This document shows, piece by piece, positions 1 through 64,000 of a stretch of 64,000 nt of DNA. The DNA is from Gammaproteobacteria bacterium TMED78 (GTDB lineage: Bacteria > Pseudomonadota > Gammaproteobacteria > Steroidobacterales > Rariloculaceae), in NCBI GenBank assembly GCA_002171615.1, contig NHEF01000005.1, forward strand, positions 983 to 64,982, in the 5' to 3' direction. A model generated the notes under the pieces. The model ran no database searches and had not been told where the DNA came from. It was given only the letters and a program-made list of their open reading frames with translations. Every line of letters begins with the position of its first letter. The first letter of the stretch is position 1. Made by a program: the position numbers and the translations under genes.

Positions 1-1
1 T

Positions 2-1042
2 GGTAATGGATTTAAAGACGCTAATAACAGAGAGAGCGGTCCGAGTTGTCGTACTATTCCTATCAGCTGTAGAAACACGGCTATGGATCCTACTTCAGCT
101 TTCCCATACTTAATTATGGTAGCTGCTTCAAATGCTTTGGGCTCTAGGGCATCGTATTCTAACTCTGGTTCTGCAAATTGGGTAACTGCACCAGGAGGAG
201 AGTATGGATTTCATCCTGATTATATAAGTTCATCCACTGCTTCTCGTTATCAGCCTGGAATGATGACAACTGATCAGTCAACCTGCTCTAAGGGCTATAC
301 AACATACACACAGACTAATGCCTTTGAGGAAAATCATCCTGATAATTCTAATTGTAACTATACATCTAGGTTTAATGGTACATCGTCAGCTGCACCAGTT
401 CTGTCTGGGGTAATAGCATTGATGTTAGAAGCTAATCCAAATCTTTCGTGGAGAGATATCAAACATATATTGGCAACAACTTCAGTACAAATAGATCCAA
501 ATGTTCAAGACACCATTGTTAGTATTGATGGTGTAAACTATATTGCTGAGCCTTCTTGGTCAACAAATGCGGCTGGTTATAAATTTCATAATTGGTTCGG
601 TTTTGGAAGGGTAGATGCCTATGCTGCCGTAGTAGCTGCTAAAAGCTATGTTTCTGGAAGTCTTGGTGCTTTTGATTATACAAATAAGATAAATCAAACA
701 CTTGACATCTCGATTCCAGATAATTCTATTACTGGATCAACTATAGATATTTTGATAACTGATAATTTGGTCATTGAGTCTGTCCAATTGGAAGTAAGTA
801 TTACACACCCATCTATCGGGGAGCTAGGCATAGAGCTAATTTCTCCATCCGGAACTCGTTCTGTATTGTTTAATATAAGAAATTCTTTTTACGATGAAAG
901 TGATTTTAATAATTTTAAAATTACCAGTAATGCTTTCTACGGAGAAAATATTACTGGTACTTGGAAGTGTAAAGTTGTAGATTCTCTTATTGGAAATACA
1001 GGTACATTAAATTCATGCGGTCTTAAATTTTATGGTCATTAA
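2..1042 (+). CDS. S8 subtilisin-like serine peptidase with C-terminal P (proprotein-convertase-type) domain; 5' end outside the window
   Basis: The frame is open from base 2, with no stop before the ATG at 83. NGTSSAAPVLSGVIALMLEANP matches the subtilase catalytic-Ser motif. The C-terminal ~100 aa (SVQLEVSITHPSIGELGIELISPSGT...GTWKCKVVD) looks like a P/Homo-B domain. Confidence 0.8.
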   Translation, partial: GNGFKDANNRESGPSCRTIPISCRNTAMDPTSAFPYLIMVAASNALGSRASYSNSGSANWVTAPGGEYGFHPDYISSSTASRYQPGMMTTDQSTCSKGYTTYTQTNAFEENHPDNSNCNYTSRFNGTSSAAPVLSGVIALMLEANPNLSWRDIKHILATTSVQIDPNVQDTIVSIDGVNYIAEPSWSTNAAGYKFHNWFGFGRVDAYAAVVAAKSYVSGSLGAFDYTNKINQTLDISIPDNSITGSTIDILITDNLVIESVQLEVSITHPSIGELGIELISPSGTRSVLFNIRNSFYDESDFNNFKITSNAFYGENITGTWKCKVVDSLIGNTGTLNSCGLKFYGH

Positions 1043-1643
1043 TAAAAGTCTTTTTAGCTATATTATTATACCTCTGGCATCACTTGCTTTTGTCCTCTCT
1101 CTCTACCACCAAGCTTCTGGAAGCTCTTTTGGATCTTACGATAAAGATTTAATTCAATCTTTAGCTATTGGCCCTATAATTAATTCAGAATCAAGTTCTT
1201 ATAAATTAATTCCAAATAGTAGTGTTTCTTCAATTTTTGATCCAGATGGCCATAGACATGAAAATTATATAGCTAATGATAGTGACGGTATTATTTGGGC
1301 AATGGATATAGAGTCATTTCATTTATCTATTAGATCAAAGTCTATTGAGTATTTAGACCATCGTGTTTTTCCTAATTACCAATTAGCACTAAACCAGGAA
1401 AGAGATAGTATTGCTATTGTAACTGGTGAGATTATAGCTTCTCTTTTAGAAGGTTTTGATGCTGATGTAATTGCTAGTAATTATGATTTAGAATTAAAAG
1501 CTTATTATGATCATAGTAATACAGCTTTTTTTACTATTAAAAATTCATCAGAGCTTTTAGAAAAGCTTAATTTATTGAAACAAGATATTGGAATTGATGT
1601 TGCATATATTGATGTTATTGATTCGATAAATATTCCATATTAA
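1032..1643 (+). CDS. Hypothetical exported or membrane-anchored protein; C-terminus resembles a subtilase I9 propeptide/inhibitor fold
   Basis: The ATG overlaps the peptidase stop (ATGGTCATTAA). It has an N-terminal hydrophobic segment. The C-terminus (DVIASNYDLELKAYYDHSNTAFFTIKNSSELLEKLNLLKQDIGIDVAYIDVID) parallels the subtilisin propeptide pattern (...[25 protein letters not shown]). Confidence 0.5.
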   Translation: MVINKSLFSYIIIPLASLAFVLSLYHQASGSSFGSYDKDLIQSLAIGPIINSESSSYKLIPNSSVSSIFDPDGHRHENYIANDSDGIIWAMDIESFHLSIRSKSIEYLDHRVFPNYQLALNQERDSIAIVTGEIIASLLEGFDADVIASNYDLELKAYYDHSNTAFFTIKNSSELLEKLNLLKQDIGIDVAYIDVIDSINIPY

Positions 1644-1775
1644 TTTTTTATTTGTGTCAACAAAAAGGATTTTATGACGTTTTTATAAAAAAATGATAAA
1701 ATAAGAGAAATTAATTTTTTTTTAAATTATTGTTTTTTAAGGTGTTTTTATAATTTATTAAAGGAGTTTTGTTCA

Positions 1776-2483
1776 ATGTTTATTAGATTTACGCTATTTG
1801 TATCAATTTTCGCCTTTTTCTCTCTTAGTGTGGCTCAGGCAAGGTTATCTTTACCAAAGGAGCATGTTTCTGTTTATAACGTTGTAATCAGTAATGTAGA
1901 TGCAGCTACAAAGGCTAGTCTTGAGGCTAAGAAAGCAGAAGTAACTAAATTAAAAGCAGATATTAAGGCTTATAAAGATGCTGGTGATAATACTTCAGCT
2001 AAGGCATCTGCAAAAACTCTTAGATCTAAACAGCGTGATTTAGATAAGAACTTACGAGCTGCTATAAAAAGTGATGTTTCTCTTCAAGGTACAATAGCTG
2101 CAGAGAAAAGAACTGCTAAAGCTGCAGGTAAGCAAGCAAAAGGAACAAAAGCTAAGCAAACTATGAACAAGATCCTAGCCGTTGCTTCATCAACCCAGTC
2201 TTCCACCATAGAGTCTAATAAAACATCTATGGCTTCTATCTTGCTTGATATTAAGACTGCTCGACAAGCTGGCGCAACCAAGGCAGATACAAAATCACTA
2301 AATGATCAGCTCAAAGCGCTTCATATACAACAAAAGGCAACAATTAAAGAGATTATAGACTCTAATGCTGATCTCAAAGCTACCTTAAAAGCAGATGCAA
2401 AAAAGCAAGCAAGAAAAGCAGCTAAGGGAAAGAGAAATAATAAAAGTAGAAATACTAAACAGCCCCGAAGCCAGTCAAGCTAA
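1776..2483 (+). CDS. Secreted Lys/Ala-rich, probably coiled-coil protein of unknown function
   Basis: AGGAG-like RBS (aaaggag) upstream and a signal peptide (MFIRFTLFVSIFAFFSLSVAQA). The two halves of the protein look like an internal duplication. A terminator hairpin follows. Confidence 0.6.
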   Translation: MFIRFTLFVSIFAFFSLSVAQARLSLPKEHVSVYNVVISNVDAATKASLEAKKAEVTKLKADIKAYKDAGDNTSAKASAKTLRSKQRDLDKNLRAAIKSDVSLQGTIAAEKRTAKAAGKQAKGTKAKQTMNKILAVASSTQSSTIESNKTSMASILLDIKTARQAGATKADTKSLNDQLKALHIQQKATIKEIIDSNADLKATLKADAKKQARKAAKGKRNNKSRNTKQPRSQSS

Positions 2484-2510
2484 GATTTATATTTTTTTAT
2501 ATCTAACAAA

Positions 2511-2542
2511 GCCACCCATATATTTATTGGGTGGTTTTTTTT
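2511..2542 (+). terminator. Rho-independent terminator after the Lys/Ala-rich protein gene
   Basis: Hairpin CCACCCA-tatatttat-TGGGTGG followed by T8. Confidence 0.65.
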
Positions 2543-2557
2543 AGCTTAAAGATATAG

Positions 2558-3922
2558 ATGAAATTAAGTTTTAATAAATATTTTTTACAGATAGTCTTTT
2601 TATTGTTATGGGCTAATAAATGCTTTGCTGTAAGTTATGATTCCGCCTCAGAGTTATTTTTATCAGGAGATTATCTTTCTGCACTAAAAGAATTTAATCA
2701 GCTACATAATCAACAGCCTGATAATGTTAATTTTATTTATGGCCTTGGATTAATTCACTACGCTCTAGATCAAGATAGTGAGGCTCTAAGTTATTTATCT
2801 TTATTATCCGATTCTGAGTATACATACATAGCAAGGTATTATATTTCTATGATTGCCTTAAGAAATGATCAAATTGAGTTTGCTATAGATGAATTGGAAC
2901 AACTAGCAGATCAAATAGAAGATATAGAAGTAAGCGAATTAGCAAATGAATCATTATTGGAAATCAATTTTGATAGTTTTTATAGTATTGATTTTGGCGA
3001 TGCAAACGATGATGGTAATTATGTGTTCATAGAACTTGGCCTTAATATTCAAGATGGAATAATCGACCCTAATGGTTTAGTTGGCTCTAATCAAAATGAT
3101 AGTGCAAAGGAAATTATTTTAGCTGGTTCTTTTAATGCATTTAGTTTTGAAAATTCTGATATTAATTTTGGTGGTTCGTACTTTAATGAAGGATATTCAC
3201 AATATGAAAGTTATGATATATCAGCTACAACAATTTTTATTGAGCAAGAGGGAGTTTTTAAACAAGATTGGCTGAGCTCACATTATTGGCGTATAAATTT
3301 ATCAGGCAGTCAGATATGGTTAGCTGAAAAAAAATATCTTGATCAGTTAGAAGTTAGCTTTTTTGATGAATTTTATTTTAAAGATGATTTAATTTTAGGC
3401 TTAGAATTAAATTATCAAAATTCAGTCAATGGCGATTCTAATTTTTATAGATATGCAGGAAATTCAAAAATGATTGGTTTTTCTCTCCAGAACCTTAGTC
3501 ATTTAAGTTGGCTCTTAGAATATTCATATCATATAAAAAATAGCAATGATTATAACTCTATAGAGATTAATGATAGCTTAACTATATTAGATGTTTTTAC
3601 TAGCTATTCTGGTGATACACATTTTTTTTCTACAGAGGTTAATTTTCAGATTAATAATAATTGGCACTCCTCTATGGGGGCTTCATTCGAAAAAATATTA
3701 TATAAAGATCCAGATTTATATTTATACAATACTTCTGATTCTTTGCTTACTACTGCTTACAGAGAAACAAAATTATCCCAGTTTAATCTAGAGCTGGTTA
3801 GAAATTTTTCTAATAGTGCCTTTTTAACACTTGGCTATGAACATATTCATAATAATTCAAATATCGATTTTTTTGATTTTAATAGTAATATATTCAGAAT
3901 ATCAGTGAGTTATCTTTTTTAA
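2558..3922 (+). CDS. Outer-membrane protein with N-terminal TPR region and C-terminal beta-barrel; Slam/DUF560-like (type XI secretion) translocon candidate
   Basis: Signal peptide (...LLWANKCFA). TPR-like helices occupy about aa 30-130. After that come long alternating-hydrophobic beta-strand stretches. It ends in the OMP signature RISVSYLF. A TbpB-fold lipoprotein gene lies immediately downstream. Confidence 0.55.
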   Translation: MKLSFNKYFLQIVFLLLWANKCFAVSYDSASELFLSGDYLSALKEFNQLHNQQPDNVNFIYGLGLIHYALDQDSEALSYLSLLSDSEYTYIARYYISMIALRNDQIEFAIDELEQLADQIEDIEVSELANESLLEINFDSFYSIDFGDANDDGNYVFIELGLNIQDGIIDPNGLVGSNQNDSAKEIILAGSFNAFSFENSDINFGGSYFNEGYSQYESYDISATTIFIEQEGVFKQDWLSSHYWRINLSGSQIWLAEKKYLDQLEVSFFDEFYFKDDLILGLELNYQNSVNGDSNFYRYAGNSKMIGFSLQNLSHLSWLLEYSYHIKNSNDYNSIEINDSLTILDVFTSYSGDTHFFSTEVNFQINNNWHSSMGASFEKILYKDPDLYLYNTSDSLLTTAYRETKLSQFNLELVRNFSNSAFLTLGYEHIHNNSNIDFFDFNSNIFRISVSYLF

Positions 3923-3941
3923 CCATTTCTTAAGCTAAGCA

Positions 3942-5036
3942 ATGAGCTATAACAAATACTATTTTTTTCTATCCTATTTATTAATTACTGCGTGTGGAGG
4001 AGGTAGTGGTTCTCCTACTATGGTTGTGCCGACAGAAGCTATCTATAATTACAATAAGAATACTGCTATAGAGGAAAATGGTGGGGAGTATGACGTATTA
4101 GCAGGAGTTATGAGTTATAGAACTTATCCTGAAACAGGAGAGATGTGGGTATCTACAGGAGACGCCTCTGTCCAGATGTCTTTTACAATTAATGGAACTA
4201 AATCACTATCTTTAAGTCGTGACTATTCTTTTCTTCCAGATCAAGGAACTACCAATTTAGATATGGGAATGGAATTTGAACAAACGTTATTACCAGGCAC
4301 AGTAAATTTTGATGTTGGAAATAATTTAGATAGCTACCTTTTTTGGGAGTCTGACTGGGGGATATCAACCGACCCTTCAGGTAATAGTTATGAATGGAAT
4401 TATAGATCCTTTAGTTTCTATACTGATGTTATCTTTGATTTTTTAGGAACTGAATATGTAAATTCTTTTATTTCAGATATTGATTATGGCGACGATTCAA
4501 CTCCACAGTTTGATCTTTGTAATGTTACAGATGACGAGTGCATTGATAGCATCAAAGATAAGGATGTTATTGCTGGAGTTTTTGGAGACTTTACCGGTAT
4601 CGGTGATATGCCCTCTTCAGGCTCCAAAACATATAACGTAAAAGCAATAGCTTTCTGGCACCCAAATAAGCTTGAATCTTTATCTAGTATACCTCACTGG
4701 CCCGCTTATGAAGGAGATTCAGTATTTACAGTTAATTTTGAATCAAATTCGATACAGGGAAATATTTTATTAGATTATGTTTTTCCTGAACAAGTAATTG
4801 CTAGTTCAACTTGGGACCATGTTTCTAATATTAGCGCTGGAACTATTACCGTATCTGGATCTATATCAAATAATCAGTTACAAGGTGTTTCTAATTGGAA
4901 TAATAATTATGGGTCTGGTGACTGTAGCGGATATTTTTTTGGCCCAAATGGTAATGAATTTGGGGGGTGGTGTTATGTTTATGATGATAGTGATGATGAT
5001 GGAGCAGAGGTATTAATCAGCTTTATTGGAACATAA
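3942..5036 (+). CDS. Surface-lipoprotein candidate with TbpB/fHbp-type C-terminal 8-stranded beta-barrel domain
   Basis: Lipobox LLITAC followed by a GGGSGS linker. The C-terminal strand pattern is MPSSGSKTYNVKA / FTVNFESNSIQGNI / ITVSGSISNNQLQG / GYFFGPNGNEFGGW / VLISFIGT. This matches the FYGPxAxExGG-type barrel of Slam-dependent lipoproteins. Confidence 0.6.
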   Translation: MSYNKYYFFLSYLLITACGGGSGSPTMVVPTEAIYNYNKNTAIEENGGEYDVLAGVMSYRTYPETGEMWVSTGDASVQMSFTINGTKSLSLSRDYSFLPDQGTTNLDMGMEFEQTLLPGTVNFDVGNNLDSYLFWESDWGISTDPSGNSYEWNYRSFSFYTDVIFDFLGTEYVNSFISDIDYGDDSTPQFDLCNVTDDECIDSIKDKDVIAGVFGDFTGIGDMPSSGSKTYNVKAIAFWHPNKLESLSSIPHWPAYEGDSVFTVNFESNSIQGNILLDYVFPEQVIASSTWDHVSNISAGTITVSGSISNNQLQGVSNWNNNYGSGDCSGYFFGPNGNEFGGWCYVYDDSDDDGAEVLISFIGT

Positions 5037-5135
5037 GCATTATATTTATCTCTAAATATGAATATATTTCATACATTTATATAAACTAATCATTGTTTTA
5101 TTTACCATCGGAGATTACAATTTCACTTTTGAGAA

Positions 5136-5672
5136 TTGGAGTTAAATATCATACAAGAAAGACGAGTTAGGCGTAATCAGGAAATTTCGACATCAAGTGT
5201 GAGAGTTATAGGTAGTTCTGGTGAACAAGTTGGAGTAATGAACTTGACTGAGGCCATAGAAAAAGCACAGTCATCCGGTTTAGATTTAGTTGAAGTCTCG
5301 CCTAATGCTAATCCACCAGTTTGTAGGGTAATGGATTACGGTAAATTTATTTTTGAGCAAAATAAAAAAGCTCAATCTGCAAAAAGAAAGCAAAAACAGA
5401 TTCATGTCAAAGAAGTAAAGTTTAGACCCGTAACAGATGAGGGCGATTACCAAATAAAGTTAAAAAGTATTAAGCGCTTTTTGGGTGCTGGTGATAAAGC
5501 AAAGGTTACAATGAGGTTTAGAGGTCGTGAGATGGTTCATCAAAGGATTGGTGTTGATTTATTAAAGAGAATTGAAGAAGATTTATTTGATTATGGTGTT
5601 GTAGAACAACAACCCGAGTTAGAGGGAAGGCAAATGATAATGATTTTTTCCCCTAAACGAGGAGCATCATAG
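5136..5672 (+). CDS. infC: Translation initiation factor IF-3
   Basis: Strong similarity to E. coli IF3 ([48 protein letters not shown]). There is no ATG start. The ORF track uses TTG at 5136, but ATC at 5148 or ATA at 5151 sit 6-9 nt after a GGAG. Confidence 0.9.
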
Positions 5673-5695
5673 TTTTTTTATACTAGGAGATTTAA

Positions 5696-5893
5696 ATGCC
5701 CAAGATTAAAACGAATAGAGGCGCAGCAAAAAGATTCTCAAAAACTGGTAAAGGGGGATTTAAAAGAGGGCAGTCCTTTCGGAGCCATATTTTGACAAAG
5801 AAGAGTCCAAAACGAAAAAGACAGTTAGGGGCAACTCTTCAGGTTGCAGAGTCAGATACAAGAGCAGTTCGAAAGATGCTGCCTTATAGTTAA
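5696..5893 (+). CDS. rpmI: 50S ribosomal protein L35
   Basis: [14 protein letters not shown]... is the canonical L35 N-terminus. It sits in the conserved infC-rpmI-rplT order. Confidence 0.95.
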
Positions 5894-5908
5894 TTTAGGA
5901 TATATATA

Positions 5909-6268
5909 ATGGCAAGAGTAAAAAGAGGGGTTGTTGCAAAGGCCCGACATAAAAAAATACTAAGTGAAGCCAAAGGTTATTATGGCGCAAGAAGTAAAAT
6001 CTTTCGTGTTGCTAAACAAGCAGTTATAAAGGCTGGTCAATATGCTTACCGAGATAGAAGGCAGAAAAAAAGACTTTTTAGAGCTTTATGGATTGTAAGA
6101 ATAAATGCAGCTGCGAGGATACATGGCCTTTCATATAGTAAGTTAATTTATGGCTTAAGCCGTGCTGATATTAAAGTCGATCGCAAGGTATTAGCTGATA
6201 TTGCAGTTCATGATCACCAGGCATTTGAAGCCTTAGCAGAATCAGCAAAAAAGGCACTTTCTGTCTAA
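5909..6268 (+). CDS. rplT: 50S ribosomal protein L20
   Basis: [18 protein letters not shown]...YRDRRQKKR is the canonical L20 sequence. Confidence 0.95.
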
Positions 6269-6277
6269 CTAGAAAAT

Positions 6278-7276
6278 ATGCCTAATGGGTACCATCAACA
6301 TAACGGAAAAAATCTACTGCAACAAGCAGAGCTTGCTGTAGAATCTGCTATTGATATAAATGATTTAGATCAAATAAGGGTTAAGTACCTTGGTAAAAAA
6401 GGGGCTCTCACCTTAGAATTAAAAAATTTAAGCAAGCTTCCTATTGAGGAAAGACCAATTGTCGGTGAGCAGATAAATAAATGTAAGAAAAAGTTATTAG
6501 ATATAATTAGCTCTAAGAAAATAATTTTAGAGAAAGTGGAGATAGAAAATAAAATTAAGGGAAGTGAAGTAGATGTAACATTGCCCGGGAGAAGTTGGGG
6601 TTTAGGTACTATTCATCCTATAACAAGGACATTAAGGAGGATTTCTAGTATTTTTGAGCAAGCTGGCTATAAGATTGAGACTGGGCCAGAAATAGAAACC
6701 GAATATTATAATTTTACAGCACTTAATATAGGCGATGATCATCCAGCTAGAAATATGCACGATACGTTTTATATAGATGCTAAGGCTCTTTTACGAACAC
6801 ATACATCGCCTGTCCAGATTCGCTCCTTAGAGAATCATGGGGCCCCAATAAAGATTGTTGCTCCTGGAAGGGTTTATCGATGCGATTCAGATTTAACACA
6901 TACACCAATGTTCAATCAGATCGAGGTATTAAAGATAGATAAAAATATTAATTTTTCAAATTTAAAATCATTTATTTTCCAATTCTTATCAAGTTTTTTT
7001 GAGAGGGAGGTAGAATTGAGATTCAGACCTTCTTATTTTCCATTTACTGAACCATCTGCTGAAGTTGATGTTTTATCTGAATCAGGAAAGTGGTTGGAGA
7101 TATTAGGCTGTGGAATGGTCCATCCTAATGTCTTGAAGAATGTAAATATTGATCCTGAGAATTATACTGGTTTTGCTCTGGGCTTGGGTGTAGAGCGTTT
7201 AGCTATGCTTAGATATGGTATAAGTGATTTAAGGCTTTTCTTTGAAAATAATATTGATTTTTTGAAGCAGTTTTAA
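6278..7276 (+). CDS. pheS: Phenylalanine-tRNA ligase alpha subunit
   Basis: [17 protein letters not shown] and [10 protein letters not shown] motifs. Near full-length similarity to E. coli PheS. Confidence 0.95.
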
Positions 7277-7293
7277 GCTAAGAGAGATTTTTC

Positions 7294-9666
7294 TTGAAAG
7301 TAAATACTGAATGGTTAAAAGATTGGGTTGAGTTTGATTGTGATCCAGAATCATTAGCAAATGATTTGACAATCCTTGGTCTGGAAGTGGCTTCAATTAC
7401 TAAACCTATCCTAAGCTTGGATAAAGTACTTGTAGCTAAGATTATCGATATCAAGCCTCATTCTAATGCTGATCAATTATCTTTATGTATTGTTGATGAT
7501 GGTAATAATTTAAGTGAAGTTATTTGCGGTGCGAAAAATGTTAGAAAGGGCCTCAAGGTAGCTTTTGCTCCAGTTAATACAATACTCCCTAATCAAGTCA
7601 AAATTAAGAAAGCTAAAATTAGAGGATTAGCTTCTTTAGGTATGATTTGCTCAGCAGAAGAGTTGTGTTTAGAAGATAAATCTAGCGGTATATTAGAATT
7701 ACCTGATGATGCTCCTATAGGTCAGCTCTTTTCTGTATATTTGAAAAGTGATGATTATGTTATCGATATTGATTTGACTCCAAATAGAGCTGATTGTTTT
7801 AGTATTTATGGCGTTTCTAGGGAAATTGCCGCTCATCTAGGTAAGACCCTTTTAAAGCCAAAGTTAAAGAAAGCTAATATTGATCATAAAGAACAGTTAA
7901 AGTTAGAAATAAAAGAACCTAAAGCCTGCCCTAAATATATAGGAAGAGTACTAACTAATATAAATAATAAGCTTGATTCCCCTATTTGGTTAAAGGAAAG
8001 GCTCAGAAGAAATGGCTTAAGAACTATAAATCCAATAGTAGATATAACAAATTATGTCATGCTAGAGATTGGCCAACCTCTTCATAGTTTTGATTTTACA
8101 AAAATTGATTCATCAGTTGTTGTTAGATTCGCTAAAAAAAACGAAAAGATCAAACTTCTTGATTCGAAAGTAATTGAGCTAAATCCTGATACATTAATGA
8201 TTACAGATAAGTCTGGTCCAATAGCTATTGCAGGTATAATGGGCGGAGATCGTACTGGAGTAACCAACTCAACAGATAGTATTTTTCTTGAGTCTGCATT
8301 TTTTTCTCCAAAAATAATTGCAGGAAAAGCTAGATCATACAATTTACATACTGATGCTTCTATGAGATTCGAAAGAGGTGTTGATTTTGAAATACAAGAA
8401 ATAGCTATTGAAATGGCTTCTAAGCTATTAGTTGATATTACTGGGGCAAAATGCGGCTCCTTAATCAATATATCAGAAGAGAGTCAATACCCAAAAAGAG
8501 AAGATATTATTTTAAGAGAGGATAGGCTAGAGACTATTCTAGGTATAAAAATTGATGCTACAAATATCGGTAAGTATTTAGATTCATTAGGCTTTTCATA
8601 TAAATTAATTTCTGGAGGGTTAAAAGTCACTCCCCCTAGTTACAGGTTTGACCTATCAATAGAGGAAGATTTAATCGAAGAGATTGCTAGGTTATATGGC
8701 TATGACAATATCCCAGTAATCTCTAGTGAGATAAGTGAGAAATTAGGGTACGCTAAAGAAGGGTTTTTTAGTAAAGATTCTATTTCAGATATACTTGTTT
8801 CAATGGGTTATAATGAATTAATAACTTATAGCTTTATTGATAAAGAAATTGATAGCCTGATTAATAACACAAAAAATCAAATTAGTATAATTAATCCTAT
8901 TTCTTCTGATTTTTCAGTATTGAGAAGTTCTTTATGGCCAGGTCTAATTAATGCGGCTAAGGAAAATTTAAGTCGACAGCACGAAAGAATTAAATTTTTT
9001 GAAATTGGAACAGAGTTTAGTCGAAAGGATAGCAAAATATTAGAGAATCAATCACTTTCAGGAATAATGACAGGTTTGAGGTCTCCAGAGCAATGGGATT
9101 CAGATAATTATTTTTTTGATTTTTTTGATGCGAAGGGCGATGTAGAGGCTTTATTTAGTTTAAATAATAATCTACCTCTATTAAGTTTTGAAAAAAATGA
9201 CCATCAATCATTATGGCCAGGCCAGTCTTCAAGAGTTTATATTGGCGAAAATCCGGTAGGTTGGCTAGGAGTTTTACATCCATTTATACAAAAAAAATTA
9301 TCTTTTCGCTCTCCAGTTGTTTTATTTTCTTTAGATCTAGATGTTATTTTAAGTTCTAAGTTAACTAAGTATAAGGATTTCTCAAAACAACCATTTGTAA
9401 GGCGAGATATATCTTTAATAGTTAAAGAAGCCATATCTTCAGAAGAAGTGATTAATATAATACGTAGAAAATCTTCTAGAGTTATAGAGAAAATTGTTAT
9501 ATTTGATCTCTATAGGGATAAAAATATTGGAATTGGTGTAAAAAGTATGTCTTTAGGCTTGATTTTACAAGATTTTTCACGCACTCTTACAGATGATGAG
9601 GCAGATATTTTAGTGCAATCTGTCCTAGATGATCTGATTGAAAAATTAGACGTTAAGATAAGATAA
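7294..9666 (+). CDS. pheT: Phenylalanine-tRNA ligase beta subunit
   Basis: TTG start. 790 aa with tRNA-binding, B3/4, B5 and FDX-ACB-like regions. Follows pheS. Confidence 0.95.
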   Translation: MKVNTEWLKDWVEFDCDPESLANDLTILGLEVASITKPILSLDKVLVAKIIDIKPHSNADQLSLCIVDDGNNLSEVICGAKNVRKGLKVAFAPVNTILPNQVKIKKAKIRGLASLGMICSAEELCLEDKSSGILELPDDAPIGQLFSVYLKSDDYVIDIDLTPNRADCFSIYGVSREIAAHLGKTLLKPKLKKANIDHKEQLKLEIKEPKACPKYIGRVLTNINNKLDSPIWLKERLRRNGLRTINPIVDITNYVMLEIGQPLHSFDFTKIDSSVVVRFAKKNEKIKLLDSKVIELNPDTLMITDKSGPIAIAGIMGGDRTGVTNSTDSIFLESAFFSPKIIAGKARSYNLHTDASMRFERGVDFEIQEIAIEMASKLLVDITGAKCGSLINISEESQYPKREDIILREDRLETILGIKIDATNIGKYLDSLGFSYKLISGGLKVTPPSYRFDLSIEEDLIEEIARLYGYDNIPVISSEISEKLGYAKEGFFSKDSISDILVSMGYNELITYSFIDKEIDSLINNTKNQISIINPISSDFSVLRSSLWPGLINAAKENLSRQHERIKFFEIGTEFSRKDSKILENQSLSGIMTGLRSPEQWDSDNYFFDFFDAKGDVEALFSLNNNLPLLSFEKNDHQSLWPGQSSRVYIGENPVGWLGVLHPFIQKKLSFRSPVVLFSLDLDVILSSKLTKYKDFSKQPFVRRDISLIVKEAISSEEVINIIRRKSSRVIEKIVIFDLYRDKNIGIGVKSMSLGLILQDFSRTLTDDEADILVQSVLDDLIEKLDVKIR

Positions 9667-9689
9667 TTTATTTCTCGTGAGTTAGTTTT

Positions 9690-9989
9690 ATGACTTTAAC
9701 AAAATCTGAAATCGCTCAGTCTTTATTTGAAGAATTGGGTTTAAACAAAAGAGAAGCTAGTGAATTTATTGATTGTTTTTTCGAAGACCTTAAAGATTCC
9801 CTCTCTTCAGCTGAGCAAGTGAAAATTTCAGGATTTGGAAATTTTGATTTAAGAGATAAAGACCAGAGGCCAGGCAGGAATCCTAAGACAGGTCAAGATG
9901 TTCCTATAACTGCTAGGAGGGTAGTCACTTTTAAGCCGGGCCAGAAGCTCAAGGCTAGAGTAGAAGCGTATGCTGGAAGCAGCGAATAA
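9690..9989 (+). CDS. ihfA: Integration host factor alpha subunit
   Basis: [41 protein letters not shown] is the canonical IHF-alpha/HU fold. Follows pheT as in other Gammaproteobacteria. Confidence 0.9.
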
Positions 9990-10326
9990 TAAGGAATTAC
10001 CTCCAATACCTGGTAAAAGGTATTTTACTATTGGTGAGGTGAGTAATCTTTGCGCTGTAAAGCCTCATGTTTTAAGATACTGGGAACAAGAGTTTCCTCA
10101 ATTAACTCCTCTTAAAAGACGCGGAAATAGACGATACTATCAGCATCAGGATGTACTTATGATCAGACAAATTAGAAGCCTGTTGTATGAAGAAGGCTTT
10201 ACTATAGGCGGGGCAAGACAAAGACTAATAGGAGACGAATCTCGTTCTGATCAATCACAAAGCAAACAAATAGTTAAAGAAGTGAGACAAGGCTTAGAAG
10301 AAATATTGAAGATTGCAAGAAGATAA
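9970..10326 (+). CDS. MerR-family transcriptional regulator
   Basis: N-terminal MerR helix-turn-helix ([25 protein letters not shown]). Overlaps the ihfA 3' end by 20 nt. Confidence 0.8.
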
Positions 10327-10387
10327 TCACTTTCAATTTATTTAATACCATCATTATATAAGTAGTTTATATGCTCCCAACTATATT

Positions 10388-10464
10388 CGGGGCGTGGCGC
10401 AGTCTGGTAGCGCACTTGGCTGGGGGTCAAGTGGTCACAAGTTCAAATCTTGTCGTCCCGACCA
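10388..10464 (+). tRNA. tRNA-Pro (anticodon GGG), CCA encoded
   Basis: Hand-folded cloverleaf. Acceptor stem CGGGGCG/CGTCCCG with one G-U pair. D arm GCGC-AGTCTGGTA-GCGC. Anticodon arm CTTGG-CTGGGGG-TCAAG. T arm ACAAG-TTCAAAT-CTTGT. Discriminator A plus CCA, followed by T8. Confidence 0.9.
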
Positions 10465-10529
10465 TTTTTTTTAACAAATATATTATTTGTAGTATATTAA
10501 AATATTATGCTAACTATAAGGAAGCAATT

Positions 10530-10952
10530 ATGAATAAGTATATTTTGTTATTATTGGTGTCATTAATTTTGATAACTGCTTGTGAGAATGAGGACAATAT
10601 ATCAGATAATAGTTTACTGACCCAAGCTGAGGCTGTTATAGATAACTTCCCTGATCCTTATACTTTTATAGATTCACTTAATACACCTATTAACACTTTG
10701 GTTGAATCTGAGCCAATATTGGTATCAGGAATTAATGCTCCTGTTTTAATTGATATTATTGGCGGTTCTTATAGTATTGATGGAGGGGCTTTTACAAGCC
10801 AACCTGGGCAAGTTGAGTCTGGTCAGTCAGTTGTTGTTAGTCATACAAGCTCCAGTGAAAATGGCGATGTAACGAGTACATTTTTAACTATAGGCGGATA
10901 TACAGATAATTTTTCTTCTCTAACAGAAGTGGAAATTAGCGATAATGAGTAA
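10530..10952 (+). CDS. Small lipoprotein of unknown function
   Basis: ATG at 10530 is preceded by AAGGAAG. Lipobox LILITAC. The longer ORF-track start at 10371 would run through the tRNA. The 3' end overlaps the ilvD start by 8 nt. Confidence 0.6.
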
Positions 10953-12633
10953 CGATCAGGAAGTTGATCAACGAAAACACTCTAAAGTCATAGTTGATGG
11001 ATATGAGAAAGCACCTAGTAGAGCTATGCTTAGGGCTGTAGGCTTTAAAAGTAGTGATTTTCAAAAGCCACAAATTGGTGTGGTATCTACTGGAAGTATG
11101 ATTACACCATGCAATATGCATTTAAATTCCCTTGCAGATATTGCTGCTAATTCTGTTGATCAGTCAGGAGGAAAAAGCCTTATATTTAATACAATTACCG
11201 TATCAGATGGAATATCTATGGGCACTCAGGGAATGCGGTATTCTTTGGTGTCAAGGGAGGTTATAGCTGATTCTATTGAAGCTGTTGTGGCAGGCGAGGG
11301 ATTTGATGGCTTGATAGCTATAGGGGGCTGTGATAAGAATATCCCTGCCTGTGCGATGGCGATGGCAAGGTTAGATAGACCCTCTATTTTTATTTATGGA
11401 GGCACTATTCAACCTGGACCAAATAATACAGATATAGTCTCTGTTTTTGAGGCTGTAGGTAGCTATGCATCTGGCTCTATCAGTGAAAAAGAGTTTAAAC
11501 AAATAGAGTCAACAGCAATTCCTGGGCCAGGATCTTGTGCTGGTATGTATACAGCAAACACTATGGCATCTGCTATAGAGACACTTGGCTTGAGCTTAGC
11601 AAATAGTTCAGCTCAGGAGGCTGTTTCTGATTCAAAGAAAGTTGATTGTGACAATGCAGGAAAAGCTCTTATGCATCTTATAAAAAGAGGGATAAAGCCA
11701 TCAGATATACTCTCAAAAGATTCTTTTGAAAATGCCATTACTGTAATTATTGCACTTGGTGGATCTACCAATGCAGTTCTTCATCTATTGGCAATGGCCC
11801 ATGATGCTTCTATAGATCTATCTTTAAGTGACTTTACAAGAATTGGTGCTAATGTTCCTGTCTTGGGTGATCTAAGACCAAGCGGTAAACATATGATGTC
11901 TGAATTGATCTCTATTGGAGGGATCCAACCATTGATGAAAATATTACTCGAAGAAGGTTTGTTAAATGGAGATTGCTTAACTGTTTCTGGTAAAACGTTA
12001 TCTGAAAATCTAACTAATGTTAAGCCTTATCCATATGGACAGGAGATAATTAAGCCTTTAAACAATCCTATTAAAAAAGATAGCCATTTGGCTATACTCT
12101 ATGGAAATTTAGCCCCAGAAGGTGCAGTAGCAAAAATTTCAGGCAAAGAAGGTACTGAGTTTAAAGGAAGGGCTCGAGTGTTTCATTCAGAAGAGGAGGC
12201 TCTGAATGCTATTTTGAATGATAAGATTGTTTCCGGAGATATAGTAGTTATTAGATATGAGGGGCCTAAAGGAGGGCCAGGCATGAGAGAGATGCTTAGT
12301 CCTACTGGAGCTATAATAGGGAAAGGGTTAGGAGATAGCGTAGCATTAATTACTGATGGTCGATTTTCTGGAGGAAGCCATGGCTTTGTTGTTGGGCATA
12401 TAACTCCAGAAGCAGCCTTAGGTGGACCTATTGCTATTATAGAAGAAAATGATCAAATAATAATCAATAGTGAATTAAAAACTATTAATTTAGATCTTGG
12501 TGATTCAGCTATCAGTGATAGATTAGAAAGGTGGCAACCGCCCGAAGCTAAATCTAAATCAGGTTTGCTATCTAAGTATGCAAGATTAGTGAGTTCCGCT
12601 TCTCTAGGGGCTGTAACTGATATTGAGGAATAG
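10945..12633 (+). CDS. ilvD: Dihydroxy-acid dehydratase
   Basis: 562 aa with typical IlvD/Edd motifs ([38 protein letters not shown]). Confidence 0.95.
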
Positions 12634-12673
12634 AATAAGTCTTTTTAATTTCCATTTAGTTTAAAATATATAA

Positions 12674-15304
12674 ATGAAAAAAAAAATACAATCAAAAAAT
12701 ATGATAAGCGAAGGTGAATATTTAAACCCAAGGAACCCGTTTATTGTAATGAAGTTTGGGGGCACTAGTATATCTTCAGCTAATAATTGGAAAACAATTA
12801 TAAGTATAATAAAGAAGAAAATAGATAATGGCTTTAAGCCTATAATTATAGTTTCAGCATTAGCAGGGATTTCCGATCTTCTAAATTCGTTAACTAAGGA
12901 AACTTCCAGTTCTAAGTTAGATGTATATATAAATGATTTTATTCAGGTTCATGAAAAATTAGCTAAAACTCTAAACGTCTCTTTATCAAGTATTAAGATT
13001 GAGCTTAATTACTTAGAGCAGTTAGTTGAAGGAATAAAGCTTACTGGAGAAATTAACGATAAAGTTATTGCCAGGATTATGGCATCTGGGGAGATTTGTT
13101 CATCTCTTCTAGCAGAAGCATATATTAAGAAGCAGAAAATAATTACTAATTTACTTGATGCAAAAGAATTATTAAAAAGTAACTTAGATAGTGACTCAAG
13201 ATCTTATTACTTTAATGCTACTTGTAATTTTGATGTTGATAAGCTTTTAATTAAGAGATTCAATGATATAGATGGAGTTATACTGACTCAAGGTTTTATT
13301 GCTGAAGGAAAAGATAGTGATACTGTTCTTTTGGGTAGGGGAGGTTCTGATACTTCAGCATCCTATATAGCTTCAATTATTCAGGCTAAACATCTTGAAA
13401 TATGGACTGATGTCCCAGGAATTTTCAGTGCAAACCCTCATATTATTTCTTCAGCAAGATTAATTAAATCACTCACATATGAAGAAGCTCAGGAGATTTC
13501 ATCAGCCGGTGGTTCTGTACTTCACCCAAGGAGCATTCGTCCTGCAAAGTTATCAAATATTCCAATTTATATAAAATCTACCAAAGATCCTGATTTAAGA
13601 GGAACGCTAATTTCAACCCAAATGAACGAAATGGGTGCCCAATTAAAGGCCGTCTCTCAAAAAAACGATGTAGTATTGATTTCTATGGAGTCGATTGATA
13701 TGTGGCATAAGGTTGGTTATGTTGCAGATATTTTTAACGTATTTCGTAAAAATAATATTTCAATAGATTTAATATCTACTTCAGAAAGTAATATTACTGT
13801 TACGATTGATAATTATAGCGACTCTATTGATAGAGAACTAATTAATAAACTTGTGGAAAAATTAACATCATTATGTAAGGTTTCTGTAAGGTATGATTGT
13901 TCAGCAATTACTTTAGTTGGAAGAAAGATAAGAACTATTCTTAATGAATTTTCACCTATTTTTGACGTATTTAGAGAAAATAAGATTCATATGGTTACTC
14001 AAGCATCTAATGATTTAAATTTTACTTTTGTTATTGATTCTGAGCTAAGCTATAAAATTATTCATAAGATACATAGAGTTCTGACTAAAAATTTTAGCGA
14101 GGATAGTATTTTTGGAAAGACCTGGGAGCAACTTACTACTACAATAAAAAAAGAAAGTAATAAGAATTCTATAAAACCCTGGTTTATAGAAAAGAAGGAA
14201 AAAATACTAGAGATTGCTAAAAAAGAAGAAAATATTTATTTATATGACTCCGAAAGTATAATTAAGGCCTTGCTAGAGCTTAAGTCTTTAAGTTCAGTGA
14301 GTAGGATATTTTATGCAATGAAGGCAAATTCTAATATTGAGATTTTAAAAATTATAGAATCTTATGGTTTAAATTTTGAGTGCGTTTCTATTGGTGAGAT
14401 TAAAAGAGTGTTAAATTTATTTCCAAGTATTGATAGAAAAAGACTTCTTTATACGCCAAACTTTGCTTCCAAGGATGAAATTAAATGGGCTTTAGAACAA
14501 AATATATTTTTTACATTAGATAACCTATATCCGCTAGAGAAGTGGCCTGAGTTATTTGCTAATAAGGAAATTTTTATTAGGCTTGATACTGGTTCTGGAT
14601 CAGGTCATCATGAGCATGTTAAAACAGCAGGTATTTTATCTAAGTTTGGTATACCGTTATCAGAGATAGGTGATTTAAAGAGAATATCTGAAAATATTAA
14701 ATTAAAAATTATAGGATTTCATGCACATACTGGTAGCGGTATTTTTGATGCTGATAATTGGAAATCTATAGGTGAGATACTAATGTCCTTGACACATACT
14801 TTTCCTACGGTTAAATATCTTGATTTAGGAGGCGGTATTGGCATTCCTGAAAAAATAGGTGATGAGCCAATTGATTTGATTAAATTAGAAACATCTATTG
14901 GATCATTAAATGCTAATGATAAGGATTTAGAGATTTGGCTTGAGCCTGGAAGGTATATAGTGGGGCAAGCAGGAGCATTAATCTCTAGAGTCACACAAAC
15001 TAAAGGTAAGGGTAAGATGAAATATTTAGGTATTTCTACTGGAATGAATAGTCTAATTAGGCCTGCCTTATATGGCGCTTACCATGAGATATTCAATTTA
15101 TCGAGTAATGACAATAGTAAAGAGCATGAAATAGTTACTGTAGTTGGACCAATATGCGAAACAGGAGATAGGCTAGGCTCTGATAGATTGCTCCCGCCTT
15201 CAAATGAAGGAGATGTTATTCTTATTTCTAATGTTGGTGCCTATGGATACTCAATGAGCTCAAATTATAATCTGAGAGATCCTGCTATCGAGATAATAAT
15301 CTAA
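12674..15304 (+). CDS. Bifunctional aspartokinase / diaminopimelate decarboxylase (LysC-LysA fusion)
   Basis: The N-terminal ~470 aa has the aspartokinase signature VMKFGGTSISS, LGRGGSDTSA and ACT-like repeats. The C-terminal ~400 aa is an Orn/DAP decarboxylase (YAMKAN PLP-Lys motif, HAHTGSG, EPGRYIVG, CETGD). Confidence 0.85.
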   Translation: MKKKIQSKNMISEGEYLNPRNPFIVMKFGGTSISSANNWKTIISIIKKKIDNGFKPIIIVSALAGISDLLNSLTKETSSSKLDVYINDFIQVHEKLAKTLNVSLSSIKIELNYLEQLVEGIKLTGEINDKVIARIMASGEICSSLLAEAYIKKQKIITNLLDAKELLKSNLDSDSRSYYFNATCNFDVDKLLIKRFNDIDGVILTQGFIAEGKDSDTVLLGRGGSDTSASYIASIIQAKHLEIWTDVPGIFSANPHIISSARLIKSLTYEEAQEISSAGGSVLHPRSIRPAKLSNIPIYIKSTKDPDLRGTLISTQMNEMGAQLKAVSQKNDVVLISMESIDMWHKVGYVADIFNVFRKNNISIDLISTSESNITVTIDNYSDSIDRELINKLVEKLTSLCKVSVRYDCSAITLVGRKIRTILNEFSPIFDVFRENKIHMVTQASNDLNFTFVIDSELSYKIIHKIHRVLTKNFSEDSIFGKTWEQLTTTIKKESNKNSIKPWFIEKKEKILEIAKKEENIYLYDSESIIKALLELKSLSSVSRIFYAMKANSNIEILKIIESYGLNFECVSIGEIKRVLNLFPSIDRKRLLYTPNFASKDEIKWALEQNIFFTLDNLYPLEKWPELFANKEIFIRLDTGSGSGHHEHVKTAGILSKFGIPLSEIGDLKRISENIKLKIIGFHAHTGSGIFDADNWKSIGEILMSLTHTFPTVKYLDLGGGIGIPEKIGDEPIDLIKLETSIGSLNANDKDLEIWLEPGRYIVGQAGALISRVTQTKGKGKMKYLGISTGMNSLIRPALYGAYHEIFNLSSNDNSKEHEIVTVVGPICETGDRLGSDRLLPPSNEGDVILISNVGAYGYSMSSNYNLRDPAIEIII

Positions 15305-15306
15305 TA

Positions 15307-15594
15307 TTATTTATTTCTTTTCTCTAGTTCTGATACAACTTCCTCTAATTTAATTTCTTTTAAGTTAAGTAATACTAATAAATGATAAATCAGATCAGCA
15401 GATTCATATATGACCCTAGAGCTATCTTCTTTGGTAGCGGCAATAATAATTTCTGTTGCCTCTTCGCCTATTTTTTTACATATCTCTAGTTCACCTTTTT
15501 TGATTAGGCTTGCCGTATAGCTATTTTCATTATTATTAGTAATCCGATCATTGATTACATTCTCTAATGTATTAAGAAAATTTAAATTAGACAT
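15307..15594 (-). CDS. hisE: Phosphoribosyl-ATP pyrophosphatase, stand-alone HisE
   Basis: 95 aa with SYTASLIKKG...KIGEEATEIIIA...ESADLIYHLLVLL, the canonical HisE/MazG-like helices. Last gene of the his cluster. Confidence 0.85.
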   Translation of the reverse strand: MSNLNFLNTLENVINDRITNNNENSYTASLIKKGELEICKKIGEEATEIIIAATKEDSSRVIYESADLIYHLLVLLNLKEIKLEEVVSELEKRNK

Positions 15595-16376
15595 TATTTT
15601 TCTCCTTTTACCGGCCTCACATTAATTTTTTGTGATATTAAGTATTTTTTTAAATCATTTATTGAGATTTTTCCTGAGTGAAATATAGATGCTGCCAGAG
15701 CACCATCTACATTGGCTTGATTAAAAACTTCATCAAAATGAGATAATTTCCCAGCACCTCCAGATGCAATTAAAGGTACTTTACATAGTTTACGTATTTT
15801 TTGTAACTGGCTAATATCATAACCTTCCTGGACACCGTCTTTATTCATACAGTTCAGAACTATCTCTCCAGCACCTCTTTTTTGTACTTCTTTAGCCCAA
15901 TCTTTTGTCTTTCGGTTTGAAGATGAGCTTAACTTAGTATTACCAGTATATTTATATACATAATATTCATTATTAATTAAAAGACTATCTATCCCAATAA
16001 CTACACATTGTGATCCAAACCTATCAGCAAGGATATTAATTAAATCAGGATTAATAAGAGCTGGTGTATTTATTGAAATTTTATCAGCTCCTCTATTTAA
16101 TATTTCTTCAGCATCATCTATGGATCTAATACCACCAGCGACACAAAAAGGTATATTAAGAATCGAAGCTACAGCATTGACCCATGTTCTATCAACAACT
16201 CTTTTATCAGGACTAGCTGTAATGTCATAAAAAACTAATTCGTCGGCTCCTTCATTTTTATATCGGGCAGCAAGATTTAAGATATCACCCATTACAACAT
16301 GGTTTTTAAATTTTACTCCTTTGACGACTTTTCCATTTTTTACATCTAGACAAGGTATTATTCTTTTAGTAAGTAT
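15594..16376 (-). CDS. hisF: Imidazole glycerol phosphate synthase cyclase subunit
   Basis: The ORF track starts at Met 16292. The conserved HisF N-terminus [27 protein letters not shown] is encoded in frame upstream of that. The only start candidate after the in-frame TAA is ATA at 16376, 8 nt after AAAGGAG. Confidence 0.85.
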
Positions 16377-17095
16377 TTTATTATCTCCTTTTTATTTATA
16401 TTACCCTCTAATAAGGCTTTACCAGATATTGCTTGATATACACCAGTATCTATTAATGATTTGATATCCTTTTCATCTCTTATGCCACCAGATGCCTGGA
16501 ATTTTATAGATGGCCAATACTCAACACATTTTTTATATAGATTTAAATTAGGCCCTGCAAGAGCTCCGTCTTTAGATATATCAGTACATAAAATGTATTT
16601 AATTTTATTTTTATTATAGCTTTCAATGGCATCCCATAACGAGATATCTGTATTTTTTTTCCAGCCATGAGTTGAAACCATTGGTGTATCATTAATATCA
16701 AGCCTAACATCTAATGCTAAAATTATTGATTCTGGACTAAATCGATCAATCCAAGAATTAACTAATTGAGGATCACTTATTGATTTGCTACCAATAACGA
16801 CTCTCTCAACAATATCCAAGGCCTTTTCTAATGTTTCTGTAGATCTAATGCCACCACCTAGTTGGATATTTATATCTGTATTATCTTTTATAGATTGAAC
16901 TAATTCTAAGTTATTTAGGGATCCATTAAGAGCCCCATCTAAATCAACAATATGAATCCATGTTGCACCAAGTGATTTATAATTTATAGCAACTTCTAAT
17001 GGAGAAGAGCTGTATAAAGTTGTTTTCTCAAAGTCCCCTTGAAATAGTCTTACACATTTTCCATCTCTTATATCGATTGAAGGTAGCAAGAACAT
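16358..17095 (-). CDS. hisA: ProFAR isomerase
   Basis: [20 protein letters not shown] plus ASGGIRD motifs. Position between hisH and hisF. Confidence 0.9.
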
Positions 17096-17694
17096 TAATC
17101 AATATCCAAAAAATTCTTTAAAATCATTTCGCCAAAATCTGATGATCTTTCAGGGTGAAATTGTGTTCCAAAAAAATTATCTTTTTCAACTATTGAAGAG
17201 AAAGTTTTGCCATAATCTGTAGTTGCAATAGTATATTGACACTCAGGTAATGAATAGCTATGTACAAAATAAGCAAATTCTTTATCATTAATATTTTTTG
17301 TAATTCTAGATTCAGAAATGCATTTAATTTTATTCCATCCCATATGAGGTACTGGCATATTCTTATTAGCTTCAAATATTTGGGCATTCCCATTGATTAT
17401 ATCTAAACATTCTGCACTTCCCTCATCTGAGCTTGTAAAGAGAAGTTGCATCCCAAGACATATACCTAGTGTCGGCTGTTTGGCATTTACCAAAGTATCT
17501 ATAAGGAAATTATCTTTGATTTTACCCATAGCGCTCGCTGCAGCTCCTACTCCCGGTAGAAAAATATGGCTAGCATTTCTAATTTTGTTGTGAGATGAGG
17601 TAATAGATACATCATATCCAACTCTTTTAAGAGCAAACTGAAGGGAGGATAAATTTGCTCCCGCATAAGCAATAATTATAGGGTTTTTTTTCAC
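17095..17694 (-). CDS. hisH: Imidazole glycerol phosphate synthase glutaminase subunit
   Basis: Class I amidotransferase motifs (LPGVGAA, GICLGMQLL, QFHPE). Confidence 0.9.
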   Translation of the reverse strand: MKKNPIIIAYAGANLSSLQFALKRVGYDVSITSSHNKIRNASHIFLPGVGAAASAMGKIKDNFLIDTLVNAKQPTLGICLGMQLLFTSSDEGSAECLDIINGNAQIFEANKNMPVPHMGWNKIKCISESRITKNINDKEFAYFVHSYSLPECQYTIATTDYGKTFSSIVEKDNFFGTQFHPERSSDFGEMILKNFLDID

Positions 17695-18761
17695 AACAAT
17701 CCTTTAGTTGAAGGAAGTACATTACTATCTTTTTTTATTGCTTGTTTCATTGCTCTAGCAAAGCATTTAAAGCATGCTTCAACCATATGATGTGTATTAG
17801 TACCTGTAATATCAATATTAATTGCTGCTCCTAATGAGCTACCTAATGATTCAAAGAAATGAGGAACTAGCTCAGTTGGTAATTCACCAACTTTTTCCCT
17901 TTTAAAGTCTCCATTAAATACAAAATATGACCTACCACCAATATCTATAGATATTTTAGCCTCACTTTCATCCATAGGAAGAACAAAACCATATCTTTCA
18001 ATTCCTATTTTATTACCAAGGGCCTTTTTTATAGCCTCTCCAATAGAGATTGCAACATCTTCTACAGTGTGATGCTCATCTATCTCGAGATCACCATCAC
18101 AGCTAACTTCTAGTTTAAAATTACCATGCTTGCCAATTTGTTCTAACATGTGGTCAAAGAAGCCAATACCAGTTTTAATTATTGGTTCATCTGCACTATC
18201 CAGATCTACTTTTACTAATATATTAGTTTCTTTTGTAATTCGTGATATTTCTGATTGTCTTGGATTATTTAAGATTAAGTGGGCAATTTTTTCCCAACAA
18301 TATCCATCATTTTCATTGGATATCATAAAACCTCTAATACCAAGATTTTCTGCAAGCTCTAAATCAGTTCCTCTATCGCCTACGACAAAAGAAAGCTCTT
18401 TATTGAAGTTATTATTTTTCAAATAATCCTTTAGTAAACCAGTAGATGGTTTTCTTGATTTACAGTTATCTTTTTCTTTGTGAGGACAAAAAAATTCATT
18501 ATCAAACTCAATACCTTGACTCTTAAAGATATTAATCATGTATTTATGAGCTGTAAGAAAAGATTCATACGGAAAGTCTTTCGTACCTAGTCCATCTTGA
18601 TTACTGACAATAACAAATTTATAACCATCATTTTTAAACAGAAGCAGAGATGGTATAACATTATCAATTAGTTTAATTTTTTTAATTGAATCGACTTGCT
18701 CATCATCAGGCTCTTCAATTAATGTACCATCTCTGTCTATAAAAATAATTTTATCATTCAT
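17691..18761 (-). CDS. hisB: Bifunctional histidinol-phosphatase / imidazoleglycerol-phosphate dehydratase
   Basis: N-terminal HAD motif IIFIDRDGTLI and C-terminal IGPD motifs (HHTVEDVAI, HHMVEACFK). The start chosen is the ATG at 18761, which is 8 nt after GGAGG and 4 nt after the hisC stop. The ORF-track start at 18779 would overlap hisC. Confidence 0.9.
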   Translation of the reverse strand: MNDKIIFIDRDGTLIEEPDDEQVDSIKKIKLIDNVIPSLLLFKNDGYKFVIVSNQDGLGTKDFPYESFLTAHKYMINIFKSQGIEFDNEFFCPHKEKDNCKSRKPSTGLLKDYLKNNNFNKELSFVVGDRGTDLELAENLGIRGFMISNENDGYCWEKIAHLILNNPRQSEISRITKETNILVKVDLDSADEPIIKTGIGFFDHMLEQIGKHGNFKLEVSCDGDLEIDEHHTVEDVAISIGEAIKKALGNKIGIERYGFVLPMDESEAKISIDIGGRSYFVFNGDFKREKVGELPTELVPHFFESLGSSLGAAINIDITGTNTHHMVEACFKCFARAMKQAIKKDSNVLPSTKGLL

Positions 18762-18765
18762 GATT

Positions 18766-19842
18766 TTAGCCTCCATCAATTATAGATTGAACAAGAGCAT
18801 CATTTTCTTCTTTTTTACCTACGGTAATTCGCAGGCAATTTTTTAATAATGGCTCATTAGGGAATGCTCTAACAAGAATTCTTTGACTTCTAGCAGAAGT
18901 AACTATTTTTTCTAAATTTTTAACTTCAGCCATAAAAAAATTAGCATCACTAGGCCAAATATTTTGTATTTCTGGCAATTTAAGAAGTTTATCTGTAAAC
19001 CTTTTTTTCTCCTTCCTTGTTATCTCTACTTTTTTTCTTGATGATGAAATTGATTTTTTAGTTAATGCTTTTTTTACTTCTTCAATACATGGAGTAGGGA
19101 AAGTATATGGTGGTAGAACTTTGTTTAATAACTCAATTAATTCGTTATCTGCTATAACTGAGCCACACCTGACACCAGCTAATGAGACAAACTTTGATAA
19201 AGTCCTTAGAACAACAATGTTATTAAATTTCTTTTGTAATTTTATAAAACTTCTACTATCTGAGAATTCTTGATATGCCTCATCGATAACTATGATAGAT
19301 TTATTCATTTGTTGCTCTGCTATTAATTCTATGTCTTTTGCATTAGGTGAATTTCCAGTTGGATTATTAGGAGTGCAAATGAAAATAATTTTTGTAAATT
19401 TATCACAACCTTTTAAAATATTTTCTACATCTAGTGAAAAATCTCTAGATAAGTCTTTATTTCTTAATAGTGGAACTTTAGTTATATAAGCGCCCTGTAT
19501 TTCTGCATATAGTCTATACATATCAAAAGTAGGTGGACATATTAGTATTTTGTCTCTTTTTGGCTCACAAAATGCCCTAATTAGTATATCGATTGCTTCA
19601 CTAGCACCCCTAGTTATCATAATTTGTTCGTTTTTTATTTGATATTCAACTGAAAGAAGATTATTTATTGCTGTTGGTCTTGGAGGAGGATATCTATTTA
19701 GGCCATTTTCAGTTTTATCTCCAGGAGCTTTCCAGGGTGATTCATTAGCATTTAACCTAATGAAACCTTTTTCATATTCACCTGGAATATATGGTGATAT
19801 TCTTAATATATCTTGCCTAGCAATTTTAGTAATACCTTTCAT
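18766..19842 (-). CDS. hisC: Histidinol-phosphate aminotransferase
   Basis: Class-II aminotransferase (LNANESP, TPNNPTGN, LRTLSKFVSLAGVRCG). Position in the his cluster. Confidence 0.9.
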   Translation of the reverse strand: MKGITKIARQDILRISPYIPGEYEKGFIRLNANESPWKAPGDKTENGLNRYPPPRPTAINNLLSVEYQIKNEQIMITRGASEAIDILIRAFCEPKRDKILICPPTFDMYRLYAEIQGAYITKVPLLRNKDLSRDFSLDVENILKGCDKFTKIIFICTPNNPTGNSPNAKDIELIAEQQMNKSIIVIDEAYQEFSDSRSFIKLQKKFNNIVVLRTLSKFVSLAGVRCGSVIADNELIELLNKVLPPYTFPTPCIEEVKKALTKKSISSSRKKVEITRKEKKRFTDKLLKLPEIQNIWPSDANFFMAEVKNLEKIVTSARSQRILVRAFPNEPLLKNCLRITVGKKEENDALVQSIIDGG

Positions 19843-19860
19843 AGTTATCTCTTTTTTATT

Positions 19861-21156
19861 TTATTTGAGTGATGCAAGTCTCGTCTTGATTGCGTATGAA
19901 TGAGCATCAAGCCCTTCTAAGTCAGCAATTTTTATTCCTGTTGGCCCTATTTTCTTAATACCTTCTTTTGTTAGCTCTTGAATAGTCATTGACTTCATAA
20001 AATCAACTACACCTAGACTTGAGATTGATTTAGCATAACCATATGTTGGGAGCACATGGTTAGTTCCACTACAGTAATCGCCAATTGATTCTGGAGACCA
20101 TGGTCCTAAAAATATAGAGCCTGCTGATATTATATCTGATAGCATACTTCGCGGTTGATCAACATTTAATATCAAATGCTCTGGTGCATAACTATTCGAT
20201 ATCTCTATTGCTTTAGAAATATCATCAACAACTATTGCCCTAGATGATTTTATTGATTGCTCAATAATATTTCGCCTCTCTCTAGTAGGTATTTGTATTT
20301 TAATTTCCTCTAAGACTTTATCGCAAAGCTTTTCATTATCTGTAACTAATATTACTTGCGAGTCATTTCCATGTTCAGCTTGAGAAAGCAAATCTGAAGC
20401 TACAAAGTTTGGGTTAGATGATTTATCTGCAATAACAAGTAACTCAGATGGACCAGCTGGCATATCTCTACTTAATCCAAACGAGTCTTGAGATACTTGT
20501 GTTTTGGCTTCTGTTACCCAAGCATTCCCGGGACCATAGATTTTATCTACTTTTGGTATAGTTGAAGTTCCGTAAGCCATAGCAGCAATAGCTTGGGCTC
20601 CACCAACTTTAAAAACATTATTTATACCACACATTTTTGCCACGAAAAGAATTTCTGCATTACAGTTACCATCTGGCTCTGGAGGAGAGCATAAAATTTT
20701 TATAGGACATTTTGCTATTTGTGCCGGTACTCCAAGCATCATAGCTGTTGATGGTAACGGTGCAGTGCCAGCAGGAACATACAAGCCAATATTTTGTATA
20801 GGAACAAAAATCCTTTCGCATAACACTCCAGAGTTAGTCTCTATAGATAAATTATTTGGTTTTTGAGCCTTATGAAATATTTCTATACTGGCGTATGCCT
20901 CTTTAAGGGCCTTAATTGTCTCCTCGCTTAGACTTTTCTCAGCTTGTTCAAATTCTTTCTCTGATACTTGAAGCGAATCAATTTCTACCAAATCATATTT
21001 AATAGATAAATCAAAGAGCGCGATATCACCTTTAGATTTTACCTTTTCAATTATCTTAGAGACTTCATTTTTAATATTCTTAAGTGAAATAGTAGGCCTT
21101 TCAAGCACTTTGGCTCTTTTATTTCTGCTTAGGTTTCTCCAAATTATTTTTTTCAT
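19861..21156 (-). CDS. hisD: Histidinol dehydrogenase
   Basis: 431 aa with AGPSELLVIAD, SQAEHG and APEHL motifs. Confidence 0.95.
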   Translation of the reverse strand: MKKIIWRNLSRNKRAKVLERPTISLKNIKNEVSKIIEKVKSKGDIALFDLSIKYDLVEIDSLQVSEKEFEQAEKSLSEETIKALKEAYASIEIFHKAQKPNNLSIETNSGVLCERIFVPIQNIGLYVPAGTAPLPSTAMMLGVPAQIAKCPIKILCSPPEPDGNCNAEILFVAKMCGINNVFKVGGAQAIAAMAYGTSTIPKVDKIYGPGNAWVTEAKTQVSQDSFGLSRDMPAGPSELLVIADKSSNPNFVASDLLSQAEHGNDSQVILVTDNEKLCDKVLEEIKIQIPTRERRNIIEQSIKSSRAIVVDDISKAIEISNSYAPEHLILNVDQPRSMLSDIISAGSIFLGPWSPESIGDYCSGTNHVLPTYGYAKSISSLGVVDFMKSMTIQELTKEGIKKIGPTGIKIADLEGLDAHSYAIKTRLASLK

Positions 21157-21165
21157 ATTTTTGAC

Positions 21166-22065
21166 CTAAGGCAGGAGCTTTTCAACCGGCATCACTAAAA
21201 TTGAACTTGCGCCTGCACTTTTAAGCTCTTCAGCAATGTCCCAGAAATCATTTTCTTTACATAGCACGTGTAATGCAACCATATCATTATCACCTTCTAG
21301 AGGCATTATAGATGGAGATTCACTATCTAGAATATCACAGATCTTTTTCAATGATTTTCTTGGAGCATGAAGTAAAATATATTTTCTTTCAGAAGCTTGC
21401 TGTACAGCTTCTATACGCTTCACTAACCTATTAACTAAGTTCTCATTTTCTGAAGATAGGGTTTTATTTTTTATCAAGACAGCTGTGCTTTCAAGTACTA
21501 TCTCACCTTCAACAAGATTATTAGCTAGTAATGTACTTCCAGATGAAACTAAATCACAGATTATATCTGCCTTACCTAGTCTTGGAGCTGCTTCAACAGA
21601 TCCTGCCATATATACTATATTAGCCTTTATATTATTTTTCTTAAGGAAGTCTCCAACTAGATTAGGGTAACTTGTGGCTATAGTGGTATTTTGTAAATAC
21701 TGACTCCATGATTTTTTTGATTTATTCCATAATTGTGGGTATGCAAAAGATAGCCTGCATTTACCATATTTAAGTGATGTGCAAATACTAAAAGGTTCAT
21801 TATCATTATCTTTTTTAAATTTAAGCTTTTCCTCTTCACAAACATTTAATCCAACTATACCAACATCACTTATTCCTTCATTTACTAGTAATGGAATATC
21901 ATCATCTCTTACTAACATGATATCAATTGGCATATTTTCACAAGAAGCTATTAATCTATCCTTAACGATTGGAACTTTAACTCCACAATTTGATAGAAGA
22001 TCTATACACTGTTTAGTCAATCTCCCAGATTTTTGTATAGCTATTTGAAGCCTTTCTTTATTCAT
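21166..22065 (-). CDS. hisG: ATP phosphoribosyltransferase, long form
   Basis: 299 aa with LQIAIQKSGRL, DLVSSGSTL and a C-terminal regulatory domain. Confidence 0.9.
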   Translation of the reverse strand: MNKERLQIAIQKSGRLTKQCIDLLSNCGVKVPIVKDRLIASCENMPIDIMLVRDDDIPLLVNEGISDVGIVGLNVCEEEKLKFKKDNDNEPFSICTSLKYGKCRLSFAYPQLWNKSKKSWSQYLQNTTIATSYPNLVGDFLKKNNIKANIVYMAGSVEAAPRLGKADIICDLVSSGSTLLANNLVEGEIVLESTAVLIKNKTLSSENENLVNRLVKRIEAVQQASERKYILLHAPRKSLKKICDILDSESPSIMPLEGDNDMVALHVLCKENDFWDIAEELKSAGASSILVMPVEKLLP

Positions 22066-22066
22066 G

Positions 22067-22372
22067 TTAATTCCTATTAATTAAAACTCTATCTAAAGCT
22101 GTATTATAACCACCATTTCCTAGGGATATTGTTCGTGCTACTCGTCCAATAGTTGTAACAGAAATCCCAGTTAATTCATAAATTTTTCTATACGCTAGAC
22201 CTTGTTTTAGATATGCGACAACTGACCACCTATCTGTCATAGCTTCTAATTCAGCAGGGGTGCACAGATCTTCAAAAAATTCTCTACATTCACCTCTATC
22301 ATTTAAAGATAGTATTGCTTTGTACAGCTCTTCTTTATCTAAATCTTTGTTTTTGTTATCTTTTTTTTTCAT
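22067..22372 (-). CDS. YerC/YecD (TrpR-like) family DNA-binding protein, first gene of the his cluster
   Basis: FFEDLCTPAELEAMTDRWSVVAYLKQGLAYRKIYELTGISVTTIGRVARTISLGNGGY closely parallels B. subtilis YerC (TrpR fold). Its stop is 1 nt from the hisG start. Confidence 0.75.
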   Translation of the reverse strand: MKKKDNKNKDLDKEELYKAILSLNDRGECREFFEDLCTPAELEAMTDRWSVVAYLKQGLAYRKIYELTGISVTTIGRVARTISLGNGGYNTALDRVLINRN

Positions 22373-22452
22373 ATATCCAATTAATGTATTAATATATTGT
22401 TATAATAGTACATTATAATATACAATGCAATAATATTTTGTCTAATAGAAAA

Positions 22453-23520
22453 CTAAATGCTTAGGTTTAGCAGAACTTCGTTTCCAAAATCTGAGGTAGA
22501 AACATTATGATGAGTTTTTTCTTGAGATAGATCGGCAGTAAAGTAATTTTTAGAAAAGGTTTGGTGAACAGCATCTTCTATAGCATCTGCAATAAAGTTT
22601 AAATTAAAGGAATGTCTAAACATCATTGCTAAGCTTAATATTGCTCCCGTTGGGTTTGAAATTCCTTTGCCTGCAATATCAGGAGCTGATCCATGGACTG
22701 GTTCATATAGACCGAAATTATTATGGCCTAATGAGGCTGAGGGAAGTAGCCCTAGTGAACCAGATAGCATAGATGCCTCATCAGATATAATATCTCCAAA
22801 CATATTATCAGTCACCATAACGTCAAATGTATTTGGTTTGCTAAGTAAATGCATTGTTGCTGCATCTATATAAATATGCTCTAACTCAATTTCACTAAAC
22901 TCTTCAGAAAAAATTTTATCTGCAGTATCTCTCCATAATCGAGAAGTATCTAAAACATTATGTTTATCAATTGACGTTACCTTGCCTCGTCTTTTTTTAG
23001 CAAGATTTCCAGCTCTTCGAAGTATTCGCTCAATCTCTGAAATAGTGTATTCGCAAGTATCAAAAGCATTAGTTGATGTTCTTCCTCTTTTTCCAAAATA
23101 TATTCCTCCAGTAAGCTCTCTAAGTATGAGGATATCAACACCTTTTAAGTAAGATTCTTTTATTGGAGAACAGCTAATGAGCTCTGGATGAATTTTTATA
23201 GGTCTTAGGTTGGCAAACAAATTAAGCTTTTGCCTCAAAGGGAGAAGGCCTGCCTCAGGCCTGAGACTTACAGGATTGTTATTCCATTTTTCACCACCTA
23301 CAGCGCCTAAGAAGACAGCATCGGATTTCTTGCATAAGTTAAGTGTTTCCTCTGGGAGAGGTAATCCAGTTGCATCTAATGCCGCTCCACCAATAAGAGC
23401 TTCTTCAGTTAAAATTTTTAGTTTTAGATCTTTGTTTATTTTATTAAATACCTTAAATACTTCTGAGGTAACTTCAGGTCCTATTCCGTCTCCAGGCAAA
23501 AAGACAACCCTCTTATTCAT
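22453..23520 (-). CDS. leuB: 3-isopropylmalate dehydrogenase
   Basis: 355 aa with LPGDGIGPEV, NLFANLRP, NMFGDIISDEASML and HGSAPDIAGKG motifs. Confidence 0.95.
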   Translation of the reverse strand: MNKRVVFLPGDGIGPEVTSEVFKVFNKINKDLKLKILTEEALIGGAALDATGLPLPEETLNLCKKSDAVFLGAVGGEKWNNNPVSLRPEAGLLPLRQKLNLFANLRPIKIHPELISCSPIKESYLKGVDILILRELTGGIYFGKRGRTSTNAFDTCEYTISEIERILRRAGNLAKKRRGKVTSIDKHNVLDTSRLWRDTADKIFSEEFSEIELEHIYIDAATMHLLSKPNTFDVMVTDNMFGDIISDEASMLSGSLGLLPSASLGHNNFGLYEPVHGSAPDIAGKGISNPTGAILSLAMMFRHSFNLNFIADAIEDAVHQTFSKNYFTADLSQEKTHHNVSTSDFGNEVLLNLSI

Positions 23521-24092
23521 TATAGTTTTTTCTCAAAGTTATCTATTTCATTTTTGTGATTCATGATAAAACCAAGTTGATCGATACCATTTAAGAGACA
23601 ATATTTAGAGAATGGATCCATATAAAAGTCTAATTTTTTAAAGCCCTCTATATCAATTGATAACTCATTAATATCGATTAAAATATCAACTCCAGGATTC
23701 GAAAGAAGCCAGTGATGAGATTCTTCATCTATCCTTATGGGAATAAAACCATTTTTTAATGAGTTATTAAAAAAGATATCTGCAATTTCTGTGCTTATTA
23801 CAGCTTTGATTCCATAGTCTAGCAAAGCCCAGGGCGCATGCTCTCGAGAGGAGCCACATCCAAAATTTCTTCCGGATACTAAAACTTCGCATCCAGCAGA
23901 TTCATCTTGATTTAAGACAAAAGTTTTAATTGGGGACCCTTTAGAATTAAATCTCCAGTCATAAAATAAATTTTTTCCTAGTCCTTCTTTAGATATTGTA
24001 GTTAAGAATCTTGCAGGAATAATCTGATCTGTATCAATATCGTCTAGAGGCAATACTAAAGATTTTGATTTAATTTTTGTAACTGGTTTCAT
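23520..24092 (-). CDS. leuD: 3-isopropylmalate dehydratase small subunit
   Basis: GRNFGCGSSREHAPWAL motif. Follows leuC. Confidence 0.9.
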   Translation of the reverse strand: MKPVTKIKSKSLVLPLDDIDTDQIIPARFLTTISKEGLGKNLFYDWRFNSKGSPIKTFVLNQDESAGCEVLVSGRNFGCGSSREHAPWALLDYGIKAVISTEIADIFFNNSLKNGFIPIRIDEESHHWLLSNPGVDILIDINELSIDIEGFKKLDFYMDPFSKYCLLNGIDQLGFIMNHKNEIDNFEKKL

Positions 24093-24107
24093 TATACTTT
24101 GCTACCA

Positions 24108-25511
24108 TCAATCAAGAAAAATTCTTGGATCACTTACATAACCGTTTACTGCAGACGCTGCAGCAGTAAGTGGACTAGCTAAAACTGTCCTAGCACCTCC
24201 ACCTTGTCTTCCTTCAAAGTTACGATTACTCGTACTTACTGATAGCTTTCCTGGAGGAACAAAGTCTCCATTCATTGCTAAGCACATTGAGCACCCGGCC
24301 TCTCTCCATTCAGCCCCAGATTCTTTAAAAATTTTATCAATACCAATTTTTTCTGCTTGTTTTTTTATACTTTCTGATCCTGGTACCACAAGCATGCGAA
24401 CACCTTTAGCAACCTTCCTTCCTTGTATAAACATTGCGGCTGTTTTTAAGTCGTTTATTCTAGAGTTAGTGCAACTTCCAATGAAAACAACATCAACCTT
24501 TTTTTCTGATAGCGGCTTACCGGGCTCTACTTGCATGTAATCAAGGGCTTTGATAAAAGCCTCATCATTTTTATTTGGTTCCGGCACGGCTTCATCTATT
24601 GAAATTACCATTCCTGGGTTAGTTCCAAAGGTTACCATTGGTTTAACTTCAGAGACATTTATGGCAACTTCCTTTTGAAATTTAGCTTCTTGATCACCCA
24701 CTAATGTCTTCCAAGCCTCTAGAGACTTATCCCATTGATCATTTTTAGGTGCATGCGGTTTATCTATAAGATATTGGTATGTAGTATCATCTGGAGCCAT
24801 CATTCCTGTTCTTGCACCAGCTTCTATAGTCATATTACATATCGTCATTCTTTCTTCCATTGATAATGAACTGATAGTGCTTCCCCTAAACTCCATTGCA
24901 TACCCAGTTCCACCATCAACACCAATGCTTCCTATTATTTTAAGTATAATATCTTTAGCACTGACTCCTTTTTGTAAATTACCACTTAAGTTTATTGCAA
25001 GATTTTTTGGCCGCCTTTGAAGCATACATTGAGTTGCAAGCACATGACCAACTTCTGTAGTCCCAATACCAAAAGCTAAAGCACCAAATGCACCATGAGT
25101 GCTTGTATGTGAGTCCCCGCATACAATAGTTTTACCAGGTTGAGTTGCACCTAACTCAGGCCCAATAACATGACAAATTCCTCTTTCGGCACTTGATATT
25201 CCTCCTAGCTTAATTCCAAAATCATGACAATTCTTTTCCATTTGTACTAGCTGTCTTGTTGCTGGTGTATCACTGACTAGTACTAGATCTTTAAGAGATG
25301 CAAAAGGCGTAGTAGGAATAGAATGATCCATAGTGGCTAGTGTTTTATTTGGACATCTAACTTTTAGATTTTTCTGCCTTAGAAGGCTAAAAGCTTGAGG
25401 CGAGGTAACTTCATGAACTAGATGAAGATCTATATAGATAATAGAAGGAGTATTTATAGTCTCTTCTACTACTATATGCTTCTCCCAAACTTTATCAAAT
25501 AATGTTTTCAT
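24108..25511 (-). CDS. leuC: 3-isopropylmalate dehydratase large subunit
   Basis: Aconitase-family motifs (DLHLVHEVTSPQAF, VCGDSHTSTHGA, IGSCTNSR). The start chosen is MKTLFDKVWEKH at 25511, because the ORF-track start at 25547 overlaps ilvE. Confidence 0.9.
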   Translation of the reverse strand: MKTLFDKVWEKHIVVEETINTPSIIYIDLHLVHEVTSPQAFSLLRQKNLKVRCPNKTLATMDHSIPTTPFASLKDLVLVSDTPATRQLVQMEKNCHDFGIKLGGISSAERGICHVIGPELGATQPGKTIVCGDSHTSTHGAFGALAFGIGTTEVGHVLATQCMLQRRPKNLAINLSGNLQKGVSAKDIILKIIGSIGVDGGTGYAMEFRGSTISSLSMEERMTICNMTIEAGARTGMMAPDDTTYQYLIDKPHAPKNDQWDKSLEAWKTLVGDQEAKFQKEVAINVSEVKPMVTFGTNPGMVISIDEAVPEPNKNDEAFIKALDYMQVEPGKPLSEKKVDVVFIGSCTNSRINDLKTAAMFIQGRKVAKGVRMLVVPGSESIKKQAEKIGIDKIFKESGAEWREAGCSMCLAMNGDFVPPGKLSVSTSNRNFEGRQGGGARTVLASPLTAAASAVNGYVSDPRIFLD

Positions 25512-25528
25512 ATTTTTAAGTTTATAGA

Positions 25529-26455
25529 TTAAATTAGTTCTAACCAATTATAGTTATCTTTAGTTGTACCATTAAATAGGCCAAAAAAACTTCCTTGTAG
25601 TTTTTCTGTTATTGGCCCTCTTGAGCCTGAGCCAATTTTAATTCTATCTACCATTTTGACAGGAGTAATCTCTGCAGCTGTCCCTGTGAGGAATACTTCA
25701 TCAGCTATATAAAGCATTTCTCTTGGAATTTCTTGCTCTATTACTTCAATGTCTAACTCTTGTGCTAATATTATTATAGTGTCTCTTGTTAATCCTGGAA
25801 GAATTGAGGCAGAAGAGGGCGGTGTTATTAACTTTCCTTCATGTGCTAGAAAAATATTTTCTCCTGCTCCTTCACTAATAAAACCTCTATCATTTAAGGC
25901 AATGCCCTCAGTAAATCCTTGTCTTTTAGCTTCCAATGTAACTAAAATACTAGAAAGATAATTGCCCGCAGCCTTTGCAAGCGTTGGAAGTGTATTGGGC
26001 CTAGCTCTTTGCCAGGAAGACACACACACATCAACTCCTTCTTTTAAGCCATTATCGCCAAGATATGACCCCCATTCCCATGCTGCTATTGAGCAATTAG
26101 CTGGCTCCAAGTGATTACCAGCAACACCCATTTCTCCATAGCCTCTATAAGCTATTGGACGAATATATGAGCCTTCCAGTAATTTATTCTTTCTGACAAC
26201 TTCTTTACAGCTAGAAACAATTTCATCAATACTATATGGAATTTCAAGATAATAAATTTTTGCTGAATTTATCATTCTTTTGATGTGGTCAGTAAGCCTA
26301 AAGGCAACAGGACCCTTAGGAGTCTTGTAAACTCTAATTCCTTCAAAAACAGATGACCCATAATGAAGAGCATGAGTTAAGACATGAACTTTAGCTTCAT
26401 TCCAAGGGACTATTTTTCCATCATGCCAAATATATTTGCTTTCTTTTAAGGCCAT
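25529..26455 (-). CDS. ilvE: Branched-chain amino acid aminotransferase
   Basis: 308 aa, class IV aminotransferase (HALHYGSSVFEGIR, AKAAGNY, EGAGENIF, LTGTAAEITPV). Confidence 0.9.
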   Translation of the reverse strand: MALKESKYIWHDGKIVPWNEAKVHVLTHALHYGSSVFEGIRVYKTPKGPVAFRLTDHIKRMINSAKIYYLEIPYSIDEIVSSCKEVVRKNKLLEGSYIRPIAYRGYGEMGVAGNHLEPANCSIAAWEWGSYLGDNGLKEGVDVCVSSWQRARPNTLPTLAKAAGNYLSSILVTLEAKRQGFTEGIALNDRGFISEGAGENIFLAHEGKLITPPSSASILPGLTRDTIIILAQELDIEVIEQEIPREMLYIADEVFLTGTAAEITPVKMVDRIKIGSGSRGPITEKLQGSFFGLFNGTTKDNYNWLELI

Positions 26456-26470
26456 AATTATTCCAAAAAT

Positions 26471-28048
26471 TTAAGGGTTCGCTAGGTTTGTTTTCTTTGT
26501 ATTTGCTAAATTATTTTTATTTTTTAATCTAGAGATACGATTCACTACTTCTAGATATGCTAAAGCTGAGCTTTCTAAGATGTCAGTGCTTATTGCCTGT
26601 CCTCTATAACTCTGCCCTTTGTACTCAACAGTGACTGTGACCTCTCCTTGAGCATCATCTCCATCAGTGATTCCTCTAACCTCAAAATTTTTAAGCTTTA
26701 GAGAAATATTAGTGATTTTTTCAATAGCACTAAAAACTGCCGCTACAGGGCCTTCTCCTTTAGCTGTTTCTTTTAGTAATTCATTGTTTTCATTATTAAT
26801 AGAGGCAGTAGCGGAAGAGGGGGAGGAGGAAGCTGAAGTTACTTTTATCTCTTTCAGCGTCCAAGGACCAAATTTAGCAGAATCAATATTCATAATTATG
26901 GATTCAATATCTTTGTCGTACATATTTTTCTTTTTATCTGCAATTTTTTTAAAATTTTTAAAGGAGTCGTTTAGTTTATCTTCGCTATTAATTTGAAATC
27001 CTAATTGTTCAACTTTTTCTCTAAATGCATGTCTTCCACTATGCTTTCCCAATACTAGGTTAGATTTTGACAAACCCACATCTTCAGGCCTCATAATTTC
27101 GTATGTTGCTTGGTTTTGTAACATACCATGTTGGTGAATGCCTGCTTCATGTGCAAAAGCATTTTCTCCTATAATTGCTTTATTTCTAGGGACATGCATA
27201 CCGGTAACATTAGATACAATTCTGCTTGTATGGTAAAGCTTCTGAGTTTTGATATTTGTCTCTAGACGAAAATGTTTATTCCTTGTTTTTATAGCCATTA
27301 CAACCTCTTCAAGCGAGCAATTACCAGCTCTCTCTCCAATGCCATTTATGGTACATTCAATCTGTCTTGCTCCAGCTTCTACTGCAGCTAAGCTATTTGC
27401 AACAGCCATACCAAGATCATCATGACAGTGGGCACTCAGCCTTACGCTATTAATATTTTTTACATTATCTTTGAGGTATTTAAAAACGCTATAAAATTCA
27501 CCCGGAATTGCGTAACCAACTGTATCAGGTATATTGATTGTGGTGGCACCCGCCATAATCGCCTCTTCAACAACTTCAGATAAATATTCTAACTCTGTCC
27601 TCGATGCATCTTCAGGAGAGAACTCGATATCCTTACAAAATGACTTAGCAAATTTAATATTTTCGATAGCGGTTTTAATAATTTCATCTTTTGCTAGTTT
27701 GAGCTTATGCTTTCTATGTATTTCGCTGGTTGCAACAAAAACGTGTATTCTTGGTTTTTTAGCTTCTTTTAGCGCCTCCCAAGCCATTTCAATGTCCCTA
27801 TTATTGCATCTTGCCAATGCACAAATAGACGGACCCTTGATTTCTTGGGCTATCTTACTTACCGAATCAAAGTCCCCAGGGGAGGCGGCTGGAAAGCCAG
27901 CCTCTATTACATCTACATTTAGCTCTTTTAGCGCTTTTGCTACTCTTAGCTTTTCATTAAGAGTCATGCTACAGCCAGGGGCTTGCTCGCCATCTCTAAG
28001 AGTGGTATCGAATATAACTACACTATTTTTTTTATCTTTTTTTTCCAT
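26471..28048 (-). CDS. leuA: 2-isopropylmalate synthase
   Basis: IFDTTLRDGEQ, HCHDDLGMAVAN and a C-terminal LeuA dimerisation/regulatory domain. Confidence 0.95.
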   Translation of the reverse strand: MEKKDKKNSVVIFDTTLRDGEQAPGCSMTLNEKLRVAKALKELNVDVIEAGFPAASPGDFDSVSKIAQEIKGPSICALARCNNRDIEMAWEALKEAKKPRIHVFVATSEIHRKHKLKLAKDEIIKTAIENIKFAKSFCKDIEFSPEDASRTELEYLSEVVEEAIMAGATTINIPDTVGYAIPGEFYSVFKYLKDNVKNINSVRLSAHCHDDLGMAVANSLAAVEAGARQIECTINGIGERAGNCSLEEVVMAIKTRNKHFRLETNIKTQKLYHTSRIVSNVTGMHVPRNKAIIGENAFAHEAGIHQHGMLQNQATYEIMRPEDVGLSKSNLVLGKHSGRHAFREKVEQLGFQINSEDKLNDSFKNFKKIADKKKNMYDKDIESIIMNIDSAKFGPWTLKEIKVTSASSSPSSATASINNENNELLKETAKGEGPVAAVFSAIEKITNISLKLKNFEVRGITDGDDAQGEVTVTVEYKGQSYRGQAISTDILESSALAYLEVVNRISRLKNKNNLANTKKTNLANP

Positions 28049-29034
28049 TAATTTTTAAGCCAGCTCATTCTTCCTCTGAGTTCTTTGCCTACTATTTCAA
28101 TTTTACTCTTAATATCTTCTTCGAGGAGTCTGTTATATTCAGGTAATCCTGATTCATATTCAGATACCCAGTTATTAGCAAAGGTACCATCTTGAATATC
28201 TTTTAATACCTCCTTCATTTTTTCTCCAGTATGGTCATCTACGACTCGAGGACCTTGAGTTAAGTCTCCATACTTTGCAGTCTCACTAACAAACTCATGC
28301 ATTTTAGCTAGGCCCCCTTCATGAAGCAGGTCAACTATAAGCTTTACTTCATGCATACATTCAAAGTAGGCTACTTCTGGTTGGTATCCAGCCTCAACAA
28401 GAGTACCAAATCCTCTAACTATAAGCTCGGAAAGACCTCCACATAAAACTGCTTGTTCACCAAAAAGATCCGTTTCAGTCTCTTCACCGAATGAAGTATC
28501 TAAGACCCCGCCTCTTGTGCCACCAATACCATGAGCATAGGCTAGTGCTCTTGAGTGAGCATTATTAGTTGCATCCTGAGCAACTGCAATAAGACATGGG
28601 ACTCCTCTTCCTTCTTCATATTGTCTTCTAACTAAATCTCCCGGACCTTTTGGCGCTATAAGAACAACATCTAAATCCCCTCTCGGAGATATCTGTTTAT
28701 AATGAATATTGAAACCATGAGCGAAAAGGATTGTTATATCCTTTTTCAGGCTATCTTTAATTTCGTCATAAAGCTTTGATTGGGCCATATCAGGAACAAG
28801 AAATGCAACGAGTCCAGCATTACTTACTGCATCTTTTGGGCTTAAAACTTCGAATCCATCATTTTGAGCTTTAGCTGAAGTTGCACCACCTGGCCTAAGC
28901 CCAATAACAACATCAAAGCCAGAATCTCTTAGATTCATGGCATGTGCCCTTCCTTGGCTTCCATATCCAAGGACTGCAATTCTTTCACCAGTTAATACTT
29001 CTGGTTTTACGTCAGATTCAACATAGAGTTTCAT
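28048..29034 (-). CDS. ilvC: Ketol-acid reductoisomerase, class I
   Basis: 328 aa with [30 protein letters not shown] and AYFECMHE motifs. Confidence 0.95.
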
Positions 29035-29061
29035 TAAATACTCCTAAAAAATAAAATTTGC

Positions 29062-29098
29062 AAAAAAAAAACCCCGCTTCCGAAGGGTTGCGGGGTTT
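29062..29098 (-). terminator. Intrinsic terminator immediately upstream of ilvC; attenuator candidate
   Basis: The minus-strand RNA is AAACCCCGC-AACCCUUCGGAA-GCGGGGUUU followed by U10. It lies 17 nt after the leader ORF stop and about 28 nt before the ilvC ATG. Confidence 0.7.
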
Positions 29099-29114
29099 AG
29101 CCATTTACATAAAT

Positions 29115-29186
29115 TTAAGACAATAACCCACGACCACTTGTCCTAAGTAATAATGATACAACCAAAGCATAGTGAATCCGAGCCAT
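29115..29186 (-). CDS. Candidate ilv-leu leader peptide, 23 aa: MARIHYALVVSLLLRTSGRGLLS
   Basis: Hand-translated ATG...TAA ORF, too short for the ORF track. It has 6 Leu, 2 Val and 1 Ile, including the run ALVVSLLL. It lies between a promoter-like element and the terminator upstream of ilvC. Confidence 0.55.
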   Translation of the reverse strand: MARIHYALVVSLLLRTSGRGLLS

Positions 29187-29207
29187 ATTTACACCGTTTA
29201 AAATTAC

Positions 29208-29236
29208 ATAATCTTAAAAAGATACCTATATGTCAA
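29208..29236 (-). promoter_or_regulatory. Candidate sigma70 promoter for the leader and ilvC-leuA-ilvE-leuCDB
   Basis: On the minus strand: TTGACA, 17 nt, GATTAT. It sits about 20 nt upstream of the leader ATG. Confidence 0.35.
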
Positions 29237-29576
29237 TGCTTTAGGGTTCGCATTTCAATACAAAAGGTAAGATAGACTACTTCTATTTATAGACTATATT
29301 TATTTATTTTATTAAATAAAGTGTTTATTTAGAAAACTATTACTAGTCAAGTTTCTAGTAACTAATCGAGTTTTTGCGCTATTCTTAGTGAATAGAGCAG
29401 ACTTATTTGTCCTTAATTGATATATACAATAAAGATTCTGATACATTTGTGCTTTAAATTTTAGTTTAATGCTTTTATACTTTGGAATCTTTACGAAATT
29501 AAATACATTTTATTTTTTTCTCTAAGTTATAGACATGAGATTATTTTTTATTTTTTACAGAATTTTAGGAGGAGTC

Positions 29577-30344
29577 ATGGGAGCTAGAAGTTACGCAGCG
29601 CTTATAACTATATTAACATTTTTTTGTTATGGCGTAGTCTTTAGTCAACCAGCAGTAGATCAGATTGTTGCAGCTGAAGCTATACGTATTCAACAAGCAC
29701 AAGAATCACAGGGAACTATTGATGAGGTTGTTAACGAAACACGTCAAGTATTTGAAGAGTATAGAGCCGTAATGAAAGAAGTCGATGGACTCCTTGTTTA
29801 TAACACTTTGCTTGAAAGACAGTTAAGAGATCAGGAACAAACACTTGCAAATTTAAGAGAATCTATTGATAGCGTTCAAGAAATTGAAAGGCAGATATTG
29901 CCTTTGCTGGATAGAATGATCGAGGGGCTGGAAAGATTTGTTTCTGCAGACGTTCCTTTCCTTTCCCAAGAGAGGTCTGAGAGAGTAGTTAATCTGAGAA
30001 ATTTACTTGAAAGAGCAGATGTTACAGCTTCTGAAAAGTTTAGAGTTGTTATGGAGGCTTGGCAAATTGAGAATGACTATGGAAGGACTATCTATTCTTA
30101 TACAGGTGAGTTAGAAATAGAAGGAAATCTCAGAGAGGTGGACTTTTTACAAATAGGAAGAGTTGCTCTAATCTATCAAACACCTGATGGTCAAAACTCT
30201 GGTGTTTGGAATCAGGCTACAAGGCAGTGGCTTCCAGTCGGAAGTGGATTTAGAAATCAAATTAGACAAGGCTTAAGACTTGCTCGTAACCAAGTTGGAC
30301 CTTCCTTGCTGTTACTTCCAATTATAGCTCCGGAGGAAGGATAA
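29577..30344 (+). CDS. DUF3450-type periplasmic coiled-coil protein (TtpB-like), first gene of a TonB2-type cluster
   Basis: The ATG at 29577 is preceded by AGGAGGAG (the ORF-track start at 29535 has no RBS). It has a signal peptide and coiled-coil character, and sits upstream of the long MotA/TolQ/ExbB protein. Confidence 0.65.
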   Translation: MGARSYAALITILTFFCYGVVFSQPAVDQIVAAEAIRIQQAQESQGTIDEVVNETRQVFEEYRAVMKEVDGLLVYNTLLERQLRDQEQTLANLRESIDSVQEIERQILPLLDRMIEGLERFVSADVPFLSQERSERVVNLRNLLERADVTASEKFRVVMEAWQIENDYGRTIYSYTGELEIEGNLREVDFLQIGRVALIYQTPDGQNSGVWNQATRQWLPVGSGFRNQIRQGLRLARNQVGPSLLLLPIIAPEEG

Positions 30345-31714
30345 TGAATAAATTTATACTTAGTTTAATTTTATCAATTTCATTTAGTGGATTAGCTATA
30401 TCTCAATCCGATGATGGCGTTCTATCACTTGATGATTTATTACAGCTAGTTGAACAAGGTAGGGCATCAGATAATGCTTCTGAAAATGAAAGGATAGAGC
30501 GTTTTCAGTCTGCTCAAGCCGACCAAGAGGGATTACTCCAGGATGGGATAAGCCAAAGAGCTTCAGAAGAAAGAAGAAGTGGCGTGCTAGAGACTAATTT
30601 TGAAGAAAATGAATTATTAATATCAGATGTTCAAGAGCAACTTGATACTAGACTTGGTTCGCTTAGAGAGCTATTTGGTGTATTACAGCAAGTTGCTGGT
30701 GATGCTAGGTCTCAATTTGATAACTCTTTCACCAACGTTGAATATCCAGGTCGTTCTGAGTTTTTAACAGAGCTTGCCGCTAAGATGGGATCGAGTGATC
30801 AATTAGCCACAATTGAGGAAATAGAGCGTCTTTGGTTTGAGCTTCAGCGTGAAGCAACAGAGCAAGGAAAGGTTAAGCTAATTCCAGACTTTAGAGTAAT
30901 AACAGAAAATGGTGAAGAAAGCTTTGAAGATATAGTTAGAATTGGAACTTTTAATGTAGTAGCGGATGGTAGATATTTATCTCATAACCCAGATACAAAT
31001 ACATTATCCGAACTTCAAAGACAGCCTGAGCAAGGAAGGTTTACTGGAAGTACTAGCGATATAGTTAGAGCTGATTCTGGCAGTGGTGTAGTAAGCTTTG
31101 GCCTAGATCCAACTAGTGGCGTGTTACTTTCTGCATTAGTAGAGACTCCTAATTTAGTAGAGAGGATTGGACAAGGTGGAATTGTTGGGTATGTTATTAT
31201 TTCTTTGGGGTTATTAGGCCTGCTTCTATCACTAGAAAGGCTGTTTTCATTAACTATGGCTGGTAGAAGAGTAAAGGCTCAGTTAAAGCAGAGCACGCCA
31301 TCTGATGATAATGCTTTAGGAAGGGTTCTTATGGTTTATGATACCAATAAGAGTGCTGATACTGAAACGTTAGAGCTCAAGCTAGGAGAAGCTATTTTAA
31401 AAGAAACGCCAGCTTTACAACGTGGCATCCTGTTTATTAAGGTTATTTCGGTAGTAGCTCCTTTAATGGGCCTTCTAGGTACAGTTACAGGAATGATAAA
31501 TACTTTCCAAGCTATTACTTTGTTTGGAACAGGTGATCCAAAGACAATGGCAGGAGGTATTTCTCAAGCGCTGGTTACAACAGTATTAGGCCTGACTGTT
31601 GCTATACCAACAGTTCTGCTCCACACTTTAGTCAGCGGTAGAAGTAAGAGTATTACTCAAATACTTCAAGAGCAGAGTGCTGGACTTGTTGCAGAGCAAT
31701 CGGAGAAATCTTAG
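30344..31714 (+). CDS. Long MotA/TolQ/ExbB-family proton-channel protein (TtpC-like)
   Basis: 456 aa with a large N-terminal periplasmic domain. The C-terminal ExbB core contains LMGLLGTVTGMINTFQAI and GISQALVTTVLGL. Confidence 0.75.
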   Translation: MNKFILSLILSISFSGLAISQSDDGVLSLDDLLQLVEQGRASDNASENERIERFQSAQADQEGLLQDGISQRASEERRSGVLETNFEENELLISDVQEQLDTRLGSLRELFGVLQQVAGDARSQFDNSFTNVEYPGRSEFLTELAAKMGSSDQLATIEEIERLWFELQREATEQGKVKLIPDFRVITENGEESFEDIVRIGTFNVVADGRYLSHNPDTNTLSELQRQPEQGRFTGSTSDIVRADSGSGVVSFGLDPTSGVLLSALVETPNLVERIGQGGIVGYVIISLGLLGLLLSLERLFSLTMAGRRVKAQLKQSTPSDDNALGRVLMVYDTNKSADTETLELKLGEAILKETPALQRGILFIKVISVVAPLMGLLGTVTGMINTFQAITLFGTGDPKTMAGGISQALVTTVLGLTVAIPTVLLHTLVSGRSKSITQILQEQSAGLVAEQSEKS

Positions 31715-31784
31715 GTATTATAGTTTTGAGGGGATTGAGTATTGGAAAATCCCCACAATTCTTTTGAATAGAGGTATTTAGACT

Positions 31785-32306
31785 ATGTTTTTAATTGATG
31801 CTTGGGAAGCTATTAGAGATTTCTTAGAACTCGGAGGCCCTATTCTTCGAGTGATAGGCATTAATATTTTTTTTCTCTGGGTGTTTATCCTTGAGCGGCT
31901 AATATATTATAGAACTGGAATGATTGATCTTGTGAATGATTCAATTGATGAGTGGAATAGTAGGAGTGATAAGTCTTCATGGAATGCCATTCAGATTAGA
32001 GAGTCTCTAATATCTAAAGCTAAAATAGCAGCAGATAAAAGCTTACCAATGATACAGACTCTTGTTGCTCTTTGCCCGCTTTTAGGCTTGATGGGAACTG
32101 TGACTGGTATGATTCAAGTTTTTGAAGTTATGGCAATGTCAGGAACAAGCAATGCTCGAGCAATGGCAGCTGGTGTTTCTAGGGCAACGATTCCAACAAT
32201 GGCAGGTATGGTTGGAGCTCTTTCTGGAGTATTTTTTGTGACCATCCTAACAAGAGCTTCAAAGCGTTATTCTTCTGATTTAGAAGAAAATTTGTTGAGA
32301 GGCTAA
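31785..32306 (+). CDS. exbB: ExbB/TolQ-family proton-channel protein
   Basis: 173 aa with LLGLMGTVTGMIQVFEVM and GVSRATIPTMAGM motifs. Confidence 0.8.
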   Translation: MFLIDAWEAIRDFLELGGPILRVIGINIFFLWVFILERLIYYRTGMIDLVNDSIDEWNSRSDKSSWNAIQIRESLISKAKIAADKSLPMIQTLVALCPLLGLMGTVTGMIQVFEVMAMSGTSNARAMAAGVSRATIPTMAGMVGALSGVFFVTILTRASKRYSSDLEENLLRG

Positions 32307-32312
32307 CTATAT

Positions 32313-32723
32313 ATGAGAAAGCATATTGCAAATCTTAAGAGCGAAGAAGATGAGAATGAAATAAATCTAACTCCAATGTTAGATGTTGTTTTTATAATGC
32401 TTATTTTTTTTATTGTTACTGCCTCTTTCATAAGAGAATCAGGCTTAGACGTAAATAGACCAGATCAAAATGAAGCGCAGGTTGTTCAGGAGGAGGGGGC
32501 CATACTGGTTGTAATTGACTCTACTGATGATATCTGGATAGATAACAGAGTTGTAGACGTAAGGGCAGTAAGAGCTAATGTAGAGAGATTACATGCTGAA
32601 GACCCTGAGAGACCAGTAGTTGTTCAAGCAGCTAAAGCTTCAAGTGCAGAGTTATTAGTTTCTGTGATGGACGCAGCAAGGCAAGCAGATATATATGATA
32701 TTTCAATCGCTGCAGGAGATTAG
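32313..32723 (+). CDS. exbD: ExbD/TolR-family protein, copy 1
   Basis: EINLTPMLDVVFIMLIFFIV is the canonical ExbD transmembrane helix with the conserved Asp. The rest is a periplasmic domain. Confidence 0.85.
   Translation: MRKHIANLKSEEDENEINLTPMLDVVFIMLIFFIVTASFIRESGLDVNRPDQNEAQVVQEEGAILVVIDSTDDIWIDNRVVDVRAVRANVERLHAEDPERPVVVQAAKASSAELLVSVMDAARQADIYDISIAAGD
32357..32422 (+). repeat. 66-nt tract identical to 32774..32839 (exbD copy 1, transmembrane-helix region)
   Basis: Direct comparison: tgaaataaatctaactccaatgttagatgttgtttttataatgcttattttttttattgttactgc is present in both genes. Confidence 0.95.
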
Positions 32724-32729
32724 AATAAT

Positions 32730-33140
32730 ATGAGAGAATCAGTTCTTGAACAGTTACAGCAAGATGAGGAAGCTGAAATAAATCTAACTCCAATGTTAGA
32801 TGTTGTTTTTATAATGCTTATTTTTTTTATTGTTACTGCTGTTTTTGTTAAAGAGCCAGGAGTTGAGATTTCTAGGCCTGATGCATTAACGGCATTTGTT
32901 CCAGAAAAGGGTAGTATTTTTATAGCAGTAACAGCAGCTAATGAGATTTGGGTTGATAAGAGAAGTGTAGGGCCTGAAGGCGTTAGGGGTGCAATTGAGA
33001 GACTCCATTCAGAGAATCCCGAGGGTGGAGTGATCATTCAGGCTGATAGAGAGGCTGCTAATGAATTTGTTATTAATGTGATGGATGCTGCTAAAGCCGC
33101 TGGAGTTAGTGAGATAACTATAGCTGCAGCTGCTCCTTAA
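32730..33140 (+). CDS. exbD: ExbD/TolR-family protein, copy 2
   Basis: Same transmembrane helix as copy 1 but a diverged periplasmic domain. Confidence 0.85.
   Translation: MRESVLEQLQQDEEAEINLTPMLDVVFIMLIFFIVTAVFVKEPGVEISRPDALTAFVPEKGSIFIAVTAANEIWVDKRSVGPEGVRGAIERLHSENPEGGVIIQADREAANEFVINVMDAAKAAGVSEITIAAAAP
32774..32839 (+). repeat. 66-nt tract identical to 32357..32422 (exbD copy 2, transmembrane-helix region)
   Basis: Same as the partner repeat. The flanking sequence of the two genes is clearly diverged. Confidence 0.95.
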
Positions 33141-33169
33141 TTAAGTTTATATATTCGGAGGTCAATATA

Positions 33170-33763
33170 ATGAAAAGATATGGTTTTTCGATTTTATTGG
33201 GTACAGCGATAACTTTCGCATTACTTTTTATAATGCAGTTATTAATAGCTACTGGAAGAGGTGCTTTGACAGAGGCCTCAACATTTAGAATTGCTGACTT
33301 TGTTAGAGTAGAGAGAAATGAGGTTATTGAAACTAAGGAAAATAAGCCAGAGAAGCCTCCAGAACCAGAAATTCCACCAGAAATTCCAGCTCCTTCAGCT
33401 GATAATTTTGATAACTCAATGTCTGTTTCAATGAGTGCACCAAATATGAGTGCAAATATGAATATGGGAGGAGTCGGATTTGGTATTAGTGATGGCGAGT
33501 ATCTTCCGATTGTCAAAGTTGCGCCTGTTTATCCTTCAAGGGCTCTTTCAAGAGGCTTAGAGGGTTTTGTGATAGTTGAATTTACAGTTACTCGAAGCGG
33601 AACAACAAAAGATGCTTTTGTAGTAGAATCTACAAGTAGCTTGTTTGAGAGAGCGGCAGTAGAAGCAGCGTTGAAGTTTAAGTATAAACCAAGAGTAATT
33701 GATGGCGAGGCAGTAGAGGTTCCTGGTGTGAGGAATAGAATTAGTTTCGAGATTTCAGATTAA
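33170..33763 (+). CDS. tonB: TonB energy-transducer protein
   Basis: N-terminal transmembrane helix, Pro/Glu-rich spacer (KPEKPPEPEIPPEIPAP) and a C-terminal TonB domain (YPSRALSRGLEGFVIVEFTV...ALKFKYKP). Confidence 0.85.
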   Translation: MKRYGFSILLGTAITFALLFIMQLLIATGRGALTEASTFRIADFVRVERNEVIETKENKPEKPPEPEIPPEIPAPSADNFDNSMSVSMSAPNMSANMNMGGVGFGISDGEYLPIVKVAPVYPSRALSRGLEGFVIVEFTVTRSGTTKDAFVVESTSSLFERAAVEAALKFKYKPRVIDGEAVEVPGVRNRISFEISD

Positions 33764-33781
33764 TTTATATTAGGAGTAACT

Positions 33782-35239
33782 ATGTATTCAGTTGTCAAAA
33801 TTATCCTTTTTTCACTTTTACCAGTTTTGTTTTATCCTCAGTTAGTAGTTGCTCAGGAAGGAATGGGTATGGGTATGGGAGCTGCTGAACAGAGAACTAG
33901 GCGAACTCCTGCTATGAGACAAAGGATATATGAAACTCTTTCTGAAGCTCAAGAACTAATGGAGATGGATGAAACTGAATCAGCTTTAGAGGTAATGTCA
34001 GAGCTTCGCCAAAGAGATGATCTTAATAGCTATGAAGTTGCTCAAATGTGGAACTTTTATGCTTTTATTTATTTTGCAGAAGATAATTTTCCAGAAGTAA
34101 TTCGTGCATATGAAATGGTTTTAGCACAGCCTGATTTACCATTAGGAATGGAAACAACAACTCGTTACACGCTATGTCAGTTATTTTTTCAACGAGAAGA
34201 ATATGAGCGTTCAATGCAAATGCTTGATTCATGGTTTGCGCTAGAGGCTACACCTGGACCAGATGCATATGTTTTGAAAGCACAGCTATTTTATCAAATG
34301 GAGCAGTGGAGAAATGGAATTGAACCAGTTGACACTGCTATATCGATAGCCAAAAGACAAACAGCAGAGAAGTTTATTAGAGATAACGAAGCCATTAGGA
34401 TAGAAAATGAGAGACGTAGAGATGTTAATGCTGATGGTGGTGAACTGGTAAATGAAGAGACCGGCGAAAGGACTATTCTAGAAATGCTTAGCGAGATTGA
34501 GTCTGCTGAAAGCATGTGGCCGGTTGAATTAAATGAAAACTGGTATAGACTTTTAAATGTTTTTTATTATGAGCTTGATGAGTACGATAGCGTTATAACT
34601 GTTCTTAGGACAATGATTGAGTTATGGCCTAAGAGGGATTATTTTGTGCAACTATCAGGTATTTATGGGCAAGAAGGTAATGACGAAGCTCAGCTTTCTC
34701 TTTATCAGACAGCATATGAGGCTGGATGGCTTGAAAGAGGGACGGAGTTAGTTACACTTTCTCAGTTGTTGTTGGGCGCAGGAATTCCTATACAGTCTGC
34801 CTATATTATGGAAGAAGGGTTAAACTCCGAAGTTATTGAATCTACAGAAGCAAATTGGAGAGTACTCTCTCAAGCTTGGCAATTAGCTCAAGAAAACGAA
34901 AAAGCTATTCCTGCATTAAGCACAGCAGCTAATCTTTCAGATAATGGAGAGCTTGATATCAGATTAGCACAGGCTCATCAAAATTTATTACAATGGGATG
35001 ATTGTATTGAGTCTGCTAGAACTGGCTTAAGAAAGGGTGATTTAAGAAGAGAAGACCAGGGCAATATGATTTTAGGAGCTTGTTTATTTGAAATAAGTGA
35101 ATTTGATGCTTCTAGAACCGCATTTACCAGAGCAAGTCAAGACACAAGAAGTAGAACAAATGCAGAGAGTTGGATTCAGTATGTTAATGCTGAGGAAGAT
35201 AGAGAGCTTCAGTTGCAAGCAGCCATGGCAGACCTCTAG
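33782..35239 (+). CDS. Periplasmic TPR-repeat protein (TtpD-like), last gene of the TonB2-type cluster
   Basis: Signal peptide and multiple TPR-like helical repeats. Positioned after tonB as in Vibrio TonB2 clusters. Confidence 0.65.
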   Translation: MYSVVKIILFSLLPVLFYPQLVVAQEGMGMGMGAAEQRTRRTPAMRQRIYETLSEAQELMEMDETESALEVMSELRQRDDLNSYEVAQMWNFYAFIYFAEDNFPEVIRAYEMVLAQPDLPLGMETTTRYTLCQLFFQREEYERSMQMLDSWFALEATPGPDAYVLKAQLFYQMEQWRNGIEPVDTAISIAKRQTAEKFIRDNEAIRIENERRRDVNADGGELVNEETGERTILEMLSEIESAESMWPVELNENWYRLLNVFYYELDEYDSVITVLRTMIELWPKRDYFVQLSGIYGQEGNDEAQLSLYQTAYEAGWLERGTELVTLSQLLLGAGIPIQSAYIMEEGLNSEVIESTEANWRVLSQAWQLAQENEKAIPALSTAANLSDNGELDIRLAQAHQNLLQWDDCIESARTGLRKGDLRREDQGNMILGACLFEISEFDASRTAFTRASQDTRSRTNAESWIQYVNAEEDRELQLQAAMADL

Positions 35240-35628
35240 AGATCCTCTAATATTTCTCCAATATTAACTGATTCACCATTTTCTCTACTAATAGCTCTAA
35301 TCCTCATTGATCTAGCTCCATTTCGAGGGATTGCTCCGGTTATGTTTAGGACTTCACCATTTAGTAAGGTATTTTTAGACCAACCTCCTCTAGAGAGCTT
35401 ATTCGGCGCAGTCAATTCACCTTGCCAGCTATCTATTGCTCCATCGTTATTTATAACGTCAAAATAAACCTGAACATGGGGATTAACAAATCTAAAATTA
35501 GTAACTATACCGGTTAAGGTTATATTTTCTTGCGAGTAGGCAGCAAAACCATGGTGTGATAATGCAATATTCGATAGGTTAAAATTAAGTAAGAATAGAA
35601 TAAAAATTAAAATAGAGTTTCTTAACAT
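35236..35628 (-). CDS. Small secreted protein of unknown function; mature N-terminus begins with His-His
   Basis: Signal peptide ...NIALS followed by HHGFAAYS. It is beta-rich and about 110 aa when mature. Its stop codon overlaps the stop of the convergent TPR gene. Confidence 0.6.
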   Translation of the reverse strand: MLRNSILIFILFLLNFNLSNIALSHHGFAAYSQENITLTGIVTNFRFVNPHVQVYFDVINNDGAIDSWQGELTAPNKLSRGGWSKNTLLNGEVLNITGAIPRNGARSMRIRAISRENGESVNIGEILEDL

Positions 35629-35739
35629 ATTTTCTCCTAATACAGTTATTAAATAACAATGATATTATTACTTATTTCATGTTAGATTACTTAATAATTT
35701 TTTAATTTTTTGAAATGTTAGGCTATATAGGTAAATATT

Positions 35740-36951
35740 TTGACAATAAAATCTAGTAAATTAATTCAAAATGTAAGATATGAGATCAGAGGAACTCTAG
35801 CTAAGCGTGCACATGAACTAGAGCTAAAAGGTTATGAGATCATTTCTTTGAATATTGGTAATCCAGGTCTTTATGGCTTTAGAACTCCAGAGTCTATGCG
35901 TTTAGCCATGATTGAAAACTTAGAGAGTAGTGAGGCGTACTGTGGGCAGAAAGGTATTTTTCCTGCTAGAGAGGCTGTAGTGATGCAGCAGCAAGAAAGG
36001 GGTATTAAAGGTATTAATGCTGAACATGTCTTTATAGGAAATGGTGTTAGTGAGCTTATAGATTTAACGCTTAGAGCACTCTTGAATCCTGGTGATGAAG
36101 TTTTAATACCTAGCCCAGATTATCCATTATGGTCAGCAGCAACCTCTTTGAATGGAGGTAAGCCAGTTTATTATCCTTGCCCTAAAGAACTTAATCATCA
36201 TCCAGATATTAATATTTTAGCCTCATTAGTCAATAAAAATACCAGAGCTATTGTATTAATTAATCCTAATAACCCGACAGGAGCTGTTTATAGTAAAGAG
36301 ACTTTATTGGCTGTTGCAGAGATAGCTAGAAAAAATAATTTAATTATTTTATCTGACGAAATTTATGATCAAATGGTTTATCCAGGAGAAAGCTTTGTAC
36401 CAATGGCAACTATCTGCCAAGATGTTCTTTGTGCAACTTTCAGTGGACTATCTAAGGTTTATAGAGCCTGTGGATATAGAGTAGGATGGGTTTCGTTTAG
36501 TGGCGAAATAATAAAAGGGAAGGGTCTTTTAGACTCTATGGATTTACTCGCTGCTCTTAGGCTATGTAGTAATGTGCCTGGTCAATGGGCTGTTCAAACA
36601 GCCTTAGGAGGCTCTCAAAGCATAAAGAAATTATGTTCTACAAATGGCCGTTTATTTAATACACGAAAAGTAATCACTAATTTAGTAAATAAAAGCGAAT
36701 ACTTGAATTATATAGAACCCTCAGGCGCGATGTATGCTTATATTTCTATAGATGAAAGAGCCTTTCCAGGCATTGATGATCAAGATTTTGCTCTCAGATT
36801 ACTCGAGGATGAACATGTATTGATTGCTCCTGGATCAAGCTTTAATGTTCCTGATAAGAATTATTTTAGAATAACTCTCCTTCCAGAAGAAGATATCATT
36901 TATAGAGTTTTTAAAAAAATAAATAAGCTGCTAAATAAAATGCTTAGTTGA
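35740..36951 (+). CDS. alaA: Glutamate-pyruvate (alanine) aminotransferase, AlaA-like class I aminotransferase
   Basis: TTG start. Near full-length similarity to E. coli AlaA (NIGNPGLYGF, GNGVSELI, PDYPLWSAA, INPNNPTGAVYSKE, SGLSKVYRACGYRVGW). Confidence 0.85.
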   Translation: MTIKSSKLIQNVRYEIRGTLAKRAHELELKGYEIISLNIGNPGLYGFRTPESMRLAMIENLESSEAYCGQKGIFPAREAVVMQQQERGIKGINAEHVFIGNGVSELIDLTLRALLNPGDEVLIPSPDYPLWSAATSLNGGKPVYYPCPKELNHHPDINILASLVNKNTRAIVLINPNNPTGAVYSKETLLAVAEIARKNNLIILSDEIYDQMVYPGESFVPMATICQDVLCATFSGLSKVYRACGYRVGWVSFSGEIIKGKGLLDSMDLLAALRLCSNVPGQWAVQTALGGSQSIKKLCSTNGRLFNTRKVITNLVNKSEYLNYIEPSGAMYAYISIDERAFPGIDDQDFALRLLEDEHVLIAPGSSFNVPDKNYFRITLLPEEDIIYRVFKKINKLLNKMLS

Positions 36952-39545
36952 GATTAGTAAATTTAATGTTAAGAGAGTTAATTGATAGATTATCTAAAGA
37001 TCAAAAGATAATTGTAGATTCATTTTCAGAAGCGATACAGCTTGAAAATATATTAAAAAAGGATATAAATTTTAGGGCTGCTGAACATAGTATAAAAGAT
37101 AGAATAATTACAAAAAAAAAGTGGGCTGAGTTATTTTTTTTAAGTATTCCCGCTTCCAAAAAATACTTATTAATTGATTCATTTAAAGAGGAATTAATCT
37201 GGCAGGAGGTAATTAAATCAAACTCATCAAGTCTTATAAATTTATCTCATACTAGTTCACTTGCTTCTTCTGCAAGACATATTATTAAGCTATATAACTT
37301 AAATATTTCTGATTTAAGAAAAAATACTTTGAATCCAAATATAAATCGTTTTACTTATTGGTTAGAATTATTTGATGAATATCTCAAAAAAAGAAATTGG
37401 ATTACTTATGATGATATTTTTCCAAATTTACTAAGTAGTGGATCCCTTTCTAGCACTGAATTAAAAAATCTAATTTTCTTTAATTCTCTTCAAGATAATT
37501 CATTATTACTACTAAAAAGTCAGTTGAAAGAGATTGATAAATTTAATCTCATTCAACTACAACCAATAAGTAAATCTAAAGCTTTTAAAGTAGCATTCGA
37601 TAAGTCTTCTGATGAGATAGATATAGCAATATCATGGGCCGTTGAGAGGATTCGTAATAATAAAAAATTATCTATAGCTATTGTTATACCTGACTTTATG
37701 AATAATTTTCAGTTAAAACAGATAGTAAGTGATTCAATTAATAAAAATATTAAATCACAGAATGAGATAGACTTATCCTATTTATCTGATTTGGGTGTAG
37801 TTTCAATTTCTAACAACCAGATAATAATGACAGCGTTTAAGACACTTGAAATGTTTATTAATAGCAGTGATTTTTCTTTTTTCTCTAGGTGGCTACGGAG
37901 TCCATATATTGATTGTCCATTTATAGATATTAATAAGAGGTCGCTTTTAGAAATTGAGTTAAGAGATAGGTTGTTTACTCAAATTAACTTTATAGATAGT
38001 TTCCAAAAGGCTGGTTTGAAAGAATACATTCAGACTAAGAATAGTGATTTCTCATTATTTTTATCTAAAGCAATAAATTATTATTTATCTTTGCCTAAAA
38101 AACAGACCCCAACTAACTGGGCTAAATGTTGGCTTAAATTATTAGGAATGATGGGATGGCTTCATACTATTAATAATTCAGAGAGAGAGGTAGTTTTATT
38201 ATGGGAAGAGTCAATAAAAAATTTTTCTGATTTATCATTAATAGTAGGTGAGGTCAGTTTTAAAAAGGGATTATCAATTTTTTCATCTATATTAAATAAT
38301 AAAAACTATATTAATAGCCCTTCTGACAAGTCTATTTATATAATTGATAGCATCGAAGAAGTTTCTGCTGGACATGATTTGATTTGGATTACTGGTCTAA
38401 ATAATCACTGCTGGCCTAGGCAGTCATCTCCAAACCCATTGATACCGAATAGTTTACAAGTAGAGCTTAATTTACCCTCAGCATCACCTAATATATCACT
38501 TGAATACTCTAAAAAACTAATGAAGAGGATTGAGAGCTCCGCAAAAGAAGTAGTATATAGTTCTTCAAGAATATTTTTAGATATTATTGGCAGGCCTAGT
38601 CCTTTATTAGATAATTACCCAGTATTAAAACTTCCAAATCATTTTATTTCTGGTAATAGTAATAGGCAGAATAAAAAGCTTATAGAGCAGATATATGATA
38701 AGCCTCCAAGGTTTAAAAAAAATAAAATTAGCCATGCCATTTCTGTATTAAACTACCAATCAAAATTTCCACTAATAGCTTTTTTAATAGGACAGTTATC
38801 TTGCCAATTAATAAGTCCTATCACTAAGGGCATTTCTCCTTCAATAAGAGGCATAATAGTACATAGAGCTTTAGAGCTTTTATATAGTGATCTAGATGTT
38901 TCTAATAAGTCATTTTTTAGTAAAGATCATATTGATAAAAGTATTCAAAAATCTCTTAATGAATCATTCGGCATGGCAAAAGATAAACTAAAAGTACTAT
39001 ATGACTTAGAGAAAAAACGGCTTGAGCTAATCATTAGTTCATTATTACTAGACGAGTTTCATAGAGAAAAATTTAAAATATATTCGACTGAAAAATTAAA
39101 TACAATAGAATTGTTTGGTATTAATATTAGTTGCCGTTCAGATAGGGTAGATATTTTAGATAATAAGGGCCTTGTTGTTATTGATTATAAAACAGGATCT
39201 TTATCAAATACTAATGATTGGTTTAAGGATAGAGTAGAAAATATACAATTACCCCTTTATGCTCTTATTTATAAGGATAATATATGTGGAGTGCTTAATA
39301 TAAATTTAAATCCTAGTAATAATAAGTATAGTGGTGTTTTAAGGGAAGATATTAAATTCCCTGGGATAGATAAAAAATTTAGTAAGGAGCAGTGGGGAGG
39401 AGTTTTATCTTCTTGGGAAGATAATATCTCCTTACTTATAAAAGAATTTGTTAGTGGAGATGCCCGGGTTCTGAGTAATAAGAATGAATTAGTAAATAAT
39501 TATTATTTACCAGTAGTACGAGTTAATAATAAATATGAAGAATGA
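36948..39545 (+). CDS. AddB-like PD-(D/E)XK nuclease subunit
   Basis: 865 aa with C-terminal RecB-type nuclease motifs (CRSDRVD...VVIDYKTGS...QLPLYAL). No Walker A and no Cys cluster. Overlaps the downstream UvrD-like helicase gene. The start could be TTG at 36948 or ATG at 36966. Confidence 0.7.
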   Translation: MRLVNLMLRELIDRLSKDQKIIVDSFSEAIQLENILKKDINFRAAEHSIKDRIITKKKWAELFFLSIPASKKYLLIDSFKEELIWQEVIKSNSSSLINLSHTSSLASSARHIIKLYNLNISDLRKNTLNPNINRFTYWLELFDEYLKKRNWITYDDIFPNLLSSGSLSSTELKNLIFFNSLQDNSLLLLKSQLKEIDKFNLIQLQPISKSKAFKVAFDKSSDEIDIAISWAVERIRNNKKLSIAIVIPDFMNNFQLKQIVSDSINKNIKSQNEIDLSYLSDLGVVSISNNQIIMTAFKTLEMFINSSDFSFFSRWLRSPYIDCPFIDINKRSLLEIELRDRLFTQINFIDSFQKAGLKEYIQTKNSDFSLFLSKAINYYLSLPKKQTPTNWAKCWLKLLGMMGWLHTINNSEREVVLLWEESIKNFSDLSLIVGEVSFKKGLSIFSSILNNKNYINSPSDKSIYIIDSIEEVSAGHDLIWITGLNNHCWPRQSSPNPLIPNSLQVELNLPSASPNISLEYSKKLMKRIESSAKEVVYSSSRIFLDIIGRPSPLLDNYPVLKLPNHFISGNSNRQNKKLIEQIYDKPPRFKKNKISHAISVLNYQSKFPLIAFLIGQLSCQLISPITKGISPSIRGIIVHRALELLYSDLDVSNKSFFSKDHIDKSIQKSLNESFGMAKDKLKVLYDLEKKRLELIISSLLLDEFHREKFKIYSTEKLNTIELFGINISCRSDRVDILDNKGLVVIDYKTGSLSNTNDWFKDRVENIQLPLYALIYKDNICGVLNINLNPSNNKYSGVLREDIKFPGIDKKFSKEQWGGVLSSWEDNISLLIKEFVSGDARVLSNKNELVNNYYLPVVRVNNKYEE

Positions 39546-42222
39546 TACACCAGAGAGACAAAATGCATTAGATGTAAAAAAATCTTATATAGTTCAGGCT
39601 CCAGCTGGATCAGGTAAAACAGAATTACTTATTCAGCGTTATTTAGCATTATTACTGGAGGTATCGGAACCAGAGCAAGTTTTAGCAATAACATTTACCA
39701 AAAAAGCTTCATTGGAGATGAAGGAAAGGGTAATAGATTCAATTAATACTGCAAAACAGTTAGAAATTCCAAAGGAAGAATTTAAGGTTAATACTTATAA
39801 TTTGGCAAGAAAAGTAATTGATAGAAGTATTAAAAAGTCATGGAATATAGAGCTTCAGCCATATAGATTAAAAATCATAACTATTGATGCTGTCAGCTCA
39901 TCTATTGTTAATGATATGCCAGTTTTATCAGGCGGAATATCAAAATATAAGATTGTTGATAACGCTGAGAAATTCTATTCATTAGCTATCAAGAGGCTCT
40001 TAGAGAGAATGGATAATAATCCTGATCTTCATGATGCGTATAAAAATGTATTTTATCATCTAGATGGAAATTATAATTATTTTAAATCTTTGTTATTAGA
40101 TATGCTTCTAAAAAGAGACCAATGGCTTCCATATTTAATGACAGAGAGTTTTTTTAATAAAAATAGTATAGAAGTAGCTCTTTCAGGAGTAATTGAGCAT
40201 TACTTATTAGAGGTTACGAAAAATATTCCAAGTAGATTAATGAATATTTTGCTAGAGATTATCCCTCTGATTCCTGACAACGATAGTACTGAATATTCTA
40301 ACTCTTCATGGAGAGAGTTAAAGAAAATTCCTCCGCCCAAAGCAAAATACTTAAATGATTGGAAGATAGTTTCTTGTCTATTGATTACTAATACTGGAAC
40401 ATGGAGAAAGAATATACCCTCTAAATTTTCTATAAATAATGATTATAAAAAAGTACTTATTAATGAAATATATAATCTAGAAAGTAATAGTTATTTACTA
40501 TCATTGCTATATAAAATTAAAAAGCTTCCAGTATATAGCTATGATGAAAATCAAAGTAATATGTTTAAGTCATTAAGATTATTACTAATTAATTTAGTTG
40601 CTAATCTCAAAGTTGTATTTAATGAGCAAAGGGTTACAGATTTTATAGAGATTAATCTTTCAGCCTCTGAGGCATTGGGATCTATTGATAGACCCTCAGA
40701 TTTATTATTAGCCCTTGATTATTCTATTAAACATATTCTAATAGATGAGTTCCATGATACTTCTTTTACTCAATTTAAATTACTTCAAGCCCTTACCTCG
40801 GGCTGGCAAAGAAATGACGGTAGGACAATTTTTCTAGTGGGCGATCCTATGCAGTCTATTTATGGCTTTAGAGATGCAGATATATCTTTATTTGAAGAAG
40901 TTATTAATAATGGTATAGGAGATATTGAGATCCAACCATTATTTCTTTGTAATAACTATAGAAGTTCCGAACAAATAGTTGAATGGATCAATTTAAGATT
41001 CAAGAAATTATTCTCACCTAATAGCGATCTTTTATCTGATTTTATAAAATTTCGTCCTAGCGTATCTAAAAAAATATCAAATAATGATAGTTTTATTAAA
41101 TACGTTAACTTTAATAGTTCTAGTGAGTTTAAGGAAGTCTCTAAAGTGGTTGATATTATTAAATCCGAGCTAGAAAGGGATGCTAATCAGACTATTGGTA
41201 TTTTGGTTAGATCAAGAAATCATCTATTTGGTTTACAAGAGAAACTAAACTCTAATGGAGTGCATTGTAATGCTATCGAAATAAATTCCTTTAAAGACTC
41301 TGATCTTATACAAAACTTAATTGGCTTAACTAGAGGGCTTCTTCATTTAGGTGATAGAGCTGCATGGATTTCCATACTTAGAGCCCCATGGTGTGGCATC
41401 ACATGGCCTGATCTAGTTAATTTGCTACAAGACAAAGAAACAATGACTATATCAGAAATTATAAACTCTGATCATGCTTTTAAAAATATTTCTATCGATG
41501 GTAATTATAGATTAAAAAAATTAAAAAAAATATTAAATCAATCTAATAAGTATAGAAGTAAATTAACATTATCAGAGTGGATAAAAAAAATCTGGTTAAA
41601 GCTAGACGGCCCTGAGTTATTTTTTTCTGAAGAAGAGCATCTTGCCGAAAGTTTTTTTAATATACTTCACTCAGTAGAGGATAATGGTGATTTAGAAGAT
41701 CCTATAGCATTAGGTAATTATTTTAATTCATATGTTCCAAGTAATAATAACGTTGACTCAAATATAAATATTATGACGATTCATAAATCTAAAGGATTAG
41801 AGTTTGATACGGTAATTCTTTTTGGTCTAGGAAGGGCGCCAGTTAATGAGAAGAGTAAATTATTAGAGTGGTTAGATTTTACAAAGAATAATAAAAAAGA
41901 GTATATTTTTTCTCCAATATCACCAATAAATAGTGAACCTTACCCCCTTTCTCAATTTATTAAATATATTAATAATAAAAAACGAGATCTTGAGAAGAAA
42001 AGACTCTTTTATGTTGCTACCAGTAGAGCTAAGAGTAGGTTATATCTTCTCTCTAATTTAAACCCAATATATAAAAAGCCATTTACTGGTACTTTTCTAT
42101 CATTCTATTGGGATGATGTTAAAGATCAATTCAAAAAAACAACAGATGTAGATAATGCTATTAAGTCAAATAATGGCTTAGTAAAGATACCTCTGAGACG
42201 ATATATTATAGATAAGGAGTAG
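39535..42222 (+). CDS. AddA-like UvrD/Rep superfamily-1 helicase subunit lacking a nuclease domain
   Basis: Helicase motifs: I (APAGSGKT), Ia (ITFTKKASLEM), II (IDEFHDTS), III (VGDPMQSIYGFRDAD), IV (NYRS), V (TIHKSKGLEFD), VI (LFYVATSRAK). Only about 65 aa follow motif VI. Confidence 0.75.
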   Translation: MKNDTPERQNALDVKKSYIVQAPAGSGKTELLIQRYLALLLEVSEPEQVLAITFTKKASLEMKERVIDSINTAKQLEIPKEEFKVNTYNLARKVIDRSIKKSWNIELQPYRLKIITIDAVSSSIVNDMPVLSGGISKYKIVDNAEKFYSLAIKRLLERMDNNPDLHDAYKNVFYHLDGNYNYFKSLLLDMLLKRDQWLPYLMTESFFNKNSIEVALSGVIEHYLLEVTKNIPSRLMNILLEIIPLIPDNDSTEYSNSSWRELKKIPPPKAKYLNDWKIVSCLLITNTGTWRKNIPSKFSINNDYKKVLINEIYNLESNSYLLSLLYKIKKLPVYSYDENQSNMFKSLRLLLINLVANLKVVFNEQRVTDFIEINLSASEALGSIDRPSDLLLALDYSIKHILIDEFHDTSFTQFKLLQALTSGWQRNDGRTIFLVGDPMQSIYGFRDADISLFEEVINNGIGDIEIQPLFLCNNYRSSEQIVEWINLRFKKLFSPNSDLLSDFIKFRPSVSKKISNNDSFIKYVNFNSSSEFKEVSKVVDIIKSELERDANQTIGILVRSRNHLFGLQEKLNSNGVHCNAIEINSFKDSDLIQNLIGLTRGLLHLGDRAAWISILRAPWCGITWPDLVNLLQDKETMTISEIINSDHAFKNISIDGNYRLKKLKKILNQSNKYRSKLTLSEWIKKIWLKLDGPELFFSEEEHLAESFFNILHSVEDNGDLEDPIALGNYFNSYVPSNNNVDSNINIMTIHKSKGLEFDTVILFGLGRAPVNEKSKLLEWLDFTKNNKKEYIFSPISPINSEPYPLSQFIKYINNKKRDLEKKRLFYVATSRAKSRLYLLSNLNPIYKKPFTGTFLSFYWDDVKDQFKKTTDVDNAIKSNNGLVKIPLRRYIIDKE

Positions 42223-42226
42223 TATT

Positions 42227-42973
42227 TTATAGGGTTCCAGTAAAATTAAAGCTTCTAAATCCAGAGCTATCTGGACTACCTGTCATTAGCTCTATTCCTT
42301 GAATAAGAGCAGTATTTTGATTCCCAGAAGACTTAATTAGTCCAGATATTTCATATGATTTATTTTGACTGATGTTTAGGGTTCCTTGTACTTGTATGGG
42401 ATTATTTTCTAAATTAGTTATTGATGCTCTAATGCTTTCATTCCCATCGTTAAAAAAAATAACTTTATAGTCGCCTAGTTCTACTCTTTCATTATTTGTA
42501 GTGGTATAAATCAATGGCGCATTAAGATTATTAATAAATAATTCACCACTAATGATAGGCATTGAGCTATTATTAATTTCTATCTGGGATAATCTAGCAG
42601 AGATAGAGCCATTGACTTGGGAAATAGGTAGATAGCGATAAAACTCTGATAGACTAAAATCTGCTAAAGTATCATTTAGGTAGATTTTATTGTTTCTTAT
42701 GGAAAGGTTAGATCGAAAAGTACCACTGTTAGAGTTACCAATAATTGTTGCATCTACTCTAAATAAAAATAATGAATAAAGATTAATATGCCATCTTAAA
42801 TTATGAAGTCTAGTATCGTTAATATTGACTAGCTTTGATGAGCCATTCCATATTGTTCCTTCAACACCTGCAATATCAATATTATTTATGTTATTTATAA
42901 TTAGCTGAACTGGTACCTTATAAGTCATTAGAGACAAAAAGATTAAAATAAAAAAATAAATATATTTTTTCAT
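42227..42973 (-). CDS. gspN: Type II secretion system protein N
   Basis: 248 aa with an N-terminal transmembrane segment. Positioned after gspM at the end of the gsp cluster. Sequence conservation is weak. Confidence 0.6.
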   Translation of the reverse strand: MKKYIYFFILIFLSLMTYKVPVQLIINNINNIDIAGVEGTIWNGSSKLVNINDTRLHNLRWHINLYSLFLFRVDATIIGNSNSGTFRSNLSIRNNKIYLNDTLADFSLSEFYRYLPISQVNGSISARLSQIEINNSSMPIISGELFINNLNAPLIYTTTNNERVELGDYKVIFFNDGNESIRASITNLENNPIQVQGTLNISQNKSYEISGLIKSSGNQNTALIQGIELMTGSPDSSGFRSFNFTGTL

Positions 42974-42975
42974 TA

Positions 42976-43455
42976 TTAGGGCTTAGCTAAGACTAGGCTT
43001 GAGTTTACTAGCCCACTTTGAGAGCTGTTATCAAGATTAATAGACTCAACAATAATTCCATATGTGGTATTCAGACTTAGAAGCCAACTAAGCAAATTAT
43101 TGAATGACGCATTTTCAAATGTTAGTCTAATTTTATTTTCATTTTCAGGCTGGTTTCTAATTAGGGTTCCTTCTAGATTATATGATCGATGGCTTTGGTC
43201 TACTAATAAAACTAATGATTGATTAATTTCTTGAAGCAATCTTTCATTAATTCTAATAACTGGAAGATTTTGTAGCTTTTGTAATGAAATTAAAGTTTCA
43301 TAATTATTATCAATAGATGTATTGATCTTTATTTTCTTAGCTATTAGTGGTTTCCATAGTGCTATCCAAAAAATTAATGCTAATAATAGACATAGGCCTA
43401 TAGATAAGAAAATCTTATCTCTTTGATTAGCTGATAAGAACCATTCTTTGATCAC
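42976..43455 (-). CDS. gspM: Type II secretion system protein M
   Basis: 159 aa with a single transmembrane segment near the N-terminus. Positioned between gspL and gspN. Confidence 0.7.
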   Translation of the reverse strand: MIKEWFLSANQRDKIFLSIGLCLLLALIFWIALWKPLIAKKIKINTSIDNNYETLISLQKLQNLPVIRINERLLQEINQSLVLLVDQSHRSYNLEGTLIRNQPENENKIRLTFENASFNNLLSWLLSLNTTYGIIVESINLDNSSQSGLVNSSLVLAKP

Positions 43456-44687
43456 AACACCTCCCTAATCTGAAGCCTACCATCAATGCCATTATCAGTT
43501 TGGTTAGTAGATTGTATTGTTACAGATAGTTGAATTAAACCTTCAATTGAACTTGTAAATGTATCTAATGTGGCTATATCTGGAGTTGTAATTCTCATAT
43601 CCATAGTATCTTCTCTAAATACTATAGATTCCAAAACAATATCAGAATTAAAGGATCTTGCAATCTGTTCGATAATTTCTAGAAATAAGCTTGTATTTAT
43701 ATTATTTAGATCAGTAGGTGTATTATTTAGTTGCTCGTCAACCATAAATTTACAGGTATTAATATCAGAAGACCCAAAAATACTATGGCATTGATCTTGT
43801 ATATTATTTAAAAGAAAATTATTTTCATTTTCGATCTTAGATATTTCTAACAGCTGTAAAAAGAAGCTAGTAATTATAATTACTAGTAGCAATGAAGAAG
43901 ATAAAATCCACGGTTTGAATAAAGCAAGCCAATTAGTCGCAGGAGCAAAGTCACGAACAAGAAAACTATTACCTGGTTTTTTTATTAAATTTGCACCTAG
44001 GCCAGGTAATAAACCATTTTTAAATTTAAGAAAATTAACACTTGTTGTTTTGTCTCTAAGATTATTTATTTCAACCTTACATCGATCATAGCCAGTATGA
44101 TCTGTGTAAAGATTAATATTATTTACTAAATCTTTTGATTTAAAAGTATCAGGTAACATTTCCCATATATGGATTAAATTAAAATTTTCTAAAACGAATG
44201 GCAACTCTCCAGGAATTTTTCCATACGTTAGATTTTTTTCAGCAATTAATGTTAAGTGTCCTGGTGTATCTGGTACTCCCTGTGTATCACTATATATATG
44301 TGTGGGAGTAATATTTTCTTCTTTAAGCCTATCGATAAGTTTTTGCAGGTAGTCTTTTGATGTGGTTGCTACTAATACTTCATTTTTATTTTTAATTAAT
44401 TTATATGTAAAGAATAGTTTTTCTGGATCTTCAGCCATATCTTCTTCGATCAAGTAGGGCAACATCTTTTGGATATTAGATTTATTTTTAGTCGGGATTT
44501 TATATTTCTTTAATGATACCTTGGTTCCTGGAATTAAAATGATTATTTTAAATTTACTTGCTTCTTTAGAGGCATCAGAGAGGCTGCCCTCTTTTACTTC
44601 TTGAGTGGCATGACCATTTTTATCGATTCTTATCCAATTGCAGAAAAAATCATCATTTAATAGTCTTATTATAAAATATTCTGACAT
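43452..44687 (-). CDS. gspL: Type II secretion system protein L
   Basis: 411 aa with a cytoplasmic domain, one transmembrane segment (about aa 255-280) and a periplasmic domain. Positioned after gspK. Confidence 0.7.
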   Translation of the reverse strand: MSEYFIIRLLNDDFFCNWIRIDKNGHATQEVKEGSLSDASKEASKFKIIILIPGTKVSLKKYKIPTKNKSNIQKMLPYLIEEDMAEDPEKLFFTYKLIKNKNEVLVATTSKDYLQKLIDRLKEENITPTHIYSDTQGVPDTPGHLTLIAEKNLTYGKIPGELPFVLENFNLIHIWEMLPDTFKSKDLVNNINLYTDHTGYDRCKVEINNLRDKTTSVNFLKFKNGLLPGLGANLIKKPGNSFLVRDFAPATNWLALFKPWILSSSLLLVIIITSFFLQLLEISKIENENNFLLNNIQDQCHSIFGSSDINTCKFMVDEQLNNTPTDLNNINTSLFLEIIEQIARSFNSDIVLESIVFREDTMDMRITTPDIATLDTFTSSIEGLIQLSVTIQSTNQTDNGIDGRLQIREVL

Positions 44688-44690
44688 ATC

Positions 44691-45644
44691 TCAAGAGGCT
44701 CCAAGGCTTCTATATACAGATTTTACGATACCGCTTATATCTCGATAAAGTAAAGAGTATAGCGTATTTTGATCTGAGCCTATTGTGACAGTTGCTTCAA
44801 GAAGAAAGTATTCACTTGACGAAGTTAATCTTCTTAACATGTCAGGCTCGATAAGGCTTTCAAACCTCTCATTTACATTAGCAAAGTAGAGGCTACCTCT
44901 TTCTTGAGATATAGCTATAGCTTGATTTATATCAATTTCATCTGATAGCGAAGCAATTATATATGCAGAAGAAGTATTGATATTTTGAGGAGTTCCAGAA
45001 GGTAGAGCAGCTATATGCGGCTCTAGAACCATAAGAACTTCTTTTGTTATACCATCCATAGCCATTAGTTCACTTGTGGAGGTAATAGAAACATTTGGCG
45101 ACCTATAAGGCGGGGTATTAGCTGAGTAAACGTCATCTTCCGCGCCATTGGGAAAATTAGGAATATTATCCGGATCTATCCAATCAATTACGGCACTTGC
45201 AATATTAGGATCTATTTCTAGTATAGTTAGTAGTCTACGAAATTGCATATCTGCAAGACTGTCAACATCACCATGAGTATTTATTAAATTATTAACATTA
45301 AATCTACTTTGTAAATCTATGATTTTACCAGAAATATATCCACCATCAATTGGCATTGGCGGCAGTTCATTTGCCCATATTTCACCAAGATAATCCAAGT
45401 CTGCAGTATTAATTTTATCTTGATAAAGTATATTTCCAGCCCATGCCTCAGCACTTTGGAGCATCATCATTATTTGTTCAGAATTGACAGTACTTTCTGC
45501 CTGCCTTTGGTATATTTGTGCATTCCACATTATTTTAGTTGCTAATACCGAAGTGATCATTAGTATTAACATAGCAGTTAGTATGGCAACTCCTTCTTGT
45601 TTTTTGATTTTTATAGCTATGCTCCTACTTCTATAGTTCGCCAA
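44691..45644 (-). CDS. gspK: Type II secretion system minor pseudopilin K
   Basis: QEGVAILTAMLILMITS N-terminal helix, 317 aa, in the typical GspK position. Confidence 0.8.
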   Translation of the reverse strand: MANYRSRSIAIKIKKQEGVAILTAMLILMITSVLATKIMWNAQIYQRQAESTVNSEQIMMMLQSAEAWAGNILYQDKINTADLDYLGEIWANELPPMPIDGGYISGKIIDLQSRFNVNNLINTHGDVDSLADMQFRRLLTILEIDPNIASAVIDWIDPDNIPNFPNGAEDDVYSANTPPYRSPNVSITSTSELMAMDGITKEVLMVLEPHIAALPSGTPQNINTSSAYIIASLSDEIDINQAIAISQERGSLYFANVNERFESLIEPDMLRRLTSSSEYFLLEATVTIGSDQNTLYSLLYRDISGIVKSVYRSLGAS

Positions 45645-46219
45645 ATTTCACCCATGTCATCTAGAATTATTCTAAATTCAATCAGCCTTGGCCTTATTTC
45701 TAATCTTTTTGGATTCTCAATTAAGAGAGGGGGCCACTCAAGGTGCCATTCACCATTATTATCAAGCATTCTGATTGTCATATCATTAATACCTGTTAGT
45801 AACTCAGTTCTTGTGGGGGGTGTTGAGAGAGTCCTATCCATGACACTCCATGTGAACCTTACTAATTTACTATCTTCTTGATCATAACTTACTCTTAAAA
45901 CAGATCCTCTAGGTAGCCCCATGAGGTTGCTCCATCCACCTCTACTAAATTCAAGATCATATTGAGAATTAGGATCAACTACAATACTTGGAAGCCACGC
46001 CTCTCCAAGCTCTTCTCTTGTAGGGCGAGGATGTATTTGTGATAAATCATTAGATACTATTCTTACTGCTAATTGAACCTCTCTCCATCTATCTAGCCGC
46101 TCTTGAGAGATTATTTGATGATCTATAACTCTTGATAATCCGCTAAGTGCTATTATGCCTATGACCGCAACAATTGATATTGCAACTAATAACTCTATTA
46201 AAGTAAAGCCTTTATTCAT
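45617..46219 (-). CDS. gspJ: Type II secretion system minor pseudopilin J
   Basis: Prepilin-type N-terminus MNKGFTLIELLVAISIV. 200 aa. Confidence 0.8.
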   Translation of the reverse strand: MNKGFTLIELLVAISIVAVIGIIALSGLSRVIDHQIISQERLDRWREVQLAVRIVSNDLSQIHPRPTREELGEAWLPSIVVDPNSQYDLEFSRGGWSNLMGLPRGSVLRVSYDQEDSKLVRFTWSVMDRTLSTPPTRTELLTGINDMTIRMLDNNGEWHLEWPPLLIENPKRLEIRPRLIEFRIILDDMGEIWRTIEVGA

Positions 46220-46222
46220 AAG

Positions 46223-46657
46223 CTATCTAGAGGCACATCCTGGTCCTGCACCGGCTATACAGTAATTAGATAGCCAGTTATATTCAGCAATTCCAATTGG
46301 TATTGGCGGCTCTATCAATGCAGTTAATATATGAATTGGCCTTTCTCTATTTTCCTCCTCAAAGATAGATACATTTACTCTCCTTAGTTGGTTTACTGGT
46401 GAGCTTAAGACTTCTATTTCCGTAAACCAGACTCTATTTGAGAATTCAATTTCGTTACTGCTAGAACCAATAGCTGGCCAAGTATTTGAACTTGATAGTT
46501 CGGCCATAGTATTTGATGCAATCCAACTTGCTAAAACCTTTTGTTCAAGATATGCAGAATTAATAAAAAAATGACTCATTTGGCTATTAATAGCCATCAT
46601 AGCAAGGCTAACTATAACTAGAGAAACCATAGTCTCAATAAGTGTGAATCCCCTCAT
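46223..46657 (-). CDS. gspI: Type II secretion system minor pseudopilin I
   Basis: Prepilin-type N-terminus MRGFTLIETMVSLVIV. The start chosen is the Met at 46657; the ORF-track start at 46714 would overlap gspH by 50 nt. Confidence 0.8.
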   Translation of the reverse strand: MRGFTLIETMVSLVIVSLAMMAINSQMSHFFINSAYLEQKVLASWIASNTMAELSSSNTWPAIGSSSNEIEFSNRVWFTEIEVLSSPVNQLRRVNVSIFEEENRERPIHILTALIEPPIPIGIAEYNWLSNYCIAGAGPGCASR

Positions 46658-46664
46658 TTTTTTT

Positions 46665-47237
46665 CTATGTGTCAATGAAATCCTCAATAAGATCAATTTT
46701 TGAGCTAGAATCAATATTTATGATGTATCTATTTAATGAATTATTCCTATTTAAATATATTTTAAAGGGCATGGCCTCACCCGAAGAGAAAAATATTACA
46801 TGAGGAGATATAGTTTCTTGATTATTTAGATTTAGGCTAGCCTCTAGATTTATTTCTCTATCTTCGATTAGTAAGGATAATGATATTGATTCTCGTAAGT
46901 CGCGAGATGATAGAAGGTTCTCATCTGTAGGCGTATACCATATTTTTCTATTATTATCATATAGATATAAATGATAGCTAGATTTAGTAAAAAGTAACCC
47001 AAAATTTTTATTCCTTACTATTGCTTCTTCATTCATAAGATTTATGAGTGAATTTATCCTAAAAGCCTCCCATTCCAAATCTCTATCAACTCCTGCGGTA
47101 TTTATTGATAAAACTGTTGTACCAATAAAAATACCTATGATTACCAATACAACAAGAATTTCTATCAGTGAGAATCCTCTAGCTAATTTTTTATTATTTT
47201 TTTTACTAGTTAATATTCCAATTTCCAATATCTGCAT
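46665..47237 (-). CDS. gspH: Type II secretion system minor pseudopilin H
   Basis: Prepilin motif ARGFSLIEILVVLVIIGI. The only ATG gives an unusually long 21-aa leader and a 32-nt overlap with gspG, so the exact start is uncertain. Confidence 0.75.
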   Translation of the reverse strand: MQILEIGILTSKKNNKKLARGFSLIEILVVLVIIGIFIGTTVLSINTAGVDRDLEWEAFRINSLINLMNEEAIVRNKNFGLLFTKSSYHLYLYDNNRKIWYTPTDENLLSSRDLRESISLSLLIEDREINLEASLNLNNQETISPHVIFFSSGEAMPFKIYLNRNNSLNRYIINIDSSSKIDLIEDFIDT

Positions 47238-47652
47238 CTAAATCTATACCACCTTCTTGCCCATCTGCACCAAAAGAGTAGAGGTCAAATTGACCTCTTT
47301 GACCAGGGTATTGATAATTATAAGTATTATTCCATGGATCTAGTGGAATTCTATCTAGGTATGGCCTCCAATTTGGCGCAATTGCATCGCCGGGATCAAT
47401 TGCTAGAGCTTCTAGGCCAGCTTCAGTTGCCGGATAGCGATAATTATCTAAACGAAAGAGATCTAAAGCAGTTTGTATACTATTTATATCGCTTTCAGTC
47501 CTAGCCACTAGAGCTCGATCAATATTACCAATTACGTTAGGAGCTATAATAGCTACCAATAGCCCCATTATTACTATAACAACCATTATTTCAATAAGAC
47601 TAAAGCCTTTTTGAAGAGTTTTAAGATATTTTAGTTTATTTTTTTTTATCAT
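47206..47652 (-). CDS. gspG: Type II secretion system major pseudopilin G
   Basis: QKGFSLIEIMVVIVIMGLLVAIIAPN...LDPWNNTYNYQYPGQRGQFDLYSFGADGQEGG is canonical GspG. Confidence 0.9.
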   Translation of the reverse strand: MIKKNKLKYLKTLQKGFSLIEIMVVIVIMGLLVAIIAPNVIGNIDRALVARTESDINSIQTALDLFRLDNYRYPATEAGLEALAIDPGDAIAPNWRPYLDRIPLDPWNNTYNYQYPGQRGQFDLYSFGADGQEGGIDLDADIGNWNIN

Positions 47653-47750
47653 CGCCCTTAACCATTATCTTATTTTCAAATTAATTTAAATAAATAAATT
47701 CTTATTATAATATAATCTATCACTAACAACTATTCAGATTGATATAAGAA

Positions 47751-48524
47751 ATGATTGATAAGCAAAAAAACAAATCGCCTTATGGCCTTGATGGCGAAGT
47801 AGCATTGATAACTGGCGCGTCGAGAGGTATTGGTCGCTCAATATGCATAACCTTAGCATCCCAGGGAGCTGTTGTTATAGGTTCGTCCACATCAAAAAAA
47901 GGATCAGAATCTATATCAAATTACCTTAAAGAGCTGGGACTTAAAGGAAGGGGTGTTGAGTTAGAGTTGAATGATCATGAAAATATCGAAAGATTGTTTA
48001 AAGATATTATAAATAATGAGGGTTACCCCACTATTGTTGTTAATAATGCTGGCATTACTAGAGATGGTCTATTGATGAGGATGAAGCCAGATGAATGGAA
48101 TGATGTTATTTCAACAAATTTAACCTCAATTTATTGGATATCTAAAGCATCTATCAGAGGTATGCTAAAAGAAAAAAAAGGCAGGATTATCAATATATCT
48201 TCAGTAGTTGGAGTTACTGGAAATCCCGGGCAAACAAATTATTCGGCCGCAAAAGCTGGGATAATAGGTTTCACTAAATCTTTGAGTCGAGAGCTAGCCT
48301 CAAGAAACATAACTGTTAATTGCGTAGCACCTGGATACATAAAAACAGATATGACAGAGATGATAAGTGAATCAATAAGAGAGGATATAATTAGTAATAT
48401 TCCACTTTTAAGACTTGGCAATCCAGAAGATGTAGCCTCTGCTGTTTTGTTTTTGTCTTCTGATGCTGCGTCTTATATTACTGGTGAGACGTTAAATATT
48501 AATGGCGGCTTAGCCATGATTTAA
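47751..48524 (+). CDS. fabG: 3-oxoacyl-ACP reductase
   Basis: SDR motifs (TGASRGIG, NNAGIT, YSAAKAG). Upstream of acpP. Confidence 0.9.
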   Translation: MIDKQKNKSPYGLDGEVALITGASRGIGRSICITLASQGAVVIGSSTSKKGSESISNYLKELGLKGRGVELELNDHENIERLFKDIINNEGYPTIVVNNAGITRDGLLMRMKPDEWNDVISTNLTSIYWISKASIRGMLKEKKGRIINISSVVGVTGNPGQTNYSAAKAGIIGFTKSLSRELASRNITVNCVAPGYIKTDMTEMISESIREDIISNIPLLRLGNPEDVASAVLFLSSDAASYITGETLNINGGLAMI

Positions 48525-48592
48525 CACAAATTTGCTTTTATAAGTTATTGATATATAGATATTTATTTCTAAGTGTGGATTGAATGCTAACT

Positions 48593-48621
48593 TTGACATA
48601 AAATACGCCACTTATTAGATT
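48593..48621 (+). promoter_or_regulatory. Candidate sigma70 promoter for acpP
   Basis: TTGACA, 17 nt, TAGATT, located about 40 nt upstream of the acpP ATG. Confidence 0.4.
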
Positions 48622-48661
48622 TTGTTTGTTATGTATTTAACATCTGTATGAGGGAGAAAAT

Positions 48662-48895
48662 ATGAGCACTATCGAAGATCAAGTAAAGTCAATTATTTCT
48701 GAACAATTAGGGGTAAAGCTAGAGGACATTAGAAACGATGCGTCCTTTGTAGATGATTTAGGCGCAGATTCATTAGATACCGTTGAGCTTGTTATGGCTT
48801 TAGAAGAGGAGTTTGATGCGGAAATTCCAGATGAGGTAGCTGAGAAAATTACCACAGTTCAGAATGCTATAGACTACGTTAGTTCAAATAAGTAA
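48662..48895 (+). CDS. acpP: Acyl carrier protein
   Basis: 77 aa with the [20 protein letters not shown] phosphopantetheine-Ser motif. Confidence 0.97.
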
Positions 48896-48957
48896 TTTCT
48901 AAAATTATTTTTATACTTTATTTATAGTATTTTTACCATAGTGAGCTCTTTAATAAT

Positions 48958-50205
48958 ATGGCTACAATAAAAAATAAAAGAGTTGTTGTTACAGGATTAG
49001 GCTTGATTACACCTAATGGAAATAATACAAATGATTCTTGGAATAATGTTGTCAATGGAAAGAGTGGAATCTCAGTGATTGATACATTTGATACAGAAAA
49101 ATTTTCTGTAAAGATTGGTGGCGTCATAAAGAACTTTGATGTTGGTCCATATATGGATCATAAGCATGCTAGAAATTCAGATTTATTTATTCATTATGGC
49201 GTAGCCGCATGCAAACAAGCCTTTGATGATTCTGGGCTTGTAGTGGAAGAGTCTGAAGCACATAGATTTGGAGTATCAATGGGCTCAGGAATTGGCGGTT
49301 TAAGTACTATAGAAAAAAATTATGAACGTTTTCAATCTGGAGGTGCCAGAAAAATCTCTCCTTTTTTTGTTCCTGGCAGTATTATCAATATGGTTTCTGG
49401 ACATGTTTCTATAGATTTAGGAATGAAGGGACCTAATTTGTGCTTAGTTACAGCGTGTGCCACCTCCGCTCATTGTATTGGCTTGGGAGCAAGGCTTATA
49501 TCAGCTGGTGATGCAGATGTAATGTTAACTGGCGGTTCTGAATATGCTACTACTCCTTTAGGAATTGGCGGTTTTGCTTCTGCAAGAGCTCTTTCTACTC
49601 GAAACGAGTCACCCGAAGAGGCTAGTAGACCTTGGGATAGAGATAGGGATGGATTTGTTCTTAGCGATGGGTCAGCATGTTTAGTTCTAGAAGAATATGA
49701 AAGAGCAAAAAAAAGAGGTGCAAAAATATATGCTGAGATTATAGGTTTTGGGATGACTGGAGATGCAAATCATATTACTGCTCCTGCTGATGATGGGGCC
49801 GGTGCAAATCAGTGTATGAAGCAAGCTCTAGAGGATGCTCAAATTAATAAAGAGGATATTAATTATATAAATGCCCATGGAACCTCTACTCCTCTGGGTG
49901 ATCTAGCAGAGACAAAGGCTATAAAAGGAACTTTTGGTGACTATTCAAAAAAAATTATGGTTAGCTCTACAAAATCTACGACTGGCCATTTACTTGGAGC
50001 GGCTGGTGGAGCTGAAGCAATTTTTACCATTCTCGCTACAAAAAATAAAATTATCCCTCCAACGATCAATTTAGACAACCAAGATCCGGATTGTGATCTT
50101 GATTATACGCCTAATAATGCTCGAGAAATTGAAATTAATTATTCACTATCAAACTCATTTGGCTTTGGCGGAACCAATGCTTCACTTATATTTGCTAAAA
50201 TATAA
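48958..50205 (+). CDS. fabF: 3-oxoacyl-ACP synthase II
   Basis: 415 aa with the active-site region TACATSAH, plus NAHGTSTP and SFGFGGTN. Confidence 0.95.
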   Translation: MATIKNKRVVVTGLGLITPNGNNTNDSWNNVVNGKSGISVIDTFDTEKFSVKIGGVIKNFDVGPYMDHKHARNSDLFIHYGVAACKQAFDDSGLVVEESEAHRFGVSMGSGIGGLSTIEKNYERFQSGGARKISPFFVPGSIINMVSGHVSIDLGMKGPNLCLVTACATSAHCIGLGARLISAGDADVMLTGGSEYATTPLGIGGFASARALSTRNESPEEASRPWDRDRDGFVLSDGSACLVLEEYERAKKRGAKIYAEIIGFGMTGDANHITAPADDGAGANQCMKQALEDAQINKEDINYINAHGTSTPLGDLAETKAIKGTFGDYSKKIMVSSTKSTTGHLLGAAGGAEAIFTILATKNKIIPPTINLDNQDPDCDLDYTPNNAREIEINYSLSNSFGFGGTNASLIFAKI

Positions 50206-50233
50206 TTTTGATTTATAGAGTTGCTAGATTTTT

Positions 50234-51235
50234 ATGCTTCGATATAAAAATTTTCTATCTTTATTTTTTATCAGCACTCTACTAACCGTTCTTTTAGTAG
50301 CGTTTATTTCTTTGTGGGAGGTTATAACTCCTCATAATCTAGTTGATCAGGTAATCATAATTGAACCAGGCGCCTCTTTCATTCAAGTTGCAGATGAGTT
50401 AAAGGATATGGGTGTAATTAATTCTCCATTTATACTAACCTCTTATAAAAAATTTTTTAGACCTAAGTCTTTTATTAAGTCAGGTGAGTATTTAATTAAC
50501 TCTAATGACTCACCAATAAGTATTGTTGATAATTTATTCGAGGGAAGGGTTTTATTCCATCAATTTACAATTATTGAGGGTTGGACCTTTACCCAGCTTC
50601 TAAACAATCTAAGGTCTCATTCAGTAGTAAATGCAACCAACATGACTGATTCGGAGATTATAGATAGATTAGGAATTAATCTTGATAGTTTAGAGGGTCA
50701 GTTTTTGGCTGAAACTTATAACTTTGTTAGAGGGGATAGTGATATTGACATTCTAACTAACGCTCATAATTTATTAAAAGATACTCTTAATGAGGCTTGG
50801 AAGATTGGTAAAAATAATGTCCTGAATGATCCATATCAAGCTCTTGTTTTAGCCTCTATTATTGAAAAAGAAACAGCTTTGAGTGATGAGAGATATATTA
50901 TTTCCGGGGTATTCACAAAGAGATTGGAAAAGAAAATGAGGCTTCAATCTGACCCCACAGTTATATATGGCTTAGGAAATAATTTTTCTGGTGATATTAC
51001 AAAAGATGATCTTAATGATTTAAATGAATACAATACTTATAGGATTGATGGATTGCCACCTACTCCAATTTGTTTGGTAGGTAAAGACTCTATACTATCT
51101 GCTGTTTTTCCTGATAATAATAATTATTTATACTTTGTTGCTACAGGTAATAGTGATGGTAAACATTTCTTTTCTTCTTCACTGGCGGACCATAATAGGG
51201 CGGTGGAAAAGTATTTATCTAATATTAAATATTAG
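50234..51235 (+). CDS. mltG: Endolytic murein transglycosylase, YceG family
   Basis: N-terminal transmembrane segment and YceG motifs (LASIIEKE, LQSDPTVIYG, YNTYRIDGLPPTPI). Conserved position before tmk. Confidence 0.85.
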   Translation: MLRYKNFLSLFFISTLLTVLLVAFISLWEVITPHNLVDQVIIIEPGASFIQVADELKDMGVINSPFILTSYKKFFRPKSFIKSGEYLINSNDSPISIVDNLFEGRVLFHQFTIIEGWTFTQLLNNLRSHSVVNATNMTDSEIIDRLGINLDSLEGQFLAETYNFVRGDSDIDILTNAHNLLKDTLNEAWKIGKNNVLNDPYQALVLASIIEKETALSDERYIISGVFTKRLEKKMRLQSDPTVIYGLGNNFSGDITKDDLNDLNEYNTYRIDGLPPTPICLVGKDSILSAVFPDNNNYLYFVATGNSDGKHFFSSSLADHNRAVEKYLSNIKY

Positions 51236-51258
51236 TTTTTTAGGAGCTTTAGAAAAAA

Positions 51259-51891
51259 ATGAAAGGATCTTTTATTACTTTAGAGGGAATTGAAGGAGTA
51301 GGTAAAACTACAAATACTTCTTTTATTAAAAATTTTTTAGAAAACTCAGGAAAAAAAGTTTTAGTTACTAGAGAGCCAGGAGGAACGAGCTTTGGGGAGA
51401 ATTTACGTGAAATAATCCTTGAAGAGAAAGATTATAAGTTATCTATTATTACAGAATGTTTGATAATGTTTGCGGCAAGAAGTCAGCATATTGAAGAGGT
51501 TATTAAACCAGCACTTAGCGATGATTATTATGTTGTTTGTGACAGGTTTACTGATGCGACTTATGCATACCAAGGAGGAGGGAGAGGGCTTCCAAAAGAT
51601 GTTATTGATCATTTAAAATATATTGTTCATCCTGATTTAGAACCAGATTTGACAATATATTTAGATGCTCCAGAAAAAATAAGCTTTTCTAGAATAGAAG
51701 ATAGAAATAAAGATAGCTTTGAAAAAGAAGATTTAGCATTCTTTAAAAACGTAAGGAGTAGTTATCTAGAGCAGGCATCACTTCATCAAGATAGAATAAT
51801 GATAGTCGATGCTTCTAACTCTTTAGATGAGGTCCAGAAAGATATTTCCCACTATTTAAAGGTATTATTAGATAGAAATAGCGATGTTTAA
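51259..51891 (+). CDS. tmk: Thymidylate kinase
   Basis: FITLEGIEGVGKTT P-loop, TREPGGT, CDRFTDATYAYQG. Confidence 0.92.
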   Translation: MKGSFITLEGIEGVGKTTNTSFIKNFLENSGKKVLVTREPGGTSFGENLREIILEEKDYKLSIITECLIMFAARSQHIEEVIKPALSDDYYVVCDRFTDATYAYQGGGRGLPKDVIDHLKYIVHPDLEPDLTIYLDAPEKISFSRIEDRNKDSFEKEDLAFFKNVRSSYLEQASLHQDRIMIVDASNSLDEVQKDISHYLKVLLDRNSDV

Positions 51892-52885
51892 GAAAAATGA
51901 AGAGTTTGCTTATTTATTACCTTGGCTTGAAAATTCTTATAAGAAAATAATTAAATCATATAGAAACAAGACGTTGCCTCAATCGCTTATTATCTCTGGG
52001 CTTCCAGACACTGGCAGGCGTAACTTAGCATTTGTGTTGTCTACTAGTTTATTCTTAGACTATGATTTTTACCCAAAATCTATGGATGTAAATTCCTATA
52101 CTGAATTCTTGGAATTATTAAATACCAATATTGACCATCATCCTGATTTGTATTGGGTTCATCCTCATGAAAAGAAAACTATTTCTATTGATCAAATTAG
52201 AAATTTTATAAAAGATATTCATCTAAAAAGTCATCAAGGTGGTAATAAGGTAGTTATTATAGATACTGCTGATCTACTTACAGCTCAGTCAACAAACTCT
52301 ATACTAAAGACATTAGAAGAGCCCCCTGATGATACTTATATTTTGCTTATTTCAAGCAATATAGGCTCATTATTGCCCACAGTTAGAAGCAGGTGCCAGG
52401 TTATTCAAGTCCCTACACCAAGAATTATAGATTCTATAGACTGGCTTAAGTCATCACCTAGTAGTTTTGACGATAAATCATGGAGTGTATTACTTAATAT
52501 TTGTGATTTTTTGCCTTTAAGAGCCATAAGAATGGAAAGCTCTCCACTTTTAGAAAGGTTTAATAAAGCTATTGATAAGTTAAAGAGAGTTTACAATGGC
52601 GAAGTCGCGCTTCAGGATATAGTTACTGAAATAGTCAATAATGATTTCGAAGATTTTTTAACATGGTTGATAATTGCACTAAAGTTAGATATTAAGAATG
52701 ATTTTAATCTGAAGGATGAGCATAGCCAAAATGTATTTGATGCATTTAATCCTTTATTTAAAAGCTTAACAACAAAAAAAAAGCTACAGCAATTAGATTT
52801 AGTTGAATATTTAAAAAAAAATCTAAATAGTGGATTGAATAAAGAAGTAGCCTTAAGAAATATTTTATTACAGTTTAGTAGGTAA
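51884..52885 (+). CDS. holB: DNA polymerase III delta-prime subunit
   Basis: Position after tmk. Clamp-loader features NSILKTLEEPP and SRCQ. Confidence 0.8.
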   Translation: MFKKNEEFAYLLPWLENSYKKIIKSYRNKTLPQSLIISGLPDTGRRNLAFVLSTSLFLDYDFYPKSMDVNSYTEFLELLNTNIDHHPDLYWVHPHEKKTISIDQIRNFIKDIHLKSHQGGNKVVIIDTADLLTAQSTNSILKTLEEPPDDTYILLISSNIGSLLPTVRSRCQVIQVPTPRIIDSIDWLKSSPSSFDDKSWSVLLNICDFLPLRAIRMESSPLLERFNKAIDKLKRVYNGEVALQDIVTEIVNNDFEDFLTWLIIALKLDIKNDFNLKDEHSQNVFDAFNPLFKSLTTKKKLQQLDLVEYLKKNLNSGLNKEVALRNILLQFSR

Positions 52886-52896
52886 TTTTTATTTAT

Positions 52897-55527
52897 TTAA
52901 GAGTCTTTGTCTTTATTAGCTAATTGCCTTAAGACGTAATGAAGAATGCCACCATTTATATAGTATTCTTGCTCTTTTGGTGTATCAATTCTAATTTTAG
53001 CATCAAATTTTATTTTACTGCCTTTATCATTCGTCATCACTATTTTAGCGATTTTGCTCCTACCTTGATCAATTTCTAATATATCAAAATATTCATTACC
53101 AGAAATATTAAGAGTTTCGGCGGACTCTCCTTCTAGGAATTGTAGGGGAAGTACTCCCATGCCTATTAGATTAGATCGATGTATTCTTTCAAAACTTTCA
53201 ACTATTACTGCTTTTATACCTAATAACATTGTACCTTTTGCTGCCCAATCTCTAGATGAGCCTGATCCATATTCTTTTCCAGCTATTACAACTAAAGGAA
53301 TATTATCTTTTTTATATAATTTTGCAGCATCAAAAATATTCATTTTTTCATTACTAGGGAAATATTTTGTCCAGCTACCTTCGGTTCCTGGTGCTAGTTT
53401 GTTTTTAAGCCTAATATTAGCAAAGGTACCTCTCATCATTACTTCATGATTACCTCTTCTTGATCCGTATGAATTAAAATCATTTTCCTTGATACCATTT
53501 AATTTAAGATACTTCGCTGCTGGACTATCTGATGCTATTGATCCTGCAGGAGAGATGTGATCAGTTGTGATTGAATCACCAAGCAGAAGTAAAGCTCTTG
53601 CTTTTCTTATATCTTCTTTTGGTTCAATGCACATACTGATATTTTCAAAATAGGGCGGATTTTTTACATATGTTGATTCACTATCCCAACTATAGTTTTC
53701 ACCAGTACTAGTCTCTAAGTTATTCCAATTATCTTCACCTTTAAAAACCTCCGAGTAGCTTTTAGAAAACATTGAGGCGTTTAGATTATTTTTGATAGAG
53801 TCATTGATTTCCTTACTAGTAGGCCATATGTCTTTTAGAAAGACAGCATTTTTATTTTTATCATATCCGATTGGCTCCTTATAAAGATCGATCTTCATAT
53901 TTCCCGCGAGAGCATAGGCTACCACTAATGGTGGAGAAGCAAGAAAATTCATTTTCACGAGTGGATGAATCCTACCTTCAAAGTTCCTATTGCCCGAAAC
54001 AACAGAGCAGCCCGTTATATCATTAGCCTTTACTTCTTCTGATATATCTTCTCGGAGCGGACCTGAATTGCCTATACATGTAGTACATCCATATCCAACT
54101 ATATTAAAGCCTAGATTATTAAGATTAGATAGTAAGTTAGCTGATTCTAGATAGTCTTTTACTACTTTTGAGCCTGGTGCTAGTGAAGTTTTAACCCAGT
54201 CTTTAGTTTTCAGGCCTTTTTCAAGCGCTTTTTTTGCTAAAAGCCCTGCTGCAATCATTACTGCCGGGTTAGATGTATTGGTACAACTAGTAATAGCAGC
54301 AATAAGAACATCTCCATGATTTAATGATTTGCTTTTATTATTCGGGCTATCTAATAAGTATTTTTTTATTTCAGTAGAAGTATTTTTAAGTGAGATTCTA
54401 TCTTGTGGTCTTTTTGGACCAGCAATACTAGGGACTACAGAATCTAAGTCTAATTCTAATGTATCTGTATAGCTAATATTTTCATTGCCCCAAATACCTT
54501 GTTCTTTTGCATAGTACTCAACTAAATCAATATTTGTCTGATCTCTTCCTGATAACTTAAGGTAATTAAGTGTTTCATTATCGATCGGAAAAACGGCACA
54601 AGTGCTACCAAATTCTGGTGACATATTACCAAGTGTCGCTCTATCAGCAAGAGGGAGAGAACTTAAGCCAGACCCAAAAAACTCAACAAATTTTCCAACT
54701 ACCCCGTAGCTTCTGAGCATCTCTGTTATTGTCAGAACAAGATCAGTAGCAGTTGCGCCCTCAGAAAGCTCTCCTTTTAAGTTGAAGCCAATGACTTGTG
54801 GTATGAGCATTGTTACAGGCTGGCCAAGCATAGCGGCTTCTGCTTCTATACCTCCAACACCCCATCCTAGGACACCTAGACCATTGACCATGGTTGTATG
54901 TGAGTCAGTTCCAACTAAGGTATCTGGATAAGCTAGAACTCCTTCCTTAGTTTTGACAGAGAAGACAACTCTACTTAGGTATTCAAGGTTTACTTGGTGG
55001 ACTATTCCTGTATTAGGCGGAACAACTTTAAAGTTTTTAAAAGCTGATTGACCCCACTTCAAGAAAGAGTAACGCTCTTTATTTCTCAGAAATTCTATTT
55101 TATTGTTTTCAGCTAGAGAGTTTTTTGAACCATAGCTATCTACCTGAACAGAATGATCAATTACTAGCTCGGCAGGAGATAGTGGATTAATCGAGCTAGC
55201 TTTTCCACCTAACTTAACCATTGCGTCCCTCATAGCAGCTAAGTCGACTACCGCAGGTACTCCAGTGAAATCCTGAAGAATTACCCTAGCAGGTGTAAAA
55301 GCAATTTCTTTATTAGGCTGTGCCTTAGGGTCCCATGAAGCCAAAGAAAGAATATCATCAGAAGATATATTCTCACCATCTTCAAACCTAAGTAAGTTTT
55401 CAAGGAGTATTTTTAAAGTATAGGGAAGTCTACTAATATTGTCATTATCAATAGAATTTAAGTCATAGAATTTATATTTATCGTTATTAACCGTTAGGTT
55501 CTTAAGGGCATTAAAGCTATTTTTCAT
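52897..55527 (-). CDS. acnA: Aconitate hydratase A
   Basis: 876 aa with IRP/AcnA-type motifs ([36 protein letters not shown]). Confidence 0.95.
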
Positions 55528-55536
55528 GATTTTTGC

Positions 55537-56640
55537 CTAGTCTAGATCACTTATTTTGTCTATTATAGCACCTCCTAGACAATATTCGTTCTTATAAAAA
55601 ACAATATATTGACCTGGGGTTATTGATCTTTGTGGTTTTTCAAATTCTACTTTAATAGAGCTGTTACTTAAGATAGTTAGTTTACATAATTGATCATCTT
55701 GCCTATATCTAATCTTTGCATTACATATAAAAAAACCATTTTCTTTAAGCTCTAAGGGCATGCCATTAATCCAGTGACAATTCGGCTTTGTTAGTAATTT
55801 TTTTTTAAATAGTAATGGATGATCTTTACCCTGAGCTACAATTATTTCATTATTTATCTGATCTTTTTTTACTACATACCAAGGCCTTTCATCATTTTTT
55901 GATGTGCCTCCGATTCCTAGCCCCTGTCTTTGTCCTAGTGTGTAGTAGGGAAGTCCTATATGGCTACCTAAGACTTGTCCATGAATATCTTTAATATCAC
56001 CTGGTTTTTTATCTATGTAGTTACTTAAAAACTCTGTGAATGGTCTTTCTCCTATAAAGCATATGCCAGTGCTATCTTTTTTTTTAGCTATATGCAACCC
56101 TATTGATTTTGCTATTTCTCTAACTTCAGATTTATATTTATTACCAAGTGGAAAAATCACATTTGCAAATTCTTTTGCATCAACAGCATGGAGAAAGTAG
56201 GTTTGGTCTTTTGATCTATCTTTACCCTTTAATAGAAGTACTTTTGAGTTATCAGTTATAATATTTGCATAATGACCAGTAGCTAAGTATTTCCCACCTA
56301 GTCTTTTTATGTATTTTTGAAGAACGCCAAATTTTATATTTTTATTACACAGAATGTCTGGGTTTGGAGTTCTTCCATTTCTATATTCACTTAAGAAATT
56401 CTTAAAAACTGTTTTTTTATAGCTATCAGAAAAATTTACTCTATGAAGAGCTATATCTAGCTGGTTACATACTTTTTTAGCATCTTTGTAATCTTGAGCA
56501 GATTCACAATATTTATCATCTTCCCAATTTGTCATATGAAGAGCTTCAACTTCATAACCTTCTTTTTTTAATAAAAAAGCAGAGGTAGCTGAATCTACAC
56601 CTCCAGATAAGGCAACTATAACAAGTTCTTTTTTATTCAT
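55537..56640 (-). CDS. mnmA: tRNA 2-thiouridine(34) synthase
   Basis: VALSGGVDS PP-loop, NPDILCN, KDQTYFL. Confidence 0.92.
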   Translation of the reverse strand: MNKKELVIVALSGGVDSATSAFLLKKEGYEVEALHMTNWEDDKYCESAQDYKDAKKVCNQLDIALHRVNFSDSYKKTVFKNFLSEYRNGRTPNPDILCNKNIKFGVLQKYIKRLGGKYLATGHYANIITDNSKVLLLKGKDRSKDQTYFLHAVDAKEFANVIFPLGNKYKSEVREIAKSIGLHIAKKKDSTGICFIGERPFTEFLSNYIDKKPGDIKDIHGQVLGSHIGLPYYTLGQRQGLGIGGTSKNDERPWYVVKKDQINNEIIVAQGKDHPLLFKKKLLTKPNCHWINGMPLELKENGFFICNAKIRYRQDDQLCKLTILSNSSIKVEFEKPQRSITPGQYIVFYKNEYCLGGAIIDKISDLD

Positions 56641-56659
56641 ACTGAAAATTTGAGATAAT

Positions 56660-58051
56660 TTATTTATCCTTTAGATTATCTGAATTAGCAAGATCAATAG
56701 CTAATCCAACGTAATCTTCAGGAGATAGTAGCAAGAGCATATTTTTATCATCTTCTGGTATTCCATCTATAGAGCTAATAAATACCTTAAGATCTTCTTT
56801 TGTTATTTGCTTTCCTCTTGTAAGGTTTTTTAGTTGATCATAAGCATCAGAAATACCATATTTTCTCATTACAGTTTGTATAGGTTCAGCCAATAGCTCA
56901 TAATTTTTTGCTAAATCAGATGATATTTTTTTAATATCAGGCTCAACTTTATTTATCCCATTAAGGCATGATTCAATAGCTAATAAACTATGTCCAATAC
57001 CTATAGCTGAGCTCCTTAAGCAAGTAGAGTCGGTAAGGTCCCTTTGCCATCTTGATTGAGGAAGTTTGTTTGACAGAAATCCTAGATTTGCATTAGCAAC
57101 ACCTAAATTACCTTCAGCATTTTCAAAATCAATAGGATTTACTTTATGAGGCATAGTAGATGAGCCTACCTCTTTATTATTAATTATTGATTTAAAGTAG
57201 CCTAAGCTAATGTAGCTCCACATGTCCTGACAAAGATCAATTATAACTGTATTTAACCTCATTAACGATTGCATATATTCTGATATCCAATCATGAGACT
57301 CAATTTGTGTTGTGTGTGTTGATTGAGTCAGGTCAAAATTTTCGATAAATTGTTTTGTTTCATTGGTCCAGTTTACATCGGGATATGCAATTACATGGGC
57401 GTTGTAGTTTCCAACAGCACCATTCATCTTGCCATAGATATTTATTGCCAATAATCTATCTAGTTGATTTTTCAGCCTTATGTGATAAACAGATAATTCT
57501 TTGCCTAGTGTAGTTGGAGTTGCTGCTTGACCATGAGTTCTTGATAGCATGGCTATTTTAGAGTATTTTCTAGAAAGGTGGCTAAGTTTAGTAATTAGAG
57601 AAGTAAGCCAACCTTCCAATAAGTTACTTCTTACATCTTTTAGCATTAAAGCATAGGACAGGTTATTTATATCCTCCGAAGTACATGCAAAATGAATAAA
57701 GGATAAAACTTTATTATTAGCACCAGCAGTTGAAAGTTTTTTTGCTAAATAATACTCAACAGCTTTAACATCATGATTCGTCTCAGCTTCAATATTTTTG
57801 ACTTCTAGCGCATCATTTGGTGAAAAATTATGTACTAAATCACTTAAACTGTTATCTATTTCTTTGCTTAATTTATCTAAATGAGGAATAGAGTCTAGTT
57901 CGGATAGATATTTCAACCAAGCAATTTCTATAATTACTCTATATTTTATTAATCCAAATTCTGACATGTATCCTCTCAGATCAGAAATACTAGATTTTTG
58001 AGAGTATCTTCCATCAATTGGAGACAAGGCTGTTATATTGTGTAATTCCAA
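56660..58051 (-). CDS. purB: Adenylosuccinate lyase
   Basis: TTG start. LSPIDGRYS and the SSTMPHKVNP signature. 463 aa. Confidence 0.92.
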   Translation of the reverse strand: MELHNITALSPIDGRYSQKSSISDLRGYMSEFGLIKYRVIIEIAWLKYLSELDSIPHLDKLSKEIDNSLSDLVHNFSPNDALEVKNIEAETNHDVKAVEYYLAKKLSTAGANNKVLSFIHFACTSEDINNLSYALMLKDVRSNLLEGWLTSLITKLSHLSRKYSKIAMLSRTHGQAATPTTLGKELSVYHIRLKNQLDRLLAINIYGKMNGAVGNYNAHVIAYPDVNWTNETKQFIENFDLTQSTHTTQIESHDWISEYMQSLMRLNTVIIDLCQDMWSYISLGYFKSIINNKEVGSSTMPHKVNPIDFENAEGNLGVANANLGFLSNKLPQSRWQRDLTDSTCLRSSAIGIGHSLLAIESCLNGINKVEPDIKKISSDLAKNYELLAEPIQTVMRKYGISDAYDQLKNLTRGKQITKEDLKVFISSIDGIPEDDKNMLLLLSPEDYVGLAIDLANSDNLKDK

Positions 58052-58145
58052 ATTTAATTTCTCTGTGATAACTTCTCTTATATTATGACATCAAATACTC
58101 TCAATATGTACTTTCAGATACTTTCTATCTTGACCATTTGCATTT

Positions 58146-58154
58146 TGCTATAAT
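58146..58154 (+). promoter_or_regulatory. Candidate extended -10 promoter for fumC
   Basis: TGcTATAAT is a perfect extended -10 element. It lies 19 nt upstream of the fumC ATG, with GGGAGGGG as the RBS in between. Confidence 0.4.
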
Positions 58155-58172
58155 TTTTATCAGGGAGGGGCT

Positions 58173-59558
58173 ATGACTAAAAATTTTAGGGTTGAAAAGG
58201 ATAGTATGGGGGAGCTAAGCGTTCCTAATGATGCTTCTTGGGGGGCTCAAACTCAGAGAGCAATTAATAATTTTCCAATTAGTGGCCTAGTCATGCCAGC
58301 TAATTTTATAAAAGCACTTGCGCTTATTAAGTCTGTAGCAGCTAGTACGAATGGCAAATTAGGCCTTATAAATCAGGAGGTTGCATTTGCTATTGAAAGA
58401 GCAGCAAATCAAATATACAGCGGTGATTTTGAGCACCAATTCCCAGTTGATGTTTTTCAAACAGGATCCGGTACTAGTACAAATATGAATATGAATGAAG
58501 TGATAGCAAATATTGCTAATTCTGATAAAAATATTAATATCCATGCTAATGACCATGTAAATTATGGCCAAAGCAGTAATGATGTTATTCCTGCTGCTAT
58601 ACATTTAAGCTCTTCAGTTGCAATAGAAGGCGACCTGATACCTTCCTTGGACTACTTGATTCAAACTATTAGAGATAAAGCCAAAACGGTAGATAAAATA
58701 GTTAAAACTGGTAGAACGCATCTTATGGATGCGATGCCTATAAGATTCGATCAAGAGCTATCTGGCTGGGCTAAGCAGTTAGAGAATAATAAAGCTAGGC
58801 TTATTTCATCACTTTCAAGGTTAAAACAACTTCCAATTGGAGGGACAGCTATTGGCACTGGTATTAACGCATCGCCTAAATATGCAGATAACTTTATTAT
58901 TAAAATCAATGATATATTAGATAATTCATATGTAGTTTCTGAAAATTATTTTGAAGCAATAAGTAGTCAGGATACAGCTGTAGAAGTTTCGGGTCATTTA
59001 AGAACTATAGCTGTTAGTTTTCTAAAGATTGCTAATGATCTAAGGTGGATGAATAGTGGTCCAATATCAGGATTGTCAGAAATATCTTTACCAGCTCTTC
59101 AGCCTGGGAGCAGTATCATGCCTGGTAAGGTCAATCCTGTAATCCCTGAGTCGTTAGCAATGGTGTCAGCTCAAGTAATAGGAAATGATTCAACTATTAT
59201 GATTGCTGGGCAATCTGGAAACTTTCAATTGAATGTTATGCTTCCAGTAATTGCGTATAATCTTCTACAAAGCATACATATTCTATCAAGCTCATCTATA
59301 AATCTTGCTGATAGGGCTATAAAAGACTTTTCAATCAATATGGATGATATTAATAATAAATTAGGCATGAATCCTATTTTAGTCACTGCGCTTAACCCAG
59401 TTATTGGTTATGATAAAAGTGCTGCAATTGCAAAAAAAGCATTTTGTGAGAAAAGGCCAATCTTAGAGGTTGCTGCAGAGCTTACAGATCTTTCTGAGGA
59501 CGAGTTGAAGATACTTCTAGATGCAGAAGCCCTTACTGATGGCGGTATTAAATCCTAA
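58173..59558 (+). CDS. fumC: Class II fumarate hydratase
   Basis: 461 aa with the GSSIMPGKVNP signature, SSNDV and TGRTHLMDA. Confidence 0.95.
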   Translation: MTKNFRVEKDSMGELSVPNDASWGAQTQRAINNFPISGLVMPANFIKALALIKSVAASTNGKLGLINQEVAFAIERAANQIYSGDFEHQFPVDVFQTGSGTSTNMNMNEVIANIANSDKNINIHANDHVNYGQSSNDVIPAAIHLSSSVAIEGDLIPSLDYLIQTIRDKAKTVDKIVKTGRTHLMDAMPIRFDQELSGWAKQLENNKARLISSLSRLKQLPIGGTAIGTGINASPKYADNFIIKINDILDNSYVVSENYFEAISSQDTAVEVSGHLRTIAVSFLKIANDLRWMNSGPISGLSEISLPALQPGSSIMPGKVNPVIPESLAMVSAQVIGNDSTIMIAGQSGNFQLNVMLPVIAYNLLQSIHILSSSSINLADRAIKDFSINMDDINNKLGMNPILVTALNPVIGYDKSAAIAKKAFCEKRPILEVAAELTDLSEDELKILLDAEALTDGGIKS

Positions 59559-59577
59559 TCACTGCCAGATATTTTCT

Positions 59578-59985
59578 ATGAAAAAAAGAAATAGCATTCT
59601 AGATGAAATATCTACTTCGGTTTCACCTTCGCAGAGAGCGTTTGAGGTTTCGAGTTTTGTAAAGAAAGTTGGTTTTGATTGGGATAGTATTGAGGGCGTT
59701 AAAAAAAAATTAATAGAGGAGCTAGAAGAGTTAGATGATTCCATAGAAATAGGTAGCAAGGAAGAAATTAAGTCTGAGATGGGAGATGTTTTCCTTTGTT
59801 TGGTCAACTTATGTATTTATCTAAACATTAATCCAGATGATTGTTTGATCGCTGCTAATGATAAATTTGAAAAAAGATTTAAATATATTGAGAATGAGGT
59901 TTTAGAAAATAAAAAAGATTGGTCATTGTATAGCTCTATGGATCTTGATAACTTATGGAATAAGGCCAAGCAGAAGTATAAATAG
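59578..59985 (+). CDS. Small MazG-family nucleoside triphosphate pyrophosphohydrolase
   Basis: EELEELDDSI...EMGDVFLCLVNL is the MazG EExxE...D metal-binding helix pair. The start chosen is ATG at 59578, because the ORF-track start at 59521 overlaps fumC. Confidence 0.65.
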   Translation: MKKRNSILDEISTSVSPSQRAFEVSSFVKKVGFDWDSIEGVKKKLIEELEELDDSIEIGSKEEIKSEMGDVFLCLVNLCIYLNINPDDCLIAANDKFEKRFKYIENEVLENKKDWSLYSSMDLDNLWNKAKQKYK

Positions 59986-60015
59986 TAATTTAAATAATTT
60001 TATTGGAGATAATAA

Positions 60016-60504
60016 ATGAAAGGTATATATTTTTTTATAGTAGGTGTTATTTTTACTTTAACTTTACAATTTTCCATTGCGCAGACAGATAATTCTAGTT
60101 TTGTACAATTGAATCATATAGGGATTAGCGTTCCTGATATTGATGAGGCTGTTGATTACTATACTGAGGTTATTGGTTTTAAAGAAGCGTTCAGAAGTAG
60201 AACAGATAGTGGTGAGACATGGTTAGTTTACTTACAAATGAGTAAAAATACTTTTTTAGAGATACAGGCAAATAACGAAAATCAGTTTAATGAAGTTACC
60301 CACTTTGGTGTTCAAGTAGATAATATGGAGCAGGCAATAAGCTATTATAGAAATAGGGGCGCTGAAGTAGAAGACTCAAGGAAGAGTGGCAATAGCAGAG
60401 CTATCCTTTCAAATACCCTTGATAATAATGGCATTAGAATGGAATTAGTTGAGCTAACTCCAGATTCACTACCATTTATAGCTATAGAATCATGGGTTGA
60501 GTAG
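60016..60504 (+). CDS. VOC (glyoxalase/bleomycin-resistance/dioxygenase) superfamily protein with an N-terminal signal-like segment
   Basis: LNHIGISVPDIDEAVDYYTEVIGFKE...HFGVQVDN is the typical VOC beta-alpha-beta-beta-beta module. The N-terminus MKGIYFFIVGVIFTLTLQFSIAQ is hydrophobic. Confidence 0.65.
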   Translation: MKGIYFFIVGVIFTLTLQFSIAQTDNSSFVQLNHIGISVPDIDEAVDYYTEVIGFKEAFRSRTDSGETWLVYLQMSKNTFLEIQANNENQFNEVTHFGVQVDNMEQAISYYRNRGAEVEDSRKSGNSRAILSNTLDNNGIRMELVELTPDSLPFIAIESWVE

Positions 60505-60509
60505 TCTGA

Positions 60510-61184
60510 ATGAATGACGATCAATTAGAAGGACATGAGGCTCTCCTAGAGAGCTTAAAAAATAGAAATATAGCCGGTTGGAAGGTTGGTCTAACATCAG
60601 GAAATGGGAGAAACTCTATGGGTGTTGGCTTTAGGCCTTTCGGCTGGATTTTAGAAGAGAGGCACTTTTCTTCTGGCTCTTCAATTAGTAAAGCTGAGAT
60701 AGCTGATGCTGAATTAGAAAATGAATTATGTTTTAAGTTTAATAAAGACTTACCGTTTGGGTCCAAGAGAAAAGATATTTTAGATGCTATAGAGTCAGTT
60801 GCTCCAGCATTTGAAATAATTCAGAATCGTATACCGAAAGACTCTAGTGTTATTGATCGTCTGAGTGATGGTCTTTCGCATTGGGGCTTAGTAACAGGGA
60901 CATTTATTAGCTTAGACTGGCCTTATTATGATTTTCAAGATGTTGCGGTTACCCTTAATCATGATCATGAGCCAATGAGTACAGTAAGTGCTATGGGTCA
61001 TATCGATGATCATTTTGCCTCAATAGCCGCTCTCTCTAAAAATTTATCTTTTTTTGATAGACACATTTCTAAAGGCGATCTTGTGATAACAGGTTCTTTT
61101 ACAAGATTGCCTGTTGATAAGACTGGAAATTGGTGTGGAGATTTCGGTAGTGACTTAGGTACCGTTGAGATTAATATAAAATAA
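60510..61184 (+). CDS. Hydratase/decarboxylase-family protein (2-keto-4-pentenoate hydratase-like, FAH fold)
   Basis: GWKVGLTS motif and the C-terminal ...GDLVITGSF pattern, typical of the MhpD/XylI/XylJ family. At 224 aa it is shorter than usual. Confidence 0.5.
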   Translation: MNDDQLEGHEALLESLKNRNIAGWKVGLTSGNGRNSMGVGFRPFGWILEERHFSSGSSISKAEIADAELENELCFKFNKDLPFGSKRKDILDAIESVAPAFEIIQNRIPKDSSVIDRLSDGLSHWGLVTGTFISLDWPYYDFQDVAVTLNHDHEPMSTVSAMGHIDDHFASIAALSKNLSFFDRHISKGDLVITGSFTRLPVDKTGNWCGDFGSDLGTVEINIK

Positions 61185-61196
61185 ATAGAGATTAGA

Positions 61197-63236
61197 TTAT
61201 AAAATATTTGTTAGAGTATTGCTCCTAAGGAATGGAAGATAGTCGCCAAGCATTGATGCTGGCCAGGCGATATAAAGTAAGTGGTGAAAAAGAAAGTACC
61301 AGACTATCCAAATCATGCCTCCAACTATTATTGTTGTTAGTAAAGATTCCTTTCCATCAAAAAAGATGTAGCCAAAAAGTAAAATAAATATAGATGGCAA
61401 TAGGCCAATAAATAAACTTAAAATAACTATTGATGAGCACCAAATAAAGTATCTAATTGCTCTCAATGTTACGGTTTTAGAACTAAGATCTTTAAATGTC
61501 GATTCATCTATGTTTTTATTATCGATCTCATTACTGGCTATGGAGGGTGTCTTAAAAAGTATATTTAAAAATAAGTAAAGACTACTAAGTGATAAACCAG
61601 CTATAGAGATAGATAACGGTACGAGCTTAGCATCTAGTTCCCAGTAATATGAGCTAAGTATGAAATAAATAAATAAAGAAGATATTAAAAGATTAAATTT
61701 AAAATCAATGCTTTTAAGGAATGAGCTGTTAATTGTAAATTTATTTTTATACTCTTTTTTATTTTTTTTAGTAATTAATTTTTTTATAAGCGGCATAGCT
61801 ATACCATATAATGTAAAGCATAAAACTATTATTACTATAGGTCTTGATAGCCATTCAAATTCATATCTCTGATAAGATATGAACATATATCTTTCGATTA
61901 GCCCTCCCAATACAAAGCCTAATAGAAGAGGCGGTCTAGGCCAGTCAGCTCTTTTCATTATCCAGCCAATAATTCCAAAGAATAATAAAACAAAAAGATC
62001 TCCTATTTGGTTACTACCTTGAAAGGCACCTATAAGAGTAACTGATAAAACAATAGGAACTAGGATACCTACTCTTATTCTTATAATATCGGCTAATCGA
62101 TCAGCAAATAAAAAACAAATGCCAGAACCTAGAATATTTGCGATTGCAATAGTCCAAACAAGCGTATAAGTGACATCAAGACGAGTCGTTAACATATCTG
62201 GTCCAGGGTTAATTCCATGAATTAAGAAAGCCCCTAAAAGTAGAGCCATTCCAGCAGTTGCAGGAACCCCAAAGGCTATCGTTGAGATCAGTGCTCCACC
62301 TTCTTTAGCATTATTAGAGCTTTCAGACGCAATTATTCCCCTTACATCGCCTTTTCCAAATGTTTCAGAAGCACCTTTCTGGCTTTGCATCGCATGTCCA
62401 TATGCTATCCATCCTATAACAGATGCCCCTATTCCCGGAATGGCACCTAAGACAGAACCTATACCTGAGCATCTAATGACAAGAAATATATGCTTTATAG
62501 TATCTTTTATGCCCTCAACTTGATCCCATCTATTATTTATAGATGCCTTTTTTGCGAGTGGCTTTCTATTAATAGCCATATCAGCTAATTCTGGAATAGC
62601 AAATAAGCCTAGAGCAAATGGCACTAAAGGTACGCCATCTAATAAATATAAAGTATCAAAGACCCACCTTTCAGTAGCTGTATTTGACTCTTCACCAAAC
62701 ATAGCTACCATTACACCAAAAGCAGCAGCAGCAAGTCCTTTAAGCCTTGATCCGCCACTTAAAATCCCAACTAGTGATAAACCAAAGATACAAAATGCTA
62801 ACAGTTCCGGAGAGCCAAAACTTAATACTAGAGGTCTTAAAATTGGGATTGATAATGCAAGAAAAGCTGCTCCTAAAAGCCCACCAATTACTGAAGATGA
62901 GAAAGCTACACCAAATGCTTTTGCAGCTAATCCTTTTTTAGCTAAGGGGAATCCATCTAGTATAGTTGGAGCCGAACCAACTGTTCCAGGAACTCCAAAG
63001 AGAACAGCAGGTATTGTATCAGATGTTACAACCACAGATTGAAGCCCAACAAGAAAAGCTAATGCTGTATAAGGGTTCATATCAAAAGTGAAGGGAAGTA
63101 GGAGCGATAAGCCAACTACACCACCGAGACCTGGAATAATTCCTAACCCTAGACCAATCAAAACACCTAAAGCAACAAAACCTAGTCTAGTTGGGTCAAA
63201 TATAATATAAGTTGCTTCTATAGCCATTTCTAGCAT
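61197..63236 (-). CDS. Tripartite tricarboxylate transporter large permease TctA with a TctB-like C-terminal extension
   Basis: The first ~500 aa are polytopic and TctA-like (GIIPGLGGVVG, GTVGSAPTILDG, GAIPGIGASV). A KKNKKEYKNK linker follows. The final ~170 aa contain 4-5 additional transmembrane helices. Confidence 0.7.
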   Translation of the reverse strand: MLEMAIEATYIIFDPTRLGFVALGVLIGLGLGIIPGLGGVVGLSLLLPFTFDMNPYTALAFLVGLQSVVVTSDTIPAVLFGVPGTVGSAPTILDGFPLAKKGLAAKAFGVAFSSSVIGGLLGAAFLALSIPILRPLVLSFGSPELLAFCIFGLSLVGILSGGSRLKGLAAAAFGVMVAMFGEESNTATERWVFDTLYLLDGVPLVPFALGLFAIPELADMAINRKPLAKKASINNRWDQVEGIKDTIKHIFLVIRCSGIGSVLGAIPGIGASVIGWIAYGHAMQSQKGASETFGKGDVRGIIASESSNNAKEGGALISTIAFGVPATAGMALLLGAFLIHGINPGPDMLTTRLDVTYTLVWTIAIANILGSGICFLFADRLADIIRIRVGILVPIVLSVTLIGAFQGSNQIGDLFVLLFFGIIGWIMKRADWPRPPLLLGFVLGGLIERYMFISYQRYEFEWLSRPIVIIVLCFTLYGIAMPLIKKLITKKNKKEYKNKFTINSSFLKSIDFKFNLLISSLFIYFILSSYYWELDAKLVPLSISIAGLSLSSLYLFLNILFKTPSIASNEIDNKNIDESTFKDLSSKTVTLRAIRYFIWCSSIVILSLFIGLLPSIFILLFGYIFFDGKESLLTTIIVGGMIWIVWYFLFHHLLYIAWPASMLGDYLPFLRSNTLTNIL

Positions 63237-63354
63237 TGCTTAAGTCCTTTGAAGTAGCTCAAGAAAAAAGTATAATATGTTATTCATATTATTAATAAAT
63301 AAAAAGAATAACAATTTATTTTTTAACTCTAGTTTAGGTAATTTTTTTTTAATT

Positions 63355-63894
63355 ATGGATATATCAGGTGAGTTTAAGTTAAATCTAGGTAGGGAAGATG
63401 TATGGAAGGCTCTAATGGATCCTATTGTATTATCTCGCTGTATCCCCGGTTGCGAAAGTATAAATCAAACAGAGAAAAATAAATTTAAAACAAAGGTTAA
63501 GCTTAGTATTGGCCCGGTAAAAGCTATTTTTGATGCTGATATTAATATTTTAAACCTAAATCAACCAAACAGCTATAGAATACAAGGAAAAGGAAAAGGG
63601 GGTGCCCTTGGATTTGGGGAAGGCTTTGCCGATGTTTCTCTTATAGAAGAAAATAGCTTTACTATTTTAAAATACAAAGCAGATTTTAAGGTTGGGGGAA
63701 AGTTAGCTCAAATGGGTTCAAGGTTGGTTCTATCTGCAACAAGACAAATAGCTGAAAATTTTTTCCTAAACATGTCTAAAGAAATTGATAGCCAAGCTAC
63801 TAATTTAAATCCAAACAAAACAACGGATTATAAAAAAGCTATTTTTTTGGCTTTATTACTTCTTGCTTGTGCTGGAGTTTATTTTTATTTATGA
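63355..63894 (+). CDS. CoxG/SRPBCC-family protein with a C-terminal membrane anchor
   Basis: MDISGEFKLNLGREDVWKALMDPIVLSRCIPGCES matches the CoxG N-terminus. C-terminal transmembrane segment AIFLALLLLACAGVYFYL. The start chosen is ATG at 63355. Confidence 0.7.
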   Translation: MDISGEFKLNLGREDVWKALMDPIVLSRCIPGCESINQTEKNKFKTKVKLSIGPVKAIFDADINILNLNQPNSYRIQGKGKGGALGFGEGFADVSLIEENSFTILKYKADFKVGGKLAQMGSRLVLSATRQIAENFFLNMSKEIDSQATNLNPNKTTDYKKAIFLALLLLACAGVYFYL

Positions 63895-64000
63895 GAATTA
63901 GTTTAACTATAAACGGTAATCCTGTTTCGGAAGATGTAGATAATAGGACATTATTGGCTGATTTTATAAGAAATACCTTAGGACTTACTGGCACTCATGT
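63891..64000 (+). CDS. (2Fe-2S)-binding small subunit of an aerobic-type CO/xanthine dehydrogenase family enzyme; 3' end outside the window
   Basis: MRISLTINGNPVSEDVDNRTLLADFIRNTLGLTGTH matches the CoxS-type N-terminus. ATGA start/stop overlap with coxG. Confidence 0.7.
   Translation, partial: MRISLTINGNPVSEDVDNRTLLADFIRNTLGLTGTH

What the first reader, a model, noticed from the sequence alone, without database searches (positions are those of the whole stretch)
2558..5036. Slam/DUF560-type (type XI secretion) outer-membrane translocon with an adjacent TbpB-fold surface lipoprotein of unknown ligand
The product of 2558..3922 has three parts: a signal peptide, about 100 aa of TPR-like helices, and about 330 aa of beta-barrel-like sequence ending in ...RISVSYLF. 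This is the architecture of Slam proteins (Hooda et al. 2016), later called the type XI secretion system. Twenty nucleotides downstream lies a lipoprotein gene with lipobox LITAC and a GGGSGS tether. Its last ~150 aa reproduce the strand pattern of the TbpB/LbpB/fHbp/HpuA 8-stranded barrel, which is the Slam targeting domain: MPSSGSKTYNVKA, FTVNFESNSIQGNI, ITVSGSISNNQLQG, GYFFGPNGNEFGGW, VLISFIGT. The N-terminal ~200-aa domain is acidic and W/Y/G/N-rich, and I do not recognise it as any characterised ligand-binding lobe. Characterised cargos bind host transferrin, haem or complement factors. The cargo function in a free-living, AT-rich gammaproteobacterium is unknown; metal, haem, cofactor or polymer capture are possibilities. 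The pair sits within a block of other exported proteins.
Basis: partly seen in the sequence, partly recalled or inferred. Interest (0 to 1): 0.72.

Follow-up and report, generated by a model that had tools for sequence, protein, structure and literature searches.

The report
Divergent Slam-like translocon with lipoprotein cargo
An uncultured marine gammaproteobacterium carries a distant relative of the Slam (type 11 secretion) outer-membrane translocon next to a TbpB-fold lipoprotein it probably displays on the cell surface, plus a previously unnoticed third gene that always accompanies the translocon.

Summary

- **Lipoprotein (3942..5036).** It has a lipobox (ITAC, Cys18) and a Gly/Ser tether. 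Its C-terminal domain passes Pfam TbpB_B_D (44.5 bits against a cut-off of 26). The model matches only TbpB, LbpB, NHBA, hemophilin and fHbp structures.
- **OMP (2558..3922).** AlphaFold2 (pLDDT 92) gives a signal peptide, seven TPR-like helices and a 14-strand barrel. The protein itself does not hit Pfam DUF560/SlipAM.
- **Link to DUF560.** The link is remote and transitive. The consensus of the OMP's clade scores 20.2 bits (cut-off 22) over nearly the whole model. A sister clade scores 33.6 bits and aligns to the window's clade with hhalign probability 100%.
- **Synteny.** The OMP-lipoprotein pair is kept in every related locus complete enough to judge, across three unrelated genomic contexts.
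- **New here.** The upstream gene (1776..2483) encodes a Sec-exported, helical, highly charged orphan protein. It precedes every group-A OMP whose upstream flank is on the contig, including distant ones that lack the lipoprotein. A terminator-like hairpin, conserved in structure but not in sequence, separates it from the OMP gene.
- **Charge.** This protein is basic (+25 to +30) only where the acidic lipoprotein (about -40) is present.
- **Open.** The cargo's ligand remains unknown.

I read this as a divergent three-gene variant of a known system.

The parts
1776..2483 (+). 'up' gene. It encodes a 235-aa Sec-exported (SPI, ...SVAQA|RLSLPK), Cys-free, Ala/Lys-rich protein. It has two helical repeats of about 80 aa and a basic tail. 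The mature protein has net charge +27 and pI 10.3. It is an orphan family.
   Evidence: Found directly upstream of every group-A OMP gene whose upstream flank is on the contig (21 loci plus the window), including OMPs only about 25% identical. No significant Pfam, NCBIfam or PDB match. The weak hits are Metal_resist (0.011) and OmpH (0.017), each in 3 of 10 members.
2508..2542 (+). Intrinsic-terminator-like hairpin (AAAGCCACCCA, 9-nt loop, TGGGTGGTTTT, inside a run of eight T) between the 'up' gene and the OMP gene.
   Evidence: Sequence and folding (-21.3 kcal/mol for the intergenic stretch). A GC-rich hairpin sits at this position in all 13 lineages checked, mostly followed by a T-run. The stem sequences differ between clades. 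The consensus scan missed it because the loop exceeds 8 nt.
2558..2629 (+). OMP signal peptide (aa 1-24, ...ANKCFA|VSYD).
   Evidence: Read from the sequence. The model shows helix 5-19 at low pLDDT.
2630..2983 (+). Periplasmic TPR-like domain of the OMP (aa 25-142, seven helices).
   Evidence: Pfam TPR_19 E 7.9e-6, 26.6 bits, above the cut-off of 25. AF2 helices at 27-35, 39-52, 57-69, 73-81, 89-102, 106-118 and 123-142, pLDDT mostly above 90. TPR_Slam PF24575 gives weak hits in 9 of 57 relatives.
3020..3922 (+). C-terminal 14-strand beta-barrel of the OMP (aa 155-454). It ends in the beta-signal-like ...RISVSYLF, followed by the stop codon.
   Evidence: AF2 with a 57-sequence alignment, mean pLDDT 92. 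Best target-normalised Foldseek matches are 14-strand barrels: OmpG TM 0.62-0.67, then CymA and FadL. The clade consensus hits Pfam SlipAM positions 58-286 of 288 at 20.2 bits against a cut-off of 22. hhalign to the SlipAM-positive sister clade gives 100% probability, E 8e-48.
3942..3995 (+). Lipoprotein signal peptide with lipobox I-T-A-C (Cys18). It is followed by a GGGSGS tether, and residue +2 is Gly.
   Evidence: Read from the sequence. The lipobox Cys and a poly-Gly tether are present in all full-length homologues.
3996..4586 (+). N-terminal all-beta, acidic effector/handle domain of unknown ligand (about aa 19-215). It carries a conserved D-x-D-Y-G-D-D motif, a Cys193/Cys200 pair and a D202/D206/D208 cluster.
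   Evidence: Conserved columns. AF2 predicts about 10 strands but pLDDT is below 50. No Pfam or PDB sequence match covers this part.
4587..5036 (+). C-terminal TbpB-type 8-strand barrel (about aa 216-364), the presumed T11SS targeting domain, plus the stop codon.
   Evidence: Pfam TbpB_B_D E 2.7e-11. NF041636 E 3e-12. AF2 strands with pLDDT 70-89. Foldseek top 34 hits are all SLP or hemophilin structures. The family profile hits the TbpB C-lobe and N-lobe barrels.

Best explanation
Genes 1776..5036 form a three-gene envelope module of the type 11 (Slam-like) secretion kind.

Proposed pathway:
1. The lipoprotein (3942..5036) is exported by Sec and lipidated at Cys18.
2. It is kept unfolded in the periplasm.
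3. It is passed through the outer membrane by the product of 2558..3922, a 14-strand barrel with a periplasmic TPR domain. The barrel recognises the lipoprotein's C-terminal TbpB-type 8-strand barrel.
4. The cargo then sits on the cell surface on its lipid anchor and Gly/Ser tether. It presents an acidic all-beta N-terminal domain that binds an extracellular ligand. My guess is a cation or metal-containing nutrient, because of the net charge of -40 and the DxDYGDD / Cys-Cys / Asp cluster.

The upstream gene product is most likely a periplasmic accessory, a holdase or adaptor playing the role Skp plays for Neisseria Slam1. It is made in excess of the other two proteins because a terminator-like hairpin follows its gene.

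Shown: the architecture of both proteins, the remote homology of the OMP to DUF560, the TbpB-barrel homology of the cargo, the strict synteny, the hairpin and the charge pattern.

Inferred: translocation itself, surface exposure, the role of 'up', and the ligand.
For: **Cargo**
- Lipobox and tether.
- TbpB_B_D above Pfam's cut-off.
- slam_lipo NF041636 E 3e-12.
- Family profile against the TbpB barrels, E 2.8e-7.
- Foldseek top 34 hits come exclusively from the Slam-dependent SLP / hemophilin family.

**OMP**
- AF2 pLDDT 92, TPR plus 14 strands. This is the architecture that defines Slams (PMC5449769; PMC8406197).
- The relative P0047 passes SlipAM (24.6 bits against 22) and matches the window family profile full-length at E 4.8e-9.
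- The group-B consensus scores SlipAM 33.6 bits. The group-A consensus scores 20.2 bits over positions 58-286 of 288.
- Group A against group B by hhalign: probability 100%, E 8e-48.

**Linkage**
- OMP and lipoprotein are adjacent, 0-19 nt apart or overlapping, in all 14 loci with an OMP at least 36% identical (L001-L007, L015-L020 and the window).
- Only the three-gene block is shared between three different flanking contexts.

**'up'**
- Always upstream.
- Basic only where the acidic cargo exists.
- Skp is a required holdase for Slam1 (PMC9090332).
Against: - The window OMP itself has no PF04575 hit, and its clade consensus stays just under the curated cut-off.
- Generic barrel families (OMP_b-brl, BBP2_2, MtrB_PioB, DUF6850) score similarly, although mostly over shorter stretches.
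- No Slam structure was among the PDB library's matches, so the fold match is only to generic 14-strand barrels. The top hit by E-value is BcsC, which is TPR plus a 16-strand barrel.
- Distant members of the same OMP clade (about 25% identity) have 'up' but no adjacent TbpB-fold lipoprotein. The OMP family therefore does not need this cargo.
- NF041636 is below its cut-off.
- The N-terminal domain model is unreliable.
- No TonB-dependent receptor or other uptake gene is linked. A nutrient-capture role has no support from context.
- The 'up' similarity to OmpH or Metal_resist is at noise level.
Confidence: 0.7

Rival explanations
1. The OMP's primary and ancestral client is the upstream helical charged protein. 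That protein is exported to the surface or medium, or assembled there. The TbpB-fold lipoprotein is a later addition in one clade and may or may not use the same pore. In that case this is a T11SS-like exporter for an alpha-helical cargo that lacks the canonical 8-strand barrel.
For: - The 'up'-OMP pairing is conserved much more deeply than the OMP-lipoprotein pairing.
- A terminator or attenuator hairpin after 'up' in every lineage implies 'up' is made in excess. This resembles major-subunit genes placed ahead of their outer-membrane exporters (the analogy is my inference).
- Group-B relatives also have a small, charged, secreted protein gene directly upstream of the OMP (L013, L014).
Against: - All verified T11SS cargo carry the C-terminal beta-barrel (PMC5449769; Grossman 2025), and 'up' has none.
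- The charge of 'up' flips from about -25 to about +28 exactly in the clade with the -40 cargo. That fits a partner of the cargo better than an independent cargo.
- Abundant expression is equally expected of a periplasmic holdase.
Confidence: 0.17
2. The OMP is not a protein translocon but a TPR-barrel exporter or porin for a polymer or small solute, of the BBP2_2/TIGR03016/EpsL, PgaA or BcsC kind. The lipoprotein is merely a co-transcribed envelope protein.
For: - The top Foldseek hit by E-value is BcsC.
- 27 of 57 relatives hit BBP2_2, 26 of 57 hit TIGR03016 and 9 of 57 hit EpsL.
- Grossman 2021 notes that PgaA-like proteins fall under PF04575.
Against: - The BBP2_2 hits cover only the last 50-100 residues. 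SlipAM covers about 230 of 288 model positions.
- The barrel has 14 strands, not 16.
- No glycosyltransferase, polymerase or Wza-type gene belongs to the conserved block in any of the three contexts.
- The window protein itself has no hit to these families.
- A TbpB-barrel lipoprotein gene overlapping or within 19 nt of the OMP gene in 14 loci is the hallmark of Slam pairs.
Confidence: 0.08
3. The adjacency is incidental: two unrelated envelope genes that happen to be neighbours.
For: None beyond the lack of experimental data.
Against: The block is retained through three independent relocations and down to 36% OMP identity. The intergenic gap is 19 nt with no terminator.
Confidence: 0.03

Closest known systems
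Slam1/Slam2 of Neisseria, and T11SS OMPs NilB, HrpB and TepS (DUF560, Pfam PF04575 SlipAM plus PF24575 TPR_Slam)
   Same: - A periplasmic N-terminal TPR domain of about 120-140 aa, followed by a 14-strand C-terminal barrel.
- The gene sits next to a lipobox protein that ends in an 8-strand TbpB-type barrel.
- There is remote but traceable sequence homology.
   Different: - The window protein is below Pfam's PF04575 threshold, with no individual hit and a clade consensus of 20.2 bits against 22. A DUF560-based census would be expected to miss it.
- It is invariably preceded by an orphan helical secreted-protein gene and a terminator-like hairpin. I did not find this described for T11SS in the papers I read.
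- The host is an uncultured pelagic marine gammaproteobacterium. No TonB-dependent receptor, haem or iron genes are linked.
Slam-dependent surface lipoproteins and T11SS cargo (TbpB, LbpB, fHbp, HpuA, NHBA, hemophilin/HphA, NilC, PmSLP)
   Same: - Lipobox plus flexible tether.
- A variable N-terminal beta-rich effector or handle.
- A C-terminal 8-strand barrel (PF01298).
- Single-lobe size, like HpuA, fHbp and HphA.
   Different: - The N-terminal domain of about 195 aa has no detectable relative outside its own small family: 11 clusters, all from metagenomes, those I traced being marine.
- It is extremely acidic (net -40).
- It has a conserved DxDYGDD / Cys-Cys / Asp motif.
- No cognate TonB-dependent receptor is adjacent.
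Marine 'cluster 3' T11SS of Rhodobacteraceae/Roseobacteraceae (Grossman et al. 2025)
   Same: Marine hosts. The OMP is sometimes paired with a lipoprotein of 282-375 aa that has a C-terminal 8-strand barrel.
   Different: - Cluster 3 is alphaproteobacterial and annotated as DUF560.
- It is linked to DUF1194/vWA, thymidylate synthase and glyoxalase genes. None of these is present here.
Skp (OmpH), and Spy/CpxP/ZraP periplasmic chaperones, as analogues for the 'up' protein
   Same: Sec-exported, Cys-free, helical and highly charged. Skp is basic and is required as a holdase for Slam1-mediated TbpB translocation.
   Different: - No significant sequence similarity: best E 0.017 and 0.011, in 3 of 10 members only.
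- 'up' is longer (about 214 aa mature) and is an internal two-fold repeat.
- It is acidic in the clades that lack the lipoprotein.

Membership tests
T11SS OMP / Slam (DUF560, PF04575) | The protein itself scores at or above the Pfam PF04575 (SlipAM) gathering threshold of 22 bits. | tested here: not met
   There is no SlipAM hit at E<=10 for the window OMP or its three closest relatives. Within group A only P0018 hits, at 14.7 bits and E 0.022.
T11SS OMP / Slam (DUF560, PF04575) | Profile-level homology of the barrel to PF04575. | tested here: inconclusive
   - Group-A consensus: SlipAM 20.2 bits, E 4.7e-4, over positions 58-286 of 288.
- Group-B consensus: 33.6 bits, E 3.9e-8.
- P0047: 24.6 bits.
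- Group A against group B by hhalign: 100%, E 8e-48.
The link is transitive rather than direct. A true HMM-HMM search against Pfam could not be run.
T11SS OMP / Slam (DUF560, PF04575) | A periplasmic N-terminal domain of about 140 aa containing tetratricopeptide repeats. | tested here: met
   TPR_19 is above its cut-off. AF2 shows seven helices at 27-142 with pLDDT above 90. The feature is defined in PMC8406197 and PMC5449769.
T11SS OMP / Slam (DUF560, PF04575) | A 14-stranded C-terminal beta-barrel. | tested here: met
   The AF2 DSSP output gives 14 membrane-length strands between 155 and 453. The short pieces 332-337 and 343-348 are read as continuations of strands 9 and 10. The best target-normalised TM-scores are to the 14-strand barrels OmpG, CymA and FadL. 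This is a prediction, not an experimental structure.
T11SS OMP / Slam (DUF560, PF04575) | A neighbouring gene encodes a Sec- or lipobox-dependent protein with a C-terminal 8-strand barrel (the cargo). | tested here: met
   Shown. The arrangement is conserved in 14 loci.
T11SS OMP / Slam (DUF560, PF04575) | The OMP is necessary and sufficient for surface display or secretion of the cargo. | not testable with these tools
   This needs co-expression followed by protease shaving or flow cytometry.
Slam-dependent surface lipoprotein / T11SS cargo (PF01298 TbpB_B_D; NCBIfam NF041636) | An N-terminal signal peptide with a lipobox Cys. | tested here: met
   The N-terminus reads MSYNKYYFFLSYLLITAC-GGGSGS. 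The Cys is present in all full-length homologues.
Slam-dependent surface lipoprotein / T11SS cargo (PF01298 TbpB_B_D; NCBIfam NF041636) | A C-terminal TbpB-type 8-strand barrel (Pfam PF01298 at or above its cut-off). | tested here: met
   The score is 44.5 bits against a cut-off of 26. The model has 8 strands between 228 and 363 with pLDDT 70-89. Foldseek and PDB profile hits support the fold.
Slam-dependent surface lipoprotein / T11SS cargo (PF01298 TbpB_B_D; NCBIfam NF041636) | NCBIfam NF041636 'Slam-dependent surface lipoprotein' at or above its cut-off of 80 bits. | tested here: not met
   The score is 47.1 bits, E 3e-12, covering model positions 38-149 of 154. It is homologous but outside the equivalog.
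Slam-dependent surface lipoprotein / T11SS cargo (PF01298 TbpB_B_D; NCBIfam NF041636) | A beta-rich handle or effector domain preceding the barrel. | tested here: inconclusive
   About 10 strands are predicted, but pLDDT is below 50. The LbpB N-lobe aligns over 261 columns at a TM-score of only 0.34-0.41.
TbpB/LbpB bipartite receptor proper | A two-lobed lipoprotein encoded next to a TonB-dependent receptor (TbpA/LbpA). | tested here: not met
   The protein has a single lobe of 364 aa. None of the neighbouring genes I inspected in the three contexts is a TonB-dependent receptor.
BBP2_2 (PF10082) / TIGR03016 / EpsL exopolysaccharide-associated OMPs | A full-length match to the family model, together with linkage to EPS or PEP-CTERM genes. 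| tested here: not met
   The window OMP has no hit. Hits in relatives cover only model positions of about 270-376 of 378. No EPS genes lie in the block.
Skp/OmpH (PF03938) or Metal_resist/Spy-CpxP (PF13801), for the 'up' protein | A significant match to the family model. | tested here: not met
   The best E-values are 0.017 and 0.011, each in 3 of 10 members. The window protein has no such hit. NCBIfam and PDB give nothing.

The most novel reading that the evidence does not exclude
The invariably linked upstream protein is a dedicated third component of a T11SS-like system. It would be either a cargo-matched periplasmic holdase or targeting factor that docks on the TPR domain, or an alpha-helical cargo without any beta-barrel. 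The ancestral form of this OMP clade ('up' plus OMP, with no TbpB-fold lipoprotein) would then represent a mode of type 11 secretion not yet described. The TbpB-fold lipoprotein would have been recruited secondarily, together with a charge reversal of the helper.
Probability: 0.3. Interest if true: 0.65.

Novelty: new variant of a known kind. Interest (0 to 1): 0.45.

Why it matters
- **Census gap.** Type 11 secretion has been catalogued almost entirely through the DUF560 annotation and studied in host-associated bacteria. This locus shows a clade of TPR plus 14-strand-barrel OMPs in abundant uncultured marine Gammaproteobacteria. It falls just under the DUF560 threshold yet carries the canonical TbpB-barrel lipoprotein next door. 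Existing censuses are therefore likely to undercount the system.
- **A candidate accessory factor.** The strictly linked, separately terminated gene for a charged helical secreted protein is a testable candidate for the periplasmic factor that hands cargo to the translocon. In Neisseria that step is known only through the general chaperone Skp.
- **A possible new binding module.** The cargo's N-terminal domain has no known relatives. It is extremely acidic and is identical across many ocean samples, so it may be a new surface binding module of ecological relevance.

Tried and rejected
- **Direct family assignment of the OMP.** Pfam, NCBIfam and PDB sequence searches found only TPR.
- **Word-indexed homologue search with the barrel-only alignment.** It returned only 4 proteins and added nothing.
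- **tblastn of a SlipAM-positive relative against plasmids.** This was meant to obtain an annotated canonical Slam for direct comparison. There was no match. No bona fide Neisseria or Xenorhabdus Slam sequence was available, so the link to DUF560 rests on Pfam scans of relatives and consensus sequences.
- **Foldseek of the OMP against the PDB.** No Slam structure appeared among the matches, only generic barrels and BcsC.
- **The 370-aa ORF next to the most divergent lipoprotein homologue (L029).** Two motifs (FPSYSGD, NSNINIY..LNYL) resemble the window OMP. HMM and hhalign scores are insignificant (probability 1.6%) and there is no Pfam hit. I do not count it as evidence.
- **Assigning 'up' to a family.** Pfam, NCBIfam and PDB profile searches all gave noise.
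- **Looking for a linked TonB-dependent receptor or uptake genes.** There are none. The large neighbouring ORF in one context is a spermidine-synthase-like membrane protein by my reading of its sequence, which I did not scan.
- **Rfam on the whole window.** Only one tRNA was found.
- **Consensus terminator scan.** It found nothing, although a hairpin is present. The scan's loop limit explains the miss.
- **Paralogues in the window.** No second copy of any of the three genes exists in the 64 kb.
- **Compositional anomaly.** None was seen for the block.


Full report
**1. Observation**

Both are on the + strand and 19 nt apart. All quoted peptides are present.

The region is AT-rich (30-35% GC), like the rest of the window. 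The exact lipoprotein sequence occurs on 17 contigs from many metagenomes, always in the same context. This is a real and widespread organism, not an assembly oddity.

**2. The lipoprotein**

The N-terminus reads MSYNKYYFFLSYLLITAC-GGGSGS. This is a lipobox with Cys18, Gly at +2 and a flexible tether. Both the Cys and a poly-Gly tether are kept in all full-length homologues.

Evidence for the C-terminal domain:
- Pfam TbpB_B_D matches residues 223-360 at E 2.7e-11 and 44.5 bits, against a curated cut-off of 26.
- NCBIfam's 'Slam-dependent surface lipoprotein' model matches at E 3e-12 but below its equivalog cut-off, 47 against 80 bits.
- A profile of the 11-member family hits the C-lobe and N-lobe barrels of TbpB in the PDB (E 2.8e-7) and NHBA.
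- The AlphaFold2 model is poor overall (pLDDT 52). It is usable for residues 220-364, which form eight strands at pLDDT 70-89.
- With Foldseek, the 34 best PDB matches are all TbpB, LbpB, NHBA, HphA/hemophilin or fHbp.

The C-terminal domain is therefore a TbpB-type barrel.

The N-terminal part of about 195 aa is beta-rich but unmodelled (pLDDT below 50). It has no relative outside the family. The mature protein carries net charge -40. It has a conserved DxDYGDD motif, a Cys193/Cys200 pair and an Asp cluster.

**3. The OMP**

On its own, the protein gives only TPR hits in Pfam, NCBIfam and the PDB. There is no DUF560/SlipAM hit. The word-indexed search found only three relatives.

An exhaustive HMMER search with their alignment found 150 proteins at E<=1e-3. 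Most are 420-460 aa and match over the full length. BLAST clustering of the barrel parts gives two groups:
- Group A: 12 representatives, including the window protein.
- Group B: about 41 representatives of about 430 aa.

AlphaFold2 with 57 of these sequences gave a confident model, pLDDT 92. It shows a signal peptide, seven TPR-like helices (27-142), a disordered linker and a barrel from 155 to 453.

DSSP lists 16 strand elements. Two of them are 6-residue pieces (332-337, 343-348). I read these as continuations of the long strands 9 and 10, which gives 14 membrane strands.

The best matches by target-normalised TM-score are the 14-strand barrels OmpG (0.62-0.67), CymA and FadL. The top hit by E-value is BcsC, which is TPR plus a barrel. 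No Slam structure appeared among the PDB matches.

Literature definitions: Slams are an N-terminal TPR domain plus a 14-strand DUF560 barrel (PMC5449769). NilB has a periplasmic TPR domain of about 140 aa (PMC8406197).

**4. Is it DUF560?**

- Among 57 relatives, 8 hit SlipAM (best E 1.6e-5) and 9 hit TPR_Slam. 27 hit BBP2_2.
- The BBP2_2 hits cover only the last 50-100 residues. The SlipAM hits cover about 200-230 of 288 model positions.
- P0047 passes SlipAM's threshold (24.6 against 22 bits). It matches the window family profile over residues 28-450 at E 4.8e-9.
- Scanning consensus sequences gave 33.6 bits for group B (E 3.9e-8) and 20.2 bits for group A (E 4.7e-4, model positions 58-286 of 288).
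- hhalign of the group A barrel against the group B barrel gives probability 100%, E 8e-48, over 287 columns.

My conclusion is that the window OMP is a remote member of the DUF560 superfamily, sitting just outside Pfam's family boundary. A census based on DUF560 annotation would be expected to miss it.

**5. Neighbourhoods**

Scans of GTDB genomes and JGI metagenomes with the barrel profile, plus identity look-ups, gave about 30 loci. Local HMMs for the three proteins were run on all ORFs.

- **Loci with an OMP at least 36% identical** (L001-L007, L015-L020 and the window). All have the lipoprotein immediately downstream, overlapping or 0-19 nt away. All have the 235-aa gene immediately upstream, wherever that flank is on the contig. 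They sit in three unrelated contexts:
  - S8 peptidase on one side and infC-rpmI-rplT-pheST on the other;
  - an esterase on one side and csrA-alaS-recX-recA on the other;
  - a spermidine-synthase-like membrane protein on one side and a DapA-like plus a SIMPL-like gene on the other (my reading of these sequences).
  Only the three-gene block is shared.
- **Loci with group-A OMPs of about 25% identity** (L008-L010, L021-L024 and L026, from high-GC Gammaproteobacteria including Woeseiaceae). They keep the upstream gene but have no TbpB-fold lipoprotein. Their downstream genes vary.
- **Group-B examples** (L013, and L014 from Marinobacter nitratireducens). By my reading of the sequences, they lie after an ECF sigma factor, an anti-sigma factor and a small acidic secreted protein.

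The named source genomes are MAGs of uncultured Gammaproteobacteria, including Candidatus Rariloculaceae.

**6. The upstream gene ('up', 1776..2483)**

It has a Sec signal peptide (…SVAQA|RLSLPK), no Cys, two helical repeats of about 80 aa and a basic tail. No Pfam, NCBIfam or PDB match is significant. Weak hits to OmpH (0.017) and Metal_resist (0.011) occur in 3 of 10 members.

Two things stand out:
1. In all 13 lineages examined, the 'up'-OMP intergenic space holds a strong GC-rich hairpin, mostly followed by a T-run. The stem sequences differ between clades, so the structure is conserved but not the sequence. In the window it lies at 2508..2542.
2. 'up' is strongly basic (net +25 to +30, pI 10.3-10.9) in the lipoprotein-bearing clade, at both 33% and 49% GC. 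It is acidic (-10 to -27) in the clades without the lipoprotein.

The charge pattern amounts to only two evolutionary states, so the correlation is suggestive rather than proof.

Skp, a basic helical holdase, is required for Slam1-mediated TbpB translocation (PMC9090332). That makes a dedicated holdase or adaptor role plausible for 'up'. An alternative is that 'up' is itself the ancestral cargo.

**7. Mechanism**

Most likely (about 0.7), the lipoprotein follows this route:
1. Sec export and lipidation.
2. Periplasmic holding, possibly by 'up'.
3. Recognition of the C-terminal 8-strand barrel by the TPR/barrel OMP.
4. Translocation and surface tethering.

The cargo's ligand is unknown. Its acidity and Asp/Cys motifs make cation or metal binding my best guess. 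No TonB-dependent receptor or uptake gene is linked, so this guess is weak.

**8. Comparison and novelty**

T11SS/Slam pairs with TbpB-fold cargo are known and have been reported in free-living bacteria. Marine alphaproteobacterial cluster 3 systems have also been described, with different linked genes.

What differs here:
- an OMP clade below the DUF560 threshold;
- an orphan effector domain;
- a strictly linked third gene with its own terminator-like hairpin.

I found none of these in the T11SS papers I read. I therefore rate it a new variant of a known kind, of moderate interest.

Noticed in passing
window 2508..2542; also L001, L005, L008-L010, L015, L016, L018, L019, L022, L024, L026 between the 'up' and OMP genes: A GC-rich hairpin, mostly followed by a T-run, lies between the upstream gene and the OMP gene in every lineage. 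The stem sequences differ between clades, so the structure is conserved but the sequence is not. This suggests an attenuator that sets a high 'up':OMP expression ratio.
   Followed up: partly
window 1776..2483 and homologues in L001-L026: The 'up' protein changes from net charge about -25 (pI 4.3-4.9) to about +28 (pI 10.3-10.9). The basic form occurs exactly in the clade that has the net -40 lipoprotein, whatever the genomic GC content (33-49%).
   Followed up: partly
window 83..1042 and 1032..1643: A subtilase (S8) with a proprotein-convertase P-domain runs off the window start; it is 652-713 aa in related contigs. Its gene overlaps by 11 nt that of a 203-aa protein with a hydrophobic N-terminus and a weak ORF_2_N hit (E 1.7e-5, below the cut-off). 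The two genes travel together in L003, L015, L016 and L030-L033. They are not part of the three-gene block.
   Followed up: partly
L013:3248-6282 and L014:3484-6606 (Marinobacter nitratireducens AK21): Group-B relatives of the OMP lie in an apparent four-gene operon: ECF sigma factor, zf-HC2-type anti-sigma factor, small acidic secreted protein, barrel OMP. The L014 OMP has the TPR domain; the shorter L013 one (309 aa) shows none. The sigma and anti-sigma assignments are my reading of the sequences and were not scanned. I do not recognise this arrangement as a described system.
   Followed up: no
L029:396-2727: The most divergent lipoprotein homologue (P0014, 42% identity) has no OMP gene upstream within the 395 nt available. 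It is followed by a 370-aa ORF with no Pfam hit. That ORF shares two short motifs with the window OMP (FPSYSGD; NSNINIY...LNYL), but no significant similarity was found.
   Followed up: yes
window 3942..5036, residues about 179-208: The lipoprotein's N-terminal domain carries a conserved D-x-D-Y-G-D-D motif, a Cys193/Cys200 pair and Asp202/206/208. This resembles a Ca2+-binding, disulfide-stapled loop. The window's clade also has a second, non-conserved Cys pair in the barrel (GDCSG...GGWCY).
   Followed up: no
window 10388..10464 and about 10530..10952: A tRNA-Pro (GGG) is followed directly by a small lipoprotein gene ([18 protein letters not shown]...) with no Pfam hit. The listed ORF 10371..10952 overlaps the tRNA, so its real start is probably the internal Met.
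   Followed up: no
L020:284-1644: In one metagenome contig the orthologous OMP gene is split into two overlapping ORFs (284-1018 and 1009-1644). This is either a frameshift pseudogene or a sequencing error.
   Followed up: no
L012:114-981: An OMP-like C-terminal fragment is followed, rather than preceded, by a truncated single-repeat 'up' homologue of 136 aa. This looks like a decayed copy of the module.
   Followed up: partly
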